The notes: generated by a model from the sequence alone, not told the origin. 64,000 nt of DNA from a virus (IMGVR_UViG_3300028833_000001:297446-361445); one strand, 5' to 3'; counted from the first letter of the stretch, positions 1 through 64,000 are shown. Translations and numbers: made by a program.

Positions 1-2
1 GA

Positions 3-2426
3 GTTTTAAGTGCTTCGTTGGATAAATACAATTTCAAAACCACAGACAAAAAATTAACCGAACTGACATTTGAATATATAAATGGATTATGTAATGGCGA
101 AATTTTAGGAAAATCAACAATTGTGAGTGATGGCGGTGCAGTTGTGTTATATGTTTATTTGGACAAAAACGGAGAAAAAAAGATATTAACCGATGACCCT
201 GGAGCTTTTGGTAATCCTATAATTGTACCAACAAAAGAAGTTTTTGATGAAATGTATGATTCGTTAGATGATTTTTCAAAGGTTTTACTTGATTATACAA
301 CGAATCCATTGTTTGTGGCAAAATTTGATACCCCACATTTTAATCGCGACGGTAGATATTGGGTACTAGAAAAATATATATTTCCAAGTATTACCAGTTC
401 AGACGGTAAATTTTTCAGTCCAAGAACATCTGGCCCAGCATTTTCTGGGTATTTTGCCAAACTAATGGCATTGGCTGAATCTTTGGATGAGTTTGATTCT
501 AATAATTTGATTAGAATGTTGACTCACGAATCAATTTTGAATTTGGATTGGAGTGTATTAAACACGAAATATGCCGATGACGAAGATAATTCTGTTGACA
601 ACTCCAGAATTAAAGCTATGCTTGAAATTTATGCTAGACAGTTTGATGACATAAAAAGATATGCTGACAACGTTAAAAACACTACTAAAATTTCGTATAA
701 TGAATCTAGTAATGTTCCTGACTATTTTCTTTCTGATAAAGCGAATAATGATGGGTGGGATTTGCCAAATATGGCCCCAATAGAGGATACAAGTATATAC
801 ACTAATGTTTTATACCCGCAATCAATGTCTGTCGGGTACAATAGTTCTGATTATAATATAGAGTTTGAAAGAAGACTAATACTTAATAGTCGGTTCATAA
901 AATCATTAAGGGGTACGAGATATGGTGTTGAAACGCTTCTTGGCTTGCTTGGATTGAAAAATGGCGCAAAGGAAACAGACCAATCCATAAACACTGGTTT
1001 GACAGCTGGATATTATGAATTGCATGAACATATTGCGGTTGCAACTACATTTCCGTCATTAATAGACATTAATTTAGCCATTGAAAATAGCGATGATTAT
1101 GACGAAACTTATTCTCAATATTTTGATTACCCAATAGCTATCGTAAACAGGGGTGAAACGCCTAGTGCAAATTTTGTTGTTCCGTGGTACGACAGAAAAA
1201 ATAGCTATACAAATTATATGTACTTTCAGATGAATGGAGGTTGGGGGCACGTTCCGTCTAAAAAAATTAATCTTGAAATTAGTACGGCTTCGTCAATAAC
1301 GGAAACTGCAATAACATCAATCTACGATGAAACTATACAATATTTGAAGTATGCCACCACAATAGATGAGTTGACTGGATACACGCAATCAAATATTAGG
1401 AGAAACATGGTTTGTTATGTCGAAAATATAGAGGGTATTTACGGTGGATACAATGCGGATGAGGAAGATAAGGCTATAATAGAAGAAACTAGTGGCGAAT
1501 GTTTTTCTCACTATTTTATATTGAAAAACACAGCGTTGTCTCCGTTTATAGGATTTGTAACTCCAGATGAAAGTGGGGGGAAATATAATTGTTATGGGTG
1601 GAGAAACGTATTCAGACATGAATTTGATGGAACATCGGCCATAACTTGCGATGGAACTTGCGTTTTGTATTTAGAATCAATACAATCGGATAACAGTGGA
1701 AATAACATGCACGCTGGATTTGGTGAATATGACGATGGGTTAGAATATCTTGAATATTTCAATCAAATTTTTAAAAACAAATTAGAAAATAACCAATTTT
1801 CACTAGTTTCGTCAAACGATGGGGCAGACCTACCAATTTCAATTGACACAATTAAAAATATTGGGTTTAATGTTGATTTTAATTTAGTTGTTGACGATAC
1901 AAAATGCCATTGTTTCATTAATACAGATTCAACTGGAATAGAAATAATTGACCCGTCTGTGCTTGGAGATGATGCGAATGATAGCGAACAGACTGATAGT
2001 GAAACTTTGGTTATAGTTGGCGATGAAGTTGACGATGATATGGATTTAACAAATTGGGATGATATATATGATTCTTTTGTTAATCCTATTGATGGTGGTG
2101 ATTCAGTTGATGAAATGGCTGCTCTATCGGTTATTAATGTTAAAAATACAAATATTAATTTTATAACGAACAATAATATTCATTATAGGGAATACATACA
2201 ATATATCATAATACCTTTATTAGAGCAAATGATTCCGTCTACAACGATTTTTTCATACACATTTGACGGAGAAGAAAGCCCAGCAATTGCTGAACCGTTT
2301 AGTAATGCTCAACCAATTTCAATAACCACATTGTATGCCGATGCTGCTGTTCCGTCAGAATATGAACCATTGACCGAGTTTGACATCAATACAAATACAA
2401 TACCGACAATAATAGAAGTAGAATAA
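3..2426 (+). CDS. Virion structural protein, baseplate-wedge-like; 5'-truncated
   Basis: Frame is open from the window edge. Acidic 800+ aa ORF. 'IKSLRGTRYGVETLLGLLG' resembles the (K/R)GT..G motif of baseplate wedge/tail proteins. Confidence 0.5.
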   Translation, partial: VLSASLDKYNFKTTDKKLTELTFEYINGLCNGEILGKSTIVSDGGAVVLYVYLDKNGEKKILTDDPGAFGNPIIVPTKEVFDEMYDSLDDFSKVLLDYTTNPLFVAKFDTPHFNRDGRYWVLEKYIFPSITSSDGKFFSPRTSGPAFSGYFAKLMALAESLDEFDSNNLIRMLTHESILNLDWSVLNTKYADDEDNSVDNSRIKAMLEIYARQFDDIKRYADNVKNTTKISYNESSNVPDYFLSDKANNDGWDLPNMAPIEDTSIYTNVLYPQSMSVGYNSSDYNIEFERRLILNSRFIKSLRGTRYGVETLLGLLGLKNGAKETDQSINTGLTAGYYELHEHIAVATTFPSLIDINLAIENSDDYDETYSQYFDYPIAIVNRGETPSANFVVPWYDRKNSYTNYMYFQMNGGWGHVPSKKINLEISTASSITETAITSIYDETIQYLKYATTIDELTGYTQSNIRRNMVCYVENIEGIYGGYNADEEDKAIIEETSGECFSHYFILKNTALSPFIGFVTPDESGGKYNCYGWRNVFRHEFDGTSAITCDGTCVLYLESIQSDNSGNNMHAGFGEYDDGLEYLEYFNQIFKNKLENNQFSLVSSNDGADLPISIDTIKNIGFNVDFNLVVDDTKCHCFINTDSTGIEIIDPSVLGDDANDSEQTDSETLVIVGDEVDDDMDLTNWDDIYDSFVNPIDGGDSVDEMAALSVINVKNTNINFITNNNIHYREYIQYIIIPLLEQMIPSTTIFSYTFDGEESPAIAEPFSNAQPISITTLYADAAVPSEYEPLTEFDINTNTIPTIIEVE

Positions 2427-2439
2427 ACACTATACATAT

Positions 2440-3516
2440 ATGGCTAGAATATTTAGTTGGAAAATAACAAACGGTAAGTACGCCTATCTTGTTAAAGATG
2501 AGGAAAATAACACTTATATTAGAAATAGAATAAACGACAGCCTTACATTATTGGCTTTTTCAAAAACAATTTTAGGCTTTAGTGAAAATCAATATATGGC
2601 TGAATATAATAACCTAAGGAATGAAGTATTAAGCCTTTACGGGAAAGATATTGGTAGTGATTATAGCGTATATTATGATACTGGAGAAGATGGAGGCTCT
2701 AACAGGCTAATACTTTTAACTGGAAAAGATGGTGAAAATGCAAGTAGTGTACAAAACAATAATGGAGTCATATCTAATAATGATTATGAGACTTTATCTA
2801 GTATTATAGACACCAGAATTGACGAATATCAAGAAAGGGAAAATTTGTTACGAGACGATGTTAAGGAATATATTGAAGCTTCTATAGGCTCATCAGTGTC
2901 AAATGCTATGGAAAATATAATTGCGACAAACGCAAGACTAGATGCATTACAATTAGAAGTTAATGATGTCATATCCAACGACTCTGATATAATTAATGCA
3001 ATTGATGTTTTTACTGGCGCAACGCAAAACAATATGGCAACACTTTTGTCAGACACAACTGCGTTGAAAGGTTGGATGAATGATTATAGTGGAAGTATCA
3101 GTGGAATTGTTCATGATTATAATGAGGCAAATTATACAATTGGTTCTATGGATGGGGCCAACCCTTCTAGTGGCTTATTCGCCAATATTGGAACATGTTT
3201 CAACAAATTAAACAATAAAATAGGTAAAGTTGAATCTCAATGCTATGAATTATCTGGCACTGTAGAAACTATAAGAAAACCTATATCGAACGATGATATA
3301 ACTCAAATATTATCTTCAAAGTCTGTAATAAATAAAGATTCGTGCGTGCAGCAATTATCTTCAGAAGATGGGATTGTTTTTAAATATAGCGACAACGCTT
3401 TTATGTCGTTTTTGAGCGGCGAAATAACACTACAATCTGGCGATTATGGACTGAAAATAACTAATGATGGTATTTTTGTAAGAAAAAAAGGTGGTGATTA
3501 CATAAAACAAAAATAG
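2440..3516 (+). CDS. Hypothetical virion protein with coiled-coil middle
   Basis: 358-aa ORF in the structural cluster, followed by a terminator. Confidence 0.6.
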   Translation: MARIFSWKITNGKYAYLVKDEENNTYIRNRINDSLTLLAFSKTILGFSENQYMAEYNNLRNEVLSLYGKDIGSDYSVYYDTGEDGGSNRLILLTGKDGENASSVQNNNGVISNNDYETLSSIIDTRIDEYQERENLLRDDVKEYIEASIGSSVSNAMENIIATNARLDALQLEVNDVISNDSDIINAIDVFTGATQNNMATLLSDTTALKGWMNDYSGSISGIVHDYNEANYTIGSMDGANPSSGLFANIGTCFNKLNNKIGKVESQCYELSGTVETIRKPISNDDITQILSSKSVINKDSCVQQLSSEDGIVFKYSDNAFMSFLSGEITLQSGDYGLKITNDGIFVRKKGGDYIKQK

Positions 3517-3526
3517 AATAAAAAAT

Positions 3527-3559
3527 GCGTGGCAAATAAAATGCCACGCTTGTTTTTTT
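3527..3559 (+). terminator. Intrinsic terminator
   Basis: GCGTGGCA/TGCCACGC stem followed by a T tract. Confidence 0.75.
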
Positions 3560-3566
3560 ATGACAA

Positions 3567-3575
3567 ACTATTTAT
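3567..3575 (+). promoter_or_regulatory. Recurrent CTATTTAT motif, candidate phage promoter
   Basis: ACTATTTAT 46 nt before an ATG. The same motif recurs upstream of many genes. Confidence 0.55.
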
Positions 3576-3620
3576 GTTAAATGAATAATAACCACAAGAC
3601 TTCAATATAACAACATATAC

Positions 3621-4595
3621 ATGGCAAGAATAGTTGTAAATCCCCATAGAGATACTGAAAGTGTAATAAGACATGAGCAGAGTAAAGGCAAAATACTTAA
3701 TAACAGAGGGGAGATTTTAATTTGTAACGAGCCTGGAAACGAGGGGGTATACGTTTTAAATTCAAGGCATGAACTTGTCAAAGTTGGAACTAATTTATCA
3801 ACAGCAACAAGCGCTATAACTAAAGAATATATCGACCAAAGAATTGTTGAATTAATGTCTGGCTATAGCGGAACAAGTATTGATGAAAATGTCGTTAGAC
3901 AGATAGCTAATGACAGTGTTAATACGGCTATAGAAGAGTTAATTGATAATGCTGATGAGAGGTATAATACACTTGGCAAAATTTCTGAGTGGATTATTAA
4001 TAATTCTGGTTCCGATGTTACTTGGGTTATTGATAGTATTTCAGCGCTTACAGAAAATATTACTAACATTGAAAATGATGTTTCTGGTATAACAGAAAAC
4101 ATGTCAGGTCTTGATAATAGAGTTGGGTATCTTGAAGGGGTTGTTTCAGGCAAAAGTACAGACCATTTTGTGATGACTTTAAGTCAATATCAAGAATTAT
4201 TGACAAACGGTATTGTTAATGTGGACAAATATGGCACAATAACATATAATGATGACCATTTTTATTGTATATATGAAGATGATACCCCTCAACCAACACC
4301 ATCAAGTGGAACTATTATAATGAGTGGCGACACAATAAGTTTTGATGCAAATTATCCGTATGAAAATGGCGAAGTTCCATCACTATACATAGGAGAAATA
4401 GAAACATCTGGAAATGGTGTAGTTCAAGTTGATTGGCTCATTGATAACGGAAATGATGATAGTCAAACTGAAGATGTTGATATAGAAGGTGATAGAATAT
4501 CAATTAGCAATGCAGTTTATAACTCTGGTGAACTAAACATAGGAACAATAAACGATAATAAATATGGTATTGTTGATGTACCATGGGAAATTTAA
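3621..4595 (+). CDS. Fiber-like structural protein
   Basis: N-terminal RGEILICN module shared with other fiber genes, plus 'YNTLGKISEWI' (DTLxEI-type fiber motif) and a coiled coil. Confidence 0.55.
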   Translation: MARIVVNPHRDTESVIRHEQSKGKILNNRGEILICNEPGNEGVYVLNSRHELVKVGTNLSTATSAITKEYIDQRIVELMSGYSGTSIDENVVRQIANDSVNTAIEELIDNADERYNTLGKISEWIINNSGSDVTWVIDSISALTENITNIENDVSGITENMSGLDNRVGYLEGVVSGKSTDHFVMTLSQYQELLTNGIVNVDKYGTITYNDDHFYCIYEDDTPQPTPSSGTIIMSGDTISFDANYPYENGEVPSLYIGEIETSGNGVVQVDWLIDNGNDDSQTEDVDIEGDRISISNAVYNSGELNIGTINDNKYGIVDVPWEI

Positions 4596-4632
4596 ATTAG
4601 AAGTGAATAATAAGTAAAAAAGAAATAAAAAT

Positions 4633-6672
4633 ATGTCATACGTAAAACAATTTAGAGCAAAAGCAAAAGATACTGGCGCAGATGTAATTCTTGATATTTA
4701 TGCTTCATCAGCAGATACATCTATAAGCGCAGTAACTTCTTTAAATACAGAAGCTATTGGTAATGTTGAAAAATACTCAGAATATGATGGTGAGAAATAT
4801 CATGAAGGTTTGACATTTGTCAATGGAGCACAAAGAGGTGTGATAGAGCTAAATGATAAGGGTAATTTGGCTGTGGAATCGTTATCAAAGCATCTTAACC
4901 TTGAATCAGCAAAGGGTGTGCAAATTAAACCAACAACAAACATAATATTAGACTCAACAAGAAGAATTGTTTCAAATAAGGGTAACGAAATTCAAGTAGA
5001 AGCAAAGTTTGATGATTATGGAAAAGTAACTGGTTTTGACGGCTCTGATGAACCTTGGGCGGAATTAAAAATAAACTCAAGAAATCTTGATTTACGCTGT
5101 CACGACCACGGTGGAATTGCATTGCAAATTGCTGGGCACGATGGAAGCGGTTTTGAAAATAAAATAAAATTTGAAAGCGATAGAACAACGCAAATCGGTG
5201 CGACAAAACATTACAGTGGAGAAGGCGGAAAAGGCCTTGAATTTGGAACCTTTAATAATGAACATGCATCTCTTTTCTGTGGTGATTATAGATTTAAGGG
5301 GGACGCTAATGTATATGGAGTAACAAGACAAACACCAACACAAACGTCAACTGGAAAAATAGATTACCCAACACAAAATGATGATTTTAAGGATGTTATA
5401 GACCCAACAAAGGCTGCTACTTGGAATGAAATTATAGATGCAGCTAAAAAATGTGCAAATCTTGATGAAACTGTTAGGGCTGAAGTTGCAAAAGCGGCTT
5501 TGAGTGGCGAAATAGACACTAGTATATTCGTTACTAAGAGCGATGTTAACGATATTGTAGCGTCCGCAATAAGCGAAGCACATATTGATTTAACTGGGCT
5601 AGCAACAGAAGAGTGGGTTCTTGACCAAAATTATATTGACGCTTTACCAGATGGTGTTCAATATATTAAAATGGGTAAGAGCAAAGGCAATTTCGCCGTT
5701 GATGTTACTGGCAAATATACTTGGGAGTTAACAAGTCCTAAATCAGCAACGACAGTTGATGAATATGATGATGTACACGCAAAAGGTGATAGGGTTATAA
5801 ATTACACAAATGAAGCGTTTTATACCGACCCAAATAAGGTGTACTACAAAGCTGGAATGGAGACCAAACTAGCTGATAACGTTACTGTTGTACCAGCAGA
5901 TACAATTGTTTACAACCAAGCATGTAATTTAACATTTGATGTTCCTGAAGGTGCATATCAATATTTCCCATGCACAAGTGCAGATACATCATTTTATGAG
6001 GACCCAACTAAATTTGCTTATAAATGCCTAATTAAGGACTCTTTAGATTTTGAAGGAAATCCAAGGCCGAAAAAATATATGGTTGATGGTGCTGGCCTTT
6101 CTGAATCAGCAATTACATATTATAACAGTAAAGCAACAGTTTATGATGAAGATGGTGTTACCGTTTTAGTTCCTGGCGAATGGGAACGTGTTGATGTTTG
6201 GAAAAAATCGACATTGTGGTCACAAAACGAAATCAACATTAACCTTGAAACAGATAGTAAAATAAAATTTGCTGGAAAGAAAATAGAAACTGTATGGACC
6301 TATGATGATGTAGACCATAAAATGGATGATATTTTACTTTCAACCAATACATTATCTACAGATGCAAATGAAGTTGTGTTTGAACAAAAGATTTCTAAAA
6401 ACGGTGATAGAGAAGGCCAAGATAGTGAAATAGTGTATTCATTTGGAAATAATGTTGCTGACACTGAAAAGGTTCCAGATTTTGAAGCGTTTAAGGCAAA
6501 TTACAACGGAAAGCATACACCAAAAACAGATGAAGAACTACAATCAATGTATGATGCTTTCTTAGCTGAAGGTCAATCGTTTGAAATTAGGGTAAAAGTA
6601 AGTGAACTTCTTGGATTGGTTTCCAGGGTTGCTGAACTTGAAGCAAGGTTGAATGCATTAGAAAATAATTAA
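4633..6672 (+). CDS. Putative tail fiber/spike protein
   Basis: 679 aa, beta-rich, 'DLTGLATEEWV' fiber motif, C-terminal coiled coil RVAELEARLNALE. Confidence 0.5.
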   Translation: MSYVKQFRAKAKDTGADVILDIYASSADTSISAVTSLNTEAIGNVEKYSEYDGEKYHEGLTFVNGAQRGVIELNDKGNLAVESLSKHLNLESAKGVQIKPTTNIILDSTRRIVSNKGNEIQVEAKFDDYGKVTGFDGSDEPWAELKINSRNLDLRCHDHGGIALQIAGHDGSGFENKIKFESDRTTQIGATKHYSGEGGKGLEFGTFNNEHASLFCGDYRFKGDANVYGVTRQTPTQTSTGKIDYPTQNDDFKDVIDPTKAATWNEIIDAAKKCANLDETVRAEVAKAALSGEIDTSIFVTKSDVNDIVASAISEAHIDLTGLATEEWVLDQNYIDALPDGVQYIKMGKSKGNFAVDVTGKYTWELTSPKSATTVDEYDDVHAKGDRVINYTNEAFYTDPNKVYYKAGMETKLADNVTVVPADTIVYNQACNLTFDVPEGAYQYFPCTSADTSFYEDPTKFAYKCLIKDSLDFEGNPRPKKYMVDGAGLSESAITYYNSKATVYDEDGVTVLVPGEWERVDVWKKSTLWSQNEININLETDSKIKFAGKKIETVWTYDDVDHKMDDILLSTNTLSTDANEVVFEQKISKNGDREGQDSEIVYSFGNNVADTEKVPDFEAFKANYNGKHTPKTDEELQSMYDAFLAEGQSFEIRVKVSELLGLVSRVAELEARLNALENN

Positions 6673-6686
6673 TATATTGTTTATAA

Positions 6687-6866
6687 ATGATAATTCACGG
6701 TAAACAAGAAATAATTGACTTATATCATGGTGCACTTCAATTAATAGAAGTGTACCATGGTAAATTATTGATTTATAAGTTAAAAAAGGAAATAGATTCA
6801 TGTTTTGGTAATGGGTATTGGATTAACAATTTACCGTGGTTAAATACAGATGGGTGGAAAAATTAA
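6687..6866 (+). CDS. Small Trp-rich phage protein (59 aa; not in ORF track)
   Basis: MIIHGKQ...SCFGNGYWINNLPWLNTDGWKN fills the gap between two genes. Confidence 0.7.
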   Translation: MIIHGKQEIIDLYHGALQLIEVYHGKLLIYKLKKEIDSCFGNGYWINNLPWLNTDGWKN

Positions 6867-6904
6867 ATTTTATTAATAACAAACAATATTTTCATTAAGG
6901 AAGA

Positions 6905-9900
6905 ATGGCAAAAACGTATAACGGAAATATTACAAAGCATACTGATTGGGGCGGGGATGCCTCAACAAGCGGATTACCAGTAAGCGGAAAAATCGTACAG
7001 CAATTTATAAAAGATGAACTTGATAGCAAGATTGGCGCTTTCTACAAACCAGAAGGCAGCACAACAATATATTCGTTTCCAGACGATGAAACTAAAGAAG
7101 CTTATATTCTAACTGGAGATGAATCACTGATTATTGATAGTTTTGAAACAGTGTCAAAATATAATGTTGTCATCAATCAAGAAGGCCTTGATTTGTCGCA
7201 TAGTGTTTTAGCTGGTTCTACTGGAAATACGGTTGAATTTTCTTTTAAGATAGTTGACGATAACAACATGAGTTCTGACGCGTCAGCTAAAATTGAGTTT
7301 TCTATTACTGGGTCTGGTATTAATAATAAATTCACGACAGAAGTTGCTGTTGCGGCTGGAGAATGGACCGTTGTACGGGAAAATATAGATAAATATTTGA
7401 GAACTGGGGCAAATAGTGTGTCAATTAAGATTGTAGGTTTGACAACGTTTACAACCACACAATTTATTATGACATATAATTTGTTTGATTTAACTTTTAT
7501 CCCTAATTTTGAATATCAGACAGTCAAAACTGGTAACACAATTTCTGTTCCTTATATTATTGCTTGTAGTGATACAAAATACCTGGAATTTTATATTGAT
7601 GGAGAACAAGTTCATAGTTCAGAATCTGAAACAATCACAGATATTAGAAAAGATGGGACTGCGACTTTGAATATATCTAATTTGTCGATAGGCCAACATT
7701 CATTGCAGGTTAGAGCGTATGTACGTTCAGGAGACGGAACGGTTTTTTATACACCGATACATTTTTATACGTTTGCAAAATATGGCGAAACATCCCCGTC
7801 GTTTTTGTTTTATAAAGAATTACCAAATGACAATGCTATTGTTTTAAATAATGAGGTTTTAACCATTACTGGAAACCAGTTTGAAGAAATATCGTTCGAT
7901 TGGTCTTTATATGATTATCTCGAAAGAAAAACCACTGTTTATTTTGAATTTAATGGTCTTGTAATCGGTAATACTGTTGTTTTGTCAAATGGTGTGCTAA
8001 ATTCATTTTCATATAGGCCTATGGATTTCGGTACCAATTTGCCTTTGCGTGTATATGCATATAATGAAAATGATGCGTTACTATTCGATTATTTGATTCA
8101 TGTCAACGTAATTGAAGCCGTTGGCGGTATTAAGGAAACTAAAGATGGTTTGCTATTAAAATTACAAGCTATAGGAAGAAGAAACACTGATTTGGATAAA
8201 GATGTTTGGTCTTGTGTTGGCAGCGATGGGCAAACATATAAGGCGACATTTAATGGTTTTGCGTGGAATTCACAACAGGGATGGAATGAAGAACACGAGG
8301 CTCTTGTAGTGTCAAACGGGGCCACTGTTGATTTTAATATCCAGCCAATGATATCTGACTGGGCAATTAACGGCGGAACATTTGAAATTGATTTAGAAAC
8401 TTTCGATATTGATGATGATAATGCAGTAATTTGCGAATGCGCTGATGAAGTTAACGCATCAATGTTCAGAATTACAGCAACAAAAGCTGAAATATCCACA
8501 AACCAAGGGGTTTCAATTAATACGAGATATAAAGATAATGAAAAATTAAAAATATCCTTTATATGTAATAGGTCTGGAAATTTCGATGACGGAAATCTGT
8601 TATACATAATGGTTAATGGGGTGTTGGAACGTGCAGCATTATATCTTGATAGCGACAGTGTAAGGTCGTTGGGTTATTTAAAAATTGGCGACCCAACTGG
8701 AAACAGTAAAGTTAGAGTTAAATCGATAAGAGTATACAATAGAGCAATTTCAATTGATGAAGCATTTAACAATTATGTTGTTGATTCTCCTAATGTTCAA
8801 GAGATTTACGATAAAAATGACGTTTTAGGCGCTGGAACAACTGAAGTTGGTTTTGATGAGGTAGCTAATAAAATTCCAGTAATGATTTTTACTGGCAATA
8901 TGGATGATTTAAGGACTAATGGGCAAGATAAGGAGTGGAGGTATTTTGATGTTGAATATGTTAACAGACAAACACCAGAATTAAATTTTGTTTCATTTAA
9001 CTGTAGACTAAAATTACAAGGTACATCGTCTTTAGGCTATCCTCGTAAAAACTTTAAATTAAGCACTAAAGAGTCTGATTTTACACAGGAAATGTATGAG
9101 GCTTCAAATTACGAACTTGACCCTGATAGTACTATAGGTAATAAAATGCTTCGTAATAAGAGGACACATGAATTGATTGATTTTGATGATTTTAAGAATG
9201 GTGGAACATTACACAATAGCTATTGTTTTACACTAGATTCAGATGGAAAGGCACTTAAAAAAGGTAAATATAAATTTAAAAAGGGTGCTCATAAAGCAAA
9301 TAAATGGACATTGAAGGCCGATTTTATGGAATCTTCATGCTCACACAATGTCGGAGCTGGTAGAAGTTGGAACGATATCTTTGAAAATACAGAACTATTA
9401 GCCAATGGAGATGCTTCTTACACTAATCACACATATAGAGATGAGGCATTGGTAAGCAATAGCCCATATTTGAATTACACTAGACAAGACGGTGTTCATT
9501 GTTTTATTGAGAACAACACACAAGCTATTAAAGACCAAAAAAAATATGTTTGTAGGACAGATGCCCAAAAGATTTGTATTGCAAATTTGAGCAATGGAGT
9601 TGATGATATTAGAACAGCAATCGATGGATTTCCTATGGTTTGTTTTTACAGAACATCACATGCAGCAAACGATTTGGTTTTCATGGGCCAATATAATTTC
9701 ATTGACGACAAGGGTTCTTATGAGGTGTTTGGATTTGAAGACATTGAAGACCCAGATGATGATAGTACTATGATTTATGATGCCGATAAAGTTGAATGCT
9801 GGGAAGGGTTAAAAAACACTAATCCAATTTCATTATTCAAGGTGTCAGACACATTTTACGATACTGTTGATTTGGGTGACGGTAAAACCATATATAAATG

Positions 9901-12900
9901 GGAAGAAACTTATGAGTCAAGATATCCAGACCCAGATGATTATGGTAAACCAGGGAAAAAACAATACAATCCAGAAGCGTTATATGAATTAACCAAATGG
10001 CTTGTATCGACCAGACATGAATCCGATAATATAAATTCAATCAATAGTTCTAATACCATAACAATTGACAGTTCTTTTGCTGAACGTATTAATGAGTACC
10101 AATATGGTTATACACCAGATACAGCTAGTAATTATATTTATGACAGTGGTACAATGCCAGATACCCCAGAAAACAGACAAAAGAAATTCAACACTGAAAA
10201 ATGGGAGCATTTTGACGTGTGGAAACTTGCTGGGTATTATATATTCTTAATGAGATATGGAGCTGTTGACCAATTTGTTAAAAATACAATGCTGTTTACT
10301 GATGGTAACGGAAAATATGATTTAAGAACTGATAAAAAATATAGGAAATGGTTCTTTATTAACTATGATAATGACTGTTTGTTTGGATTGAGGAATAACG
10401 GACAGTTAGCGTTTGATTGGACGCTTGATAGACAGACAATCGATTCCGCTTCTGATATAATAGTTGACGACCAGGCCGATAATGACGATTCTAATAATGC
10501 GTATGCTATGATGGGCCACGATTCTACATTGTGGAACAATCTTGAACGCGATGATGAATTTATGAGAATGGTTCGTGATTTGGATTACTCGATGAGTAAA
10601 TACAAATTAAATTACGATAACATGGTTACCGAATTTGATACCAACCAAACTGAACGTTGGTGTGAAAGAATTTACAATGCCAACGAAAAATACAAATATA
10701 TTAACTCAGCAAAGGGTATTGGTGATATGAGCGGAAGCCCAGTAAACAACTTGTGGATGCTACAGGGTACGAGAAGGTCACATAGACACTGGTGGATAGC
10801 TAACCATTTTAACTTACTTGATGCACGTTGGTTGTCAGGAGATTATAAAAATACTTATGTTGAGATTAAAACTAACTGTAAAGCTGGGACCGCGATACAT
10901 GCAGTCGCTTCAATGAAATATTATTACGCTTGGGGTCAACAAAAGAAAATATACGAAAGTAATATGGTGCGCAATGAGGGCGAACCAATCGATTTTATTT
11001 TCGATACAGACCAATCACAAGGCGACCCAGTATATATTTATGCGTTTAATAAGTTTTCTGAACTTGATTTTTCAGAAATTGCACCGTTAGCGTATGAGGG
11101 TTGTTTTAAGTTTGTTCTTGGCGACACATTAGTATCAAACAGCCTTAAAAAGTTAGTACTTGGTAATCCTTCTGTTGTTAATAATGCCGCCCAAGACACA
11201 ACGACTTGGATTAATTTACCTAATTTGGAATATCTCGATATAACTAATTGGGCAGGTATTACAAGCGTTCCGTTACATGCATTTAACAATTTAACAGTAT
11301 TTAAGGCTGGTGGGTCAAGAATTGGCTCATTTGAGCCTTCTGAAGGTTCTAATTTTTCACAGGTTGTATTGCCGACAACAATTAGACATATTAACTTAAA
11401 TAACGTTAAATTTGGTAATAATATGAACCAAAATTTGGAATATACACCAAATACTACGTTAGATAATTTAATTATAAGTAATAATGACGGTGTTGGGTTA
11501 AATTATTATAATAAATTAATATTGCCGTGGATTACCTCAATCGAAAATTCAGTGCAATCAGATTTATTGTATGCAAACAAAACATTATCAATTAACAATG
11601 TTGATTGGGTCTTTAATAATATGAACTCCGTTCGTATTTTTAAGAACTTCAAGACCAAAGGAATGTCGTTTAATATTACTGGTAGAATTGATTTAACTCG
11701 TTGCGGTAATTTATCAATGGAAAATATTGATGAGTTAAAGGAAATTTTTGGTGAAAATTGCTTCAACCCAGTAACCGCTAAACTATATGTACTTACTCCA
11801 GAGAGTATTTTTATTCAATCCGATTCTGACCATATGGTTGCTGGACAAACAGCAATATTTCGTAGGGAAATTTATCCAGACGAAACATCTGTTGACGGTA
11901 AATTGCAATCGTTAAGATTTTTATTGGTTAAGGAAACGGACCAGGATAAATCAGATAACCCAGAAGTTATTGAGGATAATGTAACACAAAAGAGATATTT
12001 GGAATTGACTCCAGATGAAATTGAGGCTAAAAGACATGGATTGACACTGGTTAACAATGCTTTGTTAGCTGATTATGCAACGTTGTATGTGCCAGAAGAG
12101 GTGACAGGAGTGGATACTGAGTGTCTTGTTATGGTATATATGGATTTAACTGGTGGCGGAGAAAAAATAGCTGTAATGAATTTCACGATTAAAGACCCTA
12201 CTTACGCCACAACAGCAACCATTAACGGACAAACATCACAATACCATAACACTGAGTACGTTTATAGTATAGATTTAAGAACGCCAAGCAATAACGTTCC
12301 TATTGGAAGTTATACTGTTGAGTGGAGCCTATCTGGTAACGGTGTACAATACGTAGAATCAAGCGGTATCATAGATGGTAATCAATTAAGGTACAGTATT
12401 GTAATTGGAAATGACCAGCCAGAGGTATCAGAAGAAATGGTTTTACTGGCAAAAGTGTATAACCATAATGGCACGCAAGTCACTAGAACTGTTGAAATTC
12501 TCGTACTAAATGAAGAAGTTATTATGACGTCGCAAAGCAACCAATTTGTTTTAAGTAGATTAAACGCAGCTGGTTGGACATCTGACCCTTATGCGACTGC
12601 AATGAAAAAACAAGAGGCAGAAGCTGTTACAGTCGAAATGTTTGCCAATGACATGCCGTTTTATCAACAGACGCCAGAAAATGGATTTTCTTTTACAGAA
12701 TTACAGTATTTTACTGGTTTAACTAAATTGCCAGATAACGCATTTGCTGGTTCTAATATAAAACATATATCATTGCCATTAACAATGACTGGGCTTGGCA
12801 TTTCTTGCTTTGAATCATGTTCAATGCTAACTGGAATAACAGAAAACGGTGTGGCTGAATATACTGAAAATGATATTCCGTTTAACGTAATCCATAGTGG

Positions 12901-15124
12901 TATAACAACAATTTCCGAGGCTTGTTTTAGAGGTTGTTCAATGCTTAATGATTTAACTTTGGATAATGTTTTAACAATTGAAAATTTTGCATTTGGTAAT
13001 ACTGGATTTAAGGAAGTAAGATTTAGAAATGACCAAAGAGGCCAAAATATTTTAAGAGTATCAGATAACCTCGAAATGTTTAGGCAAAATGCTTTTGAAG
13101 CTGAACGTTGGTCGCAAAACACGACATCAAATAAAATTGAGGTTTTATCTGTACCAAAAGATGCTAGATTTGAAACAAATTATTTATTATATGGTAAAAA
13201 TTATGTCGAATTCATAACACATGATGAAAACATTCGTTATAAGGCGATAGACGGTGTTTTGTGGACGGCAGATGAAACAACATTATTAAGATTTCCTCCA
13301 AAAAAACAAACTAGTGGTGATTTGTATTATTCATATATACAAAACGTTGGTAATTATGCGTTTTTTGGAACTCAATATGTCAATGATATTACAATAGATT
13401 TCACATTAAGTTTAGGCGAAGGAACGTTTAGGGATTCTAAATTTAAAAATATTGACATTTCTAATTGTGATGCCGTGTCATTAATACCAATGCATTGTTT
13501 TTATGGGTGTACGTTGCTTGAGTCTATAGTGTTACCAGATACTGGGGCGCTTAAAGAAATTGGTGTTGGAGCATTCCAAAACTGTTCCACGCTAACTGAA
13601 ATTAATATACCATCTAGTGTTGAAAAATTCTTGTATGGAAATTCAGGCAGTTTGACATTTGCTGGATGTTCAAATATAACACACCTGGAATTGCCAGAAA
13701 ATGCTTCTGTGCTGGGTAGTAACGCGTTTGATTGGTGTACATCGCTAGAAACATTAGTTCTTCCAGGAATGGTACCGCAATTAACATCGCAAACTAATAT
13801 AGTGACTAATTGTCAATCATTAACTGCATTAACAATGCCAATATTCTCATACACGGCAAATTTGAAGTATTTGGTATATAATGAAAATAATGAATTGGTT
13901 GGAGAATTTGTTAATATAGAAGACGCAAATGCCGCTATGGCTGAAGGTTATTCAATGGTTGAGACTGGTGATAATATAATATTAAACACTGAAATTAAAT
14001 CAGAAACAGGAACTACTGGAGGCTATATGATGAATAACACTCCAGAAATTATAAATTTCTATTGTAACGAAAAAGACAATAATCAATTGGTTTATGAGTA
14101 TGATGGTAATCTTTATAAAAAATTGTTTGACGAAAACAATAACGAGATTCCGAACGAACATATGTTGTTAAAGGTTGCTTATGGAAAAACAGTGTTTAAT
14201 CAAAAGAATATTATGCGAGAAGTCGCTCCATATGCGTTTGACGGATGTAATAAATTAACTTCAATAACGTTGGACGATAATGTAACATATGTCGGCGATA
14301 GAGCGTTTGGCGGATGTACGCATATTCAAAATATCGTATTTGGAACGAAAATAACAAATATTCCTACTGAGTGTTTTTATGGCTGTACTGAATTGCGGTC
14401 AATTACTTTACTTGGTGACATTGTAAATATAGATTCAATGGCGTTTGCTGCGTGTCCAAATCTTGGTGCGATTTATTTGAATTCTGTTGTATCACCATCT
14501 ATTTTCACTTTCATTTATTCATCGTTTATCCAAACTATATTTGGCAGAACTGGAGTACTAGGACCAATTAACCCTAAAACAGGTAGCTATAATATTAATA
14601 ACTATGTTTATGTTCCATACAATGCCGAAGGCTATGATAGTGATAATTGGGAATTAGTTAAGGCTAACAATGAGTCTGGTTATAATTTTACTGTACAGAC
14701 AATGGAATTAAATGGTGATTATAATTTTAAGATATATATTGATAATCAAGAAATAGTTGACCCGTCTGCAATTTTTTATGTAAAAAGTGAAAGCGGCAAC
14801 TTGACATACGACAATGGAAACGCTACAGCAAATACTATTTTTAATAGTGACGTTAGTGCACATACGTTAGTTGTTAATAATAATGTTTATAATGGAGAAC
14901 AATTAACTTTTTATACTGATTACGAATGCACAAATAGCATAGGTTCTATTTCTGTTTGGAATGGTAAAAACAATTATGAGGTTGGTGAGCGTATATTATC
15001 TCGTTCAACATTTAAGTCTCCAAAAATTCTTGGTACAAGTGATGATACCATAGAAATAACAAAACAAGATTATTTGACAATGGTTTCAAAATTAAACTTC
15101 TTAATGGAAAAAATTAAAAAATAA
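6905..15124 (+). CDS. Giant virion-associated protein: Ig-like/LamG N-part, CotH-kinase-like middle, BspA-type LRRs at C-terminus
   Basis: 2739 aa. Kinase-like motifs KLQGTSSLGYPRKNFK, WTLKADFMESS and YDNDCLFG. Repeats of I..AF.GC..L.SI.LP (LRR_5). Confidence 0.7.
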   Translation: MAKTYNGNITKHTDWGGDASTSGLPVSGKIVQQFIKDELDSKIGAFYKPEGSTTIYSFPDDETKEAYILTGDESLIIDSFETVSKYNVVINQEGLDLSHSVLAGSTGNTVEFSFKIVDDNNMSSDASAKIEFSITGSGINNKFTTEVAVAAGEWTVVRENIDKYLRTGANSVSIKIVGLTTFTTTQFIMTYNLFDLTFIPNFEYQTVKTGNTISVPYIIACSDTKYLEFYIDGEQVHSSESETITDIRKDGTATLNISNLSIGQHSLQVRAYVRSGDGTVFYTPIHFYTFAKYGETSPSFLFYKELPNDNAIVLNNEVLTITGNQFEEISFDWSLYDYLERKTTVYFEFNGLVIGNTVVLSNGVLNSFSYRPMDFGTNLPLRVYAYNENDALLFDYLIHVNVIEAVGGIKETKDGLLLKLQAIGRRNTDLDKDVWSCVGSDGQTYKATFNGFAWNSQQGWNEEHEALVVSNGATVDFNIQPMISDWAINGGTFEIDLETFDIDDDNAVICECADEVNASMFRITATKAEISTNQGVSINTRYKDNEKLKISFICNRSGNFDDGNLLYIMVNGVLERAALYLDSDSVRSLGYLKIGDPTGNSKVRVKSIRVYNRAISIDEAFNNYVVDSPNVQEIYDKNDVLGAGTTEVGFDEVANKIPVMIFTGNMDDLRTNGQDKEWRYFDVEYVNRQTPELNFVSFNCRLKLQGTSSLGYPRKNFKLSTKESDFTQEMYEASNYELDPDSTIGNKMLRNKRTHELIDFDDFKNGGTLHNSYCFTLDSDGKALKKGKYKFKKGAHKANKWTLKADFMESSCSHNVGAGRSWNDIFENTELLANGDASYTNHTYRDEALVSNSPYLNYTRQDGVHCFIENNTQAIKDQKKYVCRTDAQKICIANLSNGVDDIRTAIDGFPMVCFYRTSHAANDLVFMGQYNFIDDKGSYEVFGFEDIEDPDDDSTMIYDADKVECWEGLKNTNPISLFKVSDTFYDTVDLGDGKTIYKWEETYESRYPDPDDYGKPGKKQYNPEALYELTKWLVSTRHESDNINSINSSNTITIDSSFAERINEYQYGYTPDTASNYIYDSGTMPDTPENRQKKFNTEKWEHFDVWKLAGYYIFLMRYGAVDQFVKNTMLFTDGNGKYDLRTDKKYRKWFFINYDNDCLFGLRNNGQLAFDWTLDRQTIDSASDIIVDDQADNDDSNNAYAMMGHDSTLWNNLERDDEFMRMVRDLDYSMSKYKLNYDNMVTEFDTNQTERWCERIYNANEKYKYINSAKGIGDMSGSPVNNLWMLQGTRRSHRHWWIANHFNLLDARWLSGDYKNTYVEIKTNCKAGTAIHAVASMKYYYAWGQQKKIYESNMVRNEGEPIDFIFDTDQSQGDPVYIYAFNKFSELDFSEIAPLAYEGCFKFVLGDTLVSNSLKKLVLGNPSVVNNAAQDTTTWINLPNLEYLDITNWAGITSVPLHAFNNLTVFKAGGSRIGSFEPSEGSNFSQVVLPTTIRHINLNNVKFGNNMNQNLEYTPNTTLDNLIISNNDGVGLNYYNKLILPWITSIENSVQSDLLYANKTLSINNVDWVFNNMNSVRIFKNFKTKGMSFNITGRIDLTRCGNLSMENIDELKEIFGENCFNPVTAKLYVLTPESIFIQSDSDHMVAGQTAIFRREIYPDETSVDGKLQSLRFLLVKETDQDKSDNPEVIEDNVTQKRYLELTPDEIEAKRHGLTLVNNALLADYATLYVPEEVTGVDTECLVMVYMDLTGGGEKIAVMNFTIKDPTYATTATINGQTSQYHNTEYVYSIDLRTPSNNVPIGSYTVEWSLSGNGVQYVESSGIIDGNQLRYSIVIGNDQPEVSEEMVLLAKVYNHNGTQVTRTVEILVLNEEVIMTSQSNQFVLSRLNAAGWTSDPYATAMKKQEAEAVTVEMFANDMPFYQQTPENGFSFTELQYFTGLTKLPDNAFAGSNIKHISLPLTMTGLGISCFESCSMLTGITENGVAEYTENDIPFNVIHSGITTISEACFRGCSMLNDLTLDNVLTIENFAFGNTGFKEVRFRNDQRGQNILRVSDNLEMFRQNAFEAERWSQNTTSNKIEVLSVPKDARFETNYLLYGKNYVEFITHDENIRYKAIDGVLWTADETTLLRFPPKKQTSGDLYYSYIQNVGNYAFFGTQYVNDITIDFTLSLGEGTFRDSKFKNIDISNCDAVSLIPMHCFYGCTLLESIVLPDTGALKEIGVGAFQNCSTLTEINIPSSVEKFLYGNSGSLTFAGCSNITHLELPENASVLGSNAFDWCTSLETLVLPGMVPQLTSQTNIVTNCQSLTALTMPIFSYTANLKYLVYNENNELVGEFVNIEDANAAMAEGYSMVETGDNIILNTEIKSETGTTGGYMMNNTPEIINFYCNEKDNNQLVYEYDGNLYKKLFDENNNEIPNEHMLLKVAYGKTVFNQKNIMREVAPYAFDGCNKLTSITLDDNVTYVGDRAFGGCTHIQNIVFGTKITNIPTECFYGCTELRSITLLGDIVNIDSMAFAACPNLGAIYLNSVVSPSIFTFIYSSFIQTIFGRTGVLGPINPKTGSYNINNYVYVPYNAEGYDSDNWELVKANNESGYNFTVQTMELNGDYNFKIYIDNQEIVDPSAIFYVKSESGNLTYDNGNATANTIFNSDVSAHTLVVNNNVYNGEQLTFYTDYECTNSIGSISVWNGKNNYEVGERILSRSTFKSPKILGTSDDTIEITKQDYLTMVSKLNFLMEKIKK

Positions 15125-15147
15125 ATGTTTTTTTTCAATACTATACA

Positions 15148-15156
15148 GCTATTTAT
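15148..15156 (+). promoter_or_regulatory. CTATTTAT motif
   Basis: GCTATTTAT ~35 nt upstream of ATG 15192. Confidence 0.55.
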
Positions 15157-15191
15157 TGTGTAGAAAATAATAATATAATATATAATTAATA

Positions 15192-16763
15192 ATGGCAAAT
15201 AGAAAATCTCAACAATTAATCAATTATCATAGTCCTGGCCCACTGTCATCACATCAGCCATCGTCAAGTGATGTCCAATATGGCGAAATACTTGTTATAC
15301 ACAACCAAACAGAGCCATTACTAGGAATAAAAGTAAATTCAGCTGGAACAAATAGCGATTTTGCATGGTTTATTAGTTCAGCAGCAGTTGCGTCTGCTAT
15401 TGCAACGGTTGATGGTGGCGCTACTGATGCGTTAAATAAAGTATTAGCATTGTCTGGTTCTGTAACTGGATTTAGCGCTTCAGTTATAAGTACTTACGCT
15501 ACTAGTTCTAATACTGTTGCAGCTATTAACTCTGCAATAGAAGGCTTGGATTCTGGTCCGTTTAATGGCACATCAGCAAAGACAATTACAAAGGTACAGG
15601 AAGTTAATGGTAAACTTACAACCGTAGAATTTAGCCCAATTTTTATTGAACAAAGCCAAGTTAATGGTTTACCAACAATAGCTAGTGATGTAGCGACCAA
15701 CACTAGCAATATAACTAAACTAACTACTGGGCTTAGCGCAACAGTTGTTTCTAGTTATGCCACAAAAAGCCAAGTAAGTGCTCATGTAAATACTGAAATT
15801 CAAAAATTAGACGTAAGTAATATTAGTGGTTTTGGTGCTGGTAAAACATTAAAAACGTTAACAGAAACTGACGGTAAAATTGCGGCAACATTCCAAGATA
15901 TCGAAATAGCTCAATCTAAAGTAACAGGTTTGGAATCTAGATTAAGTGATATTGACGAGACATTGGTGACGCATACAACAAACATCGGAGCAGTTAGCGG
16001 GTCGTTAGTTGCATTGTCTTCAAGTGTTATTACAACATTAAGCACTGTGTACCATGTTATGGGCACAAAGGGAAGTAAATCAGATTTACCAACAACTGGA
16101 CAGAAAACTGGTGACGTTTGGAACGTTACAAATGCCGAAGGTACTCCTGGAACTACTGGATATACGCCAGCAGGTACGAACTATGTGTGGGATGGAACTA
16201 AATGGGATGCACTTGGAGGTACGGTTGATTTAACTAATTATGCTACAAGCGCTAATACATATAACGCCATAAAAGCAGTTGCTGATGACTTAAGTGGCCA
16301 CATTACTGGTAATTTTAAAACTCTTTCTGGTAATGTATTTACGTTAAGCGGACAAGTTGTGACTAAATATGCTACTAGTGCAAATACTGTCAATGCTATA
16401 AACGCAAAAGTTAACGCCTTAGATTTTGGCCCGTTAAGTGCAGAAACTGTTAGCGGTTTTGTGATTTCAGCAATTAAGCAAGTTGATGGTAAGATAGACG
16501 CCGTAAAATCAAAATTAAGAATTGATACAAGTCAAATTGATGGCTATAGTGCAGTAACAAGCGATATTGCTAAACTAAGAAGTGATTTGAATGCGGTTTC
16601 TGCTGTAACAAAAACAGCTTTACAACAATACAAGCTTAATACTATTAGTGGCACTGGTGGAAATATAACTCAACAAAGTGGTGCTAAGGCTACATATGAT
16701 AATTCAACAAATATAGCTACTTTAGATTTAAGTGGTTTGATTATTGATTGTGGTGACTTCTAA
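15192..16763 (+). CDS. Fiber-like structural protein
   Basis: S/T/A-rich with repeated ExDGKI motifs, a GDVWNV..YVWDGTKWDALGG module and a C-terminal IDCGDF. Confidence 0.65.
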   Translation: MANRKSQQLINYHSPGPLSSHQPSSSDVQYGEILVIHNQTEPLLGIKVNSAGTNSDFAWFISSAAVASAIATVDGGATDALNKVLALSGSVTGFSASVISTYATSSNTVAAINSAIEGLDSGPFNGTSAKTITKVQEVNGKLTTVEFSPIFIEQSQVNGLPTIASDVATNTSNITKLTTGLSATVVSSYATKSQVSAHVNTEIQKLDVSNISGFGAGKTLKTLTETDGKIAATFQDIEIAQSKVTGLESRLSDIDETLVTHTTNIGAVSGSLVALSSSVITTLSTVYHVMGTKGSKSDLPTTGQKTGDVWNVTNAEGTPGTTGYTPAGTNYVWDGTKWDALGGTVDLTNYATSANTYNAIKAVADDLSGHITGNFKTLSGNVFTLSGQVVTKYATSANTVNAINAKVNALDFGPLSAETVSGFVISAIKQVDGKIDAVKSKLRIDTSQIDGYSAVTSDIAKLRSDLNAVSAVTKTALQQYKLNTISGTGGNITQQSGAKATYDNSTNIATLDLSGLIIDCGDF

Positions 16764-16805
16764 CAAGAATAATGTATAATCAACCAAAAGTTGAATAAAA
16801 AAATT

Positions 16806-16835
16806 AACGCAGTCTAAACGGCTGCGTTTTTTTTT
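16806..16835. terminator. Bidirectional terminator
   Basis: AACGCAGTC/GGCTGCGTT stem with A and T tracts between convergent genes. Confidence 0.75.
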
Positions 16836-16853
16836 ATTGAAATTAATAATGTT

Positions 16854-17354
16854 TTATTTTGTTTTGTTCTTTTTTTTGTCTTTTTTTTCAGCTTTTTTTC
16901 GCTCGGCTTCTTTTTTTTTCATTTTTGTAATTTGTGCCATAGTGTATAGTCCCAATCTTGCAGCGTCAATTGTTGGTTCTTTGAATTTTTCATAAAAACC
17001 AAGTGGTACTGAAATCATTGGGCAGCTAAGAATAACTTTATCTTTTTCTGAGTCATAAGAAATAACTTCCATAGCATTTCTAATCCACATATATTTTGTT
17101 TTTTCATCCGCCAATGGATGGCCCATAGGGTCAGTACCATTAAAAACTTCTTCATTGCACATAACAAAAATAAGGTTGTCGCGAGCTGATACATATTCAG
17201 CAAGTTGGTTTGCCCTAACTACTTTACATACTTCTGATAGTTTTTCGGCGCATATTGGTTGTACATCTATGTTATAAGCACTTAAACCTAGCTCATTTGA
17301 AATTTCTTTAACAATTTTAACGATATCTTCCGTTGCTTCAATAAGTTTACCCAT
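16854..17354 (-). CDS. Hypothetical protein with basic tail
   Basis: 166-aa ORF with ATG start. Confidence 0.65.
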   Translation of the reverse strand: MGKLIEATEDIVKIVKEISNELGLSAYNIDVQPICAEKLSEVCKVVRANQLAEYVSARDNLIFVMCNEEVFNGTDPMGHPLADEKTKYMWIRNAMEVISYDSEKDKVILSCPMISVPLGFYEKFKEPTIDAARLGLYTMAQITKMKKKEAERKKAEKKDKKKNKTK

Positions 17355-17442
17355 AATTAATAAAGTAATTGAAAATTATTTATATATTTATTATAATATT
17401 ATGTATTAATAATACATTTTTTTCAATCAAAAAACAAGGCCG

Positions 17443-18486
17443 ATGGAAAATAGCGAACACATATCAAAGAAAGAATTAGCTAGGCGAAAAAAAATTTCTA
17501 GGTACAGAAAACGTGTAATCAAAGAACGCCAAAAACGCGGATACAGAGAATGGTTAAAATTAAAAAGGCGAGAAATTAGAAAACGAGAAACTAAAAAACG
17601 TCATGAAAAGGAAAAAGAAAAATTAAGAAAAGAACGTGAACGTTTAAAAAAATTAAAATTAAAAAAGAAAAAGTCTGTTGGCAGACCCAAAAAACGTGGA
17701 CCAAAGAAAAAACGAAATTACAAAAAGAAAGAATCAGAAAAAAAGAAATGCAATAGGGTCTTGCAGAAATTGCCAAAAATAGAATACAGAATAGTACAAT
17801 TCAGAAACGGTAAACACAACACAACAGTTGGAACATATGATAGTATTGTTACGGCATATGAAACGTTTCATCGCATTTTAGAAGAAAGTAAAAACGTCAT
17901 ATTTCAGGCTACTATAGATGCAAGAGAATGGAATATGCCAGAAGCTATTGACGAATATGTTATAATAACAAATGTTCCGCCAGAAAATCAAAAAGGAAGC
18001 TATTTTAGAAATGAATTCGGAAAATTATGCAAGGCTGAATTAACGAATGACAGATGGTTTATTGTTGACAAGGCAAGATTTTATAAAGAGGAAACGTTTT
18101 GGGTTTGGGGGTATAATAAAGTATCAGACAGAAAAACGTTTTTATGGATTTATGAGAATTTGTTACCTTCTGGCATAAACACGATATATGACCATAAAAG
18201 AATATTAACATTTAGAAATAAAGTTATATTTAAATCAGATAATGGTGAAATTGATTTAATATTGTGTAAGCACACAAGCGATGCTGTTAAATTTTACAAT
18301 AAGTTGTATGAGTTTGTAAAAAGAGATAAGTTAAAGCAATTTTTGTTTGTTGGTGATTTTAGTAAATTAACCCCAGCAAGAAAAAAATTGGAGGAAGATA
18401 TTTTTAAACTTACTGGATGGCCATTAAAAAAAATAAGAATGTCTTCAACAACTTTTTATACAAAAGAAAAAACAAAAACCAAATGA
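17443..18486 (+). CDS. Hypothetical protein with extremely K/R-rich N-terminus (possible nucleic-acid binding)
   Basis: First ~105 aa are dominated by K/R and include a GRPKK AT-hook-like motif. Confidence 0.65.
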   Translation: MENSEHISKKELARRKKISRYRKRVIKERQKRGYREWLKLKRREIRKRETKKRHEKEKEKLRKERERLKKLKLKKKKSVGRPKKRGPKKKRNYKKKESEKKKCNRVLQKLPKIEYRIVQFRNGKHNTTVGTYDSIVTAYETFHRILEESKNVIFQATIDAREWNMPEAIDEYVIITNVPPENQKGSYFRNEFGKLCKAELTNDRWFIVDKARFYKEETFWVWGYNKVSDRKTFLWIYENLLPSGINTIYDHKRILTFRNKVIFKSDNGEIDLILCKHTSDAVKFYNKLYEFVKRDKLKQFLFVGDFSKLTPARKKLEEDIFKLTGWPLKKIRMSSTTFYTKEKTKTK

Positions 18487-18502
18487 GGTTTCGTTTGTAA
18501 AG

Positions 18503-18511
18503 ACTATTTAT
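18503..18511 (+). promoter_or_regulatory. CTATTTAT motif
   Basis: ACTATTTAT ~35 nt upstream of ATG 18547. Confidence 0.55.
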
Positions 18512-18546
18512 TATTGGAAAATAATAAACATAATATATAACATATA

Positions 18547-20613
18547 ATGGCAGCAAACGAAAATAGGCAAAAATTAATTCATTTACACAAATCTACTAGC
18601 GGGTCGCCAGCGACAAGTGATTTAAACTTTGGCGAAATAGCGGTCAATCATTCGATAGACAAGCCTGCTTTGTATATTAAAAATAATGATGGTATTATTG
18701 AATTTTTACCAGCGACAGCTATAACCCAAATATCAAAAATTTATGCCGATGGGTTGATTGATGCTTTGGATGTATCAGCTCAAACTATAGCGTATGTAAC
18801 ATCTGGCGATAACGTTATAATTTACCCAACAATCACAGAAGATGACGGAAAAATATTAATTTCTGGGGACCCAATAACATTGGCAAAGGTGGCTAAAACT
18901 GGAAATGCGGCTGACATCTCTATAGATGATACAAACGATAATTTTAGTGCTACAACAGTAGAGGGCGCATTAGCTGAATTGGTTGCAAAAGTAAGTTTTG
19001 GTACAACTATCGATGGAGAAGGTGGAGTTTTTACTACTGGTAATGGTATTGACGATGTAACATCTGAAAACAAAGTATTATCTGTTAAAGTAAAAGATAA
19101 TGATTACATATCAGTTGACAGTACTGGCGTTCAGTTAGACTCATCAAAAATCGATTCTTCTTATGAGACAGGAACAACTGGAAATCTAGCGACAGTTGGA
19201 ACTGTTAAAAGCGCTATTGAAGATTTAGACACTGATGGTTTTAGAATGCTTGACGTGGTTGCTAGTGCTCAAAACGAAACAACTTTAATTGTTAGAGGAA
19301 TAAAAGAAGTTGACGGAAAAATTGAACTTGATTCACCGACTAACGATTTTGCTATATTGGTTGACGGTCAATATAACAATACAACAAATAAACTTGCAAC
19401 AGAGCATACAGTTTTTGAAGCTATTTCTGGTTTGGATGTTACTGCTATTACTGGCTCGGCTAATCAAACTATTACTTCAGTAAGTGAAGAAGACGGTAAG
19501 ATTTCAGCAACTTATAGCGATATTTCAATAACAAAGAGCCAAATTTCTGACTTGGGAGATTTAGACAGTCTTTATGCGCCGAAATCATTAAGTGGTACTG
19601 TTGAAACGCTTAACGGAAAAATTGATACTTTAATAGGAAGCGATTCTGGAAAATCTGTTAGAACAATAGCAAATGAAGAACTTGTTGCGCAATTAATTCC
19701 AGCAACAGCACAAGAGTCATTAGATACGTTACAAGAAATTGCGGATTGGATTCAGCAACATCCAGACGATGCTTCTGCAATGAATACTGCGATAACATCA
19801 CTAAGTGCTGTATCAGCAAGCACAAGATTATCGGCCCTTGAAACTTCTACTCACACACACGAAAACAAGTCAACACTTGACACTATTAGTGCGGAAAAAG
19901 TAACAGCTTGGGATGGTGCCGTAACAAACTCACATACTCACAGCAATCAATCTTTATTAGATACCTATACTCAAACTGAAGCTAATTTGGCTGACGCAGT
20001 TGATAAAAAACACGAACATTCTAACAAATCCGTTCTTGATGGTATTACAGCAGAAAAAGTTGCTGGATGGGATGCAGCTTCAGCAGATACTCACACACAT
20101 GAAAATAAAGAGGTTATTGATGCTATTACAGCAGAAAAGGTTGCTGGTTGGGATGCCGCTTCGGCAGATTCTCATACTCATAGCAATAAAGCTCTGTTAG
20201 ACACATATACACAAACAGAGGCTAATTTGGCAGCAGCTGTAGCAAGCGCTCATAATCATACAAATGCAACCGTTCTTGATGGTATTACGGCAGAAAAGGT
20301 TGCTGGTTGGGATGCCGCTTCGGCAGATTCTCATACACACACAAACAAATCCATTATTGATGATATTGACCAAACAGACATTGATAAGTGGAATGCTTCT
20401 GTTACTGGCGCAACTGGAGACACTTATGTTGCCGCATCGGTAGCTGATAATGTTGTTACCGTTTCATCAACAACAGCAGCCACAAATGTGTTTACAAATG
20501 CAGTTTTAGGCGTTAATAACACGTCATCAGCAACATCAGCTAATGTTACAGTTGATAGCACATCAAAATTGTTAGATTTTTCAAATCTGTCAATTGATTG
20601 TGGAGAATATTAA
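18547..20613 (+). CDS. Tail-fiber-like protein with HxHxNK repeats
   Basis: FGEIAVNH N-module, EEDGKI motifs, SLDTLQEIADWI, 7 HxHxN repeats, C-terminal IDCGEY. Confidence 0.7.
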   Translation: MAANENRQKLIHLHKSTSGSPATSDLNFGEIAVNHSIDKPALYIKNNDGIIEFLPATAITQISKIYADGLIDALDVSAQTIAYVTSGDNVIIYPTITEDDGKILISGDPITLAKVAKTGNAADISIDDTNDNFSATTVEGALAELVAKVSFGTTIDGEGGVFTTGNGIDDVTSENKVLSVKVKDNDYISVDSTGVQLDSSKIDSSYETGTTGNLATVGTVKSAIEDLDTDGFRMLDVVASAQNETTLIVRGIKEVDGKIELDSPTNDFAILVDGQYNNTTNKLATEHTVFEAISGLDVTAITGSANQTITSVSEEDGKISATYSDISITKSQISDLGDLDSLYAPKSLSGTVETLNGKIDTLIGSDSGKSVRTIANEELVAQLIPATAQESLDTLQEIADWIQQHPDDASAMNTAITSLSAVSASTRLSALETSTHTHENKSTLDTISAEKVTAWDGAVTNSHTHSNQSLLDTYTQTEANLADAVDKKHEHSNKSVLDGITAEKVAGWDAASADTHTHENKEVIDAITAEKVAGWDAASADSHTHSNKALLDTYTQTEANLAAAVASAHNHTNATVLDGITAEKVAGWDAASADSHTHTNKSIIDDIDQTDIDKWNASVTGATGDTYVAASVADNVVTVSSTTAATNVFTNAVLGVNNTSSATSANVTVDSTSKLLDFSNLSIDCGEY
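19852..20394 (+). repeat. Intragenic ~26-28 aa repeats (HxHxNK..LD.ITAEKVAGWD)
   Basis: Seven HxHxN units. Near-identical DNA 'gcagaaaaggttgctggttgggatgccgcttcggcagattctcatac' occurs twice. Confidence 0.85.
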
Positions 20614-20635
20614 AAATTGGAATTTTATTAAAATA

Positions 20636-20666
20636 AAAAAGGAAACCTGATGGTTTCCTTTTTTTT
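20636..20666. terminator. Bidirectional terminator
   Basis: AAAAAGGAAACC-TGAT-GGTTTCCTTTTT between convergent genes. Confidence 0.8.
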
Positions 20667-21021
20667 ATTTTTCATATCTTTTGCGCTTTCTACGCATTGG
20701 CCTTCCAGCGATTACATCACCGTTTGATTCTTCATCAATAGGTTCGTCTTGGTATTCAAATTTTTCAGACCAAGCTTTTGTTATACCAGCGCTTAAAAAT
20801 AGCGAAGCAACTGCGGTGATATATGCCGCCATTCCAGTTAAATCGGTTGCTATTGTATGAGTAAATATAACTTCGACAATAAGTGTTATTGCTGGAACTA
20901 AAAGCAATAGGAAGCCTATAAGAGTTACAACAACTAGAAAAAAACTCTTAGAACTTACTCCACTATTATTAGATACTAATTTTTTAAAAAAACTTTCTTC
21001 TTTATTAACGTTCTTACTCAT
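20665..21021 (-). CDS. Small 2-TM membrane protein (holin-like candidate)
   Basis: Two hydrophobic helices and a basic C-tail. Start placed at MSKNV (the track gives 21063). Confidence 0.5.
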   Translation of the reverse strand: MSKNVNKEESFFKKLVSNNSGVSSKSFFLVVVTLIGFLLLLVPAITLIVEVIFTHTIATDLTGMAAYITAVASLFLSAGITKAWSEKFEYQDEPIDEESNGDVIAGRPMRRKRKRYEK

Positions 21022-21307
21022 AAAAATCGTCCTTAAAATTCTCATTAAATTGCCCTTGTTCATGTTGTTTGTGATATTTTTTAGCCTTAGATTTACATTT
21101 TTGTATTGTTATCCATCTTTGTATTCTTAACAATAAACCATGAAATCTATTTTTTTTAGGCGGATTATTTAGTGTTTCAATCATATCGTCTCCGAATGAA
21201 GTTTTAAGTAACTTTGCGAACTCAGTCTTTTCAGCTTCAAGTTCTCTGTCTTTACTTAAAATTTCGCCCTTTAATGCGTTCAACTCAGTCCTGATTCTAA
21301 AGTCCAT
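21014..21307 (-). CDS. Hypothetical protein
   Basis: 97 aa, translationally coupled to its neighbours. Confidence 0.6.
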   Translation of the reverse strand: MDFRIRTELNALKGEILSKDRELEAEKTEFAKLLKTSFGDDMIETLNNPPKKNRFHGLLLRIQRWITIQKCKSKAKKYHKQHEQGQFNENFKDDFYE

Positions 21308-21732
21308 TATTTATGTATTTCAATTGAATCGTTATTATTATCAATGTATTCTACATTTTGTTGCTGTGAATTTCCGTCGGCAATACTTTCAAAAAAACTT
21401 TCAAAGTTATGGATTAACCACACAATACCAGATGTAAATATACAGTCCCCAATAATCGCAACCCACCATAAATTAGTTCCTATTAGTAAAATGTTAAATG
21501 GTGTTATTGCTATTTGTTTAATAAAGAACCAATCAATTAAACTTGCGACCCATCCTATATTGGCTGGAAAACACATCATGCACTGAAACATTGAGCCAAA
21601 ATGTTCTGATATGTTTGTTGTTATGCTTCTTAGGTGTTCAAAAACACGAAACGGGCCGCTGCCAAACACTGTCATATTTGAGAGTCCGTATGCGGCTATT
21701 GAATATATTAAAATAATTAACCAACTATTCAT
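21307..21732 (-). CDS. Membrane protein with CxxC (DUF1360-like)
   Basis: Three hydrophobic segments, FQCMMCF. Confidence 0.55.
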   Translation of the reverse strand: MNSWLIILIYSIAAYGLSNMTVFGSGPFRVFEHLRSITTNISEHFGSMFQCMMCFPANIGWVASLIDWFFIKQIAITPFNILLIGTNLWWVAIIGDCIFTSGIVWLIHNFESFFESIADGNSQQQNVEYIDNNNDSIEIHK

Positions 21733-22213
21733 TATTTTTTATTTCGTTTTCTTCTTTTTTTTTATTTTCGCTGTTTTTTTCATCAATAACATTGGATTTT
21801 GTTATTTCATTTAATAAATTTACTTGGTTTTCGTCTGTACACGAAAAAGTAAATGACAATTGTCTTAGTGTGTCAATAGATATATTATCGTCGCTAAACA
21901 TTTCTTTTAGCTCTTTTGTTTTTTCGGCCAACAATTTTGCCCTTTCTATCGCGTTTTTCATTTTACTTATGCAGAACGATATGGCGTCAAAAACAATGTT
22001 TTCTCCGTCATCAATATCACAACAAAATGCGTATTCGTTTGAATTTTTTAACGGTAAAACAGTGACGTTAAATTTTTCTTCTACACTTGAATCGATAACC
22101 CATCCATTTGGAAAATTTACAATTACGTATATGATTTGTTTGTCAGCGACAGTTCGTACTTGCATTTCCTTGAAATATTCTTTAATTTCAGATATCCTTT
22201 CGTTTATGCTCAT
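21725..22213 (-). CDS. Hypothetical protein
   Basis: 162-aa ORF in the operon. Confidence 0.65.
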   Translation of the reverse strand: MSINERISEIKEYFKEMQVRTVADKQIIYVIVNFPNGWVIDSSVEEKFNVTVLPLKNSNEYAFCCDIDDGENIVFDAISFCISKMKNAIERAKLLAEKTKELKEMFSDDNISIDTLRQLSFTFSCTDENQVNLLNEITKSNVIDEKNSENKKKEENEIKNNE

Positions 22214-22305
22214 AGATATAATTTTAAATCACTAAAATATAAGTATTTTAAACAATAAAAACAAGAATTTACTTATTAAAAAAAAAACCCGATTAAATCG
22301 GGCTT

Positions 22306-23001
22306 TTAATCAGCTGAAATCATATCTGTTATTATATTTCCATACTTTATTAAAGATTTTTTGATTGATTGTTCTCTTGGCACATGTGTTTCGTCTGTAT
22401 ATGTCGCCCCGATTGCCCCAACAACAGTTTTTTCGTTATATAGCATCATCATACACAGATATTTAACCCCATTATGATTAAGTCTATAATACATTTCTGG
22501 GTCAATTTTTTTCATGTCATCAATGCCAATAAGTAAAAATGATTCTTCAAACAAATTGGTGGCGCTTGGGTATCTTGAAAGTCTTACATTGGTGTATTCA
22601 TCAAGTAACCAAGAAGTTGAATTTTTAGGCTCGGCATATGTTAAATCAACATATAAAAACGGCAGATTGCTTAGGTTTTCTCCGCCATTATGAGCTTCCA
22701 TGACAAAGACTCTGTCTGCGTTTATTTCATTTTTGAAATCAAGCATAGCCTCTCTTATTTTTGGTGTAGCTTCGAGTCTTTTATTTACTGATTTTTGGTG
22801 CTGTTCTTGTTGTATGGTTTCTATTTTTTTAACGAAACTTTCTGGGTTGAATGCTACCTGTCCTACAACTATAACTAGAAAAAGCATCATTATAGTTAAT
22901 ATTATATTCTGAATTCCAGCCTTTTTCACTAGAGAGAAAAGTTTTTCAAGCCATCCTATAATATTACCAGCATTGTTCGAACCTTGTGGTGTTTCTGCCA
23001 T
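22306..23001 (-). CDS. Single-TM protein with GAF-like domain (T4 T-holin-like architecture)
   Basis: N-terminal TM helix followed by ADRVFVMEAHNGG ... VVGAIGATY. Confidence 0.5.
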   Translation of the reverse strand: MAETPQGSNNAGNIIGWLEKLFSLVKKAGIQNIILTIMMLFLVIVVGQVAFNPESFVKKIETIQQEQHQKSVNKRLEATPKIREAMLDFKNEINADRVFVMEAHNGGENLSNLPFLYVDLTYAEPKNSTSWLLDEYTNVRLSRYPSATNLFEESFLLIGIDDMKKIDPEMYYRLNHNGVKYLCMMMLYNEKTVVGAIGATYTDETHVPREQSIKKSLIKYGNIITDMISAD

Positions 23002-23035
23002 TTTTTTTTGAATTTTAATTTATTGTGTATTATTG

Positions 23036-23935
23036 TTATTTTGTTTTTCTTATTGTATTTAACGTTTTTGAAAACATTTCGTCGTCTTCTTTAATTCTTG
23101 ATGAGTGATTTGATGTAGATTCTGGAGAAGTATACTCAACTAGATGTTTTATTTTATTAATAGATTCTCCAAATCCAGATTTATTAGTGTGATTAATTAT
23201 GTTTCCAGTATTATTTTGCCATTCAACAATATATTCATTTCCAGTTTTATCTTTCATTTTAACTTTTGTTCCGTTAACCTTGAATTCGTCTGGAATCTTT
23301 GATAACATGTGCTGTTCGGTAATGAATTCTGTTTTTTTGTAATATATAGTTTTTAATGGTTTTTCACTTGTTTGTGTATTTTGCTCCATTTCAGATATAC
23401 GTTCAGACATTTTTGACATCATTTGCCGCATGTCAAATCCATCTTTACTTTCGTATAGTGTTTCTTTGTCAAATGTTTTATCATCCATTTCACGAGCCTG
23501 AAGTCCTGTTTTTTTGAATTTTTTAACATTATCATCCATTTCTTTTTCGTTTTTGGTTATGGTGTTAAAAAATTTTTCATTGTCAGAATAATCGGCGGCT
23601 TTTTCATAGTCGTTATTCATTTCTTGTTCTGATGAATACCCAAGGGCATTTGCCTTTACTCGTTTTTTGTATTCTTTAGACGCGTTTTCTGGGTTATGAC
23701 CAAGTGTCGTATGGTTACCATCGGTTTTTTCATATTCAGCATCACCACGTGCCCAGTTTTTCTCGTCTTTCAAGCCGTTGTCATACTTTTTCACCTTATC
23801 CATAGAGTCTTTGTTGGCCTTACCGTTGTTTTTCTTATTGTCACTTTCAACGTTTTTGCCAATAACTGGTTTGAATTCGTTGGAACTCTCAGCAATAAGC
23901 TTTCTAATTTTGCCTACATTATAAACTTTATCCAT
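23036..23935 (-). CDS. Hypothetical charged protein
   Basis: 299-aa ORF. Confidence 0.65.
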   Translation of the reverse strand: MDKVYNVGKIRKLIAESSNEFKPVIGKNVESDNKKNNGKANKDSMDKVKKYDNGLKDEKNWARGDAEYEKTDGNHTTLGHNPENASKEYKKRVKANALGYSSEQEMNNDYEKAADYSDNEKFFNTITKNEKEMDDNVKKFKKTGLQAREMDDKTFDKETLYESKDGFDMRQMMSKMSERISEMEQNTQTSEKPLKTIYYKKTEFITEQHMLSKIPDEFKVNGTKVKMKDKTGNEYIVEWQNNTGNIINHTNKSGFGESINKIKHLVEYTSPESTSNHSSRIKEDDEMFSKTLNTIRKTK

Positions 23936-23965
23936 AGTATTGATGTAATTAATGTTATTGTTTAT

Positions 23966-24769
23966 TTATGATGCCATTTTTTTTGCATTTTGAGCAAATA
24001 TGGCCCTTTTCCTCGTTAATTTATTTTTTGAATGTGTTAGCTCTTCGGTAGATTTACCAGTTCTTTTCTTTGTCTGTGTAAATTTACCTTTGTTTTCTGG
24101 TTTAATGTTTATATCTTCTTCAACTTCACCAGCCCAACTTTTTTCCATCATGTTTTTATGGTCTAATGTTGGGTCATTTTTTTTAACGTTCATCGGAACA
24201 TCATAACCAAAATCACCGATTTGAGTGTTCATTACAGACTCCTCTTTAATAACTTTACTTATGGAGTCCATTTGTTCCTGTGTAACAAAAAATGTTCTAC
24301 TGATTGGTTTATTGTTCAATTTGGTTGTAAATTGGCCAGAAGATGCCGCATTTGTTGCCCCAGCAATATCGCCACATCCTTCACCGTCTTCATCTATGCG
24401 TTCAAAACCAATGTTGTTATCAACAACATGAGCATATTCGTATAACTTTCCGTATAATTTTTTGATTTTTCGCAAGATATCCTTGCGAGGAGCTTTATAT
24501 GTGATTTCAAATGTATCTGGTAGTCGTTTTCCGTTTTCATCACTACCATTATCTTTAATTTTGCTTTGTTTAATTAAAATAGCTGAAAAATCATCATCTT
24601 TATCTGGTTTGTCAAGTAATAAGTTAAGCACTTTTTCATTTGTAAAATTATGTTGTTTAAGAAAATCATCAATATCAGCTTTTAATGGGTTTTGTAAAAG
24701 CTGTTTGATATAGTCTTTTATATAATTTACAAAAGCGCCTCTAGTTAATTCATTATGTTCGTGATACAT
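23966..24769 (-). CDS. Hypothetical protein with basic C-terminal IKPENKGKFT...RKRAIFAQNA module
   Basis: 267 aa. The C-terminal module resembles one I recall from crAss-like phage proteins (unverified). Confidence 0.6.
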   Translation of the reverse strand: MYHEHNELTRGAFVNYIKDYIKQLLQNPLKADIDDFLKQHNFTNEKVLNLLLDKPDKDDDFSAILIKQSKIKDNGSDENGKRLPDTFEITYKAPRKDILRKIKKLYGKLYEYAHVVDNNIGFERIDEDGEGCGDIAGATNAASSGQFTTKLNNKPISRTFFVTQEQMDSISKVIKEESVMNTQIGDFGYDVPMNVKKNDPTLDHKNMMEKSWAGEVEEDINIKPENKGKFTQTKKRTGKSTEELTHSKNKLTRKRAIFAQNAKKMAS

Positions 24770-24774
24770 TTTCC

Positions 24775-25005
24775 CTATTTTTTAATTTCATCTTCATAAA
24801 AGTTACGCCTTTGCCATAAAGTTCTAAATAATAAGTTAACTGATGCGGCAACAACCTCTTTAACACGCTTTTCGATGTTCTTTTGTGTTGTTTTGTCATT
24901 TTTTAAAACATCATTAACAATGGCTTTAATTTCCGATTTTGTGATGTCTGATTCCAGTAATAAATCATTAATCTCTTTTTCCGTAAAAGTTCTTGTATTA
25001 TTCAT
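24775..25005 (-). CDS. Hypothetical protein
   Basis: Start moved to MNNTR because ACTATTTAT lies at 25031-25039 on the minus strand. Confidence 0.55.
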   Translation of the reverse strand: MNNTRTFTEKEINDLLLESDITKSEIKAIVNDVLKNDKTTQKNIEKRVKEVVAASVNLLFRTLWQRRNFYEDEIKK

Positions 25006-25099
25006 ATGCTTGAGGCGTATTTTATCTTCTATAAATAGTATTGTGTAATAAAAATCCACCCCCAGTAGAGGTGGATTTGTCTATAAATATGCTGTTTAA

Positions 25100-25639
25100 T
25101 TAATCTTCGCTAGCAGCCTTTGCCATTTTTTCGAGGTCGGTTACTTCCATGTTCCATTCTTCTCTCCAGTTCATGTAAAATCCATATAATTTTTGTAATG
25201 TTTCCATGTTATCTTTTGTTAACACAAGAGAGTCCGCCCAAATAAAACAGCCAAATTGACTATCGGTTTGTAAAACAAATTGAAATTTTAAATTTTTTAA
25301 ACTAGGTATTACTCCACTAAATATTAAATTGGATACCGACTTTTTACTATTTTCGCCGACATTGGCTGTCTTTGGCACAAAAATTAATGGTGATTCACTA
25401 ACATCATTCTCATTTGGTTCAGAGAATTGAGCCCCACTATCGACTTGCGACCTAAATTGCTCTATTTGGTTACTTAAAACATTATTACCAAATTTTATAT
25501 CGTCTGTAATGGCAATTGCCTTATCTGACTTAATATCAGCTTCTACAAGAAGTTGCTGACTTGACTGTTTATAGTTTTCTTGCAGTTTTCTGATTCTTGA
25601 TAAAATACTTCTTGTTATATCGATTTCTTCGTTTTTCAT
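25100..25639 (-). CDS. Hypothetical protein
   Basis: 179-aa ORF. Confidence 0.65.
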   Translation of the reverse strand: MKNEEIDITRSILSRIRKLQENYKQSSQQLLVEADIKSDKAIAITDDIKFGNNVLSNQIEQFRSQVDSGAQFSEPNENDVSESPLIFVPKTANVGENSKKSVSNLIFSGVIPSLKNLKFQFVLQTDSQFGCFIWADSLVLTKDNMETLQKLYGFYMNWREEWNMEVTDLEKMAKAASED

Positions 25640-25644
25640 CTATA

Positions 25645-26076
25645 TTAAAAATCTAAACCACTGCCATTCCACCATGTGGTGAACCCGCCTTTAAAGCTAG
25701 TTTTATTTGGCGATGACATTATTTTTTGAACCTTCTCTTTTAATTCTTCGGCCTTTTCAAGTTCTTCTTGAATGAAATTATTAACTTTGTCAGGCTCTTT
25801 TGACATAAGCGATTCTAATTCCTTTTTCTTTTCGGAAATTTTATCAGTTTCTTCTATAACCTCGTTTACTGGTTCTAACGCACTTTTAATTTCATCTGTT
25901 ATATTTTCCAAATTATCATATTCTATATTAATTTCAGTATTAACAGATTCAATTTGTTTTTTAACCTCATCAACGATATTTCCAGATTCTTCATTTGTTG
26001 TTACTGGTTTACTTCGTCTAGTTTTATTTGGGGTTTTTTTCTTTGTCGTTTCTGTTTTCTTTTTTGTTTCAGCCAT
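25645..26076 (-). CDS. Hypothetical coiled-coil protein
   Basis: 143 aa, E/K-rich. Confidence 0.6.
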   Translation of the reverse strand: MAETKKKTETTKKKTPNKTRRSKPVTTNEESGNIVDEVKKQIESVNTEINIEYDNLENITDEIKSALEPVNEVIEETDKISEKKKELESLMSKEPDKVNNFIQEELEKAEELKEKVQKIMSSPNKTSFKGGFTTWWNGSGLDF

Positions 26077-26099
26077 ATTTGTATTCTATTAATATATTA

Positions 26100-26804
26100 T
26101 TAAATAGTTTGTACACCTAAATTAAGTGCTTCGCACCTCATTTTGTTAAATGCGCCGCTTTTAATTTGCCTAACACGTTCTTTAGTCAACCCTAATTCAT
26201 TGCCAATTTCTTCTAAAGTCATTTCGTCATTGTTATTTAACCCAAAATATTTGGAAATTACTAGTTTTTCTCTATCAGTTAAGCATCCGCACAACAATTC
26301 AACGGTATGTTTATTGTCTTTATCGTTGATATAATTATCATAGTCATAGCAAATATAATTATCTGACTCGCTTTTATCAACATTTTCTTCCGATTTTTCA
26401 TTATCGTAATCAAACGATTCTTCTATGTCATCACAGCAGAGTCTGTTTCTTTTATGCAGGGCTTCAAGAATTGTTTGGCGTATCCACCATACAGAATAAC
26501 TAATGGTCTTAAAACCTTTAGTATAATCAAATTTATCAAAAGACTTAATAAGCCCAATATTACCTTCTGCTATCAAGTCAGAATATGACAAACCAAGTCC
26601 CTGGTACCCTTTTGCTATACTTGCTACAAATTTTAAATTGGACTTAAGTAGTTTATCACGGGCATTTATGTCGTTATTGTTTTTATATTTTTCCCATAGA
26701 CTTAATTCCTCTTCTCGTGAAAGAGGATTTAGTTTACCTATATCTCCGAAATACATTAATGAGCTTTTATCAAAATCAGATTGTATTCTTCTATTTTTAC
26801 CCAT
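26100..26804 (-). CDS. Sigma70-family RNA polymerase sigma factor
   Basis: Region 1.2 LSREEE, region 2 NLKFVASIAKGY..DLIAEGNIGL..YSVWWIRQ, region 4 TLEEIGNELGLTKERVRQI. Confidence 0.93.
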   Translation of the reverse strand: MGKNRRIQSDFDKSSLMYFGDIGKLNPLSREEELSLWEKYKNNNDINARDKLLKSNLKFVASIAKGYQGLGLSYSDLIAEGNIGLIKSFDKFDYTKGFKTISYSVWWIRQTILEALHKRNRLCCDDIEESFDYDNEKSEENVDKSESDNYICYDYDNYINDKDNKHTVELLCGCLTDREKLVISKYFGLNNNDEMTLEEIGNELGLTKERVRQIKSGAFNKMRCEALNLGVQTI

Positions 26805-26815
26805 CCATATATGAA

Positions 26816-29197
26816 TTAATTTTTATTATTTTTAATTCTTGAAATGTTGTTTTCTTTTATAATAGTCACTACATTCCCTTCATCATACCAATCAAGGTCA
26901 ATATGACATATATGTAAAATAAATTCAAATTCTTTTGCTATTTTATCATAAATTTTTTTCATATCGTCATAGTTTTCTTTAGCTACAGTACCAAGTACTT
27001 CATCAAGCAGAATAAAAGGAGGTTTCGGCATTTTTGACAGCTTTCCAAGTACAACTCGCAATGCAAGCGCTGCTTGAGTTGTTTCTAATCCAGATGCGGC
27101 AGATAATCTTGTTCTAACGTCATCACGGATAAGAATAAAATCAATGTCATTCTTGTCGTTCATCGTAACCTCTACCTTGAAATCCGTGGTGTCACACAAC
27201 AGTCTGTTTAGTTCGCTGTTTATGATTGGTAAAGTGTTTCTAAGTACAATTTTAGAAATACCATCTTTTCCAATCATTTGCAGATAAAGTTTCCAGTATT
27301 TTTCGATTTTAATTTCTTCGTCAATTTTTATAATATAACCCTTCTTTGTGCTTATGGTTTCGTTATTAGCGCTAATCTCTCTTTCATATGAAGAGTTAGT
27401 ATTAGTTAATTGTGTTTTAAGATTGTTTTCTGTTGAAATATTAGCGTTTATGACATTTATTTCGGCATCAATTTTATTGTTCTTCTCAATATTTTCTTTA
27501 TTTAAATTTACTTCATTCAAAGTATTCTTAGCTTCTTGATATTCCAGTCTTTTATTAGTTATTTCAGTTGTTATAGCGGCTATTTTCAATTCTATTTGTG
27601 TTTTTTTCATGAATTGTGTTCGTTTTTCTTCGATTTTTTCCATAGCACTGACAACTTTTTCATTTTCAAGTTTCAATTGAACACCTTCTTCCGTGTATTT
27701 TTTGATTTTTTCATTGTTTTCTGCTATAATCCCGCTATTATCAACATTATCAAGTTTTCTATGACATGTTGGACAAATTTCAGCATTGGCAAGGTTTTGA
27801 TTTGTGGCCTTTAATCGTTGAATTTCACTTCTTAATTCGGCCATTTTTGTAATTTGGTTGTTGTTGGTTGTTTTTAGAGATTTATATTCTTCATCAGAGA
27901 ACGAAATATCACCAAAATCTTTTAATAATTCTTTCTGGCTGTTAAGTTCTGCGTTTTTTCTTTTACCAGTTTCGATTATGGTATTAATTGTCGATTCAAG
28001 TGTATTAACGTCTATTTTCAGCAATTTATCGTCAACATTTTGCTTTGCTAACAATAAAGCATCTCTACTTTTATTAAACGAATCAATTTTACTTTCTGAT
28101 TCGGCAATTTTATTTTTATTGTTTTTGATTTCTTCGTTTAATTTACAATTAGTATCCTCAAGAAGTGAAATCTCATTAATCAATTGTTCTCTATTGAACA
28201 TGTCGCAAACGCGTCCAACAGAGATATCTTTATTCCATTTTTCCCTAGCCTTTATATCTTTATCTTCAATAACAGAAAGACCAATCCATCTTGATAAAAG
28301 ACGTCCGCGTTCTGTTTCTGTTAATTTAATTAATGAATCAAGGTCTTTTGCATTTGCACTGATAATCAAATCAAAATCACTTTCATTTCCAATTGCATCT
28401 TTAATTGTTTTGCTTGTAGCTTTGCTACTTTCACCACTGTTATTCTCATCTGGAAGCAATTCTTCTTCTCCGTTTGGCAATAATTTATAATATTCAACCT
28501 TATTAGTTATGGTTTTGGTTTTCTTTTTTGAATTTGGTCTTGTTAATGTCCTTTTGATTAGATAATCCTCACCGTCAATGGAAACACATCCTTCAACTGT
28601 TAAAGTTTTTTCATCTGGAAGATAGTTGTTAAACAATTCAGATAATGTTTTAGCTTTATCCGTATTTGTTTTGCCAAATAGCAAAAAGTGCAGTAAGTCG
28701 TAAGCAAAAGTTGATTTTCCACTTTTGTTCGCTGGTTCTCCATTTAATAGGACGATTCCGTGCAATTTTGTAAAATCAAAATAATTATCTTGTCCATATG
28801 ATAAAAAATTGCTCCATTTAATCCATTTGATTGTATATTTTTTTGAGTTATGATATCTATCGGAGTCAACCATTGAATTAATTTGAGAATCAATTTTAAC
28901 AATTTCACTGAAATCCTCATCAGTTAGTTTTAGTCCGTTATTTTCAACCCATTGTTTCATTAGTTCATGCTGAAATTGAGGGTCGTAAATGTCATCGACA
29001 ACATCTCCAGCCAACGCGCCTTCCTGGCCTTTTTTATTGGAAAAATTAACATCGACACTAATGTTTTTTTCTGGAATCCCATATTTTTCAGCCATTTTGG
29101 ATATAACATTCTTCTGTTCCTCAACAGTTAGAAATGAATTAGTCGTATCAATTCTAATTAAAACTTTTGAATCTTGTCCTATATCAATTTTTTTCAT
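26816..29197 (-). CDS. SbcC/Rad50 (gp46-like) ATPase
   Basis: Walker A NKSGKST, CPTC zinc hook within a coiled coil, ASGLE signature, FILLDE Walker B, ICH switch. Confidence 0.9.
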   Translation of the reverse strand: MKKIDIGQDSKVLIRIDTTNSFLTVEEQKNVISKMAEKYGIPEKNISVDVNFSNKKGQEGALAGDVVDDIYDPQFQHELMKQWVENNGLKLTDEDFSEIVKIDSQINSMVDSDRYHNSKKYTIKWIKWSNFLSYGQDNYFDFTKLHGIVLLNGEPANKSGKSTFAYDLLHFLLFGKTNTDKAKTLSELFNNYLPDEKTLTVEGCVSIDGEDYLIKRTLTRPNSKKKTKTITNKVEYYKLLPNGEEELLPDENNSGESSKATSKTIKDAIGNESDFDLIISANAKDLDSLIKLTETERGRLLSRWIGLSVIEDKDIKAREKWNKDISVGRVCDMFNREQLINEISLLEDTNCKLNEEIKNNKNKIAESESKIDSFNKSRDALLLAKQNVDDKLLKIDVNTLESTINTIIETGKRKNAELNSQKELLKDFGDISFSDEEYKSLKTTNNNQITKMAELRSEIQRLKATNQNLANAEICPTCHRKLDNVDNSGIIAENNEKIKKYTEEGVQLKLENEKVVSAMEKIEEKRTQFMKKTQIELKIAAITTEITNKRLEYQEAKNTLNEVNLNKENIEKNNKIDAEINVINANISTENNLKTQLTNTNSSYEREISANNETISTKKGYIIKIDEEIKIEKYWKLYLQMIGKDGISKIVLRNTLPIINSELNRLLCDTTDFKVEVTMNDKNDIDFILIRDDVRTRLSAASGLETTQAALALRVVLGKLSKMPKPPFILLDEVLGTVAKENYDDMKKIYDKIAKEFEFILHICHIDLDWYDEGNVVTIIKENNISRIKNNKN

Positions 29198-29209
29198 AAT
29201 ATTTTTATT

Positions 29210-29512
29210 TTATAATCTTCTTTTTCTTATAATGATTCCGTTTTCTTCTATGTTTTTTGTAGTAATTTCTGACTCGGTCTTAATTTCGTTTTTGCCTGTT
29301 TCTGCATCGTTTGCTGGCTCTATTTTGTTTTTCTCAATGTGTTGGTTATAGTCAATCATTATGCCAAATGGAGTTTCCCCGTATTGTTCTATTAAAATCG
29401 CTTTTTCAAGTTTTTCGCTACAAAAATCGCTTATTTTTAAGTTATTTGATTTACAATAGTCGGAAATCTTTTTGAAAACATCTTCTTTTATTTTAACGTT
29501 TTTAAAGTTCAT
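29210..29512 (-). CDS. Small putative ribbon-helix-helix DNA-binding protein
   Basis: KNVKIKEDVFKKISDYCKSNNLKISDF pattern. ATG start at 29512. Confidence 0.5.
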   Translation of the reverse strand: MNFKNVKIKEDVFKKISDYCKSNNLKISDFCSEKLEKAILIEQYGETPFGIMIDYNQHIEKNKIEPANDAETGKNEIKTESEITTKNIEENGIIIRKRRL

Positions 29513-29615
29513 TTTTAATATATTATATTTAATAATATAAAAATAAATTTTCTTAACCAAATTATTGTTGACTAATAAGATATGTTTTTTTATTTTTTAA
29601 TAAAATTAGAATTTT

Positions 29616-30434
29616 ATGGAACAAATTGACTCATATAGTGACACGTATCCAAGATATATTTTAGGGTTAGATGTTAGCACTGCGTGTATTGGCGTGAGTG
29701 TTGTAAAGGATGACGGAATAAATAAGCCAGAAATATTATATTTAAGCCATAAAACACCGATTGTGCCAAGAAAAATAAAGGGAATAGAATCTTTATTTCT
29801 TAAAAAACAAATTTTTGAGGATGAATTTATAAATGAAATTTCCAAACAATTTAAAATTACCGATGTAATAATAGAGGAACCGTTATTGTCATCAAATAAT
29901 ATAAACACGGTTGCAACTTTATTACGTTTTAATGGAATGGTTGCCGAATCGATATATAGAATCTTAAAATTGGTCCCATCGTTTATTTCTTCTTATGATG
30001 CAAGAATGTATTCATTTCCAGAATTAATTTCTATTAGAAAATATAACAAAAAAGGCGAGGAATATACATTATCTCATATAAAATCGGCGATTAAAAACAA
30101 TAAAATTGTACTATTTGGCTCGTATCCGTTTGATGTAGATAAAAAAACTGTTATGATGGATATGGTCAATGAAATGTATTCTGAAAGCGGTATAGAATGG
30201 ATTTTAGACAAAAATGGAAATCTAAAAAAGGAAAATTTCGATGCGTGCGATTCTTTGATATGTGTGTTGGCATATATTAATGTTAACAGATATGGGTTAA
30301 GTGAACCAAAAATAATTAATTATGAGATAAACGATACTGAAACTGGCATAAATATTAATTATTCAACACAAATTTGGGATAAAATTTACAATAAACAATT
30401 GATACTTTCAAAAAAAATAACTAATATGGCTTAA
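29616..30434 (+). CDS. RuvC-like Holliday junction resolvase
   Basis: ILGLDVSTACIG, VIIEEP and FDACDS acidic motifs. Confidence 0.8.
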   Translation: MEQIDSYSDTYPRYILGLDVSTACIGVSVVKDDGINKPEILYLSHKTPIVPRKIKGIESLFLKKQIFEDEFINEISKQFKITDVIIEEPLLSSNNINTVATLLRFNGMVAESIYRILKLVPSFISSYDARMYSFPELISIRKYNKKGEEYTLSHIKSAIKNNKIVLFGSYPFDVDKKTVMMDMVNEMYSESGIEWILDKNGNLKKENFDACDSLICVLAYINVNRYGLSEPKIINYEINDTETGININYSTQIWDKIYNKQLILSKKITNMA

Positions 30435-30481
30435 TTTACTATTTTTTTAACAGTTATCTGATTTTATTTCCCATAACACTT

Positions 30482-30490
30482 ACTATTTAT
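30482..30490 (+). promoter_or_regulatory. CTATTTAT motif
   Basis: ACTATTTAT at the head of the second structural operon. Confidence 0.5.
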
Positions 30491-30601
30491 TCTAAGAAAA
30501 AGAATATTATTTAAATTAATATTTTATACAAATTTTATAGTTTAAAATTAATAGATTTAAATAGTGCTATATATTAATAATATTATTATAATATACTTGT
30601 T

Positions 30602-31660
30602 ATGGGATATTTAAACGACCCAAGGGAATTACAAATAAGACCAGAAAGCGGAGTTACTCTTGAACAGGATAACAGATTTGAAGAAATGTATCATTGGGGG
30701 GCCGCTGTTTTAGATTTATGCAATCTACCAGTCGATGAATATATGAGGCCTATGACAGTTAACATAGGAGAAGGTGGCGGTGGCATATCCCCAACTCCAA
30801 CTGTTAAAACATATACGCTTAAATATTATATTAACGGAAGTGTTAACAAAACAATAACACTTGCGGCTGGAGACGAAATAACGCAATACACTCCGAGTAC
30901 TGTAGGATACACGTTTAATGGGTGGTATACTGATTCAAGGCTAACCGCTAAGTTTACAGATACTGTTATGCCTGAAAGAAATGTTACCGTGTACGGCGAA
31001 ATGGTTCCAAATGAATATGTTTTGGCATTTTATAATGAAACAGAATTAATCTCATCGGCAAATGTTGCATATAATACAAATATAACATACCCAAATATGC
31101 CAGATAAGATTGAAAGCGGTGTTCAATATACTTTTGTGTGGGACGACGGTATATATAACGTAATGCCGAATAATGATTTGGATGTATATGGCCATTACGA
31201 AATAGTTTCAACGTCAGATACGTTTTATTATGGTGTATTAATGAACTCAAGCCTTGGTAATAATTTGAATGGTATCGAGAGCTCATTGACAGAAGCATTA
31301 ATAAGCCAAATAGAGCCAAATGACTATTATCCAATGGAAATTCCAGCAATTACCGACCAAGAGTTTTCTGAATTTGAAGAAGAATGGTTTGATAAATTTG
31401 AAGAAGACGATGAATTTACTGAAAATTGGGTAAATAATTATTCATTTTCAGTAGTTATTGTAGTACCAAGCGATAGGGAAATATTATCGGTCAAACAAGG
31501 CGATATTGACGCTGTTGATTGGGTTGGAACAAATTATGAGACAAATTATGGTTCTATAAACATAAATGGTATAGAATATAATGTCTATGGCTATAAGACT
31601 AAAAATTATTATGTGCAAGACGATAGTAAACCAAAACAAATTTATATCGACATAAAATAA
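30602..31660 (+). CDS. Protein with InlB B-repeat (Listeria-Bacteroides repeat) domains
   Basis: GYTFNGWYTD...MPERNVTVYG and a second YTFVWD...MPNNDLDVYG. Confidence 0.75.
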   Translation: MGYLNDPRELQIRPESGVTLEQDNRFEEMYHWGAAVLDLCNLPVDEYMRPMTVNIGEGGGGISPTPTVKTYTLKYYINGSVNKTITLAAGDEITQYTPSTVGYTFNGWYTDSRLTAKFTDTVMPERNVTVYGEMVPNEYVLAFYNETELISSANVAYNTNITYPNMPDKIESGVQYTFVWDDGIYNVMPNNDLDVYGHYEIVSTSDTFYYGVLMNSSLGNNLNGIESSLTEALISQIEPNDYYPMEIPAITDQEFSEFEEEWFDKFEEDDEFTENWVNNYSFSVVIVVPSDREILSVKQGDIDAVDWVGTNYETNYGSININGIEYNVYGYKTKNYYVQDDSKPKQIYIDIK

Positions 31661-31676
31661 AAACACATATTAAAAT

Positions 31677-34748
<3,072 letters not shown>

Positions 34749-34772
34749 TAAGGTTAACAAACACAACAAGAA

Positions 34773-35348
34773 ATGGCTAGTTATACAGAAGAAAATATAA
34801 AATCGACAATGTCTTGGGCAAATTCGTTCTCAAGACTGAATCCAGATGTTTTGGATAGAACATCATTATGGGGCTCTTTGATTGATGCACAAAAATACGC
34901 TAAAGGTGATAAAAACGACCCAGATTCAAGGGGTTTATTCGGAACGTCATACATTGGTCAAATATTAACTGTTTACGAAAATGATGAAGTAACTGTTTAT
35001 AAAATTGATTCAAACAGAAATTTAATTGAAATAGGCGCTGCATCAAATGTTTTAACGGCCCAAACATATACGGCTGGTCTTGTATATGCAACTTCTGACA
35101 ATGTAGGAAAAATTATAAGTGTTGTTGAATCCGAAACAATAGAAGAAGGCGGAGAAGAAGTTACATACACTGACGGATTATATATTGTTGTAGGTGCTGG
35201 AACTTTGGCTAAAATAGCAACAAGCACAGCAACTGGAGATGTTACGGCTGATATTATTGCATTACAAACAAGAGTTGGGGCATTAGAATCGTCTCAATCA
35301 GAGCAAGACGGGGCTTGCTATTGGGAAACGGATGGAATAATAGTTTGA
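34773..35348 (+). CDS. Structural protein (fiber-associated)
   Basis: FSRLNPDVLDRTS..YIGQILTV, C-terminal coiled coil. Confidence 0.55.
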   Translation: MASYTEENIKSTMSWANSFSRLNPDVLDRTSLWGSLIDAQKYAKGDKNDPDSRGLFGTSYIGQILTVYENDEVTVYKIDSNRNLIEIGAASNVLTAQTYTAGLVYATSDNVGKIISVVESETIEEGGEEVTYTDGLYIVVGAGTLAKIATSTATGDVTADIIALQTRVGALESSQSEQDGACYWETDGIIV

Positions 35349-35363
35349 AATTAAAATATACAA

Positions 35364-35798
35364 ATGGCAAAACAATTAGTAAAACATTGGAAAGGTACTG
35401 CGTCATCATACAACTTTTTAAAACAAAACAACGCATTAAGTCCGTGGACAAGATATGTTGTTGTGGATGAACAAAGTGGAAACGTAATATCAGAATATTA
35501 TGGAGAGAATGTAATTTCTGTTCCAGCAGGACAGTTATTACCAGTAAACGATATTGTTCCTGATATTTCATCAATTCCACAAAATAAAAATCCGTTTGAC
35601 AGATATCTTGTCGGAACAAATGAATTAGGATATTCATTAGTCGAATTCCAACCGATAAGTGGAGGAACACTTGTTATGACCACGACTGAATTTAATGAAA
35701 AATATGGTGTTAGAGTTGCTTCGCGAGGATATAAAAACTATATATACTTCAACAACCGATTAATTACGTACGATGACGTTGATTGTGGGACTTTTTAG
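35364..35798 (+). CDS. Structural protein with C-terminal DCGTF
   Basis: Shares the DCGxF terminus with the 15192 and 18547 products. Confidence 0.6.
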   Translation: MAKQLVKHWKGTASSYNFLKQNNALSPWTRYVVVDEQSGNVISEYYGENVISVPAGQLLPVNDIVPDISSIPQNKNPFDRYLVGTNELGYSLVEFQPISGGTLVMTTTEFNEKYGVRVASRGYKNYIYFNNRLITYDDVDCGTF

Positions 35799-35826
35799 TT
35801 CTATGTATTTTTTGTACTATTAATTT

Positions 35827-35854
35827 AAAACGTGCAATCGCACGTTTTTTTTTT
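35827..35854 (+). terminator. Intrinsic terminator
   Basis: AAAACGTGC-AATC-GCACGTTTT followed by a T tract. Confidence 0.8.
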
Positions 35855-35884
35855 GTTACAAAAAATTTTTGTATCATAGATTTC

Positions 35885-36877
35885 GTGAGAAGAATTTATA
35901 ATATATTGGTTAGTCTACTTGGTGAAAGTAAGCAAGGTTGGTATGATGATAATGAAACACAATACCAATTTAATTGTCCATTTTGTGCTGAAGAAAAAGG
36001 AGGAATTGACAACAAATATAATTTAGAGGTATCCTTTTCTCTTGGAAAATTTCATTGCTGGTCGTGTGGTAATGCTGGGTCAATATCTAAATTGATTAGA
36101 ACAGTAGGAGGAAAAGAATTAGTTAGTGAATATTTCAGTATTATTCAAGAATTAAAAGAGTCGAATTATTATAATATCGACATGTTTAAAGATTATTCCG
36201 ATATAACATCTGAAAAATTTTTAAAATTGCCTAAAACATTTCAAAAAATCAACTTGAAAACAAATAGAGATAAACAATTAATATCTTATCTTGAAAAACG
36301 TAAAATAACACAAGGCATAATTGATTTTTACAATATAGGTGCAACAAAATGGGATGGCGAGGATTACAAATGGAGAAATAGAATTATAATTCCATCATAT
36401 AATCGCGCTGGTGAATTGAATTATTTTATAGGAAGGATATACAAAAATAACGATAAAAGAATTAAATATAGAAATTGCGATTTTGATAAAAATGAAATAA
36501 TTTTACACGAAGACAAAATACAATGGGATGCCGATATATATTTGGTGGAAGGAGCAATAGACTGTATCTATTATCCAAATTCAATAGCCCTTATGGGAAA
36601 GGTTTTAACCAATAAAACATACCTTTATAAAAAACTGTATGAAAATGCTAATGCAAATGTTGTTATTTGTCTTGATGGAGATACAACTTTGTCTGAAATA
36701 AAGTCTGTTTATAAAATATTGAATCACGGTAGGTTATATGGCAAAATAAAATATATTCAACTTGGAGAACCAAATACGCCATATAAAGATTTTGGTGAAC
36801 TTTATGAAAATGAAGAAAAAAAAGGTATAATTAGAGTAATGAAAGAACAGAAATCCTTCAAGGATTTTGAATTATAA
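35885..36877 (+). CDS. DNA primase (zinc-binding + TOPRIM)
   Basis: CPFC...HCWSC, YLVEGAID, LDGD. Start uncertain: GTG 35885 chosen because the track start runs through the terminator. Confidence 0.85.
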   Translation: MRRIYNILVSLLGESKQGWYDDNETQYQFNCPFCAEEKGGIDNKYNLEVSFSLGKFHCWSCGNAGSISKLIRTVGGKELVSEYFSIIQELKESNYYNIDMFKDYSDITSEKFLKLPKTFQKINLKTNRDKQLISYLEKRKITQGIIDFYNIGATKWDGEDYKWRNRIIIPSYNRAGELNYFIGRIYKNNDKRIKYRNCDFDKNEIILHEDKIQWDADIYLVEGAIDCIYYPNSIALMGKVLTNKTYLYKKLYENANANVVICLDGDTTLSEIKSVYKILNHGRLYGKIKYIQLGEPNTPYKDFGELYENEEKKGIIRVMKEQKSFKDFEL

Positions 36878-36911
36878 TTTATTTTTAGTAAAATTAAAAA
36901 AAAGATAAATT

Positions 36912-37127
36912 ATGTCAGAAAATATTGTAGAAATAAGAAACGAAGATGCCAAAAATATAGTAATGTGTTGTGGTAACGTTGGTGTATTATCAATCGTTGA
37001 TAACGATGAATTATCTGATAACCATGATGTACAGTTGCGGCACAAAATGGCTTCAGACAAGGCAAAAAAATATGGAAACAGTCCAGAAGTTCAAGCAATT
37101 TATGCAAGAATATTTGGGCTAATTTAA
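36912..37127 (+). CDS. Hypothetical protein
   Basis: 71 aa, in the operon. Confidence 0.55.
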   Translation: MSENIVEIRNEDAKNIVMCCGNVGVLSIVDNDELSDNHDVQLRHKMASDKAKKYGNSPEVQAIYARIFGLI

Positions 37128-37141
37128 TTAAAATTTGGAAT

Positions 37142-37318
37142 ATGGGAAAAACTTGCGCAGATTGTGTGTATTTTAGTTGTGCTTTGTTTGTATGTTTTCA
37201 TCCAGACAATGAGGGGAGGAGAGTGTTTCCAGACATTCCAGGATGTGGAAAACATAGAACAGAATTAAGCGAACAAGAAGAAAAAGAATTTAAAAATCAG
37301 TTATTTAATCAAGAATAG
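37142..37318 (+). CDS. Small Cys-rich protein (58 aa; not in ORF track)
   Basis: MGKTCADCVYFSCALFVCFHP...GCGKH fills the gap exactly. Confidence 0.6.
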   Translation: MGKTCADCVYFSCALFVCFHPDNEGRRVFPDIPGCGKHRTELSEQEEKEFKNQLFNQE

Positions 37319-37319
37319 T

Positions 37320-38168
37320 ATGGTAACAAAAATAATTGCATGTTCAGATATTCATATACCATCGTTAAAGGGTATCGATTCGTTAAAAGAACATTTAAAG
37401 AAGTTTATTAAGAAATGCGCCAAAGTAGTTAAAGATGAGGGCGGTCCAGAAAATGTTAGAATTGTTGTTTGTGGTGATATTTTCCATTCCAAGCTAGCAA
37501 TAACAAATGAATCAATACTTTGTGTTGATTGGTTTTTCAAAGAATTAGACAAGTTATGTAAAACATATATTATCGCTGGAAACCACGATATGCTGATGAA
37601 CAATCTTGACAGGGTTGATTCTATTAGTTCATTATTTGAAATTGGTGACTATAAACAAGTTGTTTATCTTGACAAAGAATTAGGGTATAATTCTGGAATT
37701 TTACATGATGATAACATCAATTGGTGCTTATATTCTTCATTTTCAGGGTTTAATACACCAGATATTGAACCACATAAGGCATCAAACAAAAATTCAGAAA
37801 ACGAAATTTATGTAGGGTTGATACATGGCGACGTTAATGGGGCTATTACAGTTACAAACTATGTCACTGACCACGGAATCGACCCAGCTGTGTTCGATGG
37901 TTGTGACTTTGTGATTGCTGGACATATCCATAAACGACAGGAAATTAAAAAGAATGGCGTCAGAATAGTCTATTGCTCAAGCATAAAACAACGTGATTTT
38001 GGCGAATCAGTAACTGGACACGGATATGTTTTATGGGATGTCGAAGATAAAGATGATATTACATACAAATATGTTGATATTAAAGACAATGACGGTGGTT
38101 TCTTTAAATTTACCATCAAATCAATAGAAGATATAGATAACGATAATGAAGAATTAATTAATTATTAA
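37320..38168 (+). CDS. SbcD/Mre11 (gp47-like) metallophosphoesterase nuclease
   Basis: SDIH, GDIFH, GNHD and GHIH motifs. Confidence 0.88.
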   Translation: MVTKIIACSDIHIPSLKGIDSLKEHLKKFIKKCAKVVKDEGGPENVRIVVCGDIFHSKLAITNESILCVDWFFKELDKLCKTYIIAGNHDMLMNNLDRVDSISSLFEIGDYKQVVYLDKELGYNSGILHDDNINWCLYSSFSGFNTPDIEPHKASNKNSENEIYVGLIHGDVNGAITVTNYVTDHGIDPAVFDGCDFVIAGHIHKRQEIKKNGVRIVYCSSIKQRDFGESVTGHGYVLWDVEDKDDITYKYVDIKDNDGGFFKFTIKSIEDIDNDNEELINY

Positions 38169-38184
38169 CAAAATACATAAATTT

Positions 38185-38868
38185 ATGAATGATTTTAGAA
38201 AATTTGCTGTTAGCAACAATGTGAATGGAAATACTCTTGATAGTTACACGAAAAAGGTTAATAGTATTATCAGTCCTACAATTATTGAAGAACGACAGCT
38301 TAATGCTGTAACAATTGATGTTTTTTCCGCGTTGATTAGAGAGAGAATTATTTTTTTAGGGACAGCTATTGATAACGATGTAGCAAATATTGTTAATTCA
38401 CAATTAATGTATTTGAATTCGCTGGATAATGAAACGCCAGTTAAACTGTTCATAAACAGTTGCGGAGGCGTAATCGACTCTGGCTTAGCAATATATGATG
38501 TCATGAACTGGGTTGATTGTGGCGTTGAGACCTATGTTATGGGTATGGCAGCATCAATGGCATCTGTGTTATCTTCCTCTGGAATGAAAGGTCATAGGTA
38601 TGCACTGAAAAACAGTAGAATTATGATTCATCAACCTATGATGGGAATTCCTCCTGGCACACAGGAATCTGATATTGCTATTGCATATAATGAAATTAGA
38701 AAAGATAAGGAATTGTTACTTGGAATTCTTGCTGAAAACTGCGGAAAAACCATAGAAGAACTTAGAGCTGACGCAGACAGAGACCATTGGCTTACTCCAA
38801 GCGAGGCGCTTCCTGGTGTTTATGGTGAATTTGGACTTATTGATGAAATTATCACCAAGAAAAAATAA
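38185..38868 (+). CDS. clpP: ATP-dependent Clp protease proteolytic subunit
   Basis: ERIIFLG, MAASMAS (Ser), MIHQP (His), DRDHW (Asp). Confidence 0.95.
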   Translation: MNDFRKFAVSNNVNGNTLDSYTKKVNSIISPTIIEERQLNAVTIDVFSALIRERIIFLGTAIDNDVANIVNSQLMYLNSLDNETPVKLFINSCGGVIDSGLAIYDVMNWVDCGVETYVMGMAASMASVLSSSGMKGHRYALKNSRIMIHQPMMGIPPGTQESDIAIAYNEIRKDKELLLGILAENCGKTIEELRADADRDHWLTPSEALPGVYGEFGLIDEIITKKK

Positions 38869-38872
38869 ATAA

Positions 38873-39454
38873 ATGAATACAATTGAACAATTAAAGGAAA
38901 AGCACGAACTTGTGAAAAATAATCCATATTGGGTTAATTTCGATGAGAAATATCTTCCAGGGATGCTTAATTTGTTCAGAGATATGGTGAATAATGTTTG
39001 GGGCACTGGTGATACTTCAAATCCGTATTATGTAATTCTTCGATGCTGCACACATGATGTAAATGCAATGATTTCCACAATTCAATATATGATTGAGGAA
39101 GAAAAAGAATTTACAAAGGATGAGTTTGGAAATGTTATCACAGCGTTACAGACTTTTCTTACAAATGTACACGCTTTCGTGAATGGAGACAGGGCGAAAG
39201 ATAATGTGATTGGTTATCTTTTCACATTTGACAAAAGTGGTTTGCGTAAATACAAGTCAGTTTATGACAACGAAAAAAACGAATGGAGAGCTTTTAATAT
39301 TATCAAGCCAACCGATATTGAAAAAGTCAGAAAAATGGTTAAACCATATCTGAAACTGAAAGACACAAGAGCGGTGAAACAATGGGCCGCTGAATGTATA
39401 GATGATATAGATTCTGGAAAAAAAATTATTGGCGGCTGTTATATGATTGAATAA
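38873..39454 (+). CDS. Hypothetical protein
   Basis: 193-aa ORF. Confidence 0.65.
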   Translation: MNTIEQLKEKHELVKNNPYWVNFDEKYLPGMLNLFRDMVNNVWGTGDTSNPYYVILRCCTHDVNAMISTIQYMIEEEKEFTKDEFGNVITALQTFLTNVHAFVNGDRAKDNVIGYLFTFDKSGLRKYKSVYDNEKNEWRAFNIIKPTDIEKVRKMVKPYLKLKDTRAVKQWAAECIDDIDSGKKIIGGCYMIE

Positions 39455-39472
39455 TAAACAAAATAAAAATAT

Positions 39473-41092
39473 ATGATAAAAATTATTGTTGCAGTAGGTA
39501 ATTATATCCCAGAAAAGGGGTTTCCAATTGGAAAAAACGGTGGCTTGGCCTGGAATTTTCCAGAAGACCTTAAATGGTTCAGAAAAACAACTGAACACAA
39601 TATAGTTGTAATGGGCAGAAACACGTATAAATCATTCGGAGGTAAGCCATTACAGAATAGAGACAATTATATAGTTTCAAATTCAATGACCGAAATCCCA
39701 GAAGGATTTTGCGGGATTTTGCACAGCATTGATGAAATTGTTGACTTATCTAAAAACCAAATAGGAGACGTGTATATTATTGGTGGCGCAGAGTTATACA
39801 GGTCAGTTCTTGACGCTGATATTGTTGATGAAGTTTTAAACGACTTTATTGATGTTGAAGTTCCAGATGCAGACACATTTTTCCAGCCTTTGGATTTGAA
39901 TAAGTGGAAAATTGATGAAGAGGGTATAAGATTAAGCGATAAATGCACTGTCAATACATTTAAACATGCAAAATTTTTTAATGATGTTGATGAACAATAT
40001 TTGAATTTGGTGCAAGATGTTATAGTTAATGGTGAATTGAAAGAAACACGGGCTGGAATGACAAGGTCTGTTTTTGGAAAGCAACTTCGTTTCAACCTTA
40101 AAAATGGTTTGCCATTGCTAACAACAAAAAAAGTTTACACAAACGGTATCATTCATGAACTTATTTGGTTCCTTAAAGGCGATACGAATATTAAATATCT
40201 TGTTGACAATAATGTGCATATATGGGATGATGACGCATACAGATATTATCTTGAGCTTGTTGAAAAAAACAACGAAGTCTTTAAATGTGATGACACACCA
40301 TTGTTGAATGCTCATTACTTTGAGCCTATCACAAAGGAAGAGTTCTTGAAAGCTGTCATTGAAGAAAAAGACTGTTGGTTATACCTGGATAGATTGGCTG
40401 GTTTTATGTCATACTATCCAAACAACTATTATATTCATTATAAATTTGGCGACCTTGGTCCTGTTTATGGTGAACAATGGAGAAACTGGTATGGCGTTGA
40501 CCAAATAAAGACAGTTATTGAAACATTAAGAACAAATCCAGATGACAGAAGAATGATTGTCTCTGCTTGGAATGTTAAAGAATTGGATAAAATGGCTCTT
40601 CCTCCTTGTCATTACTCATTTCAATTTTATACAAAAAAAATGGATATTGTAGAAAGAATGAATTGGGCCTTAGAACATAATTTAAATTGTTGGGATGAAA
40701 AATCTTTGGATGACAATAATGTACCTTCACGGAAATTAAGTTGCCTCTGGAATCAACGTAGTGTAGATTCAATATGCGGATTGCCGTTCAATATAGCATC
40801 ATATGCAATTCTTACTTATATGATTGCACAATGCTGTAATATGAAACCAGATGAATTGATATTTAATGGTGGAGACGTTCATGTATATGAAAACCATATA
40901 GAAGCATTTACAGAACAATTATACAGAAATCCACATAAATATGCATTACCACAATTGGAGCTTAATCCAAACGTAAAAGAAATTGATGATTTTAGGGCAT
41001 ATGATATTAAAATAGTTGGATATCAATCATACCCAGCGATAAAATATCAATTAAATGTAGGCCTAAATAATAACAATGGCGAAGCTAAATAA
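39473..41092 (+). CDS. thyA: Bifunctional dihydrofolate reductase-thymidylate synthase
   Basis: DHFR: IGKNGGLAW..EDLKWF, VMGRNT, IIGGAELY, ADTFF. TS: PLLTTKK, LGPVYG.QWR, MALPPCH, QRSVD, PFNIASY. Confidence 0.95.
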   Translation: MIKIIVAVGNYIPEKGFPIGKNGGLAWNFPEDLKWFRKTTEHNIVVMGRNTYKSFGGKPLQNRDNYIVSNSMTEIPEGFCGILHSIDEIVDLSKNQIGDVYIIGGAELYRSVLDADIVDEVLNDFIDVEVPDADTFFQPLDLNKWKIDEEGIRLSDKCTVNTFKHAKFFNDVDEQYLNLVQDVIVNGELKETRAGMTRSVFGKQLRFNLKNGLPLLTTKKVYTNGIIHELIWFLKGDTNIKYLVDNNVHIWDDDAYRYYLELVEKNNEVFKCDDTPLLNAHYFEPITKEEFLKAVIEEKDCWLYLDRLAGFMSYYPNNYYIHYKFGDLGPVYGEQWRNWYGVDQIKTVIETLRTNPDDRRMIVSAWNVKELDKMALPPCHYSFQFYTKKMDIVERMNWALEHNLNCWDEKSLDDNNVPSRKLSCLWNQRSVDSICGLPFNIASYAILTYMIAQCCNMKPDELIFNGGDVHVYENHIEAFTEQLYRNPHKYALPQLELNPNVKEIDDFRAYDIKIVGYQSYPAIKYQLNVGLNNNNGEAK

Positions 41093-41106
41093 GCTTCGCT
41101 TTTTTA

Positions 41107-41247
41107 TTAAATGGGCCTTTTGTAGATTATCCTACGTTGTACGTTCTTGCGAGGGCCAGTAGCAGAACTAACTGGCTTTTTCTTTACTACTTGCTTTCCA
41201 GCAACAATTTGTTTTCCAGATGACCCACCTTTACATGAACATGCCAT
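41107..41247 (-). CDS. Small basic protein MACSCKG... (46 aa; not in ORF track)
   Basis: ATG-TAA ORF with a TATTTAT motif ~35 nt upstream and a shared terminator at 41078-41105. Confidence 0.55.
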   Translation of the reverse strand: MACSCKGGSSGKQIVAGKQVVKKKPVSSATGPRKNVQRRIIYKRPI

Positions 41248-41367
41248 TTCTTTAAGTATTAATATTCTTATTCACAAGATAAATATATCACATTTGTGAA
41301 AAAATTTTGTTTTTTCGTAAAAAAAATATAGAATAGCCATAAACGTGTTTAATTAATAAAAATTAAT

Positions 41368-41988
41368 ATGGAAAAATTATTTTACAAATGGCTTAGTAGC
41401 AGTAAGTATTTGAAGTTTCATCAAGAAATAAAAAACGCTTTACGCGTTATTAATGAATATAAACTTTATGAATCGCCAAAATTCTTTTCTGAAAATATTC
41501 AATTTGATAAAAACAATGAAACCTGTCTGATTGATTCTTCAAGTGAAAGTATTACTATTTGTAAAACTGTTGTTGAGTCTAAACAATCATATAACATATT
41601 TATCGGCAACATTCAAATTAGAGTTGAAGAAAATAATATTAATAAAGAACAGGTATATAGTATCCATATTAAAGAAAATAATGGGTTAAACTGGGAAATT
41701 AAAAGAAATGACGAAGATTTGGATTATTGGGACTATTCACACCCGACAAACAAAACACTTAGAATTTTTGTTTGGTATGATGTACCAGTGTTAAACATCG
41801 CTCGTTCTGTTGGAGAAGTTTATGAAGCTGGAAACTGGAATAAGTATGTGTGCAAAACAATCGACTTTTTTACTACTGAAATTGATAAATGCACAGACTC
41901 ATCAAGTTTCAACACAATGTATGAAGAATCGGATTGGGAAAATTTCAAAAATTGGTTTAAAAATTTGTTCAATAAAAAACAAATGTAA
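41368..41988 (+). CDS. Hypothetical protein
   Basis: 206-aa ORF. Confidence 0.65.
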   Translation: MEKLFYKWLSSSKYLKFHQEIKNALRVINEYKLYESPKFFSENIQFDKNNETCLIDSSSESITICKTVVESKQSYNIFIGNIQIRVEENNINKEQVYSIHIKENNGLNWEIKRNDEDLDYWDYSHPTNKTLRIFVWYDVPVLNIARSVGEVYEAGNWNKYVCKTIDFFTTEIDKCTDSSSFNTMYEESDWENFKNWFKNLFNKKQM

Positions 41989-42335
41989 TAATAAATCAAA
42001 TATGAAAAATACGATAGAATAATTTAAAAAAAAAACTTGATTTTTTTAAAAAATAATACTATTTATATTTTTGAAATCACATAAGAATTTTATATCATTG
42101 AAATATGTTAAATAACATCTTTAGGAATATAGACCCATTATATTTGGACGCCCATAACGGTATCCAACAAGAAAGTCTTGTTCCAACAAGAGCAAAAAAT
42201 GAAAAACGTCTGAGGATGGTGGGAAAGTAAACAAACACAAAAACACATAGGTTTCTAACCACAACATATTTACCACCACTGAAGACAATATAGAACATGT
42301 TTCAGTGGTTTTTTTATGCCTGAACCTATGTAAAC

Positions 42336-42416
42336 TGTCATTTTGACGTATTAAATGTCAATTTGGCACATAAGCATGACAAAATGCCATAAATTTAAAT
42401 TGGCATGATGTTTGCA
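42336..42416 (+). promoter_or_regulatory. Sigma54-type promoter with three upstream TGNCA-N3-TGNC(A/G) boxes
   Basis: TGGCATGATGTTTGCA (42401-42416) has exact -24/-12 spacing. Boxes start at 42336, 42356 and 42377. Confidence 0.65.
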
Positions 42417-42434
42417 TAAATAAAAAAACGACAT

Positions 42435-42507
42435 GGTGCCGTTAGCTCAGTGGGTAGAGCGCATGTCTGTGGAACATGAGGCGTTGGTTCAAATCCAACA
42501 CGGCACC
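42435..42507 (+). tRNA. tRNA-His(GTG)
   Basis: Cloverleaf with G-1 and C73; CATGT-CTGTGGA-ACATG. Confidence 0.95.
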
Positions 42508-42566
42508 CGAAAAAAAAAGTTTGGAAGTTTAAAAAAAGATTTGTAATCTTACAAACACAAACGAGA

Positions 42567-42577
42567 GTTCTTTGAAA
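42567..42577 (+). promoter_or_regulatory. boxA-like antitermination site
   Basis: GTTCTTTGAAA shortly after a promoter-like TTTG..TAATCTTAC. Confidence 0.5.
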
Positions 42578-42589
42578 AAATTGAAATAT

Positions 42590-43036
42590 AAAGTGATTGT
42601 GAGAATGATAGCAAAACAACTATCATGCATAGGCGAGAAATCCCTATGTAGAATCTCCTAAATTCGGTAGAATCCTTAAAGGCGTTAGCCTTCGTAAGAG
42701 AGAAAATATGTAACCTCACTAAACAATAATGTGGAAGGACTAACCGAGCGAAAATGTAATGCGGAATTTCAATAAGTTAGGAAGATATTACATAATCGTG
42801 TAGAGGCCAAACGGGAGATACCTAAGTTGGAATTTGTATAATTGAGGGATAGCGCAAGCAAGTATGTTTTCTTTTAACAGTTAACAGAACAATCAAATTA
42901 TACATCTTGCAAGAATTCCAATATGGTAAGATGGTCCAGGCCACAACAACACTACAAGCAGTGTCGAAACCAGACATAAGTACTGTTGTAACAAAGTGTT
43001 GGCTATGATAACATAGTGTGGCATCACAATTACTTT
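42590..43036 (+). ncRNA. Group I intron-like structured RNA closed by a 13-bp terminal helix
   Basis: P3 ATCTCCT/GGGAGAT, P4 TTCGGT/ACCGAG, P7 GAGGCCA/TGGTCC, P8, P9. Ends AAAGTGATTGTGA/TCACAATTACTTT. Confidence 0.75.
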
Positions 43037-43041
43037 TACTT

Positions 43042-43114
43042 GCGCCCGTAACTCAGCTGGTAGAGTACATCCCTTTTAAGGATGGAGTCGTGGGTTCGAA
43101 TCCCACCGAGCGCA
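43042..43114 (+). tRNA. tRNA-Lys(TTT)
   Basis: Cloverleaf; CATCC-CTTTTAA-GGATG. Confidence 0.93.
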
Positions 43115-43141
43115 CAATAATAAATTTAAAATTATAATAAA

Positions 43142-43319
43142 ATGGAAGACGGGGCAAAAATTAAAAGAGTATCTTAAAAAAGAATTTGAATGGAATAATC
43201 ATAAGAAGTATAGGAAATATTTTGATGAATGGTATTCAAATTTAACAGAAAATCAAATACTATATTATAAAAGTTATTCTATTGGACAGAAATCACCATG
43301 GATTAAAATTGACAAATAA
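43142..43319 (+). pseudogene. Small ORF with apparent frameshift in an A-run
   Basis: The ATG frame stops after 11 codons. A shifted frame reads KLKEYLKKEFEWNNHKKYRKYFDEWY... to TAA. Confidence 0.35.
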
Positions 43320-43379
43320 AAAAAATGTAAGAAGATTTGGAAAATTTAAATTTAAATTGTATTCTTACATAGCGTTGAA

Positions 43380-43452
43380 CGGGTAGTGGCGCAGTTGGTA
43401 GCGCGCTTCATTTGGGATGAAGGGGTCGCAGGTTCGAGTCCTGTCTACCCGA
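43380..43452 (+). tRNA. tRNA-Pro(TGG)
   Basis: Cloverleaf; CTTCA-TTTGGGA-TGAAG. Confidence 0.95.
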
Positions 43453-43460
43453 CAAAAAAA

Positions 43461-43476
43461 GTTCTTTGACATATTG
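43461..43476 (+). promoter_or_regulatory. boxA-like antitermination site
   Basis: GTTCTTTGACATATTG, rrn-leader-like. Confidence 0.55.
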
Positions 43477-43574
43477 GAGAGAAGCTATTGAAATATATGT
43501 GGTAAAAACAATTTTTTGTTTTTAAAGCCAAATTATATCGTATAGTGGGCCTTTGTCTGCTGTACGATTTTTTC

Positions 43575-43664
43575 GGAGGGGTGGCCGAGTGGTTTAAGGC
43601 AGCGGTCTTGAAAACCGCCGAGGTGTAACAGCCTCCGTGGGTTCGAATCCCACCCCCTCCGCCA
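43575..43664 (+). tRNA. tRNA-Ser(TGA)
   Basis: Long variable arm, G73, encoded CCA. Confidence 0.95.
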
Positions 43665-43726
43665 TAATATAATGAAAACGTATATACATTTTGATTATCA
43701 CAAATATTTATTAATAAACCAATACT

Positions 43727-44443
43727 ATGAATCAGAAAAGAGAATACGTTAGAAAAAATTTGGATATAATAAACAAAATGATAGAAAACAAACGACCTAA
43801 GTTTGAAATAGCTAGGGTTTTGGGAGTTAAATATTCCACATTAGATAAATATTTAAAAGAATTTGGTATTGATTATAAAGGAAACCCAAATAGAAAGGGA
43901 ATTCCGCATATGGAAGGAAGAATGCTAATTGAAGAATATTTAAATGGAAATAGAAACATACAAGCATCTAAACTAAGACAAAAACTAATAGAAAATGGTT
44001 TAAAAGAAGAAAAATGTGAATGCTGTGGGTTAACTGAATGGATGGGTAAAAAAATTCCGTTAGAACTTCACCATAAAAATATGAACCATAACGATAATAG
44101 TTTAGACAATCTTCAAATACTTTGTTCTAATTGTCATTCTTTAGCACATGAATATAATAATACAAAAGGTAAACCAGAAAGTTCTATTGATACTATTTTA
44201 TTAAAAAAACGTGTTAAAGAGGTTGGTCATTGCAAACAGTGCGGAAAAGAATTAACAAATAGCCAGAAAATTTATTGTTCACAAGAGTGCGCTCATTTAA
44301 ATGTTAGTAAAATACCACAAAAAAACGAATTAATTGATAAATTAAATGAGTTTAACTGGAATAAAACAAAAACTGGTAAGTATTTTGGCGTAAGTGATAA
44401 CGCAATTCGTAAATGGATTAAAAAGTACGACATAAAAAAATAA
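43727..44443 (+). CDS. HNH endonuclease with HTH and Zn-ribbon modules
   Basis: CECCG..LELHHKNMNHNDNSLDNLQILCSNCH, with N- and C-terminal HTH. Confidence 0.9.
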   Translation: MNQKREYVRKNLDIINKMIENKRPKFEIARVLGVKYSTLDKYLKEFGIDYKGNPNRKGIPHMEGRMLIEEYLNGNRNIQASKLRQKLIENGLKEEKCECCGLTEWMGKKIPLELHHKNMNHNDNSLDNLQILCSNCHSLAHEYNNTKGKPESSIDTILLKKRVKEVGHCKQCGKELTNSQKIYCSQECAHLNVSKIPQKNELIDKLNEFNWNKTKTGKYFGVSDNAIRKWIKKYDIKK

Positions 44444-44444
44444 T

Positions 44445-44521
44445 ACCGCTGTGGGCAAATTGGTAAAGTCGGCTATTTTAGGGGTAGCGTCATATTGTCG
44501 GTTCGACTCCGACCAGCGGTA
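44445..44521 (+). tRNA. tRNA-Leu(TAG), short variable region
   Basis: GCTAT-TTTAGGG-GTAGC; 8-nt variable region. Confidence 0.8.
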
Positions 44522-44534
44522 CAATAAATAATTT

Positions 44535-44618
44535 GGCTCTGTGGTGGAATTGGTAGACACGACAGACTTAAAATCTGTTGTCCGAAAGGACGTGTGGGTT
44601 CGAGTCCCATTGGAGCCA
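44535..44618 (+). tRNA. tRNA-Leu(TAA)
   Basis: Cloverleaf with variable arm. Confidence 0.95.
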
Positions 44619-44623
44619 CATAA

Positions 44624-44769
44624 GCTCCTATAGTTCAATGGACAGAACAGAAGTTTCCTATACAAGAGTAAACTTGTTTAAATCATTTCTATGTGAAATT
44701 GGTTTTATTGGGTTCGAGTCCCACACATAGAACAAACTTCAAATCTTGGTTCGAATCCAAGTAGGAGTA
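44624..44769 (+). tRNA. tRNA-Arg(CCT) interrupted by a 74-nt insertion (44660-44733)
   Basis: Removing the insert gives GAAGT-TTCCTAA-ACTTC with normal D, T and acceptor arms. Confidence 0.85.
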
Positions 44770-44788
44770 CTAAACACATAACATATAT

Positions 44789-44873
44789 GGGAGTGCGGTC
44801 ACGATGGTGGAGTGGCGGCGGTCTGTAAAACCGTTACAACGAAACACAGTAGGTTCGAATCCTACCACTCCCA
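44789..44873 (+). tRNA. tRNA-Tyr(GTA), atypical D and variable arms
   Basis: GCGGT-CTGTAAA-ACCGT. Confidence 0.85.
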
Positions 44874-44892
44874 CGAAACAGCGAACATGCAC

Positions 44893-45030
44893 AAGCGCAA
44901 ACTGAAGGGGAATTGGTAAACCCTCGCCCCTAGATAACATCAGAGCAGGGAGGTTTGGTGAGGCAACCGTAAAAGTAATCCAGCATGTGTAGCAAGATGG
45001 AAGTTCTGGTTCGAGTCCAGATGAGCGCTT
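44893..45030 (+). ncRNA. tRNA-shell RNA (D and T arms, ~80-nt non-tRNA middle)
   Basis: AAGCGC/GCGCTT, GGG-GAATTGGTAAA-CCC, TCTGG-TTCGAGT-CCAGA. Confidence 0.55.
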
Positions 45031-45040
45031 ATTTTATGAT

Positions 45041-45114
45041 GGGCCCATAGTGATAGTTGGTTAGCACGGGAGCTTTGCAAGCTCTTAGCCTGGGTTCGAG
45101 TCCCAGTGGGTCCA
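45041..45114 (+). tRNA. tRNA-Ala(TGC)
   Basis: G3-U70 pair, cloverleaf. Confidence 0.93.
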
Positions 45115-45120
45115 CAAATT

Positions 45121-45293
45121 AAAAACAAACAAGGAGAGTGGGCTCGGTGATAAAAAACCTTGTATGAAATGGGTTACAGGGGAAAACCGAAAAATAATGT
45201 CCTGCAAAGGATATTCACACGTAGGCTGGTTAATTATCGTGGCCAGGGCCTTTGCTATCAGGTGACTACGCAAATCCTGATGTGTTTGTTTTT
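45121..45293 (+). ncRNA. Unidentified multi-junction structured RNA
   Basis: 11-bp closing stem plus at least 7 nested helices. Confidence 0.6.
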
Positions 45294-45331
45294 TTTGGTT
45301 CTATGGCTGAACTAGTAGACGCGACAGAGTC

Positions 45332-45387
45332 ATCAAGGCAAAAGAACGGTTCGACTCCTTAGTGTAACGGTAGCACATTGTCTTGAT
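45332..45387 (+). ncRNA. Permuted tRNA-elbow mimic (T loop before D arm)
   Basis: ATCAAGGCAA/TTGTCTTGAT encloses GG-TTCGACT-CC and then GTG-TAACGGTAG-CAC. Confidence 0.45.
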
Positions 45388-45395
45388 TTTCTCAC

Positions 45396-45483
45396 GGAGG
45401 GTTACCCAAGCTGGTGAAGGGGACGGTTTGCTAAACCGTTAGGTCACGAAAGTGGCGCGAGAGTTCGAGCCTCTCACCCTCCG
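45396..45483 (+). tRNA. tRNA-Ser(GCT)
   Basis: Long variable arm, G73. Confidence 0.95.
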
Positions 45484-45502
45484 CAAACAAATTTGGCTTT
45501 AT

Positions 45503-45607
45503 AATACACATAAAGGACACACTCGCCAATACCAATTGGCAAGCGAGAGAAGTTAGCGCAGGACGGAATTGAGGCCGTAAGTGTGATAGTGAAATGTAAA
45601 GTGTATT
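45503..45607 (+). ncRNA. Unidentified structured RNA
   Basis: AATACAC/GTGTATT closing stem; CACAC(T)/(A)GTGTG; CTCGC/GCGAG; ACGG/CCGT. Confidence 0.4.
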
Positions 45608-45615
45608 TTTTGATA

Positions 45616-45689
45616 AATGCTGTGATGGTGTAATAGGAAGCATCACCAGAATATCTGGAGGTACAGGTTCAAGTCCGAAACACAGCATT
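45616..45689 (+). ncRNA. tRNA-like RNA lacking an anticodon loop
   Basis: 9-bp AATGCTGTG/CACAGCATT, D arm, CCAGA-ATA-TCTGG, T loop. Confidence 0.55.
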
Positions 45690-45702
45690 GTTTTTAATAT
45701 AT

Positions 45703-45817
45703 GTGTTGATGGCGCAATGGTAGACGCACACATGCACGTGGTTCGCGGTTCGAGTCCGCAAGTAGTTGGGCACAACGAAAAAATGGTAGAATGATGGTTC
45801 GAATCCATCTCAACACA
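45703..45817 (+). ncRNA. tRNA-shell RNA with a second internal T-loop hairpin
   Basis: GTGTTGA/TCAACAC, D arm, internal GCGG-TTCGAGT-CCGC, terminal GATGG-TTCGAAT-CCATC. Confidence 0.6.
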
Positions 45818-45824
45818 CAATAAA

Positions 45825-46003
45825 TCCCCTATTAGTTCAATTGGCAGAACGTAGTTATATCAATTCTTTGACGAAAGAATAAATTGTATAACTAAGGTTG
45901 TAATTATTTTGTGAAGTAGTGACTTGTTGACAATGGGTGCGCAACAGAATCAAAGATTAGAGCTGTGAATCATTTTAACGGGGTTCGAATCCAACATAGG
46001 GGA
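45825..46003 (+). ncRNA. tRNA-shell RNA with extended anticodon arm and ~80-nt insert before the T loop
   Basis: TCCCCTAT/ATAGGGGA, GTTC-AATTGGCA-GAAC, TAGTTATA/TATAACTA, GG-TTCGAAT-CC. Confidence 0.55.
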
Positions 46004-46016
46004 CAGGTATAAGTAT

Positions 46017-46086
46017 CGGGATGTAGTTTAATGTTAAAATAATTGTGCTTAGGACAGTGATATAGGTGCGAATCCTATCATCTCGG
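46017..46086 (+). pseudogene. Degenerate duplicate of the adjacent interrupted tRNA-Pro
   Basis: Shares its 5' end, T arm and trailer CAAATATTTCATAT with 46120-46252. Lacks G18G19, U33 and the TTC T-loop. Confidence 0.65.
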
Positions 46087-46119
46087 CAAATATTTCATAT
46101 AGTATAAACATAATAGCAT

Positions 46120-46252
46120 CGGGATGTAGTTTAATTTGGTAAAATGCGTTAATTTTTTCGTGTTTTGTTCTTTAAAAACACAGACAGCAACTTTTCTTTA
46201 AAATTATTGTTTTGGGGAAACCGTGTTATAGGTTCGAATCCTATCATCCCGA
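46120..46252 (+). tRNA. tRNA-Pro(GGG) interrupted at 28/29 by a 60-nt insertion (46149-46208)
   Basis: Removing the insert gives CGGTT-TTGGGGA-AACCG. C1-G72 and A73 give Pro identity. Confidence 0.75.
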
Positions 46253-46266
46253 CAAATATTTCATAT

Positions 46267-46340
46267 GGGCCATCAGTCCAGTTGGAGTGGATGCCACCCT
46301 GTCACGGTGGAGAACGCGGGTTCGAGTCCCGCATGGCCCG
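46267..46340 (+). tRNA. tRNA-Asp(GTC)
   Basis: Cloverleaf, G73. Confidence 0.93.
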
Positions 46341-46350
46341 CTTTATAAGC

Positions 46351-46464
46351 AACATTCCCAGTGAAAAAGGGTTAGTAGTAGCGTTGTACAGCCAGTAACC
46401 CTGAGATAGTATCAAAATCAACGGTTAGACGTAGATGAACTGTAAGTACAACTTTGGGAATGTT
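46351..46464 (+). ncRNA. Unidentified pseudoknotted RNA
   Basis: AACATTCCCA/TGGGAATGTT; AGGGTTA/TAACCCT; loop GTTGTAC pairs with downstream GTACAAC. Confidence 0.6.
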
Positions 46465-46478
46465 TGTAATAATAAAAT

Positions 46479-46552
46479 AGCGGATTAGCTCAGTTGGTTA
46501 GAGCAGTACTCTTATAAAGTAAAGGTCCCCAGTTCAAGCCTGGGATTCGCTA
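46479..46552 (+). tRNA. tRNA-Ile(TAT)
   Basis: (G)TACT-CTTATAA-AGTA(A); otherwise canonical. Confidence 0.85.
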
Positions 46553-46562
46553 CAATCAATAG

Positions 46563-46743
46563 TGCGGGATGGAGCAGAGGTCAGCTCGTCAGGCTCAATA
46601 CAGAGTGGTTTTCTGAAAAAAACTGTTGATGCCAATTGTTCAAGAGAAGAGCCGATACACAATCAAATTGTGTGTCGAGGCTGGTTCGAGTCCAGCTGGC
46701 GTCGCTAACCTGAAGGTCGGGGGTTCGAATCCCTCTCCCGCTA
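46563..46743 (+). tRNA. Initiator tRNA-fMet(CAT) interrupted inside the anticodon by a 108-nt insertion (46598-46705)
   Basis: 1:72 mismatch and A11-U24. Removing the insert gives TCAGG-CTCATAA-CCTGA. Confidence 0.88.
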
Positions 46744-46938
46744 CAAATCCAGGTGCATAACGATTTGAAACCGTAGTGGGTGTTAAAACCACAGCCTGGA
46801 ATAATAAGATTGCAGCAATACTAGTCAGGCTGGTCTTTCCGTGAAAGTCGGACGTATTACCATGCAACGATAGCGTTGATACCTGTATAATGGCAGGTGT
46901 AGCAAATGGCCCGTCAGGTCGCTACTGACGGTTTTTAT

Positions 46939-47015
46939 GGGGCTGTAGCTCAGTTGGAAGAGCGCTGGACTGAAAATCCAGGACGTTAGCGGTGGTTCGA
47001 TTCCACCCAGCCCCG
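46939..47015 (+). tRNA. tRNA-Phe(GAA), 9-nt variable region, G73
   Basis: CTGGA-CTGAAAA-TCCAG. Confidence 0.85.
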
Positions 47016-47123
47016 CGTGAAAGGATGTAGTGTTCTTTGCCGTGTTTCAACAAAGTGCATCAACCAGCCTTTTGGATGTGGCGCCCAAGTCCATGAAAGG
47101 AGGACAAAATGAAAGCGGAGTAT

Positions 47124-47198
47124 GGGCTCGTAGCTCAGTCTGGTAGAGCATCTGATTTGCAATCAGAGGGTCATTGGTTCAAATCCCATCGTGGTCCA
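47124..47198 (+). tRNA. Second tRNA-Ala(TGC), imperfect acceptor and T stems (possibly decaying)
   Basis: TCTGA-TTTGCAA-TCAGA; extra base in the 3' acceptor strand. Confidence 0.7.
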
Positions 47199-47253
47199 CA
47201 AGCGATATCCGAATCAGTGAAATTATCGTTCAATGAGTTGAAAGAAGATATCA

Positions 47254-47326
47254 AGTGTTTAGTATATCGGAAGTACGTTACCAAGAACGAGTTGGTAAAA
47301 GTGTGAGTTCGAATCCCACAACACTA
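47254..47326 (+). ncRNA. Atypical tRNA-like RNA (7-bp anticodon stem, purine-rich loop)
   Basis: AGTGTT/AACACT, GTAT/GTAC, TTACCAA-GAACGAG-TTGGTAA, TTCGAAT loop. Confidence 0.55.
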
Positions 47327-47333
47327 TAATAAT

Positions 47334-47404
47334 AGGTTCCTAGTTCAATGGTAGAATAATGGTCTCCAAAACCATAGATTGAGGTTCGAGTCCTTGGGTT
47401 CCTG
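47334..47404 (+). tRNA. tRNA-Trp(CCA)
   Basis: ATGGT-CTCCAAA-ACCAT; two T:T mismatches in the acceptor stem. Confidence 0.85.
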
Positions 47405-47413
47405 CAATAAAAT

Positions 47414-47496
47414 AGCCAAGTGGCGGAATGGTAGACGCGAAGGTCTCAAAAACCTTTGGGGTAACCCCCGTGCGGGTTCAAGTCCCGCCTTGGCTA
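47414..47496 (+). tRNA. tRNA-Leu(CAA)
   Basis: Cloverleaf with variable arm. Confidence 0.93.
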
Positions 47497-47511
47497 CTGA
47501 TAGAAAAATAA

Positions 47512-47581
47512 AGGATACATACAGCAAACCTTTTTTTTAAGCATCAAACTTTTAATTTGAAAACGCTAAGAAAGTATCCTG
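47512..47581 (+). ncRNA. Free-standing ACAGCAA module presenting a Lys(TTT)-like anticodon stem-loop
   Basis: AGGATAC/GTATCCT, ACAGCAA at 47521, TCAAA-CTTTTAA-TTTGA. Confidence 0.65.
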
Positions 47582-47587
47582 TTTTAA

Positions 47588-47660
47588 CGCCCTATCGACA
47601 AGTGGTTTAAGTCATCACCCTTTCACGGTGGAGTCACGGGTTCGAATCCCGTTGGGGCGA
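47588..47660 (+). tRNA. tRNA-Glu(TTC)
   Basis: TCACC-CTTTCAC-GGTGG. Confidence 0.93.
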
Positions 47661-47679
47661 CAATAAAAAAAAATCAAAA

Positions 47680-48222
47680 ATGGAACAAGACGAATTGAAT
47701 CACAACAGGCGTGTTTTCGCAAATATTAACAAATTAGATATTGAAGATGTCCATCCAATCCCAAAGGTCGAATTAGTTGTTGGGAAAACATATAAAGGCA
47801 ATTGTAGGAATTCAGATAATGCGGTTTGGGATGGAAAAGTATTTTGGTACGACAGGCACAAGTTTGGTAGTACATTTAGGGAAAGTATAAATCACTACGA
47901 AGATGATGATGGTTACGATGTTTTTGTCCCATTTGAAACAGATGAATCGTTTATTGTTCTTCCAGAAGATTCGGTTAAGAAACTTTCTGATAGAGATTAT
48001 TGGGGTACTATTGAGAAAATATTTATGGAAATTACCAATTTGATGACGGAAAAAGCATTTATTAATGAAGCTAAACATATGTACCCAAATATGTCAGATG
48101 AAGACATTAGAAAACAATTGAAAAACATGCTTTACGATAATTATGGAAATATTGTAAGAGGTGCTGATATGTTTGATTTTAGTGGTAAGTTAAAAGGTGA
48201 ACCAGGAACTCCTGGAAAATAA
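47680..48222 (+). CDS. Hypothetical protein within the tRNA array
   Basis: 180 aa, codon style matches the other genes. Confidence 0.7.
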   Translation: MEQDELNHNRRVFANINKLDIEDVHPIPKVELVVGKTYKGNCRNSDNAVWDGKVFWYDRHKFGSTFRESINHYEDDDGYDVFVPFETDESFIVLPEDSVKKLSDRDYWGTIEKIFMEITNLMTEKAFINEAKHMYPNMSDEDIRKQLKNMLYDNYGNIVRGADMFDFSGKLKGEPGTPGK

Positions 48223-48237
48223 TAAAACAAAAAAAAC

Positions 48238-48310
48238 GCCGATGTAGCTCAATTGGCAGAGCGTTACACTTGTAATGTAAATATTGTAGGTTCGATTCCT
48301 ATCATCGGCT
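48238..48310 (+). tRNA. tRNA-Thr(TGT)
   Basis: TTACA-CTTGTAA-TGTAA. Confidence 0.93.
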
Positions 48311-48378
48311 CTTAAAATAAAATTTATCCCGAAACGTGTTTTTAGCTTTTTATGACTATTTATAAAAAAAATAGTAAT

Positions 48379-49083
48379 ATGAATAATTTTGAAAATTGCA
48401 AATCGTTAAATGACATTGCTAGGCAAGAATTTGGAAAAGCAAACTATACTAATCGTGAGAAAGCTAAAAAACTATTATTTGAACACGGAATAGATTGGTT
48501 AGATTGGCTAGAATCTATTAAAATTTCTAATAAAAAGTTTTGTCTTGTTTGTGGTAAAGAATTAAGAAATGGTCAAACAAAATTTTGCAGCCATTCATGT
48601 TCTGCTGGATATAACAATAAGTTTCGAAAAACATATAAAGATAATGAAAGCCGAGAACATCATGAAAAAATTACCAAAAGTGACAAATTCTGTTTGTATT
48701 GTGGCGCAAAATTAACAAATCAACAAAAATTATTTTGTAATAATAAATGTCAACAAGATTTCAAGTATAAAGAATATATAGACCGATGGATAAATGGTGA
48801 TGAAAATGGTTTAAAGGGCCAGTATTCTTTATCAAGGCACATCAGGCGATTTTTATTGGAAAAAACAAATTGTAAATGTGAAAAATGTGGCTGGGGAGAA
48901 AAAAATCCATATACAAACACAATCCCATTAGAAATACATCATATTGATGGTGATTATACAAATAACAAGGAAGAGAATCTTCAGGTTTTGTGTCCAAATT
49001 GTCATTCTTTAACAGAAACACACAAATCACATAATAAGAACGGAAGACAAGGTAGAAGAAAATATTATAAAAAAACAGAATAA
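48379..49083 (+). CDS. HNH endonuclease with two CxxC..FCxxxC Zn modules
   Basis: CEKCG..LEIHHIDGDYTNNKEENLQVLCPNCH. Start placed at MNNFE after ACTATTTAT (48355-48363). Confidence 0.9.
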   Translation: MNNFENCKSLNDIARQEFGKANYTNREKAKKLLFEHGIDWLDWLESIKISNKKFCLVCGKELRNGQTKFCSHSCSAGYNNKFRKTYKDNESREHHEKITKSDKFCLYCGAKLTNQQKLFCNNKCQQDFKYKEYIDRWINGDENGLKGQYSLSRHIRRFLLEKTNCKCEKCGWGEKNPYTNTIPLEIHHIDGDYTNNKEENLQVLCPNCHSLTETHKSHNKNGRQGRRKYYKKTE

Positions 49084-49217
49084 GCTAAAGCTCTTTACCG
49101 ATACGTAGCGGTAAATGGTGCGTACCCAGGGTCAGACGCACGGTTGTATTCTGTACCTATATATGGATGATGTACAGCTTTTATGTGTAGGTTAAACAAA
49201 TATGGCCCGACCAATAA

Positions 49218-49350
49218 TATCTTAATGCTGAGCGTGAATGAAGAAAACGGAAACCAAAGGCAACATAGCTGTAGCAGAATTTGATTGCAATGGATAACAG
49301 TGAAACACGCAAGATTCAGTAGATAATGCTTTGACGGTTGCATTAAGGTA
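49218..49350 (+). ncRNA. Unidentified helix-closed RNA
   Basis: TATCTTAATGC/GCATTAAGGTA; inner CTGAG/TTCAG and GCGTG/CACGC. Confidence 0.5.
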
Positions 49351-49354
49351 GCAA

Positions 49355-49423
49355 GTGGAGTAGCTTTATAAGGATGAGCCTTGGATTTTACCAAGAGGTG
49401 GTAGTTCGAATCTGCCCTCCACA
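49355..49423 (+). ncRNA. tRNA-like RNA with a 6-nt anticodon loop
   Basis: GTGGAG/CTCCAC, GCTT/GAGC, CTTGG-ATTTTA-CCAAG, GGTAG-TTCGAAT-CTGCC. Confidence 0.6.
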
Positions 49424-49642
49424 ACAAAAGCAAACGAAACCAGTTGACCAGATGGGATAAAACGCATAGTCATCCGTGATGCCACTGCGGATTAATAAAT
49501 AGATGGCTAAGACGGAGGTAACGTTACCGTTTAAACAACTATATTTTTAATGCTGACAGAGCGGGCGTGGAAAGTTCTTGAAATGTTAATATAAAACTGC
49601 CAGAATCGCAAAATTGTACGGGTTTGCACGTGCAAAACTTTT

Positions 49643-49714
49643 GGGGAGGTAGCTCAACGGTAGAGCAACTGGCTGTTAACCAGTAGGTTGTGGGTTCGAA
49701 ACCCACCCTCCCCG
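49643..49714 (+). tRNA. tRNA-Asn(GTT)
   Basis: ACTGG-CTGTTAA-CCAGT, G73. Confidence 0.92.
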
Positions 49715-49719
49715 CGAAT

Positions 49720-50132
49720 ATACCAATTAACAGTAGGCTTGAAAGCAGCCATCTGATAATGAGTTGCGAGAGGAAGTTTGCGTGGAAGTCATGACTCCGC
49801 AAAATAACAAGGCGCATGTGAGTAACTTGGCAATAAGCATGTGAGAAACACCTCAGGAATAGCGAACGTGGAAATCCCCGATGCAAAGAAAGGAACACAG
49901 TTGAAATACTGTGCGAGGTTCCAGTAGCGTGACGGTGCATCGAAGCTATGTAGCTAAGTTTTATGTAAGCCCCAACAGTACGAGAGGAACCTGGGGTCAA
50001 TGGGTGCCATGAATTTGGTTTCTATGCCGTAAGTGAGTCGGTAAAGAACGCGAGAAGTATCAAGTGAAGACTCGCGCCCAAAAGCATAAAACAGTCCTTA
50101 GAGCATTTGGCGTGGCAGCACATAATTGGTAT
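49720..50132 (+). ncRNA. Large ornate RNA with a 23S H43/H44 mimic (GOLLD-like candidate)
   Basis: ATACCAATTA/TAATTGGTAT ends; AGTAGGCTTGAAAGCAGCCATC; GGCGTGGCAGCAC; many internal helices. Confidence 0.7.
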
Positions 50133-50135
50133 TAT

Positions 50136-50207
50136 GCGGGTATAGCACAACGGTTAGTGTGCCAGCTTGCCATGCTGGAAATGTCAGTTCGATTCTGATT
50201 ACCCGCT
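50136..50207 (+). tRNA. tRNA-Gly(GCC)
   Basis: CCAGC-TTGCCAT-GCTGG, U73. Confidence 0.93.
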
Positions 50208-50212
50208 CATAT

Positions 50213-50286
50213 GGCGGCATAGCGGAGTTGGTTTCATGCGCCGCTCTCATAAGGCGGAGACGGTGGTTCGAATCCACCTGCCGCCA
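50213..50286 (+). tRNA. tRNA-Met(CAT), elongator type
   Basis: G1-C72 paired; CCGCT-CTCATAA-GGCGG. Ile2 is not strictly excluded. Confidence 0.85.
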
Positions 50287-50287
50287 C

Positions 50288-50512
50288 AAGTCAAGAACAG
50301 ACCACCGAGTAGTGTTCGGGGTAAATTGAATGGGGATGTATACTTAACCAGTCAATGTAGTCTTGGGTGGTGTGACCCTCAGCCCGATGAAAAGTGTCAG
50401 TTATCGTGAGGTACTGTAGCGCAACGCAACAGGAGGTAAAACCCTATGTGGTAACGCAATCCTCGTCTAGCCGAGGTTTCTCCAGTCCGTAGCTCGTAAA
50501 TTTTCTTGACTT
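50288..50512 (+). ncRNA. Unidentified ~225-nt structured RNA
   Basis: AAGTCAAGAA/TTCTTGACTT perfect closing stem; CGAGT/GCTCG, TGGGGA/TCTCCA, CCTCG/CGAGG. Confidence 0.6.
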
Positions 50513-50521
50513 ATTTTTTTT

Positions 50522-50640
50522 CGGGGAGTAGCTCAGTTGGTTAGAGCGCGTAATGTAGATTCTTGTAAAAGAATCAAACAGCAATGTTTACGAATGTCAT
50601 TTGAAGACCGTGGTCGTGGGTTCGAGTCCCACCTCCCCAG
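50522..50640 (+). tRNA. tRNA-Gln(TTG) interrupted at 28/29 by a 45-nt insertion (50551-50595)
   Basis: Removing the insert gives CGGTC-ATTTGAA-GACCG; weak 1:72 pair, G73. Confidence 0.8.
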
Positions 50641-50648
50641 CAAATTAT

Positions 50649-50803
50649 ATTTGGCTAATTTGAGGTTCAAGAAGGCCCCCGTAAGATGGACAATCGTGGG
50701 GGCAATGCTTGAGATGGATACTGTGAAGGGACAGCCATAAGTCATGAAGTACAGTTAGATGTGGGGTCTGGTGGAATGACAGACTGTGTAGGATTAACCA
50801 AAT
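50649..50803 (+). ncRNA. Unidentified ~155-nt structured RNA
   Basis: ATTTGGCTAATTT/GGATTAACCAAAT; TCAAG/CTTGA; GCCCCC/GGGGGC; GGTCTG/CAGACT. Confidence 0.55.
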
Positions 50804-50807
50804 TTAT

Positions 50808-50878
50808 TGAGCCATCGTCTAACGGCAAGACACCAGATTTTGGTTCTGGGAATCGAGGTTCGAATCCTCGTGGCTCAA
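50808..50878 (+). tRNA. tRNA-Gln(TTG)
   Basis: U1-A72; CCAGA-TTTTGGT-TCTGG. Confidence 0.93.
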
Positions 50879-50885
50879 CAAACAA

Positions 50886-50958
50886 CTTCCCATAGTTCAA
50901 TGGATTAGAACGTGAGTCCACGAAACTCAAGATTGGGGTTCGAGTCCCTGTGGGGAGA
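50886..50958 (+). tRNA. tRNA-Arg(ACG) with C33
   Basis: TGAGT-CCACGAA-ACTCA, A20. Confidence 0.85.
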
Positions 50959-50996
50959 CTTAATACATATATCGAAATAGTTTCAATCCAGAATAT

Positions 50997-51071
50997 GCGT
51001 CTGTAGCTCAGTTTGGTTAGAGCACTACACTGATAATGTAGGGGTCGCTGGTTCAAGTCCAGCCAGACGCA
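50997..51071 (+). tRNA. tRNA-Ile(GAT)
   Basis: CTACA-CTGATAA-TGTAG. Confidence 0.95.
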
Positions 51072-51104
51072 CTTGAGTTGATGCTAACATGGCACAACTA
51101 TTAT

Positions 51105-51180
51105 GCGGGTGTAGCTCAGTTGGTTCAGTAGCGCTTGCCTTACAAGCAAGAGGTCGTAGGTTCGACTCCTACCATCCGCA
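51105..51180 (+). tRNA. tRNA-Val(TAC)
   Basis: CTTGC-CTTACAA-GCAAG. Confidence 0.92.
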
Positions 51181-51190
51181 CATTTATTAT

Positions 51191-51265
51191 GCTCCAGTAG
51201 CTCAATGGATGAGCGGCACCCTTCTAAGGTGCGGGTTGTAGGTTCGAGTCCTACCTGGAGTACCA
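51191..51265 (+). tRNA. tRNA-Arg(TCT)
   Basis: GCACC-CTTCTAA-GGTGC, encoded CCA. Confidence 0.95.
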
Positions 51266-51340
51266 TATATAGATAGGGCCGAATTGGTGATGGAATGCCA
51301 AAGTTAAATAAGCTTTGGTAAGTAAAGAAATGTTATCATT

Positions 51341-51586
51341 ATGAGTGAATTTGGAGAATTTAAAAGAAATAATTATTTGGTCAATCATCCGTATGGTAAT
51401 CCATATGAGAATAAAGCATTTGTGCTTACTGCGGAGCAACAAAAAGAGCTTGAACGCAAAGTGGATTTAGAATGGACATTGTATTATTTGAAGAAAGCAA
51501 TTAGATTGTTTGGTGATATTAAAATCAGTGATGCAATTGCCAAAACAAAACACGAACTTGAGCCTAAAATCAATTTTAAGCATTAA
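51341..51586 (+). CDS. Hypothetical protein
   Basis: 81-aa ORF after the array. Confidence 0.6.
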   Translation: MSEFGEFKRNNYLVNHPYGNPYENKAFVLTAEQQKELERKVDLEWTLYYLKKAIRLFGDIKISDAIAKTKHELEPKINFKH

Positions 51587-51602
51587 AAATGCATGTTTTA
51601 AA

Positions 51603-53267
51603 TTAAAAACCGCAATATGAAATTGTTTGAGATTGCATTTCAGCCCATATTGATGATGACCCGCTTAATTTAAGGTCGGTATTGTAGGCATGCGTCTTCC
51701 AGCATGGTTCGCATAGAATATATGATATATCAGCGTTTAATTCAATTTGAAGTGAATAATTATGAGTACTTGACGTTCCAGTTGCAGTTAAAGACGCATC
51801 TGTAAGTGTTTGGTTTGTATATGCCACGCCAGAAGAAGTTGATATTGTTGTAGTTGTATCAGTATAATATGGGGCGACATATGTTAATTCAAATGTTTCA
51901 GAGACTATTGAAGTGTTTGTTGTGTTGTCAAATAAGGTGTATATGGCGCTACCGCTAAGAACTGTTATTGAGTGAAATTTTGAATATGTAATACCACTTA
52001 AATAACAATTAATTATTGGTGACGCAATCATAATGGTTGTAGCGTTTGGGGCTGAAAATGTTGCAACATTTCCAGTAAGTGACATATTTCCTGAATATAC
52101 ACGCGCATTTGAAAACCATTCAGAACTATTTTGGTCGAATGACCCAGCTAGGTTTGAAAAATCTTCAATTGAAGTATAGTTATTATAATCAGTCGATGGA
52201 GTGTATGTTTTAATACTTGTAACTTCACCGCTCCAGTAAGATGTAGTGATATACCCAGTAATTGGTGGGTTTTCAGGAAAATCATCTCCAGGGTTATAAG
52301 GATTAGTTCTTAAATAATCTTCAATTCTAAGTGTAAGTATATCTTGATTTGTGGCTATTGTACTGTAAACAAAAGGTTGGTTACTCAATTCAGGCGGTTG
52401 CTGCACTCTTGAATAATTTTTATAGTTACCAAGACTTTGTGCTATATTTGGTATTATATCAGGAAACGTTTCTTCAAGTCTTAAATTTGATGCAACCTCT
52501 CCGTCTCCGCTTAAAATATGATTAAAGCTATTATATAGCGCAAAGATATTACTACTAGTTTGCGTTGCTTCGTATAGTCTTGTGGTTTTTATTGATGGTT
52601 TAAACCCATTACGTGATGCTTTAAAATAAGATATAGTACCAGGTATCCCGCTTACATATGTGTTGTTTCCAGTATTACCTGTTACTACGATATTACCATC
52701 ATGCCCAGAATATACATAATTTACATTAGAAATTGAACAATTATTGGTGTCTATAAAGTTATGCGTTGTACTGATTGGGAATTGTCTGACATTAACTGAA
52801 CCAATTTTAGGGTATGATGGCGAAAAAGTTTTAATACCAGTTTCAACACCGTCATATATTTCAGAATATATTGTCCAATAGAATGGGTTATCGTCACCGT
52901 GAATTTCGTCAGCCACATAATCAAAGTATCCGTTTTCCCTTGTAGAAAGCGTGAAAGGTATGAACGTATTCCCTGTCATGGTATATCGTTTGTCTCTTTG
53001 ATATTTGTCTATTTCTCTAGAGTCCAACCAAGGAGGAAGATATAATGTATTCGTAATAACAACACCAGAATTCCAAATTGACACGTCGCGTCCGCTGTTT
53101 CTTTCTAACAGACTTCTGCATTGTGTAACATTTCCTCCGCTCACAATAAAAAATGGGTTTGTTTGTCTGTCAGTTATGATAATAGAGTTTTCTATTGGCG
53201 TTCTTCCGTCAGCATGATAAACAGAAAAATTAAATTCAAATTTCCAAAATAATTTATTTACAGCCAT
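51603..53267 (-). CDS. Hypothetical S/T/N-rich protein (probable virion component)
   Basis: 554 aa, beta-rich. CTATTTAT lies on the minus strand at 53286-53293. Confidence 0.65.
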   Translation of the reverse strand: MAVNKLFWKFEFNFSVYHADGRTPIENSIIITDRQTNPFFIVSGGNVTQCRSLLERNSGRDVSIWNSGVVITNTLYLPPWLDSREIDKYQRDKRYTMTGNTFIPFTLSTRENGYFDYVADEIHGDDNPFYWTIYSEIYDGVETGIKTFSPSYPKIGSVNVRQFPISTTHNFIDTNNCSISNVNYVYSGHDGNIVVTGNTGNNTYVSGIPGTISYFKASRNGFKPSIKTTRLYEATQTSSNIFALYNSFNHILSGDGEVASNLRLEETFPDIIPNIAQSLGNYKNYSRVQQPPELSNQPFVYSTIATNQDILTLRIEDYLRTNPYNPGDDFPENPPITGYITTSYWSGEVTSIKTYTPSTDYNNYTSIEDFSNLAGSFDQNSSEWFSNARVYSGNMSLTGNVATFSAPNATTIMIASPIINCYLSGITYSKFHSITVLSGSAIYTLFDNTTNTSIVSETFELTYVAPYYTDTTTTISTSSGVAYTNQTLTDASLTATGTSSTHNYSLQIELNADISYILCEPCWKTHAYNTDLKLSGSSSIWAEMQSQTISYCGF

Positions 53268-53345
53268 TTAATTTTAATATTTTCTATAAATAGAAATTTG
53301 GTTTTATAATTTTTTTTTTGTTTTATTACAATAAAAATGAAATAG

Positions 53346-54014
53346 ATGAAAAAACTAAGAAATTTTAAAGTTGAAAATGCGTGCTCAAATTGTTCTACCC
53401 GTTTGTCTTGTCAGTTAAAAGAAAGAATAGAGGGTGACAGCGAAAACCCAAGGTTGAATTGTGATTATTACGAAATGGATGACGATGCATTATCGTGTGA
53501 TAATTGTAAGATAAAGGATAATTGTCCTGGTTATTTACCACAAGCGGCCACATGTACTGAATTTGTCCTCGACTATCACTATACCTGTTATGACTGTGAA
53601 AAACAAGATACATGTAAAAGCTTCAAGGAAGACGGTGATATTTGTGATAAATTTGTAGAAGCCAGATACTATCTAACCGACAAGGGGTGTTTTATGCTTG
53701 CGTGCGTAAATGTTCTAGGTGAATGGTGTTTTGAAAACGAATTAATTGATGAACTCTTTGAGAGTTATAAGCATAATATGTACATAAATGGGTTGATATC
53801 AGAAGGTGATTGTAAAATTGTTGAGGTGGTTAAAGAGTTTTTGAAGGACGTAAAGCGAGTGTTTTCTGGGAAAGGGCGTAAAAATTCATATGATATTTTC
53901 ATGGAACTTGCAAATAGAAATGAATATGCAGAGTTGTTTGAAGATGATAATCAGAAAAAAGAAGTGTATTCAACATTTTTAAAAATAATGAAAGAACAAG
54001 ATTTAATTAAATAA
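53346..54014 (+). CDS. Protein with three N-terminal CxxC-x4-C..C repeats
   Basis: CSNC..C, CDNC..C and CYDC..C units. Confidence 0.65.
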   Translation: MKKLRNFKVENACSNCSTRLSCQLKERIEGDSENPRLNCDYYEMDDDALSCDNCKIKDNCPGYLPQAATCTEFVLDYHYTCYDCEKQDTCKSFKEDGDICDKFVEARYYLTDKGCFMLACVNVLGEWCFENELIDELFESYKHNMYINGLISEGDCKIVEVVKEFLKDVKRVFSGKGRKNSYDIFMELANRNEYAELFEDDNQKKEVYSTFLKIMKEQDLIK

Positions 54015-54018
54015 ATTT

Positions 54019-54894
54019 ATGGATAAATCAGAAAAAATTAAGTTGTTCATTAATGAAATTAATGATATTAAAGGAGAGAAGGCTAGAAAATTTGCCGAGG
54101 AGTTAATTGGTAATGCTGATGATTATTTTTTCTCAGTTCCAGCAAGTTCAAGCGGAAAATATCACCCTCAGTTTGATTTAGGGCTTGGTGGTTTAGTTAG
54201 ACATACAAGATGTGTTACTTTTTTTGCTGAAGCAATGGCAGAGTCTTTGGATTTTGATGATAACACTACCGATTTGTTGATTATTGCCGCACTAGCGCAT
54301 GATATTAGAAAGCAGGGCGACAACACAGGACATACTGTAAGAGAGCATCCAATTTTAGCATCAAAATATGTAAAGGAATTGAACAAATCAAACAATCTTC
54401 TTAGTGAGTCAGAAGTTGATATGATTTGTGGTGCTGTTGAATCGCACATGGGAAAATGGGAGCATAAAAAATGTTTTGTTAAATTCAACGAGGATGCATA
54501 TCCGATGCCAAAGACTGATTTTGAAAAAGCGTTACAAGCAGCTGATTATGTAGCAAGTCGAAAGGAAATACTTGATTTTAATTTCAGGCCGACAGAGCAA
54601 GTAATTGTTGAAGAGGTTGAACCAAAGAAATACGAAGGGGACCCAGGAGACTATATTATTGATTTCGGGAAGAAATATGGTGGTCAGAACAAGACAATCC
54701 GTGAGATTCACGAAACAGAAAAGGCTATAGACCCGACAAGAAGCAGTTATATAGAATGGATGGTAGGTTGCGAAGATTTTCATTTTGTTGAGGCACAAGA
54801 AATGGCAAGAAAATATTTGGAATCTTTGAAAAAAAATGATATTATTACAGAGAATTCAAATGTCAACAATAGTTGTGACGATTTACCGTTTTAA
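54019..54894 (+). CDS. HD-domain phosphohydrolase
   Basis: PASSSGKYHP..GGLVRHT, AALAHD, SHMG, ADYVAS; C-terminal FGKKY module. Confidence 0.85.
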   Translation: MDKSEKIKLFINEINDIKGEKARKFAEELIGNADDYFFSVPASSSGKYHPQFDLGLGGLVRHTRCVTFFAEAMAESLDFDDNTTDLLIIAALAHDIRKQGDNTGHTVREHPILASKYVKELNKSNNLLSESEVDMICGAVESHMGKWEHKKCFVKFNEDAYPMPKTDFEKALQAADYVASRKEILDFNFRPTEQVIVEEVEPKKYEGDPGDYIIDFGKKYGGQNKTIREIHETEKAIDPTRSSYIEWMVGCEDFHFVEAQEMARKYLESLKKNDIITENSNVNNSCDDLPF

Positions 54895-54915
54895 TTAAAA
54901 ATTTAAATTTACAAT

Positions 54916-56034
54916 ATGGACAATAAATTGTATTTCAAAAGAGAAAATGTTTATCAACAAATTGGTGGTGGTGTTGACATTGTTGACCGTCTTCCTGTTG
55001 GTGTTTATCGCTTGTACTATGACTCTATGAAGGATGAATTTTCTTTGGAGTTGTGGCAACCAAAGTTTAGTTTTGAGTTTAAGCTGTACGGTTTGGATGA
55101 GAAATTTGTAAATCACGTCATTGTGACTTACAAAAATCAAAAGGCTAAACATAATATTGGTGTGCTGCTTAACGGCGAAAAGGGTGCTGGTAAGACTGTT
55201 ACGGCTAAATATTTGTGCAATGAGTTGAATTTGCCAGTGATTATTTGTGATACCAATTACAAGAACATCGACATGTTCATTTCAAGTATTGACCAGGATT
55301 GTGTTTTCTTTTTTGATGAATTTGAGAAGAATTTCCAAATGAGAAACCAATATGATGATGATTGTGCTGGTCAAAATCTTTTGAGTGTTATGGATGGTTT
55401 GAATAACGCCAATAAGACACACATTTTCATTTTGACAACAAACAACAAATATATTGATTCAAATCTTATGTCAAGACCTTCGAGAATTAGATATATTAAG
55501 GAGTTTGAGAGTATTCTTAGTAAGGACGTTGTTATTGATTATCTGAACGATAACCTTGAGTATAAAGAATATTTCGATGACATTATTAACTTGTTTTCGA
55601 AAATGGAAACAATTACTATGGATATTCTGAAGTGTGTTGTTGATGAGGTTAACATGCATAATTGTCCCGTGTCAGAGTTTGAAGGTATTTTTAATTTCAC
55701 CGAGAAAGAGCATAGTTACTATGGAGTGAAATATGATTTTCAGGCTAAAGACGAGGAAGAATTTAAATATAATGTTGAGAAGTTTTATGAAATGTATAAT
55801 AACAAGGAGAATTGTTATTACAACACGAGAGAACTTTCATTTGCTAAGCCATTTGACAGACTAACTATTGGCGATTCTGATTATTACGGCAGAGATGAAA
55901 TTTATTACATTGACATGGACCGTAAAATTATTGTAATGTCAGATGGCGGACTTGATTTTGGTATGTACATCTTCCCATACACATCAAATAGAAATAAGAA
56001 AATTGGACAAGCTGAAAAATCGTGGCAGGAATAG
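54916..56034 (+). CDS. AAA+ ATPase
   Basis: GEKGAGKT, FFDEFEK, LTTN, SRPSRI. Confidence 0.9.
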   Translation: MDNKLYFKRENVYQQIGGGVDIVDRLPVGVYRLYYDSMKDEFSLELWQPKFSFEFKLYGLDEKFVNHVIVTYKNQKAKHNIGVLLNGEKGAGKTVTAKYLCNELNLPVIICDTNYKNIDMFISSIDQDCVFFFDEFEKNFQMRNQYDDDCAGQNLLSVMDGLNNANKTHIFILTTNNKYIDSNLMSRPSRIRYIKEFESILSKDVVIDYLNDNLEYKEYFDDIINLFSKMETITMDILKCVVDEVNMHNCPVSEFEGIFNFTEKEHSYYGVKYDFQAKDEEEFKYNVEKFYEMYNNKENCYYNTRELSFAKPFDRLTIGDSDYYGRDEIYYIDMDRKIIVMSDGGLDFGMYIFPYTSNRNKKIGQAEKSWQE

Positions 56035-56549
56035 GTGATATAGTACAAACATTTTATAAAAATGGTAAAGTAGTTGAAGCCAAATTCGCCAATGATTTGA
56101 TTTCTGAAGATGGTGGTGAAATTATTCCATCTACAGAATATGATGACACACAACGGCACATTGACCTATTTTGGAAATATTCAGAAGAAAAACGCCCTGT
56201 CGGTTTTGATGTAAAGGGTGCTAGAAAAAGGTCAAGATATGATACTACAGTTAATTACAATTCAACCTGGCTGGAGTTACAAAATGTTAACGGACAGCCA
56301 GGTTCGATGTATGGTGATGCTGACTATATAGTATTTGAAGGAGAAAATACATGGTTTATAACTAATAGAAGTAATTTATTGAATAAACTATTATCAGAAA
56401 TTTCTGATAATACTATATATACAGACAATCCAAAATGCTATTTTAAAAAATATCAAAGGGCTAAATGGGGTAGAAAAGATATTATAGTTGAAGTCCCAAT
56501 TACCTTTATTGAAGATTGCACAGTGAAAAAAGTGATGAAAAATGTTTAA
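56022..56549 (+). CDS. PD-(D/E)XK-like nuclease-fold protein
   Basis: E..F, HIDLF and FDVKG motifs. Confidence 0.5.
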   Translation: MAGIGDIVQTFYKNGKVVEAKFANDLISEDGGEIIPSTEYDDTQRHIDLFWKYSEEKRPVGFDVKGARKRSRYDTTVNYNSTWLELQNVNGQPGSMYGDADYIVFEGENTWFITNRSNLLNKLLSEISDNTIYTDNPKCYFKKYQRAKWGRKDIIVEVPITFIEDCTVKKVMKNV

Positions 56550-56892
56550 TATTACAGATTTAATGTTTGGCGATTATATCCAAAATTCAAATGGAGCTAT
56601 TTTCAGAATGACAGAGGCCATTTTTACTCGCTATCTTAATGATAATTTATTTGGCATTATTTTTAAGCCAATAGAATTAACTGATGAGATTCTTGAAATA
56701 AATTTCCCAGATACAGATATTCTTTCATGGTGGGCTACTGGTAAAGATGGATATTATCATATAGAGATTGAACAAGATGATTTCGATGACAATCTTGGTG
56801 GAACTGAAGTTATTATTAAATTAAAATATGTCCATGAATTGCAACATTTATTAAAAATTTGTAATATAGATAAAGATATTGAATTAAAATAA
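56542..56892 (+). CDS. Hypothetical phage protein
   Basis: PIELTDEIL...YVHELQHLL pattern. Confidence 0.7.
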   Translation: MFNITDLMFGDYIQNSNGAIFRMTEAIFTRYLNDNLFGIIFKPIELTDEILEINFPDTDILSWWATGKDGYYHIEIEQDDFDDNLGGTEVIIKLKYVHELQHLLKICNIDKDIELK

Positions 56893-56899
56893 ATTATAT

Positions 56900-57490
56900 A
56901 TGGGTTTTAGATTTAGTTTATATTGTGTTCCTCGCACAACGGTTGAAAAGTTTCGAAATATAACAAATGAAGAGTGTGAATCTGATTGTGTTTATGATGA
57001 ACTTACAAAAGAAAAAGTCATGTATGACACATTAACAGATATACTTAGGTATGACAGTCAAGGTAAATTTTCCGACAGATTGTTCAATAACAAAGTTGAT
57101 ATCGAGTGCGATTTGTCATTTGTTACAATTTCAAAGGAGCAACTATTAAATATTATAGAAGAAGTAAGAGTAAATCATATATTAAAATGGTTTGACGGAA
57201 GACGAATTGACAGTGATACAGAACTTGGCAGTGAATGGAATAAAGACCAAGATGTTGAAAAAGCTTTGAGAGCAAATCAAGGTGAATGGAATTGGAAAGC
57301 TAATAGATGGAAAACATCTTGGTTTGATGAGGACAAAGGAATAAACGGATATCTCAATATAAATATTGACACTAATAACAAGTGGATTGTTAGCGGTGGT
57401 TGGTCATATGAGTATTTGATATTCGACCTAATCCATATATTGAAGATTTTTGATTGGGAAAACGATGTGTTAGTCGCAATCGGTGGCTAA
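56900..57490 (+). CDS. Hypothetical protein
   Basis: 196-aa ORF. Confidence 0.65.
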   Translation: MGFRFSLYCVPRTTVEKFRNITNEECESDCVYDELTKEKVMYDTLTDILRYDSQGKFSDRLFNNKVDIECDLSFVTISKEQLLNIIEEVRVNHILKWFDGRRIDSDTELGSEWNKDQDVEKALRANQGEWNWKANRWKTSWFDEDKGINGYLNINIDTNNKWIVSGGWSYEYLIFDLIHILKIFDWENDVLVAIGG

Positions 57491-57582
57491 CATTGAAAAC
57501 AATTTGGTTTTTTAAAAATAAAATTGTATAATAATATAATTACAAGATAAGAAATAATAATAATTTTAATAAAAATTTAGAA

Positions 57583-59469
57583 ATGAGTAAAATTATAGGT
57601 TTGGATTTGGGTTCAACTTTGAGTGAAGTTGCGGTAATGGAAGGCGGTCAACCGACAATTTTAATTAATGAAGAAGGTAGTCGCACAACTCCTTCTGTAA
57701 TTTCGTTCAGTGAAAATGGAGAGCGGAAAGTTGGTGCGGCAGCTAAAAGACAAGCAATTACAAACCCAAAGGGAACTGTTGTTCTTATTAAGCGTTTTAT
57801 GGGTGGGACTTATGATGAAATTAAAGACAACATCACACATGTACAGTATGATGTTGACAATGTTGATGGATATCCGAGAGTTAAAATTGGTGATAGGCAT
57901 TATTCTCCAGAGGAATTGTCAGCCATGATTCTTACAAAGTTGAAACAAACAGCAGAAAACTCTTTAGGGGAAGAAGTAAAGGATGCGGTTATTACAGTTC
58001 CTGCTTATTTTAATGATGCGCAAAGAGAAGCAACAAAGCGTGCAGGTGAAATAGCTGGGCTAAATGTGAGAAGAATTGTAGCAGAGCCAACCGCCGCCAT
58101 TCTTTCCTCAAATATTGACATGAAAAAGGGAGGAAAGTACCTAGTTGTTGACTATGGTGGCAGCACTCTTGATTTTTCAGTTGCAGACATCTCAGATGGT
58201 GTTGTTGAAATTTTAGCCTCAAATGGTGATGTGTATTGTGGTGGTAGTGACCTCGACAAATTGGTTGCTGACTATGTTGTGTCTGAATTTAATAAATCCG
58301 ACGGAGTTGATTTGTCTAAGGATTCTATGGCTATGCAGCGTGTTTATGATGCGGCTGAAAAGGCAAAGATGGAGTTGTCGAACACTATGAACACAGAGAT
58401 TAATTTGCCATATATTACAGCTGTTGACGGCGCACCTAAACATTTGGCAATTTCATTGAGCAGGGCAAAATTCGAATCACTTATTGATAAAGAAATTGCG
58501 AAGGTTATCAATCTTGGCAAAGAAGCTGTTAATAAGGCGAAGATTACAAATAATGACCTTGACGGTGTGCTTCTTGTCGGTGGTTCAACAAGAATCCCGA
58601 AGGTACAGGATGAACTTACAAAAGCTTTTGGAAAACCGTTGTTGAAGAATATCAATCCTGATGAAGCAGTCGCTCTTGGCGCAGCTGTTCAAGCAGCAAT
58701 TCTTAGCGGAGATAAAAATGATATTGTTTTGCTTGATGTTACTCCATTGAATCTTGGTATTGATACAATGGGTGGTGTAATGGCAAATATTGTTGAAGCT
58801 AATACTACAATTCCATGTAAAAAAAGTCAGATTTTCACAACAGCAGAAGATAATCAGCCAGCTGTAACTATTGTTGTAGCACAAGGCAATAGACCGTTGA
58901 CACGTGATAATAAGCAAATCGGTGTGTTTACTCTTGACGGTATTCTGCCAGCAAGACGTGGAGTTCCTCAAATTGAAGTCACATTCGACATTGATTCAAA
59001 CGGTATCTTGTCCGTGTCGGCTAAGGATACTGGTACGAATAAAGAGCAGCATATCACGATTGAGTCATCATCATCATTAACTGACGAGGATATTGAAAGA
59101 ATGAGAAAAGAGGCCGAAGAGCATGCTGAGGAAGACAAGAAAACAGCTGAAAATATGGCAACAATAAATATGGCCGATTCATTATCATTTAGTATTGAAA
59201 AATCTATAGATGAAATGGGTGACAAAATTACAGAAGATGAAAAAACAAAATTGACTGAAAAAATAGAAAAACTTCGTGAAGTTGTTAAAGCCAAAGATGT
59301 TGAAAACGTTAAAGCATCTCAAAAAGAGTTGCTAGATATTTGGAACCCTATAGCTGAGAGACTTTATAAGTCAGATAGCGCATCAACATCGACTAATTCT
59401 ACTGATTCGCCTTTTGGTGATTTTAGTAAACAAAATCCGTTTGGCGGTGATAATATATTTACGAAATAA
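57583..59469 (+). CDS. dnaK: Hsp70 chaperone DnaK
   Basis: [51 protein letters not shown] linker, [10 protein letters not shown]. Confidence 0.96.
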
Positions 59470-59497
59470 TAATATTAAATGTTGAATTTAATTACCA

Positions 59498-59524
59498 AAA
59501 GTCAGCTTAGGCTGGCTTTTTTTT
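59498..59524 (+). terminator. Intrinsic terminator
   Basis: AAAGTCAGC-TTAG-GCTGGCTTT followed by a T tract. Confidence 0.75.
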
Positions 59525-59558
59525 GTTAAATAATCTATATATGTAAAAAACAAATTAT

Positions 59559-60221
59559 ATGGCGATATCAAATAAGCATAAACAATTAATTGTTGTTGCA
59601 TTTTTATGTATATTAAGCGTTATTGGTGGTTTTTTTATTGGCAGGTCAAGAATTAAGGATAAAAATCCGACAACGGTGACCGAATATATTCAAGGTCCTA
59701 CAATACATGACACAATCAACAAACCAATTCCATATAACGTTATACTACCAATAGATACTATTGGGATAATACAACAATGTGTTAGAGACGGAATATATGT
59801 TGAATTATTTCCAACTAAAATAGTTACTGAATACGTTGAGGTTACAAGAGAGGATACATCTGTTATTATGACTGATTGGGCAACGACAAGACAATACGCA
59901 GAAACATTGTTTGATATTGATACAATTGGCAAATGCGATATTCAGGCTGAAGTTCAGTACAACAGATTAAAGTATTTGGGCTATAATTACACTCCAATTA
60001 TTAAAACTGTGACTATTATAGAAACGAAAGTTAAGGCTTTTAGTCCATTTATCGGTATTAACACCGCTTTAAATCCTTGGAAATCTCAAGCAATGGACCC
60101 TATGGCTGGAATTAATGCTGGCTTTTTTATAAAAGAAAAATATGGAATACAATTACAGTATAATCATGCATTTTATACTAATAATGATTTTATTGGCGTT
60201 AATTTATTGTATAAATTCTAA
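59559..60221 (+). CDS. N-terminally membrane-anchored protein
   Basis: TM helix at aa 10-27; C-terminal beta strands ending YKF. Confidence 0.65.
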   Translation: MAISNKHKQLIVVAFLCILSVIGGFFIGRSRIKDKNPTTVTEYIQGPTIHDTINKPIPYNVILPIDTIGIIQQCVRDGIYVELFPTKIVTEYVEVTREDTSVIMTDWATTRQYAETLFDIDTIGKCDIQAEVQYNRLKYLGYNYTPIIKTVTIIETKVKAFSPFIGINTALNPWKSQAMDPMAGINAGFFIKEKYGIQLQYNHAFYTNNDFIGVNLLYKF

Positions 60222-60254
60222 ATTAATTTACTATTTATGAAAAAAAGGAATAAA

Positions 60255-60572
60255 ATGTCATCAATAAAAGAAAAAATAGATATCATTTGCGATAAAATCA
60301 AAAAACAAAATGCTAGAGGAATTGAGTGGATTGGTATAGACGGGTTGGCAAATGCAGAATCAGCCGCGCTTTTAACGCTTTTTTTAATGATGTTCTGTTC
60401 TATAGTGTGGGCAATGGCTATAAGTGTTTTTTTAGTTATGGGTAAATGTATTCTAGATAAAAAACGTGGCAATAAAAATGAGAAGCATGATTTTATTTGT
60501 GCTTGTATAGGAGTTTTAGTTGGGGTTATTCTTGGCGTTGCCTTATCGCACGCTTCATTAGTTCTTTTTTGA
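60255..60572 (+). CDS. Small membrane protein
   Basis: Hydrophobic segments. Start placed at MSSIK after ACTATTTAT (60230-60238). Confidence 0.6.
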   Translation: MSSIKEKIDIICDKIKKQNARGIEWIGIDGLANAESAALLTLFLMMFCSIVWAMAISVFLVMGKCILDKKRGNKNEKHDFICACIGVLVGVILGVALSHASLVLF

Positions 60573-60648
60573 TAAGATATTTTTTTATTTTAAACGTACA
60601 GCACCAACTATTTGTTGGTGTTTTTTTTATTTGGTTTGCGGTGTTATA

Positions 60649-60657
60649 ACTATTTAT
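60649..60657 (+). promoter_or_regulatory. CTATTTAT motif
   Basis: ACTATTTAT ~35 nt upstream of ATG 60693, just after a terminator hairpin. Confidence 0.55.
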
Positions 60658-60692
60658 GGTAACACATAATATAGAAATTTGTTTTACATTAT

Positions 60693-64000
<3,308 letters not shown>

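Follow-up and report, generated by a model that had tools for sequence, protein, structure and literature searches.

A structured RNA within a phage tRNA array

The DNA analysed here (the window) comprises the final 64 kb of a 361,445-bp IMG/VR phage record (IMGVR_UViG_3300028833_000001) that is estimated to be complete. At least 26 tRNA genes, every one on the + strand, are arrayed at 42.4–51.3 kb, as identified by the Rfam tRNA model and ARAGORN. The gap between tRNA-Asn(GUU) (49643–49715, +; Rfam tRNA score of 76.9 bits, also called by ARAGORN) and tRNA-Gly(GCC) (50136–50208, +; Rfam tRNA and ARAGORN) is filled by a structured RNA of 413 nt (49720–50132, +), which leaves spacers of 4 nt upstream and 3 nt downstream and occurs once in the phage genome. 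ORFs overlapping 49720–50132 also overlap the tRNAs and have no Pfam match, and scans for promoters and terminators between the RNA and its tRNA neighbours returned nothing above chance. A tRNA with anticodon UUA prompted us to consider stop-codon recoding, for which ORF statistics give no support. The folding energy of the single sequence is unexceptional (z = -1.4), so support for the RNA fold is comparative rather than thermodynamic. The best explanation of this interval is a gene for a stable non-coding RNA, whose stability and expression we infer.

The RNA ends resemble the GTPase-associated domain

Comparative analysis confirms, at the level of sequence, that the ends of the RNA would fold into a self-closed copy of the 58-nt GTPase-associated domain of 23S rRNA (GAC; H43/H44, E. 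coli 1051–1108). The earlier note had proposed an RNA built on a mimic of this domain with about 340 nt inserted in H44. The sequences it quoted are all in place, and the H43 copy, the insert-base helix Pi and covariation at 1082:1086 uphold the proposed design, with an insert of 335 nt. The copy is closed by P1, which replaces the top of H42 and consists of ATACCAATTA (49720–49729, +) and its perfect 10-bp complement TAATTGGTAT (50123–50132, +). Across the family described below, P1 ranges from 5 to 21 bp in unrelated sequences and covaries among close relatives. Just inside this stem lie AGTAGGCTTGAAAGCAGCCATCT (49732–49754) and GGCGTGGCAGCAC (50109–50121).

The H43 copy (49731–49755, +; E. 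coli 1057–1081), supported by blastn, covariation and per-position conservation, has a CAG/CUG lower stem and the sequence GGCUUGAAAGCAGCC. In the rRNA, the conserved loop UUAGAAGCA sits on a GGC/GCC stem above a lower 3-bp stem; the copy has this arrangement, and its loop differs only at 1067 and 1068, where the window RNA has G and A. The junction (1082–1090) follows at 49756–49764 (+) as AUAAUGAGU and keeps the 1082:1086 pair, here A:U, together with G1087 and A1088. At the other end, 50106–50122 (+) comprises UUUG and the H44 copy (1091–1103), read as GCGUGGCAGC-ACA and lying where the family has its 3′ consensus. The H44 hairpin of the rRNA has a GC/GC stem and the hexaloop G-UAAU-A; GCGUGGCAGC (50110–50119) retains the stem, G1093, U1094 and A1098 and differs at 1095–1097, which are G, G and C.

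By blastn against E. coli 23S rRNA (rrlH), 49733–49762 aligns with 1059–1088 at 23/30 identity; a manual count over 1056–1088 gives 23 of 33 positions identical, with six of the ten mismatches accounted for by three two-sided pair changes (1057:1081, 1058:1080 and 1082:1086). The 3′ piece GCGUGGCAGCACA matches E. coli 1091–1103 at 9 of 13 positions. G1087, A1088, C1102, G1071 and C1072 are present in the window RNA and near-invariant across the family, and the sequence thus provides the tertiary and junction elements of the GAC: 1082:1086, G1087–C1102, the bulged A1088 and G1071/C1072, free to form base triples.

Pairing counts, made with register-anchored scripts, support the same fold. The lower stem of H43 is fully paired in 106 of 129 distinct contexts, with eight Watson–Crick triplet types, and the unpaired contexts in this set include chance occurrences of the motif elsewhere. 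The pair at 1082:1086, which the Rfam LSU consensus structure also draws as a base pair, is U:A in 41 RNAs, C:G in 41 and A:U in 6, the last being the type in the window. In a sample found by its 3′ half alone, for which H43 conservation figures are unbiased, G1063, C1072 and A1077 are invariant, G1071 and A1073–C1075 are at least 97% conserved, and variation is concentrated at 1065, 1067, 1068, 1070, 1076 and 1078. Position 1067 is A in 83% of this sample and G in 15%. The H44 stem pairs G1091–C1100 and C1092–G1099 are invariant and show zero covariation. In the rRNA domain these pairs engage in base triples with G1071 and C1072, a role that fits their lack of covariation.

The insert interrupts the internal loop of H44, after GAGU (1087–1090; U1090) and before G1091. 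Position 1101, which faces G or A at 1090, is A, and this sets the base of H44 apart from that of the rRNA. The phage RNA thus resembles the GAC of bacterial 23S rRNA in its helices, its loop sequences, its junction UAAAGAGU, 1082:1086, G1087/A1088 and G1071/C1072. It differs in being free-standing, in having an arbitrary closing stem in place of H42, in carrying an insert between 1090 and 1091, in having A at 1101 and, in the window, in the bases at 1067 and 1068 and in an H44 loop of GUGGCA.

A family of phage RNAs

A scan of viral contigs with GGCTTRRAAGCAGCCATC found at least 119 loci, and more than 150 loci of the family were fetched in all, with RNA lengths of 58–445 nt. Of 121 viral loci bearing H43, none matches 23S rRNA over more than about 35 nt; among the scanned loci, which include no 23S gene, the match to E. 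coli 23S covers about 30–40 nt. These loci share the context pattern GGAnGUn-GGCUUAGAAGCAGCCAUC-nnYUAAAGAGU. We set the RNA ends by script, seeking a downstream GCGnnnYAGC and then the complement of the 5′ flank, which delimited 76 complete RNAs of 58–445 nt; one longer delimitation looks spurious. A family 3′ consensus, UUUGGCGUAAYAGCACA, emerged without being in the search pattern. When viral loci were searched with this 3′ half only, the H43 half lay upstream in 52 of 70. The same search of prokaryote assemblies (596 Gb) gave 121 matches, 27 of them with the H43 half and mostly on MAG contigs; the others equal the chance expectation for a 17-mer in 596 Gb. Chance does not account for the resemblance to the GAC: more than 150 fetched loci have the same two-part core, and a real 23S gene is not among them.

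The family layout is P1 – H43 – YUAARGAGU – Pi – insert – Pi′ – UUUGGCGUAAYAGCACA – P1′, and the window RNA has every element in register. On this one conserved core, inserts range from about 30 to 350 nt and take varied architectures, and the smallest members (58–116 nt) scarcely exceed the GAC domain itself. When compact members alone were compared with Rfam, the only relevant match was LSU_rRNA_bacteria at the GAC (model positions 1096–1145, 26.5 bits; 1085–1152, 13.2 bits), in both cases below the gathering score. These matches are independent confirmation that sequence and structure are those of the GAC.

Members of the family are abundant in large phages of rumen, gut, freshwater and soil samples. 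A blastn search with the window RNA against 50,697 GenBank phage records at default stringency gave no match, and cultured carriers were found only with a compact member as query. Cronobacter phage GAP32 has an unannotated member between GAP32_395 and GAP32_396. Further unannotated members are present in Pectobacterium CBB, Yersinia fHe-Yen9-03 and -04, Xanthomonas XaC1 and XacN1, Serratia BF, several Erwinia jumbo phages, Paenibacillus Pd_22F, Pseudomonas pf16 and Aeromonas 4_4572. Across 102 family loci, a tRNA lies within 20 nt of the RNA in 41, within 300 nt in 62 and within 2 kb in 73, on the same strand as the RNA in every case. Full-text literature searches turned up no account of a GAC-mimic phage RNA family, and Rfam 15 contains no family covering these RNAs.

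The local identity to 23S rRNA and the location in a phage tRNA region would suit two more mundane origins: non-functional captured fragments of a host 23S gene, or a distant relative of the GOLLD or ROOL RNAs, of which GOLLD was suggested by the earlier note. GOLLD RNAs also occur in phage tRNA regions, and both families resemble the present RNA in being large, structured, non-coding, often phage-borne and near tRNAs. We know of no rRNA-like modules in either. An Rfam scan of the whole window at the gathering threshold reported tRNAs only, and scans at E ≤ 10 of the 2.6 kb around the RNA and of the 420-nt stretch alone gave nothing relevant and no GOLLD or ROOL match, so the proposed GOLLD kinship found no support. 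Just two short rRNA segments match, in a new topology and behind a purpose-built closing stem, and covariation is pervasive in more than 100 diverged copies. We regard either origin as scarcely credible.

An ordered insert with an SRL-type hairpin

Comparison with relatives shows that the 335-nt insert should form an ordered multi-helix domain. At its base, Pi pairs UGC (49765–49767, +) with GCA at 50103–50105. This 3-bp helix is paired in 81 of 87 family RNAs, as 32 triplet types, and in the window it is followed by GA at 49768–49769. Next, Px pairs GAGG (49770–49773, +) with CCUC (49851–49854); it occurs as six covarying types (GAGG, GUGG, GGGG, GCGG, GCCGG and GGUGG), each with a matching partner, in about 30 RNAs. 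Px encloses a conserved GGAAG, the P2 hairpin, CAAG and the P3 hairpin. P2 (UUUGCG...CGCAAA; 49777–49803, +) is supported by alignments in which the flanking GGAAG and CAAG are conserved, and its outer helix covaries between classes in an alignment judged by eye. P3 (49813–49843, +) shows compensatory changes at two pairs among six close relatives.

P4, in which AGGA (49855–49858, +) pairs with UCCU (50095–50098) and an A:U pair becomes G:C in three of six relatives, closes a large region of two parts. The first part ends in P5, the hairpin CACAGU-UGAAAU-ACUGUG (49896–49913, +), which has compensatory changes at five of seven pairs and a T-loop-like UGAAAU loop that is conserved within the long class. 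The second is closed by a 9-bp helix (49958–49966, +, pairing with 50084–50092; U:A to A:U in three of six relatives) and holds the SRL-type hairpin described below and more hairpins, including CGCGAG...CUCGCG (50049–50076, +), for which close relatives show compensatory changes. The 3′ side of the insert then runs through the UCCU strand of P4, a UA linker, GA and the GCA strand of Pi (50095–50105, +), as placed by comparative pairing; the GA on both strands beside Pi is conserved throughout the SRL class. RNAalifold, run on six sequences, mis-paired H43, and we preferred family-wide covariation. Among the stems listed in the earlier note, CACAGT/ACTGTG, CCCCA/TGGGG and CGCGAG/CTCGCG are borne out by compensatory changes. 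The fourth, CGATGCA/TGCATCG, is not: relatives support pairing of AUCCCC with GGUG-AU and of AUGC with GCGU instead.

The CCCCA/UGGGG hairpin, listed there merely as a stem, is topped by a copy of the SRL core, which the earlier note missed, as it did membership in a very large phage family. The hairpin (49969–49997, +) has a covarying GCCCCA/UGGGGU stem and the loop ACAGUACGAGAGGAACC, within which AGUACGAGAGGA (49977–49988) is identical to E. coli 2654–2665 at 12 of 12 positions by blastn against 23S rRNA. It contains the bulged-G module AGUA/GAA and a C-G-closed GAGA tetraloop on a helical stem. The estimated chance of an exact 12-mer within 413 nt is about 2e-5.

To define a GAC+SRL class, we searched for the H43 half and GUACGRRAGGA at a fitting distance, which returned 9 viral and 33 metagenome loci, yielding 30 distinct full-length RNAs of 365–445 nt. 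The nearest relatives of the window RNA are L003 and L143 (92% identity), followed by L140, L148 and L151 (74–77%); the remaining class members are 42–51% identical to it. The SRL hairpin stem has 19 distinct sequences among the 30 RNAs. As the search pattern forced the SRL core, we checked ten distinct RNAs with the class junction that had been found through H43 alone. In eight of them, AGUAC, a 4-nt loop and GGA occur at the same place, with loops of GAGA, GGGA, GAAA, CAGC or AGGC; the other two, which are shorter, have AGUAC-CGUY-AGA. On the basis of the eight, conservation extends to the bulged-G module, to the C-G pair that closes the loop and to loop length, but not to the identity of the tetraloop.

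The subclass signature consists of Pi followed by GA/GA, Px (GNGG:CCNC), GGAAG-helix-CAAG, the SRL hairpin 224–257 nt after H43 and a pseudoknot strand, and the window RNA has all of these marks. The class is not clearly present in any of the cultured carrier phages that we found. Against E. coli 23S rRNA, a class-wide profile finds matches only at 1055–1088 and 2651–2665. A third rRNA-like segment in the window RNA (23/28 match to 23S 1634–1660) is not conserved in relatives and is absent from the class-profile matches, and the 9-mer UUGAAAUAC, equal to 23S 2166–2174, is not significant. Taken at face value, the two copies would mean that the RNA imitates the factor-binding site in both of its rRNA halves.

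An RNA with such an elaborate insert might have borrowed the GAC simply as a stable closing module, with its function, unrelated to the ribosome, residing in the variable insert as a ribozyme, ligand binder or self-assembling element. The wide range of insert lengths and architectures on one core, and the highly ordered insert here with its own covarying helices and pseudoknot, would be expected of such a scaffold. A mere clamp, however, would require neither loop bases so close to those of rRNA nor an identical tertiary pair, and the smallest members consist of scarcely more than the GAC. The second element, moreover, is the SRL, with which the GAC works on the ribosome, in an exact 12-mer match of low chance probability. 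We consider this explanation quite unlikely. Lengths differ 7-fold and the SRL element is missing from most family members, so for the core function the GAC copy must be enough by itself.

Two competing folds of the SRL-type hairpin

The earlier note had raised a possible AGGTTCC/GGAACCT pseudoknot, and covariation in 31 RNAs now substantiates it. Its 5′ strand, AGGUUCC (49916–49922, +), is complementary to 49986–49992, within the 3′ half of the SRL hairpin. In all 31 RNAs, a strand 55–62 nt upstream complements this half of the hairpin. The positions opposite G2664, A2665 and 2666–2668 are paired in 28–31 of the 31; three, six and five pair types occur at 2666, 2667 and 2668, respectively, and the set contains 15 distinct 5-mers. 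Runs of at least 6 bp are present in 30 of 31 RNAs, compared with 40% for shuffled targets.

Because G2664 and A2665 are needed by both the pseudoknot helix and the S-turn, the SRL fold and the pseudoknot cannot coexist. The pseudoknot would mask half of the SRL hairpin, and both folds bear the marks of selection. We conclude from these comparisons that the hairpin would be either displayed or masked. It may be masked mostly, or its resemblance to the SRL may in part be one of sequence only.

The hairpin is otherwise like the SRL (H95, E. coli 2647–2673) in the identity of AGUACGAGAGGA, the bulged-G module, the C-G closing pair, the GAGA tetraloop, a stem that covaries in the phage RNAs and a short irregular region beneath the motif. 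It is unlike the SRL in that phage relatives tolerate loops of GGGA, GAAA, CAGC and AGGC, and in that its 3′ half (2663/4–2668/9) is complemented by a conserved, covarying strand about 57 nt upstream, a pairing that the S-turn excludes.

Relation to known rRNA mimics

Leaders of ribosomal-protein operons imitate the rRNA binding site of a ribosomal protein and thereby bind that protein off the ribosome, and the phage RNA is like them in its imitation. One example is the L10 leader (Rfam RF00557). Such leaders are cis-regulatory parts of bacterial mRNAs, upstream of the gene that they regulate, whereas the phage RNA is a stand-alone gene among tRNAs, and no ribosomal-protein gene was found near it or elsewhere in the phage genome. 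To our knowledge, the rRNA mimics described to date act in cis, as leaders of ribosomal-protein operons. A phage gene that stands alone and apparently copies the GAC, and here the SRL also, is different in kind from these.

A second parallel comes from work on the 'ribosome in pieces'. As summarized in PMC3496166, citing Munishkin and Wool 1997, isolated SRL and thiostrepton-domain oligonucleotides bind EF-G and IF2 with micromolar Kd. In sequence, the phage RNA resembles a natural single-molecule version of these oligonucleotides. Those RNAs are laboratory constructs of exact rRNA sequence, whereas the phage elements are embedded in a larger fold and have altered factor-contact bases.

Candidate partners and function

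No homologue of uL11, bL12, a translational GTPase or RelA/SpoT was found in the phage genome, and no protein family recurs beside the RNA across 179 loci. The largest neighbour cluster, an HNH homing endonuclease (in the window, 48352–49083), occurs at 12 of the 179, a CCA-adding enzyme at 7, and TerD/TerF-like proteins are also among the top clusters. In view of these two results, a protein partner must come from the host.

Contacts to EF-G, tRNA and thiostrepton on the ribosome are made by A1067, A1095 and the SRL tetraloop (PMC5829649, PMC8661411); when RelA is bound, the accompanying A/R-state tRNA also meets A1067 and A2660/G2661 (PMC5829649). Across the phage family, these factor-touching bases (1067, 1095–1097 and the SRL tetraloop) vary and the fold-building bases are conserved, so the fold, rather than the factor contacts, seems to be selected. 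Changes at 1067 and 1095 are known from thiostrepton resistance mutations. The G at both positions in the window RNA argues against thiostrepton binding, which we predict to be poor. The same two bases weaken a pure GTPase-binding reading, and the window copy may bind differently from the rRNA.

That reading holds that the RNA uses its GAC and SRL copies to bind EF-G, EF-Tu–tRNA, IF2 or RelA–tRNA and acts by sequestration or by futile GTP hydrolysis, the translational GTPases and RelA being among the partners that the earlier note had suggested. The GAC and the SRL do jointly form the factor-binding centre (PMC2330231), and isolated oligonucleotides of both bind EF-G and IF2, with affinities that in the summary cited above are merely micromolar. 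The factor-contact bases are not conserved, as seen in G1067 and G1095 of the window RNA and in the GGGA or non-GNRA loops of its relatives, and the SRL is absent from most family members. A trap or activator of GTPases is therefore, in our judgement, very improbable.

Alternatively, the RNA could be a decoy for ribosome-inactivating enzymes that attack the GAC or the SRL, whether from defence systems, toxin–antitoxin systems or competitor toxins, and so shield host ribosomes and phage translation. Phage tRNAs are thought to replace tRNAs destroyed by defence nucleases, and the placement of the RNA among such tRNAs would suit a protective role, as would the lack of a phage-encoded partner in our searches. 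Enzymes that hit exactly these two elements exist: Tre23 ADP-ribosylates H44 at 1095–1098, and VapC20, VapC26 and ribotoxins cut the SRL (PMC8661411). The bases that such enzymes target, 1095–1097 and the SRL tetraloop, are nevertheless the least conserved, the SRL would be hidden by the pseudoknot, and a decoy would face competition from tens of thousands of ribosomes. We judge a decoy to be unlikely.

The reading that we prefer, and to which we give a little less than an even chance, is that the RNA imitates the factor-binding site away from the ribosome and captures a host protein that recognizes this site, with uL11 as the best candidate and the SRL-type hairpin as a second contact. From its position, the RNA would be co-transcribed with the tRNA array and released by tRNA-processing enzymes, through the RNase P cut at the 5′ end of tRNA-Gly and 3′-trimming of tRNA-Asn. 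Its ends would then fold as the GAC copy, and the upstream strand would pair with the 3′ half of the SRL hairpin, leaving that hairpin displayed or masked. The likeliest direct partner would be host uL11, a protein that needs the tertiary fold of the GAC in order to bind. Binding of uL10, also suggested earlier, is unlikely: the stem standing in for H42 is free to vary both in sequence and in length, and with so arbitrary a stem the uL10 site in H42 is absent. The SRL-type hairpin could serve as a second, gated contact, available to a protein that on the ribosome bridges the GAC and the SRL, and the net effect would be to divert the captured protein from host ribosomes during infection. Yet uL11 is found mostly in assembled ribosomes, and E. 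coli can do without it, so the gain from titrating it is uncertain.

A broader version, which we think somewhat unlikely, would see in the RNA a switchable, free-standing replica of the ribosomal docking site. In such a replica, host uL11 would occupy the GAC copy, and opening of the pseudoknot would expose the SRL hairpin, allowing the RNA to engage proteins that ordinarily require an intact ribosome, such as translational GTPases, RelA–tRNA or ribosome-targeting defence toxins.

Discussion

If these RNAs work as their sequences suggest, phages make a portable piece of the ribosome that reduces its most conserved functional surface to a few hundred nucleotides. As a class of viral non-coding RNA they would be new, as would their means of manipulating or protecting translation. 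A docking-site replica, if that version is true, would give large phages an RNA-only way to rewire or shield host translation. Conservation of both competing folds, the SRL hairpin and the pseudoknot, suggests a built-in switch, which would interest RNA structural biologists. Cultured jumbo phages, such as Cronobacter GAP32 and Pectobacterium CBB, carry unannotated members of the family, which makes direct experiments feasible. If they do work in this way, recognition of the GAC and the SRL by uL11, translation factors, stringent-response factors and ribotoxins could also be studied in a minimal system of natural origin.

Position 1101 sets the GAC-mimic RNAs apart from rRNA

Members of the phage RNA family that mimics the GTPase-associated centre (GAC) carry A at position 1101 (E. 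coli 23S rRNA numbering) in almost every case, and the facing position 1090 is G or A. In E. coli 23S rRNA, by contrast, A1090 pairs with U1101. The A at 1101 is a consistent family-wide difference from rRNA, located at the base of H44 and adjoining the insertion point.

GAC-mimic RNAs also occur in tandem. Two family members spaced by approximately 320 nt lie on a 174-kb viral contig (locus L066, 5138-5708), and a contig from a metagenome-assembled genome carries two members spaced by approximately 1 kb (locus L229, 4000-5400).

Other features of the tRNA array

In the array that houses the window's GAC-mimic RNA, three stretches (44624-44769, 46120-46252 and 50522-50640) match the Rfam tRNA model and are absent from the ARAGORN calls; the model covers 119-146 nt in each, and we read them as tRNA genes with large inserts. 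A weaker match to the tRNA model at 49354-49424 (32.7 bits, marginally over the gathering score) emerged only in the sensitive Rfam scan, and ARAGORN makes no call there. The tRNA at 46017-46087 has a UUA anticodon and would read UAA; ORF statistics comparing the standard code with each stop reassignment gave no sign of stop-codon recoding by the phage.

Also within the array, an HNH endonuclease gene (48352-49083) encodes a protein with matches to the Pfam HNH and DUF2116 treble-clef families. Its protein cluster is found near GAC-mimic RNAs at 12 of 179 loci, as would be expected of a mobile homing endonuclease.

A second conserved non-coding stretch, approximately 213 nt long (50300-50512), separates tRNA-Met from the tRNA with a large insert at 50522. 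Its counterpart at L003, a locus with a closely related GAC-mimic RNA, spans 6935-7205, showing identity over most of the length and an extra 62-nt block relative to the window. The window stretch had no Rfam matches at E ≤ 10, and its folding energy is not out of the ordinary.

A family member in Cronobacter phage GAP32

Cronobacter phage GAP32 contains an unannotated family RNA of approximately 250 nt (L348 1490-1745, corresponding to approximately 289,508-289,763 of JN882285), which lies in the intergenic region separating GAP32_395 from GAP32_396. The P1 stem, H43, the junction, the insert and the H44 half are all present; a clear SRL (sarcin-ricin-type) hairpin was not found in this RNA. 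The GAP32 RNA would offer a handy experimental system for the GAC-mimic family.
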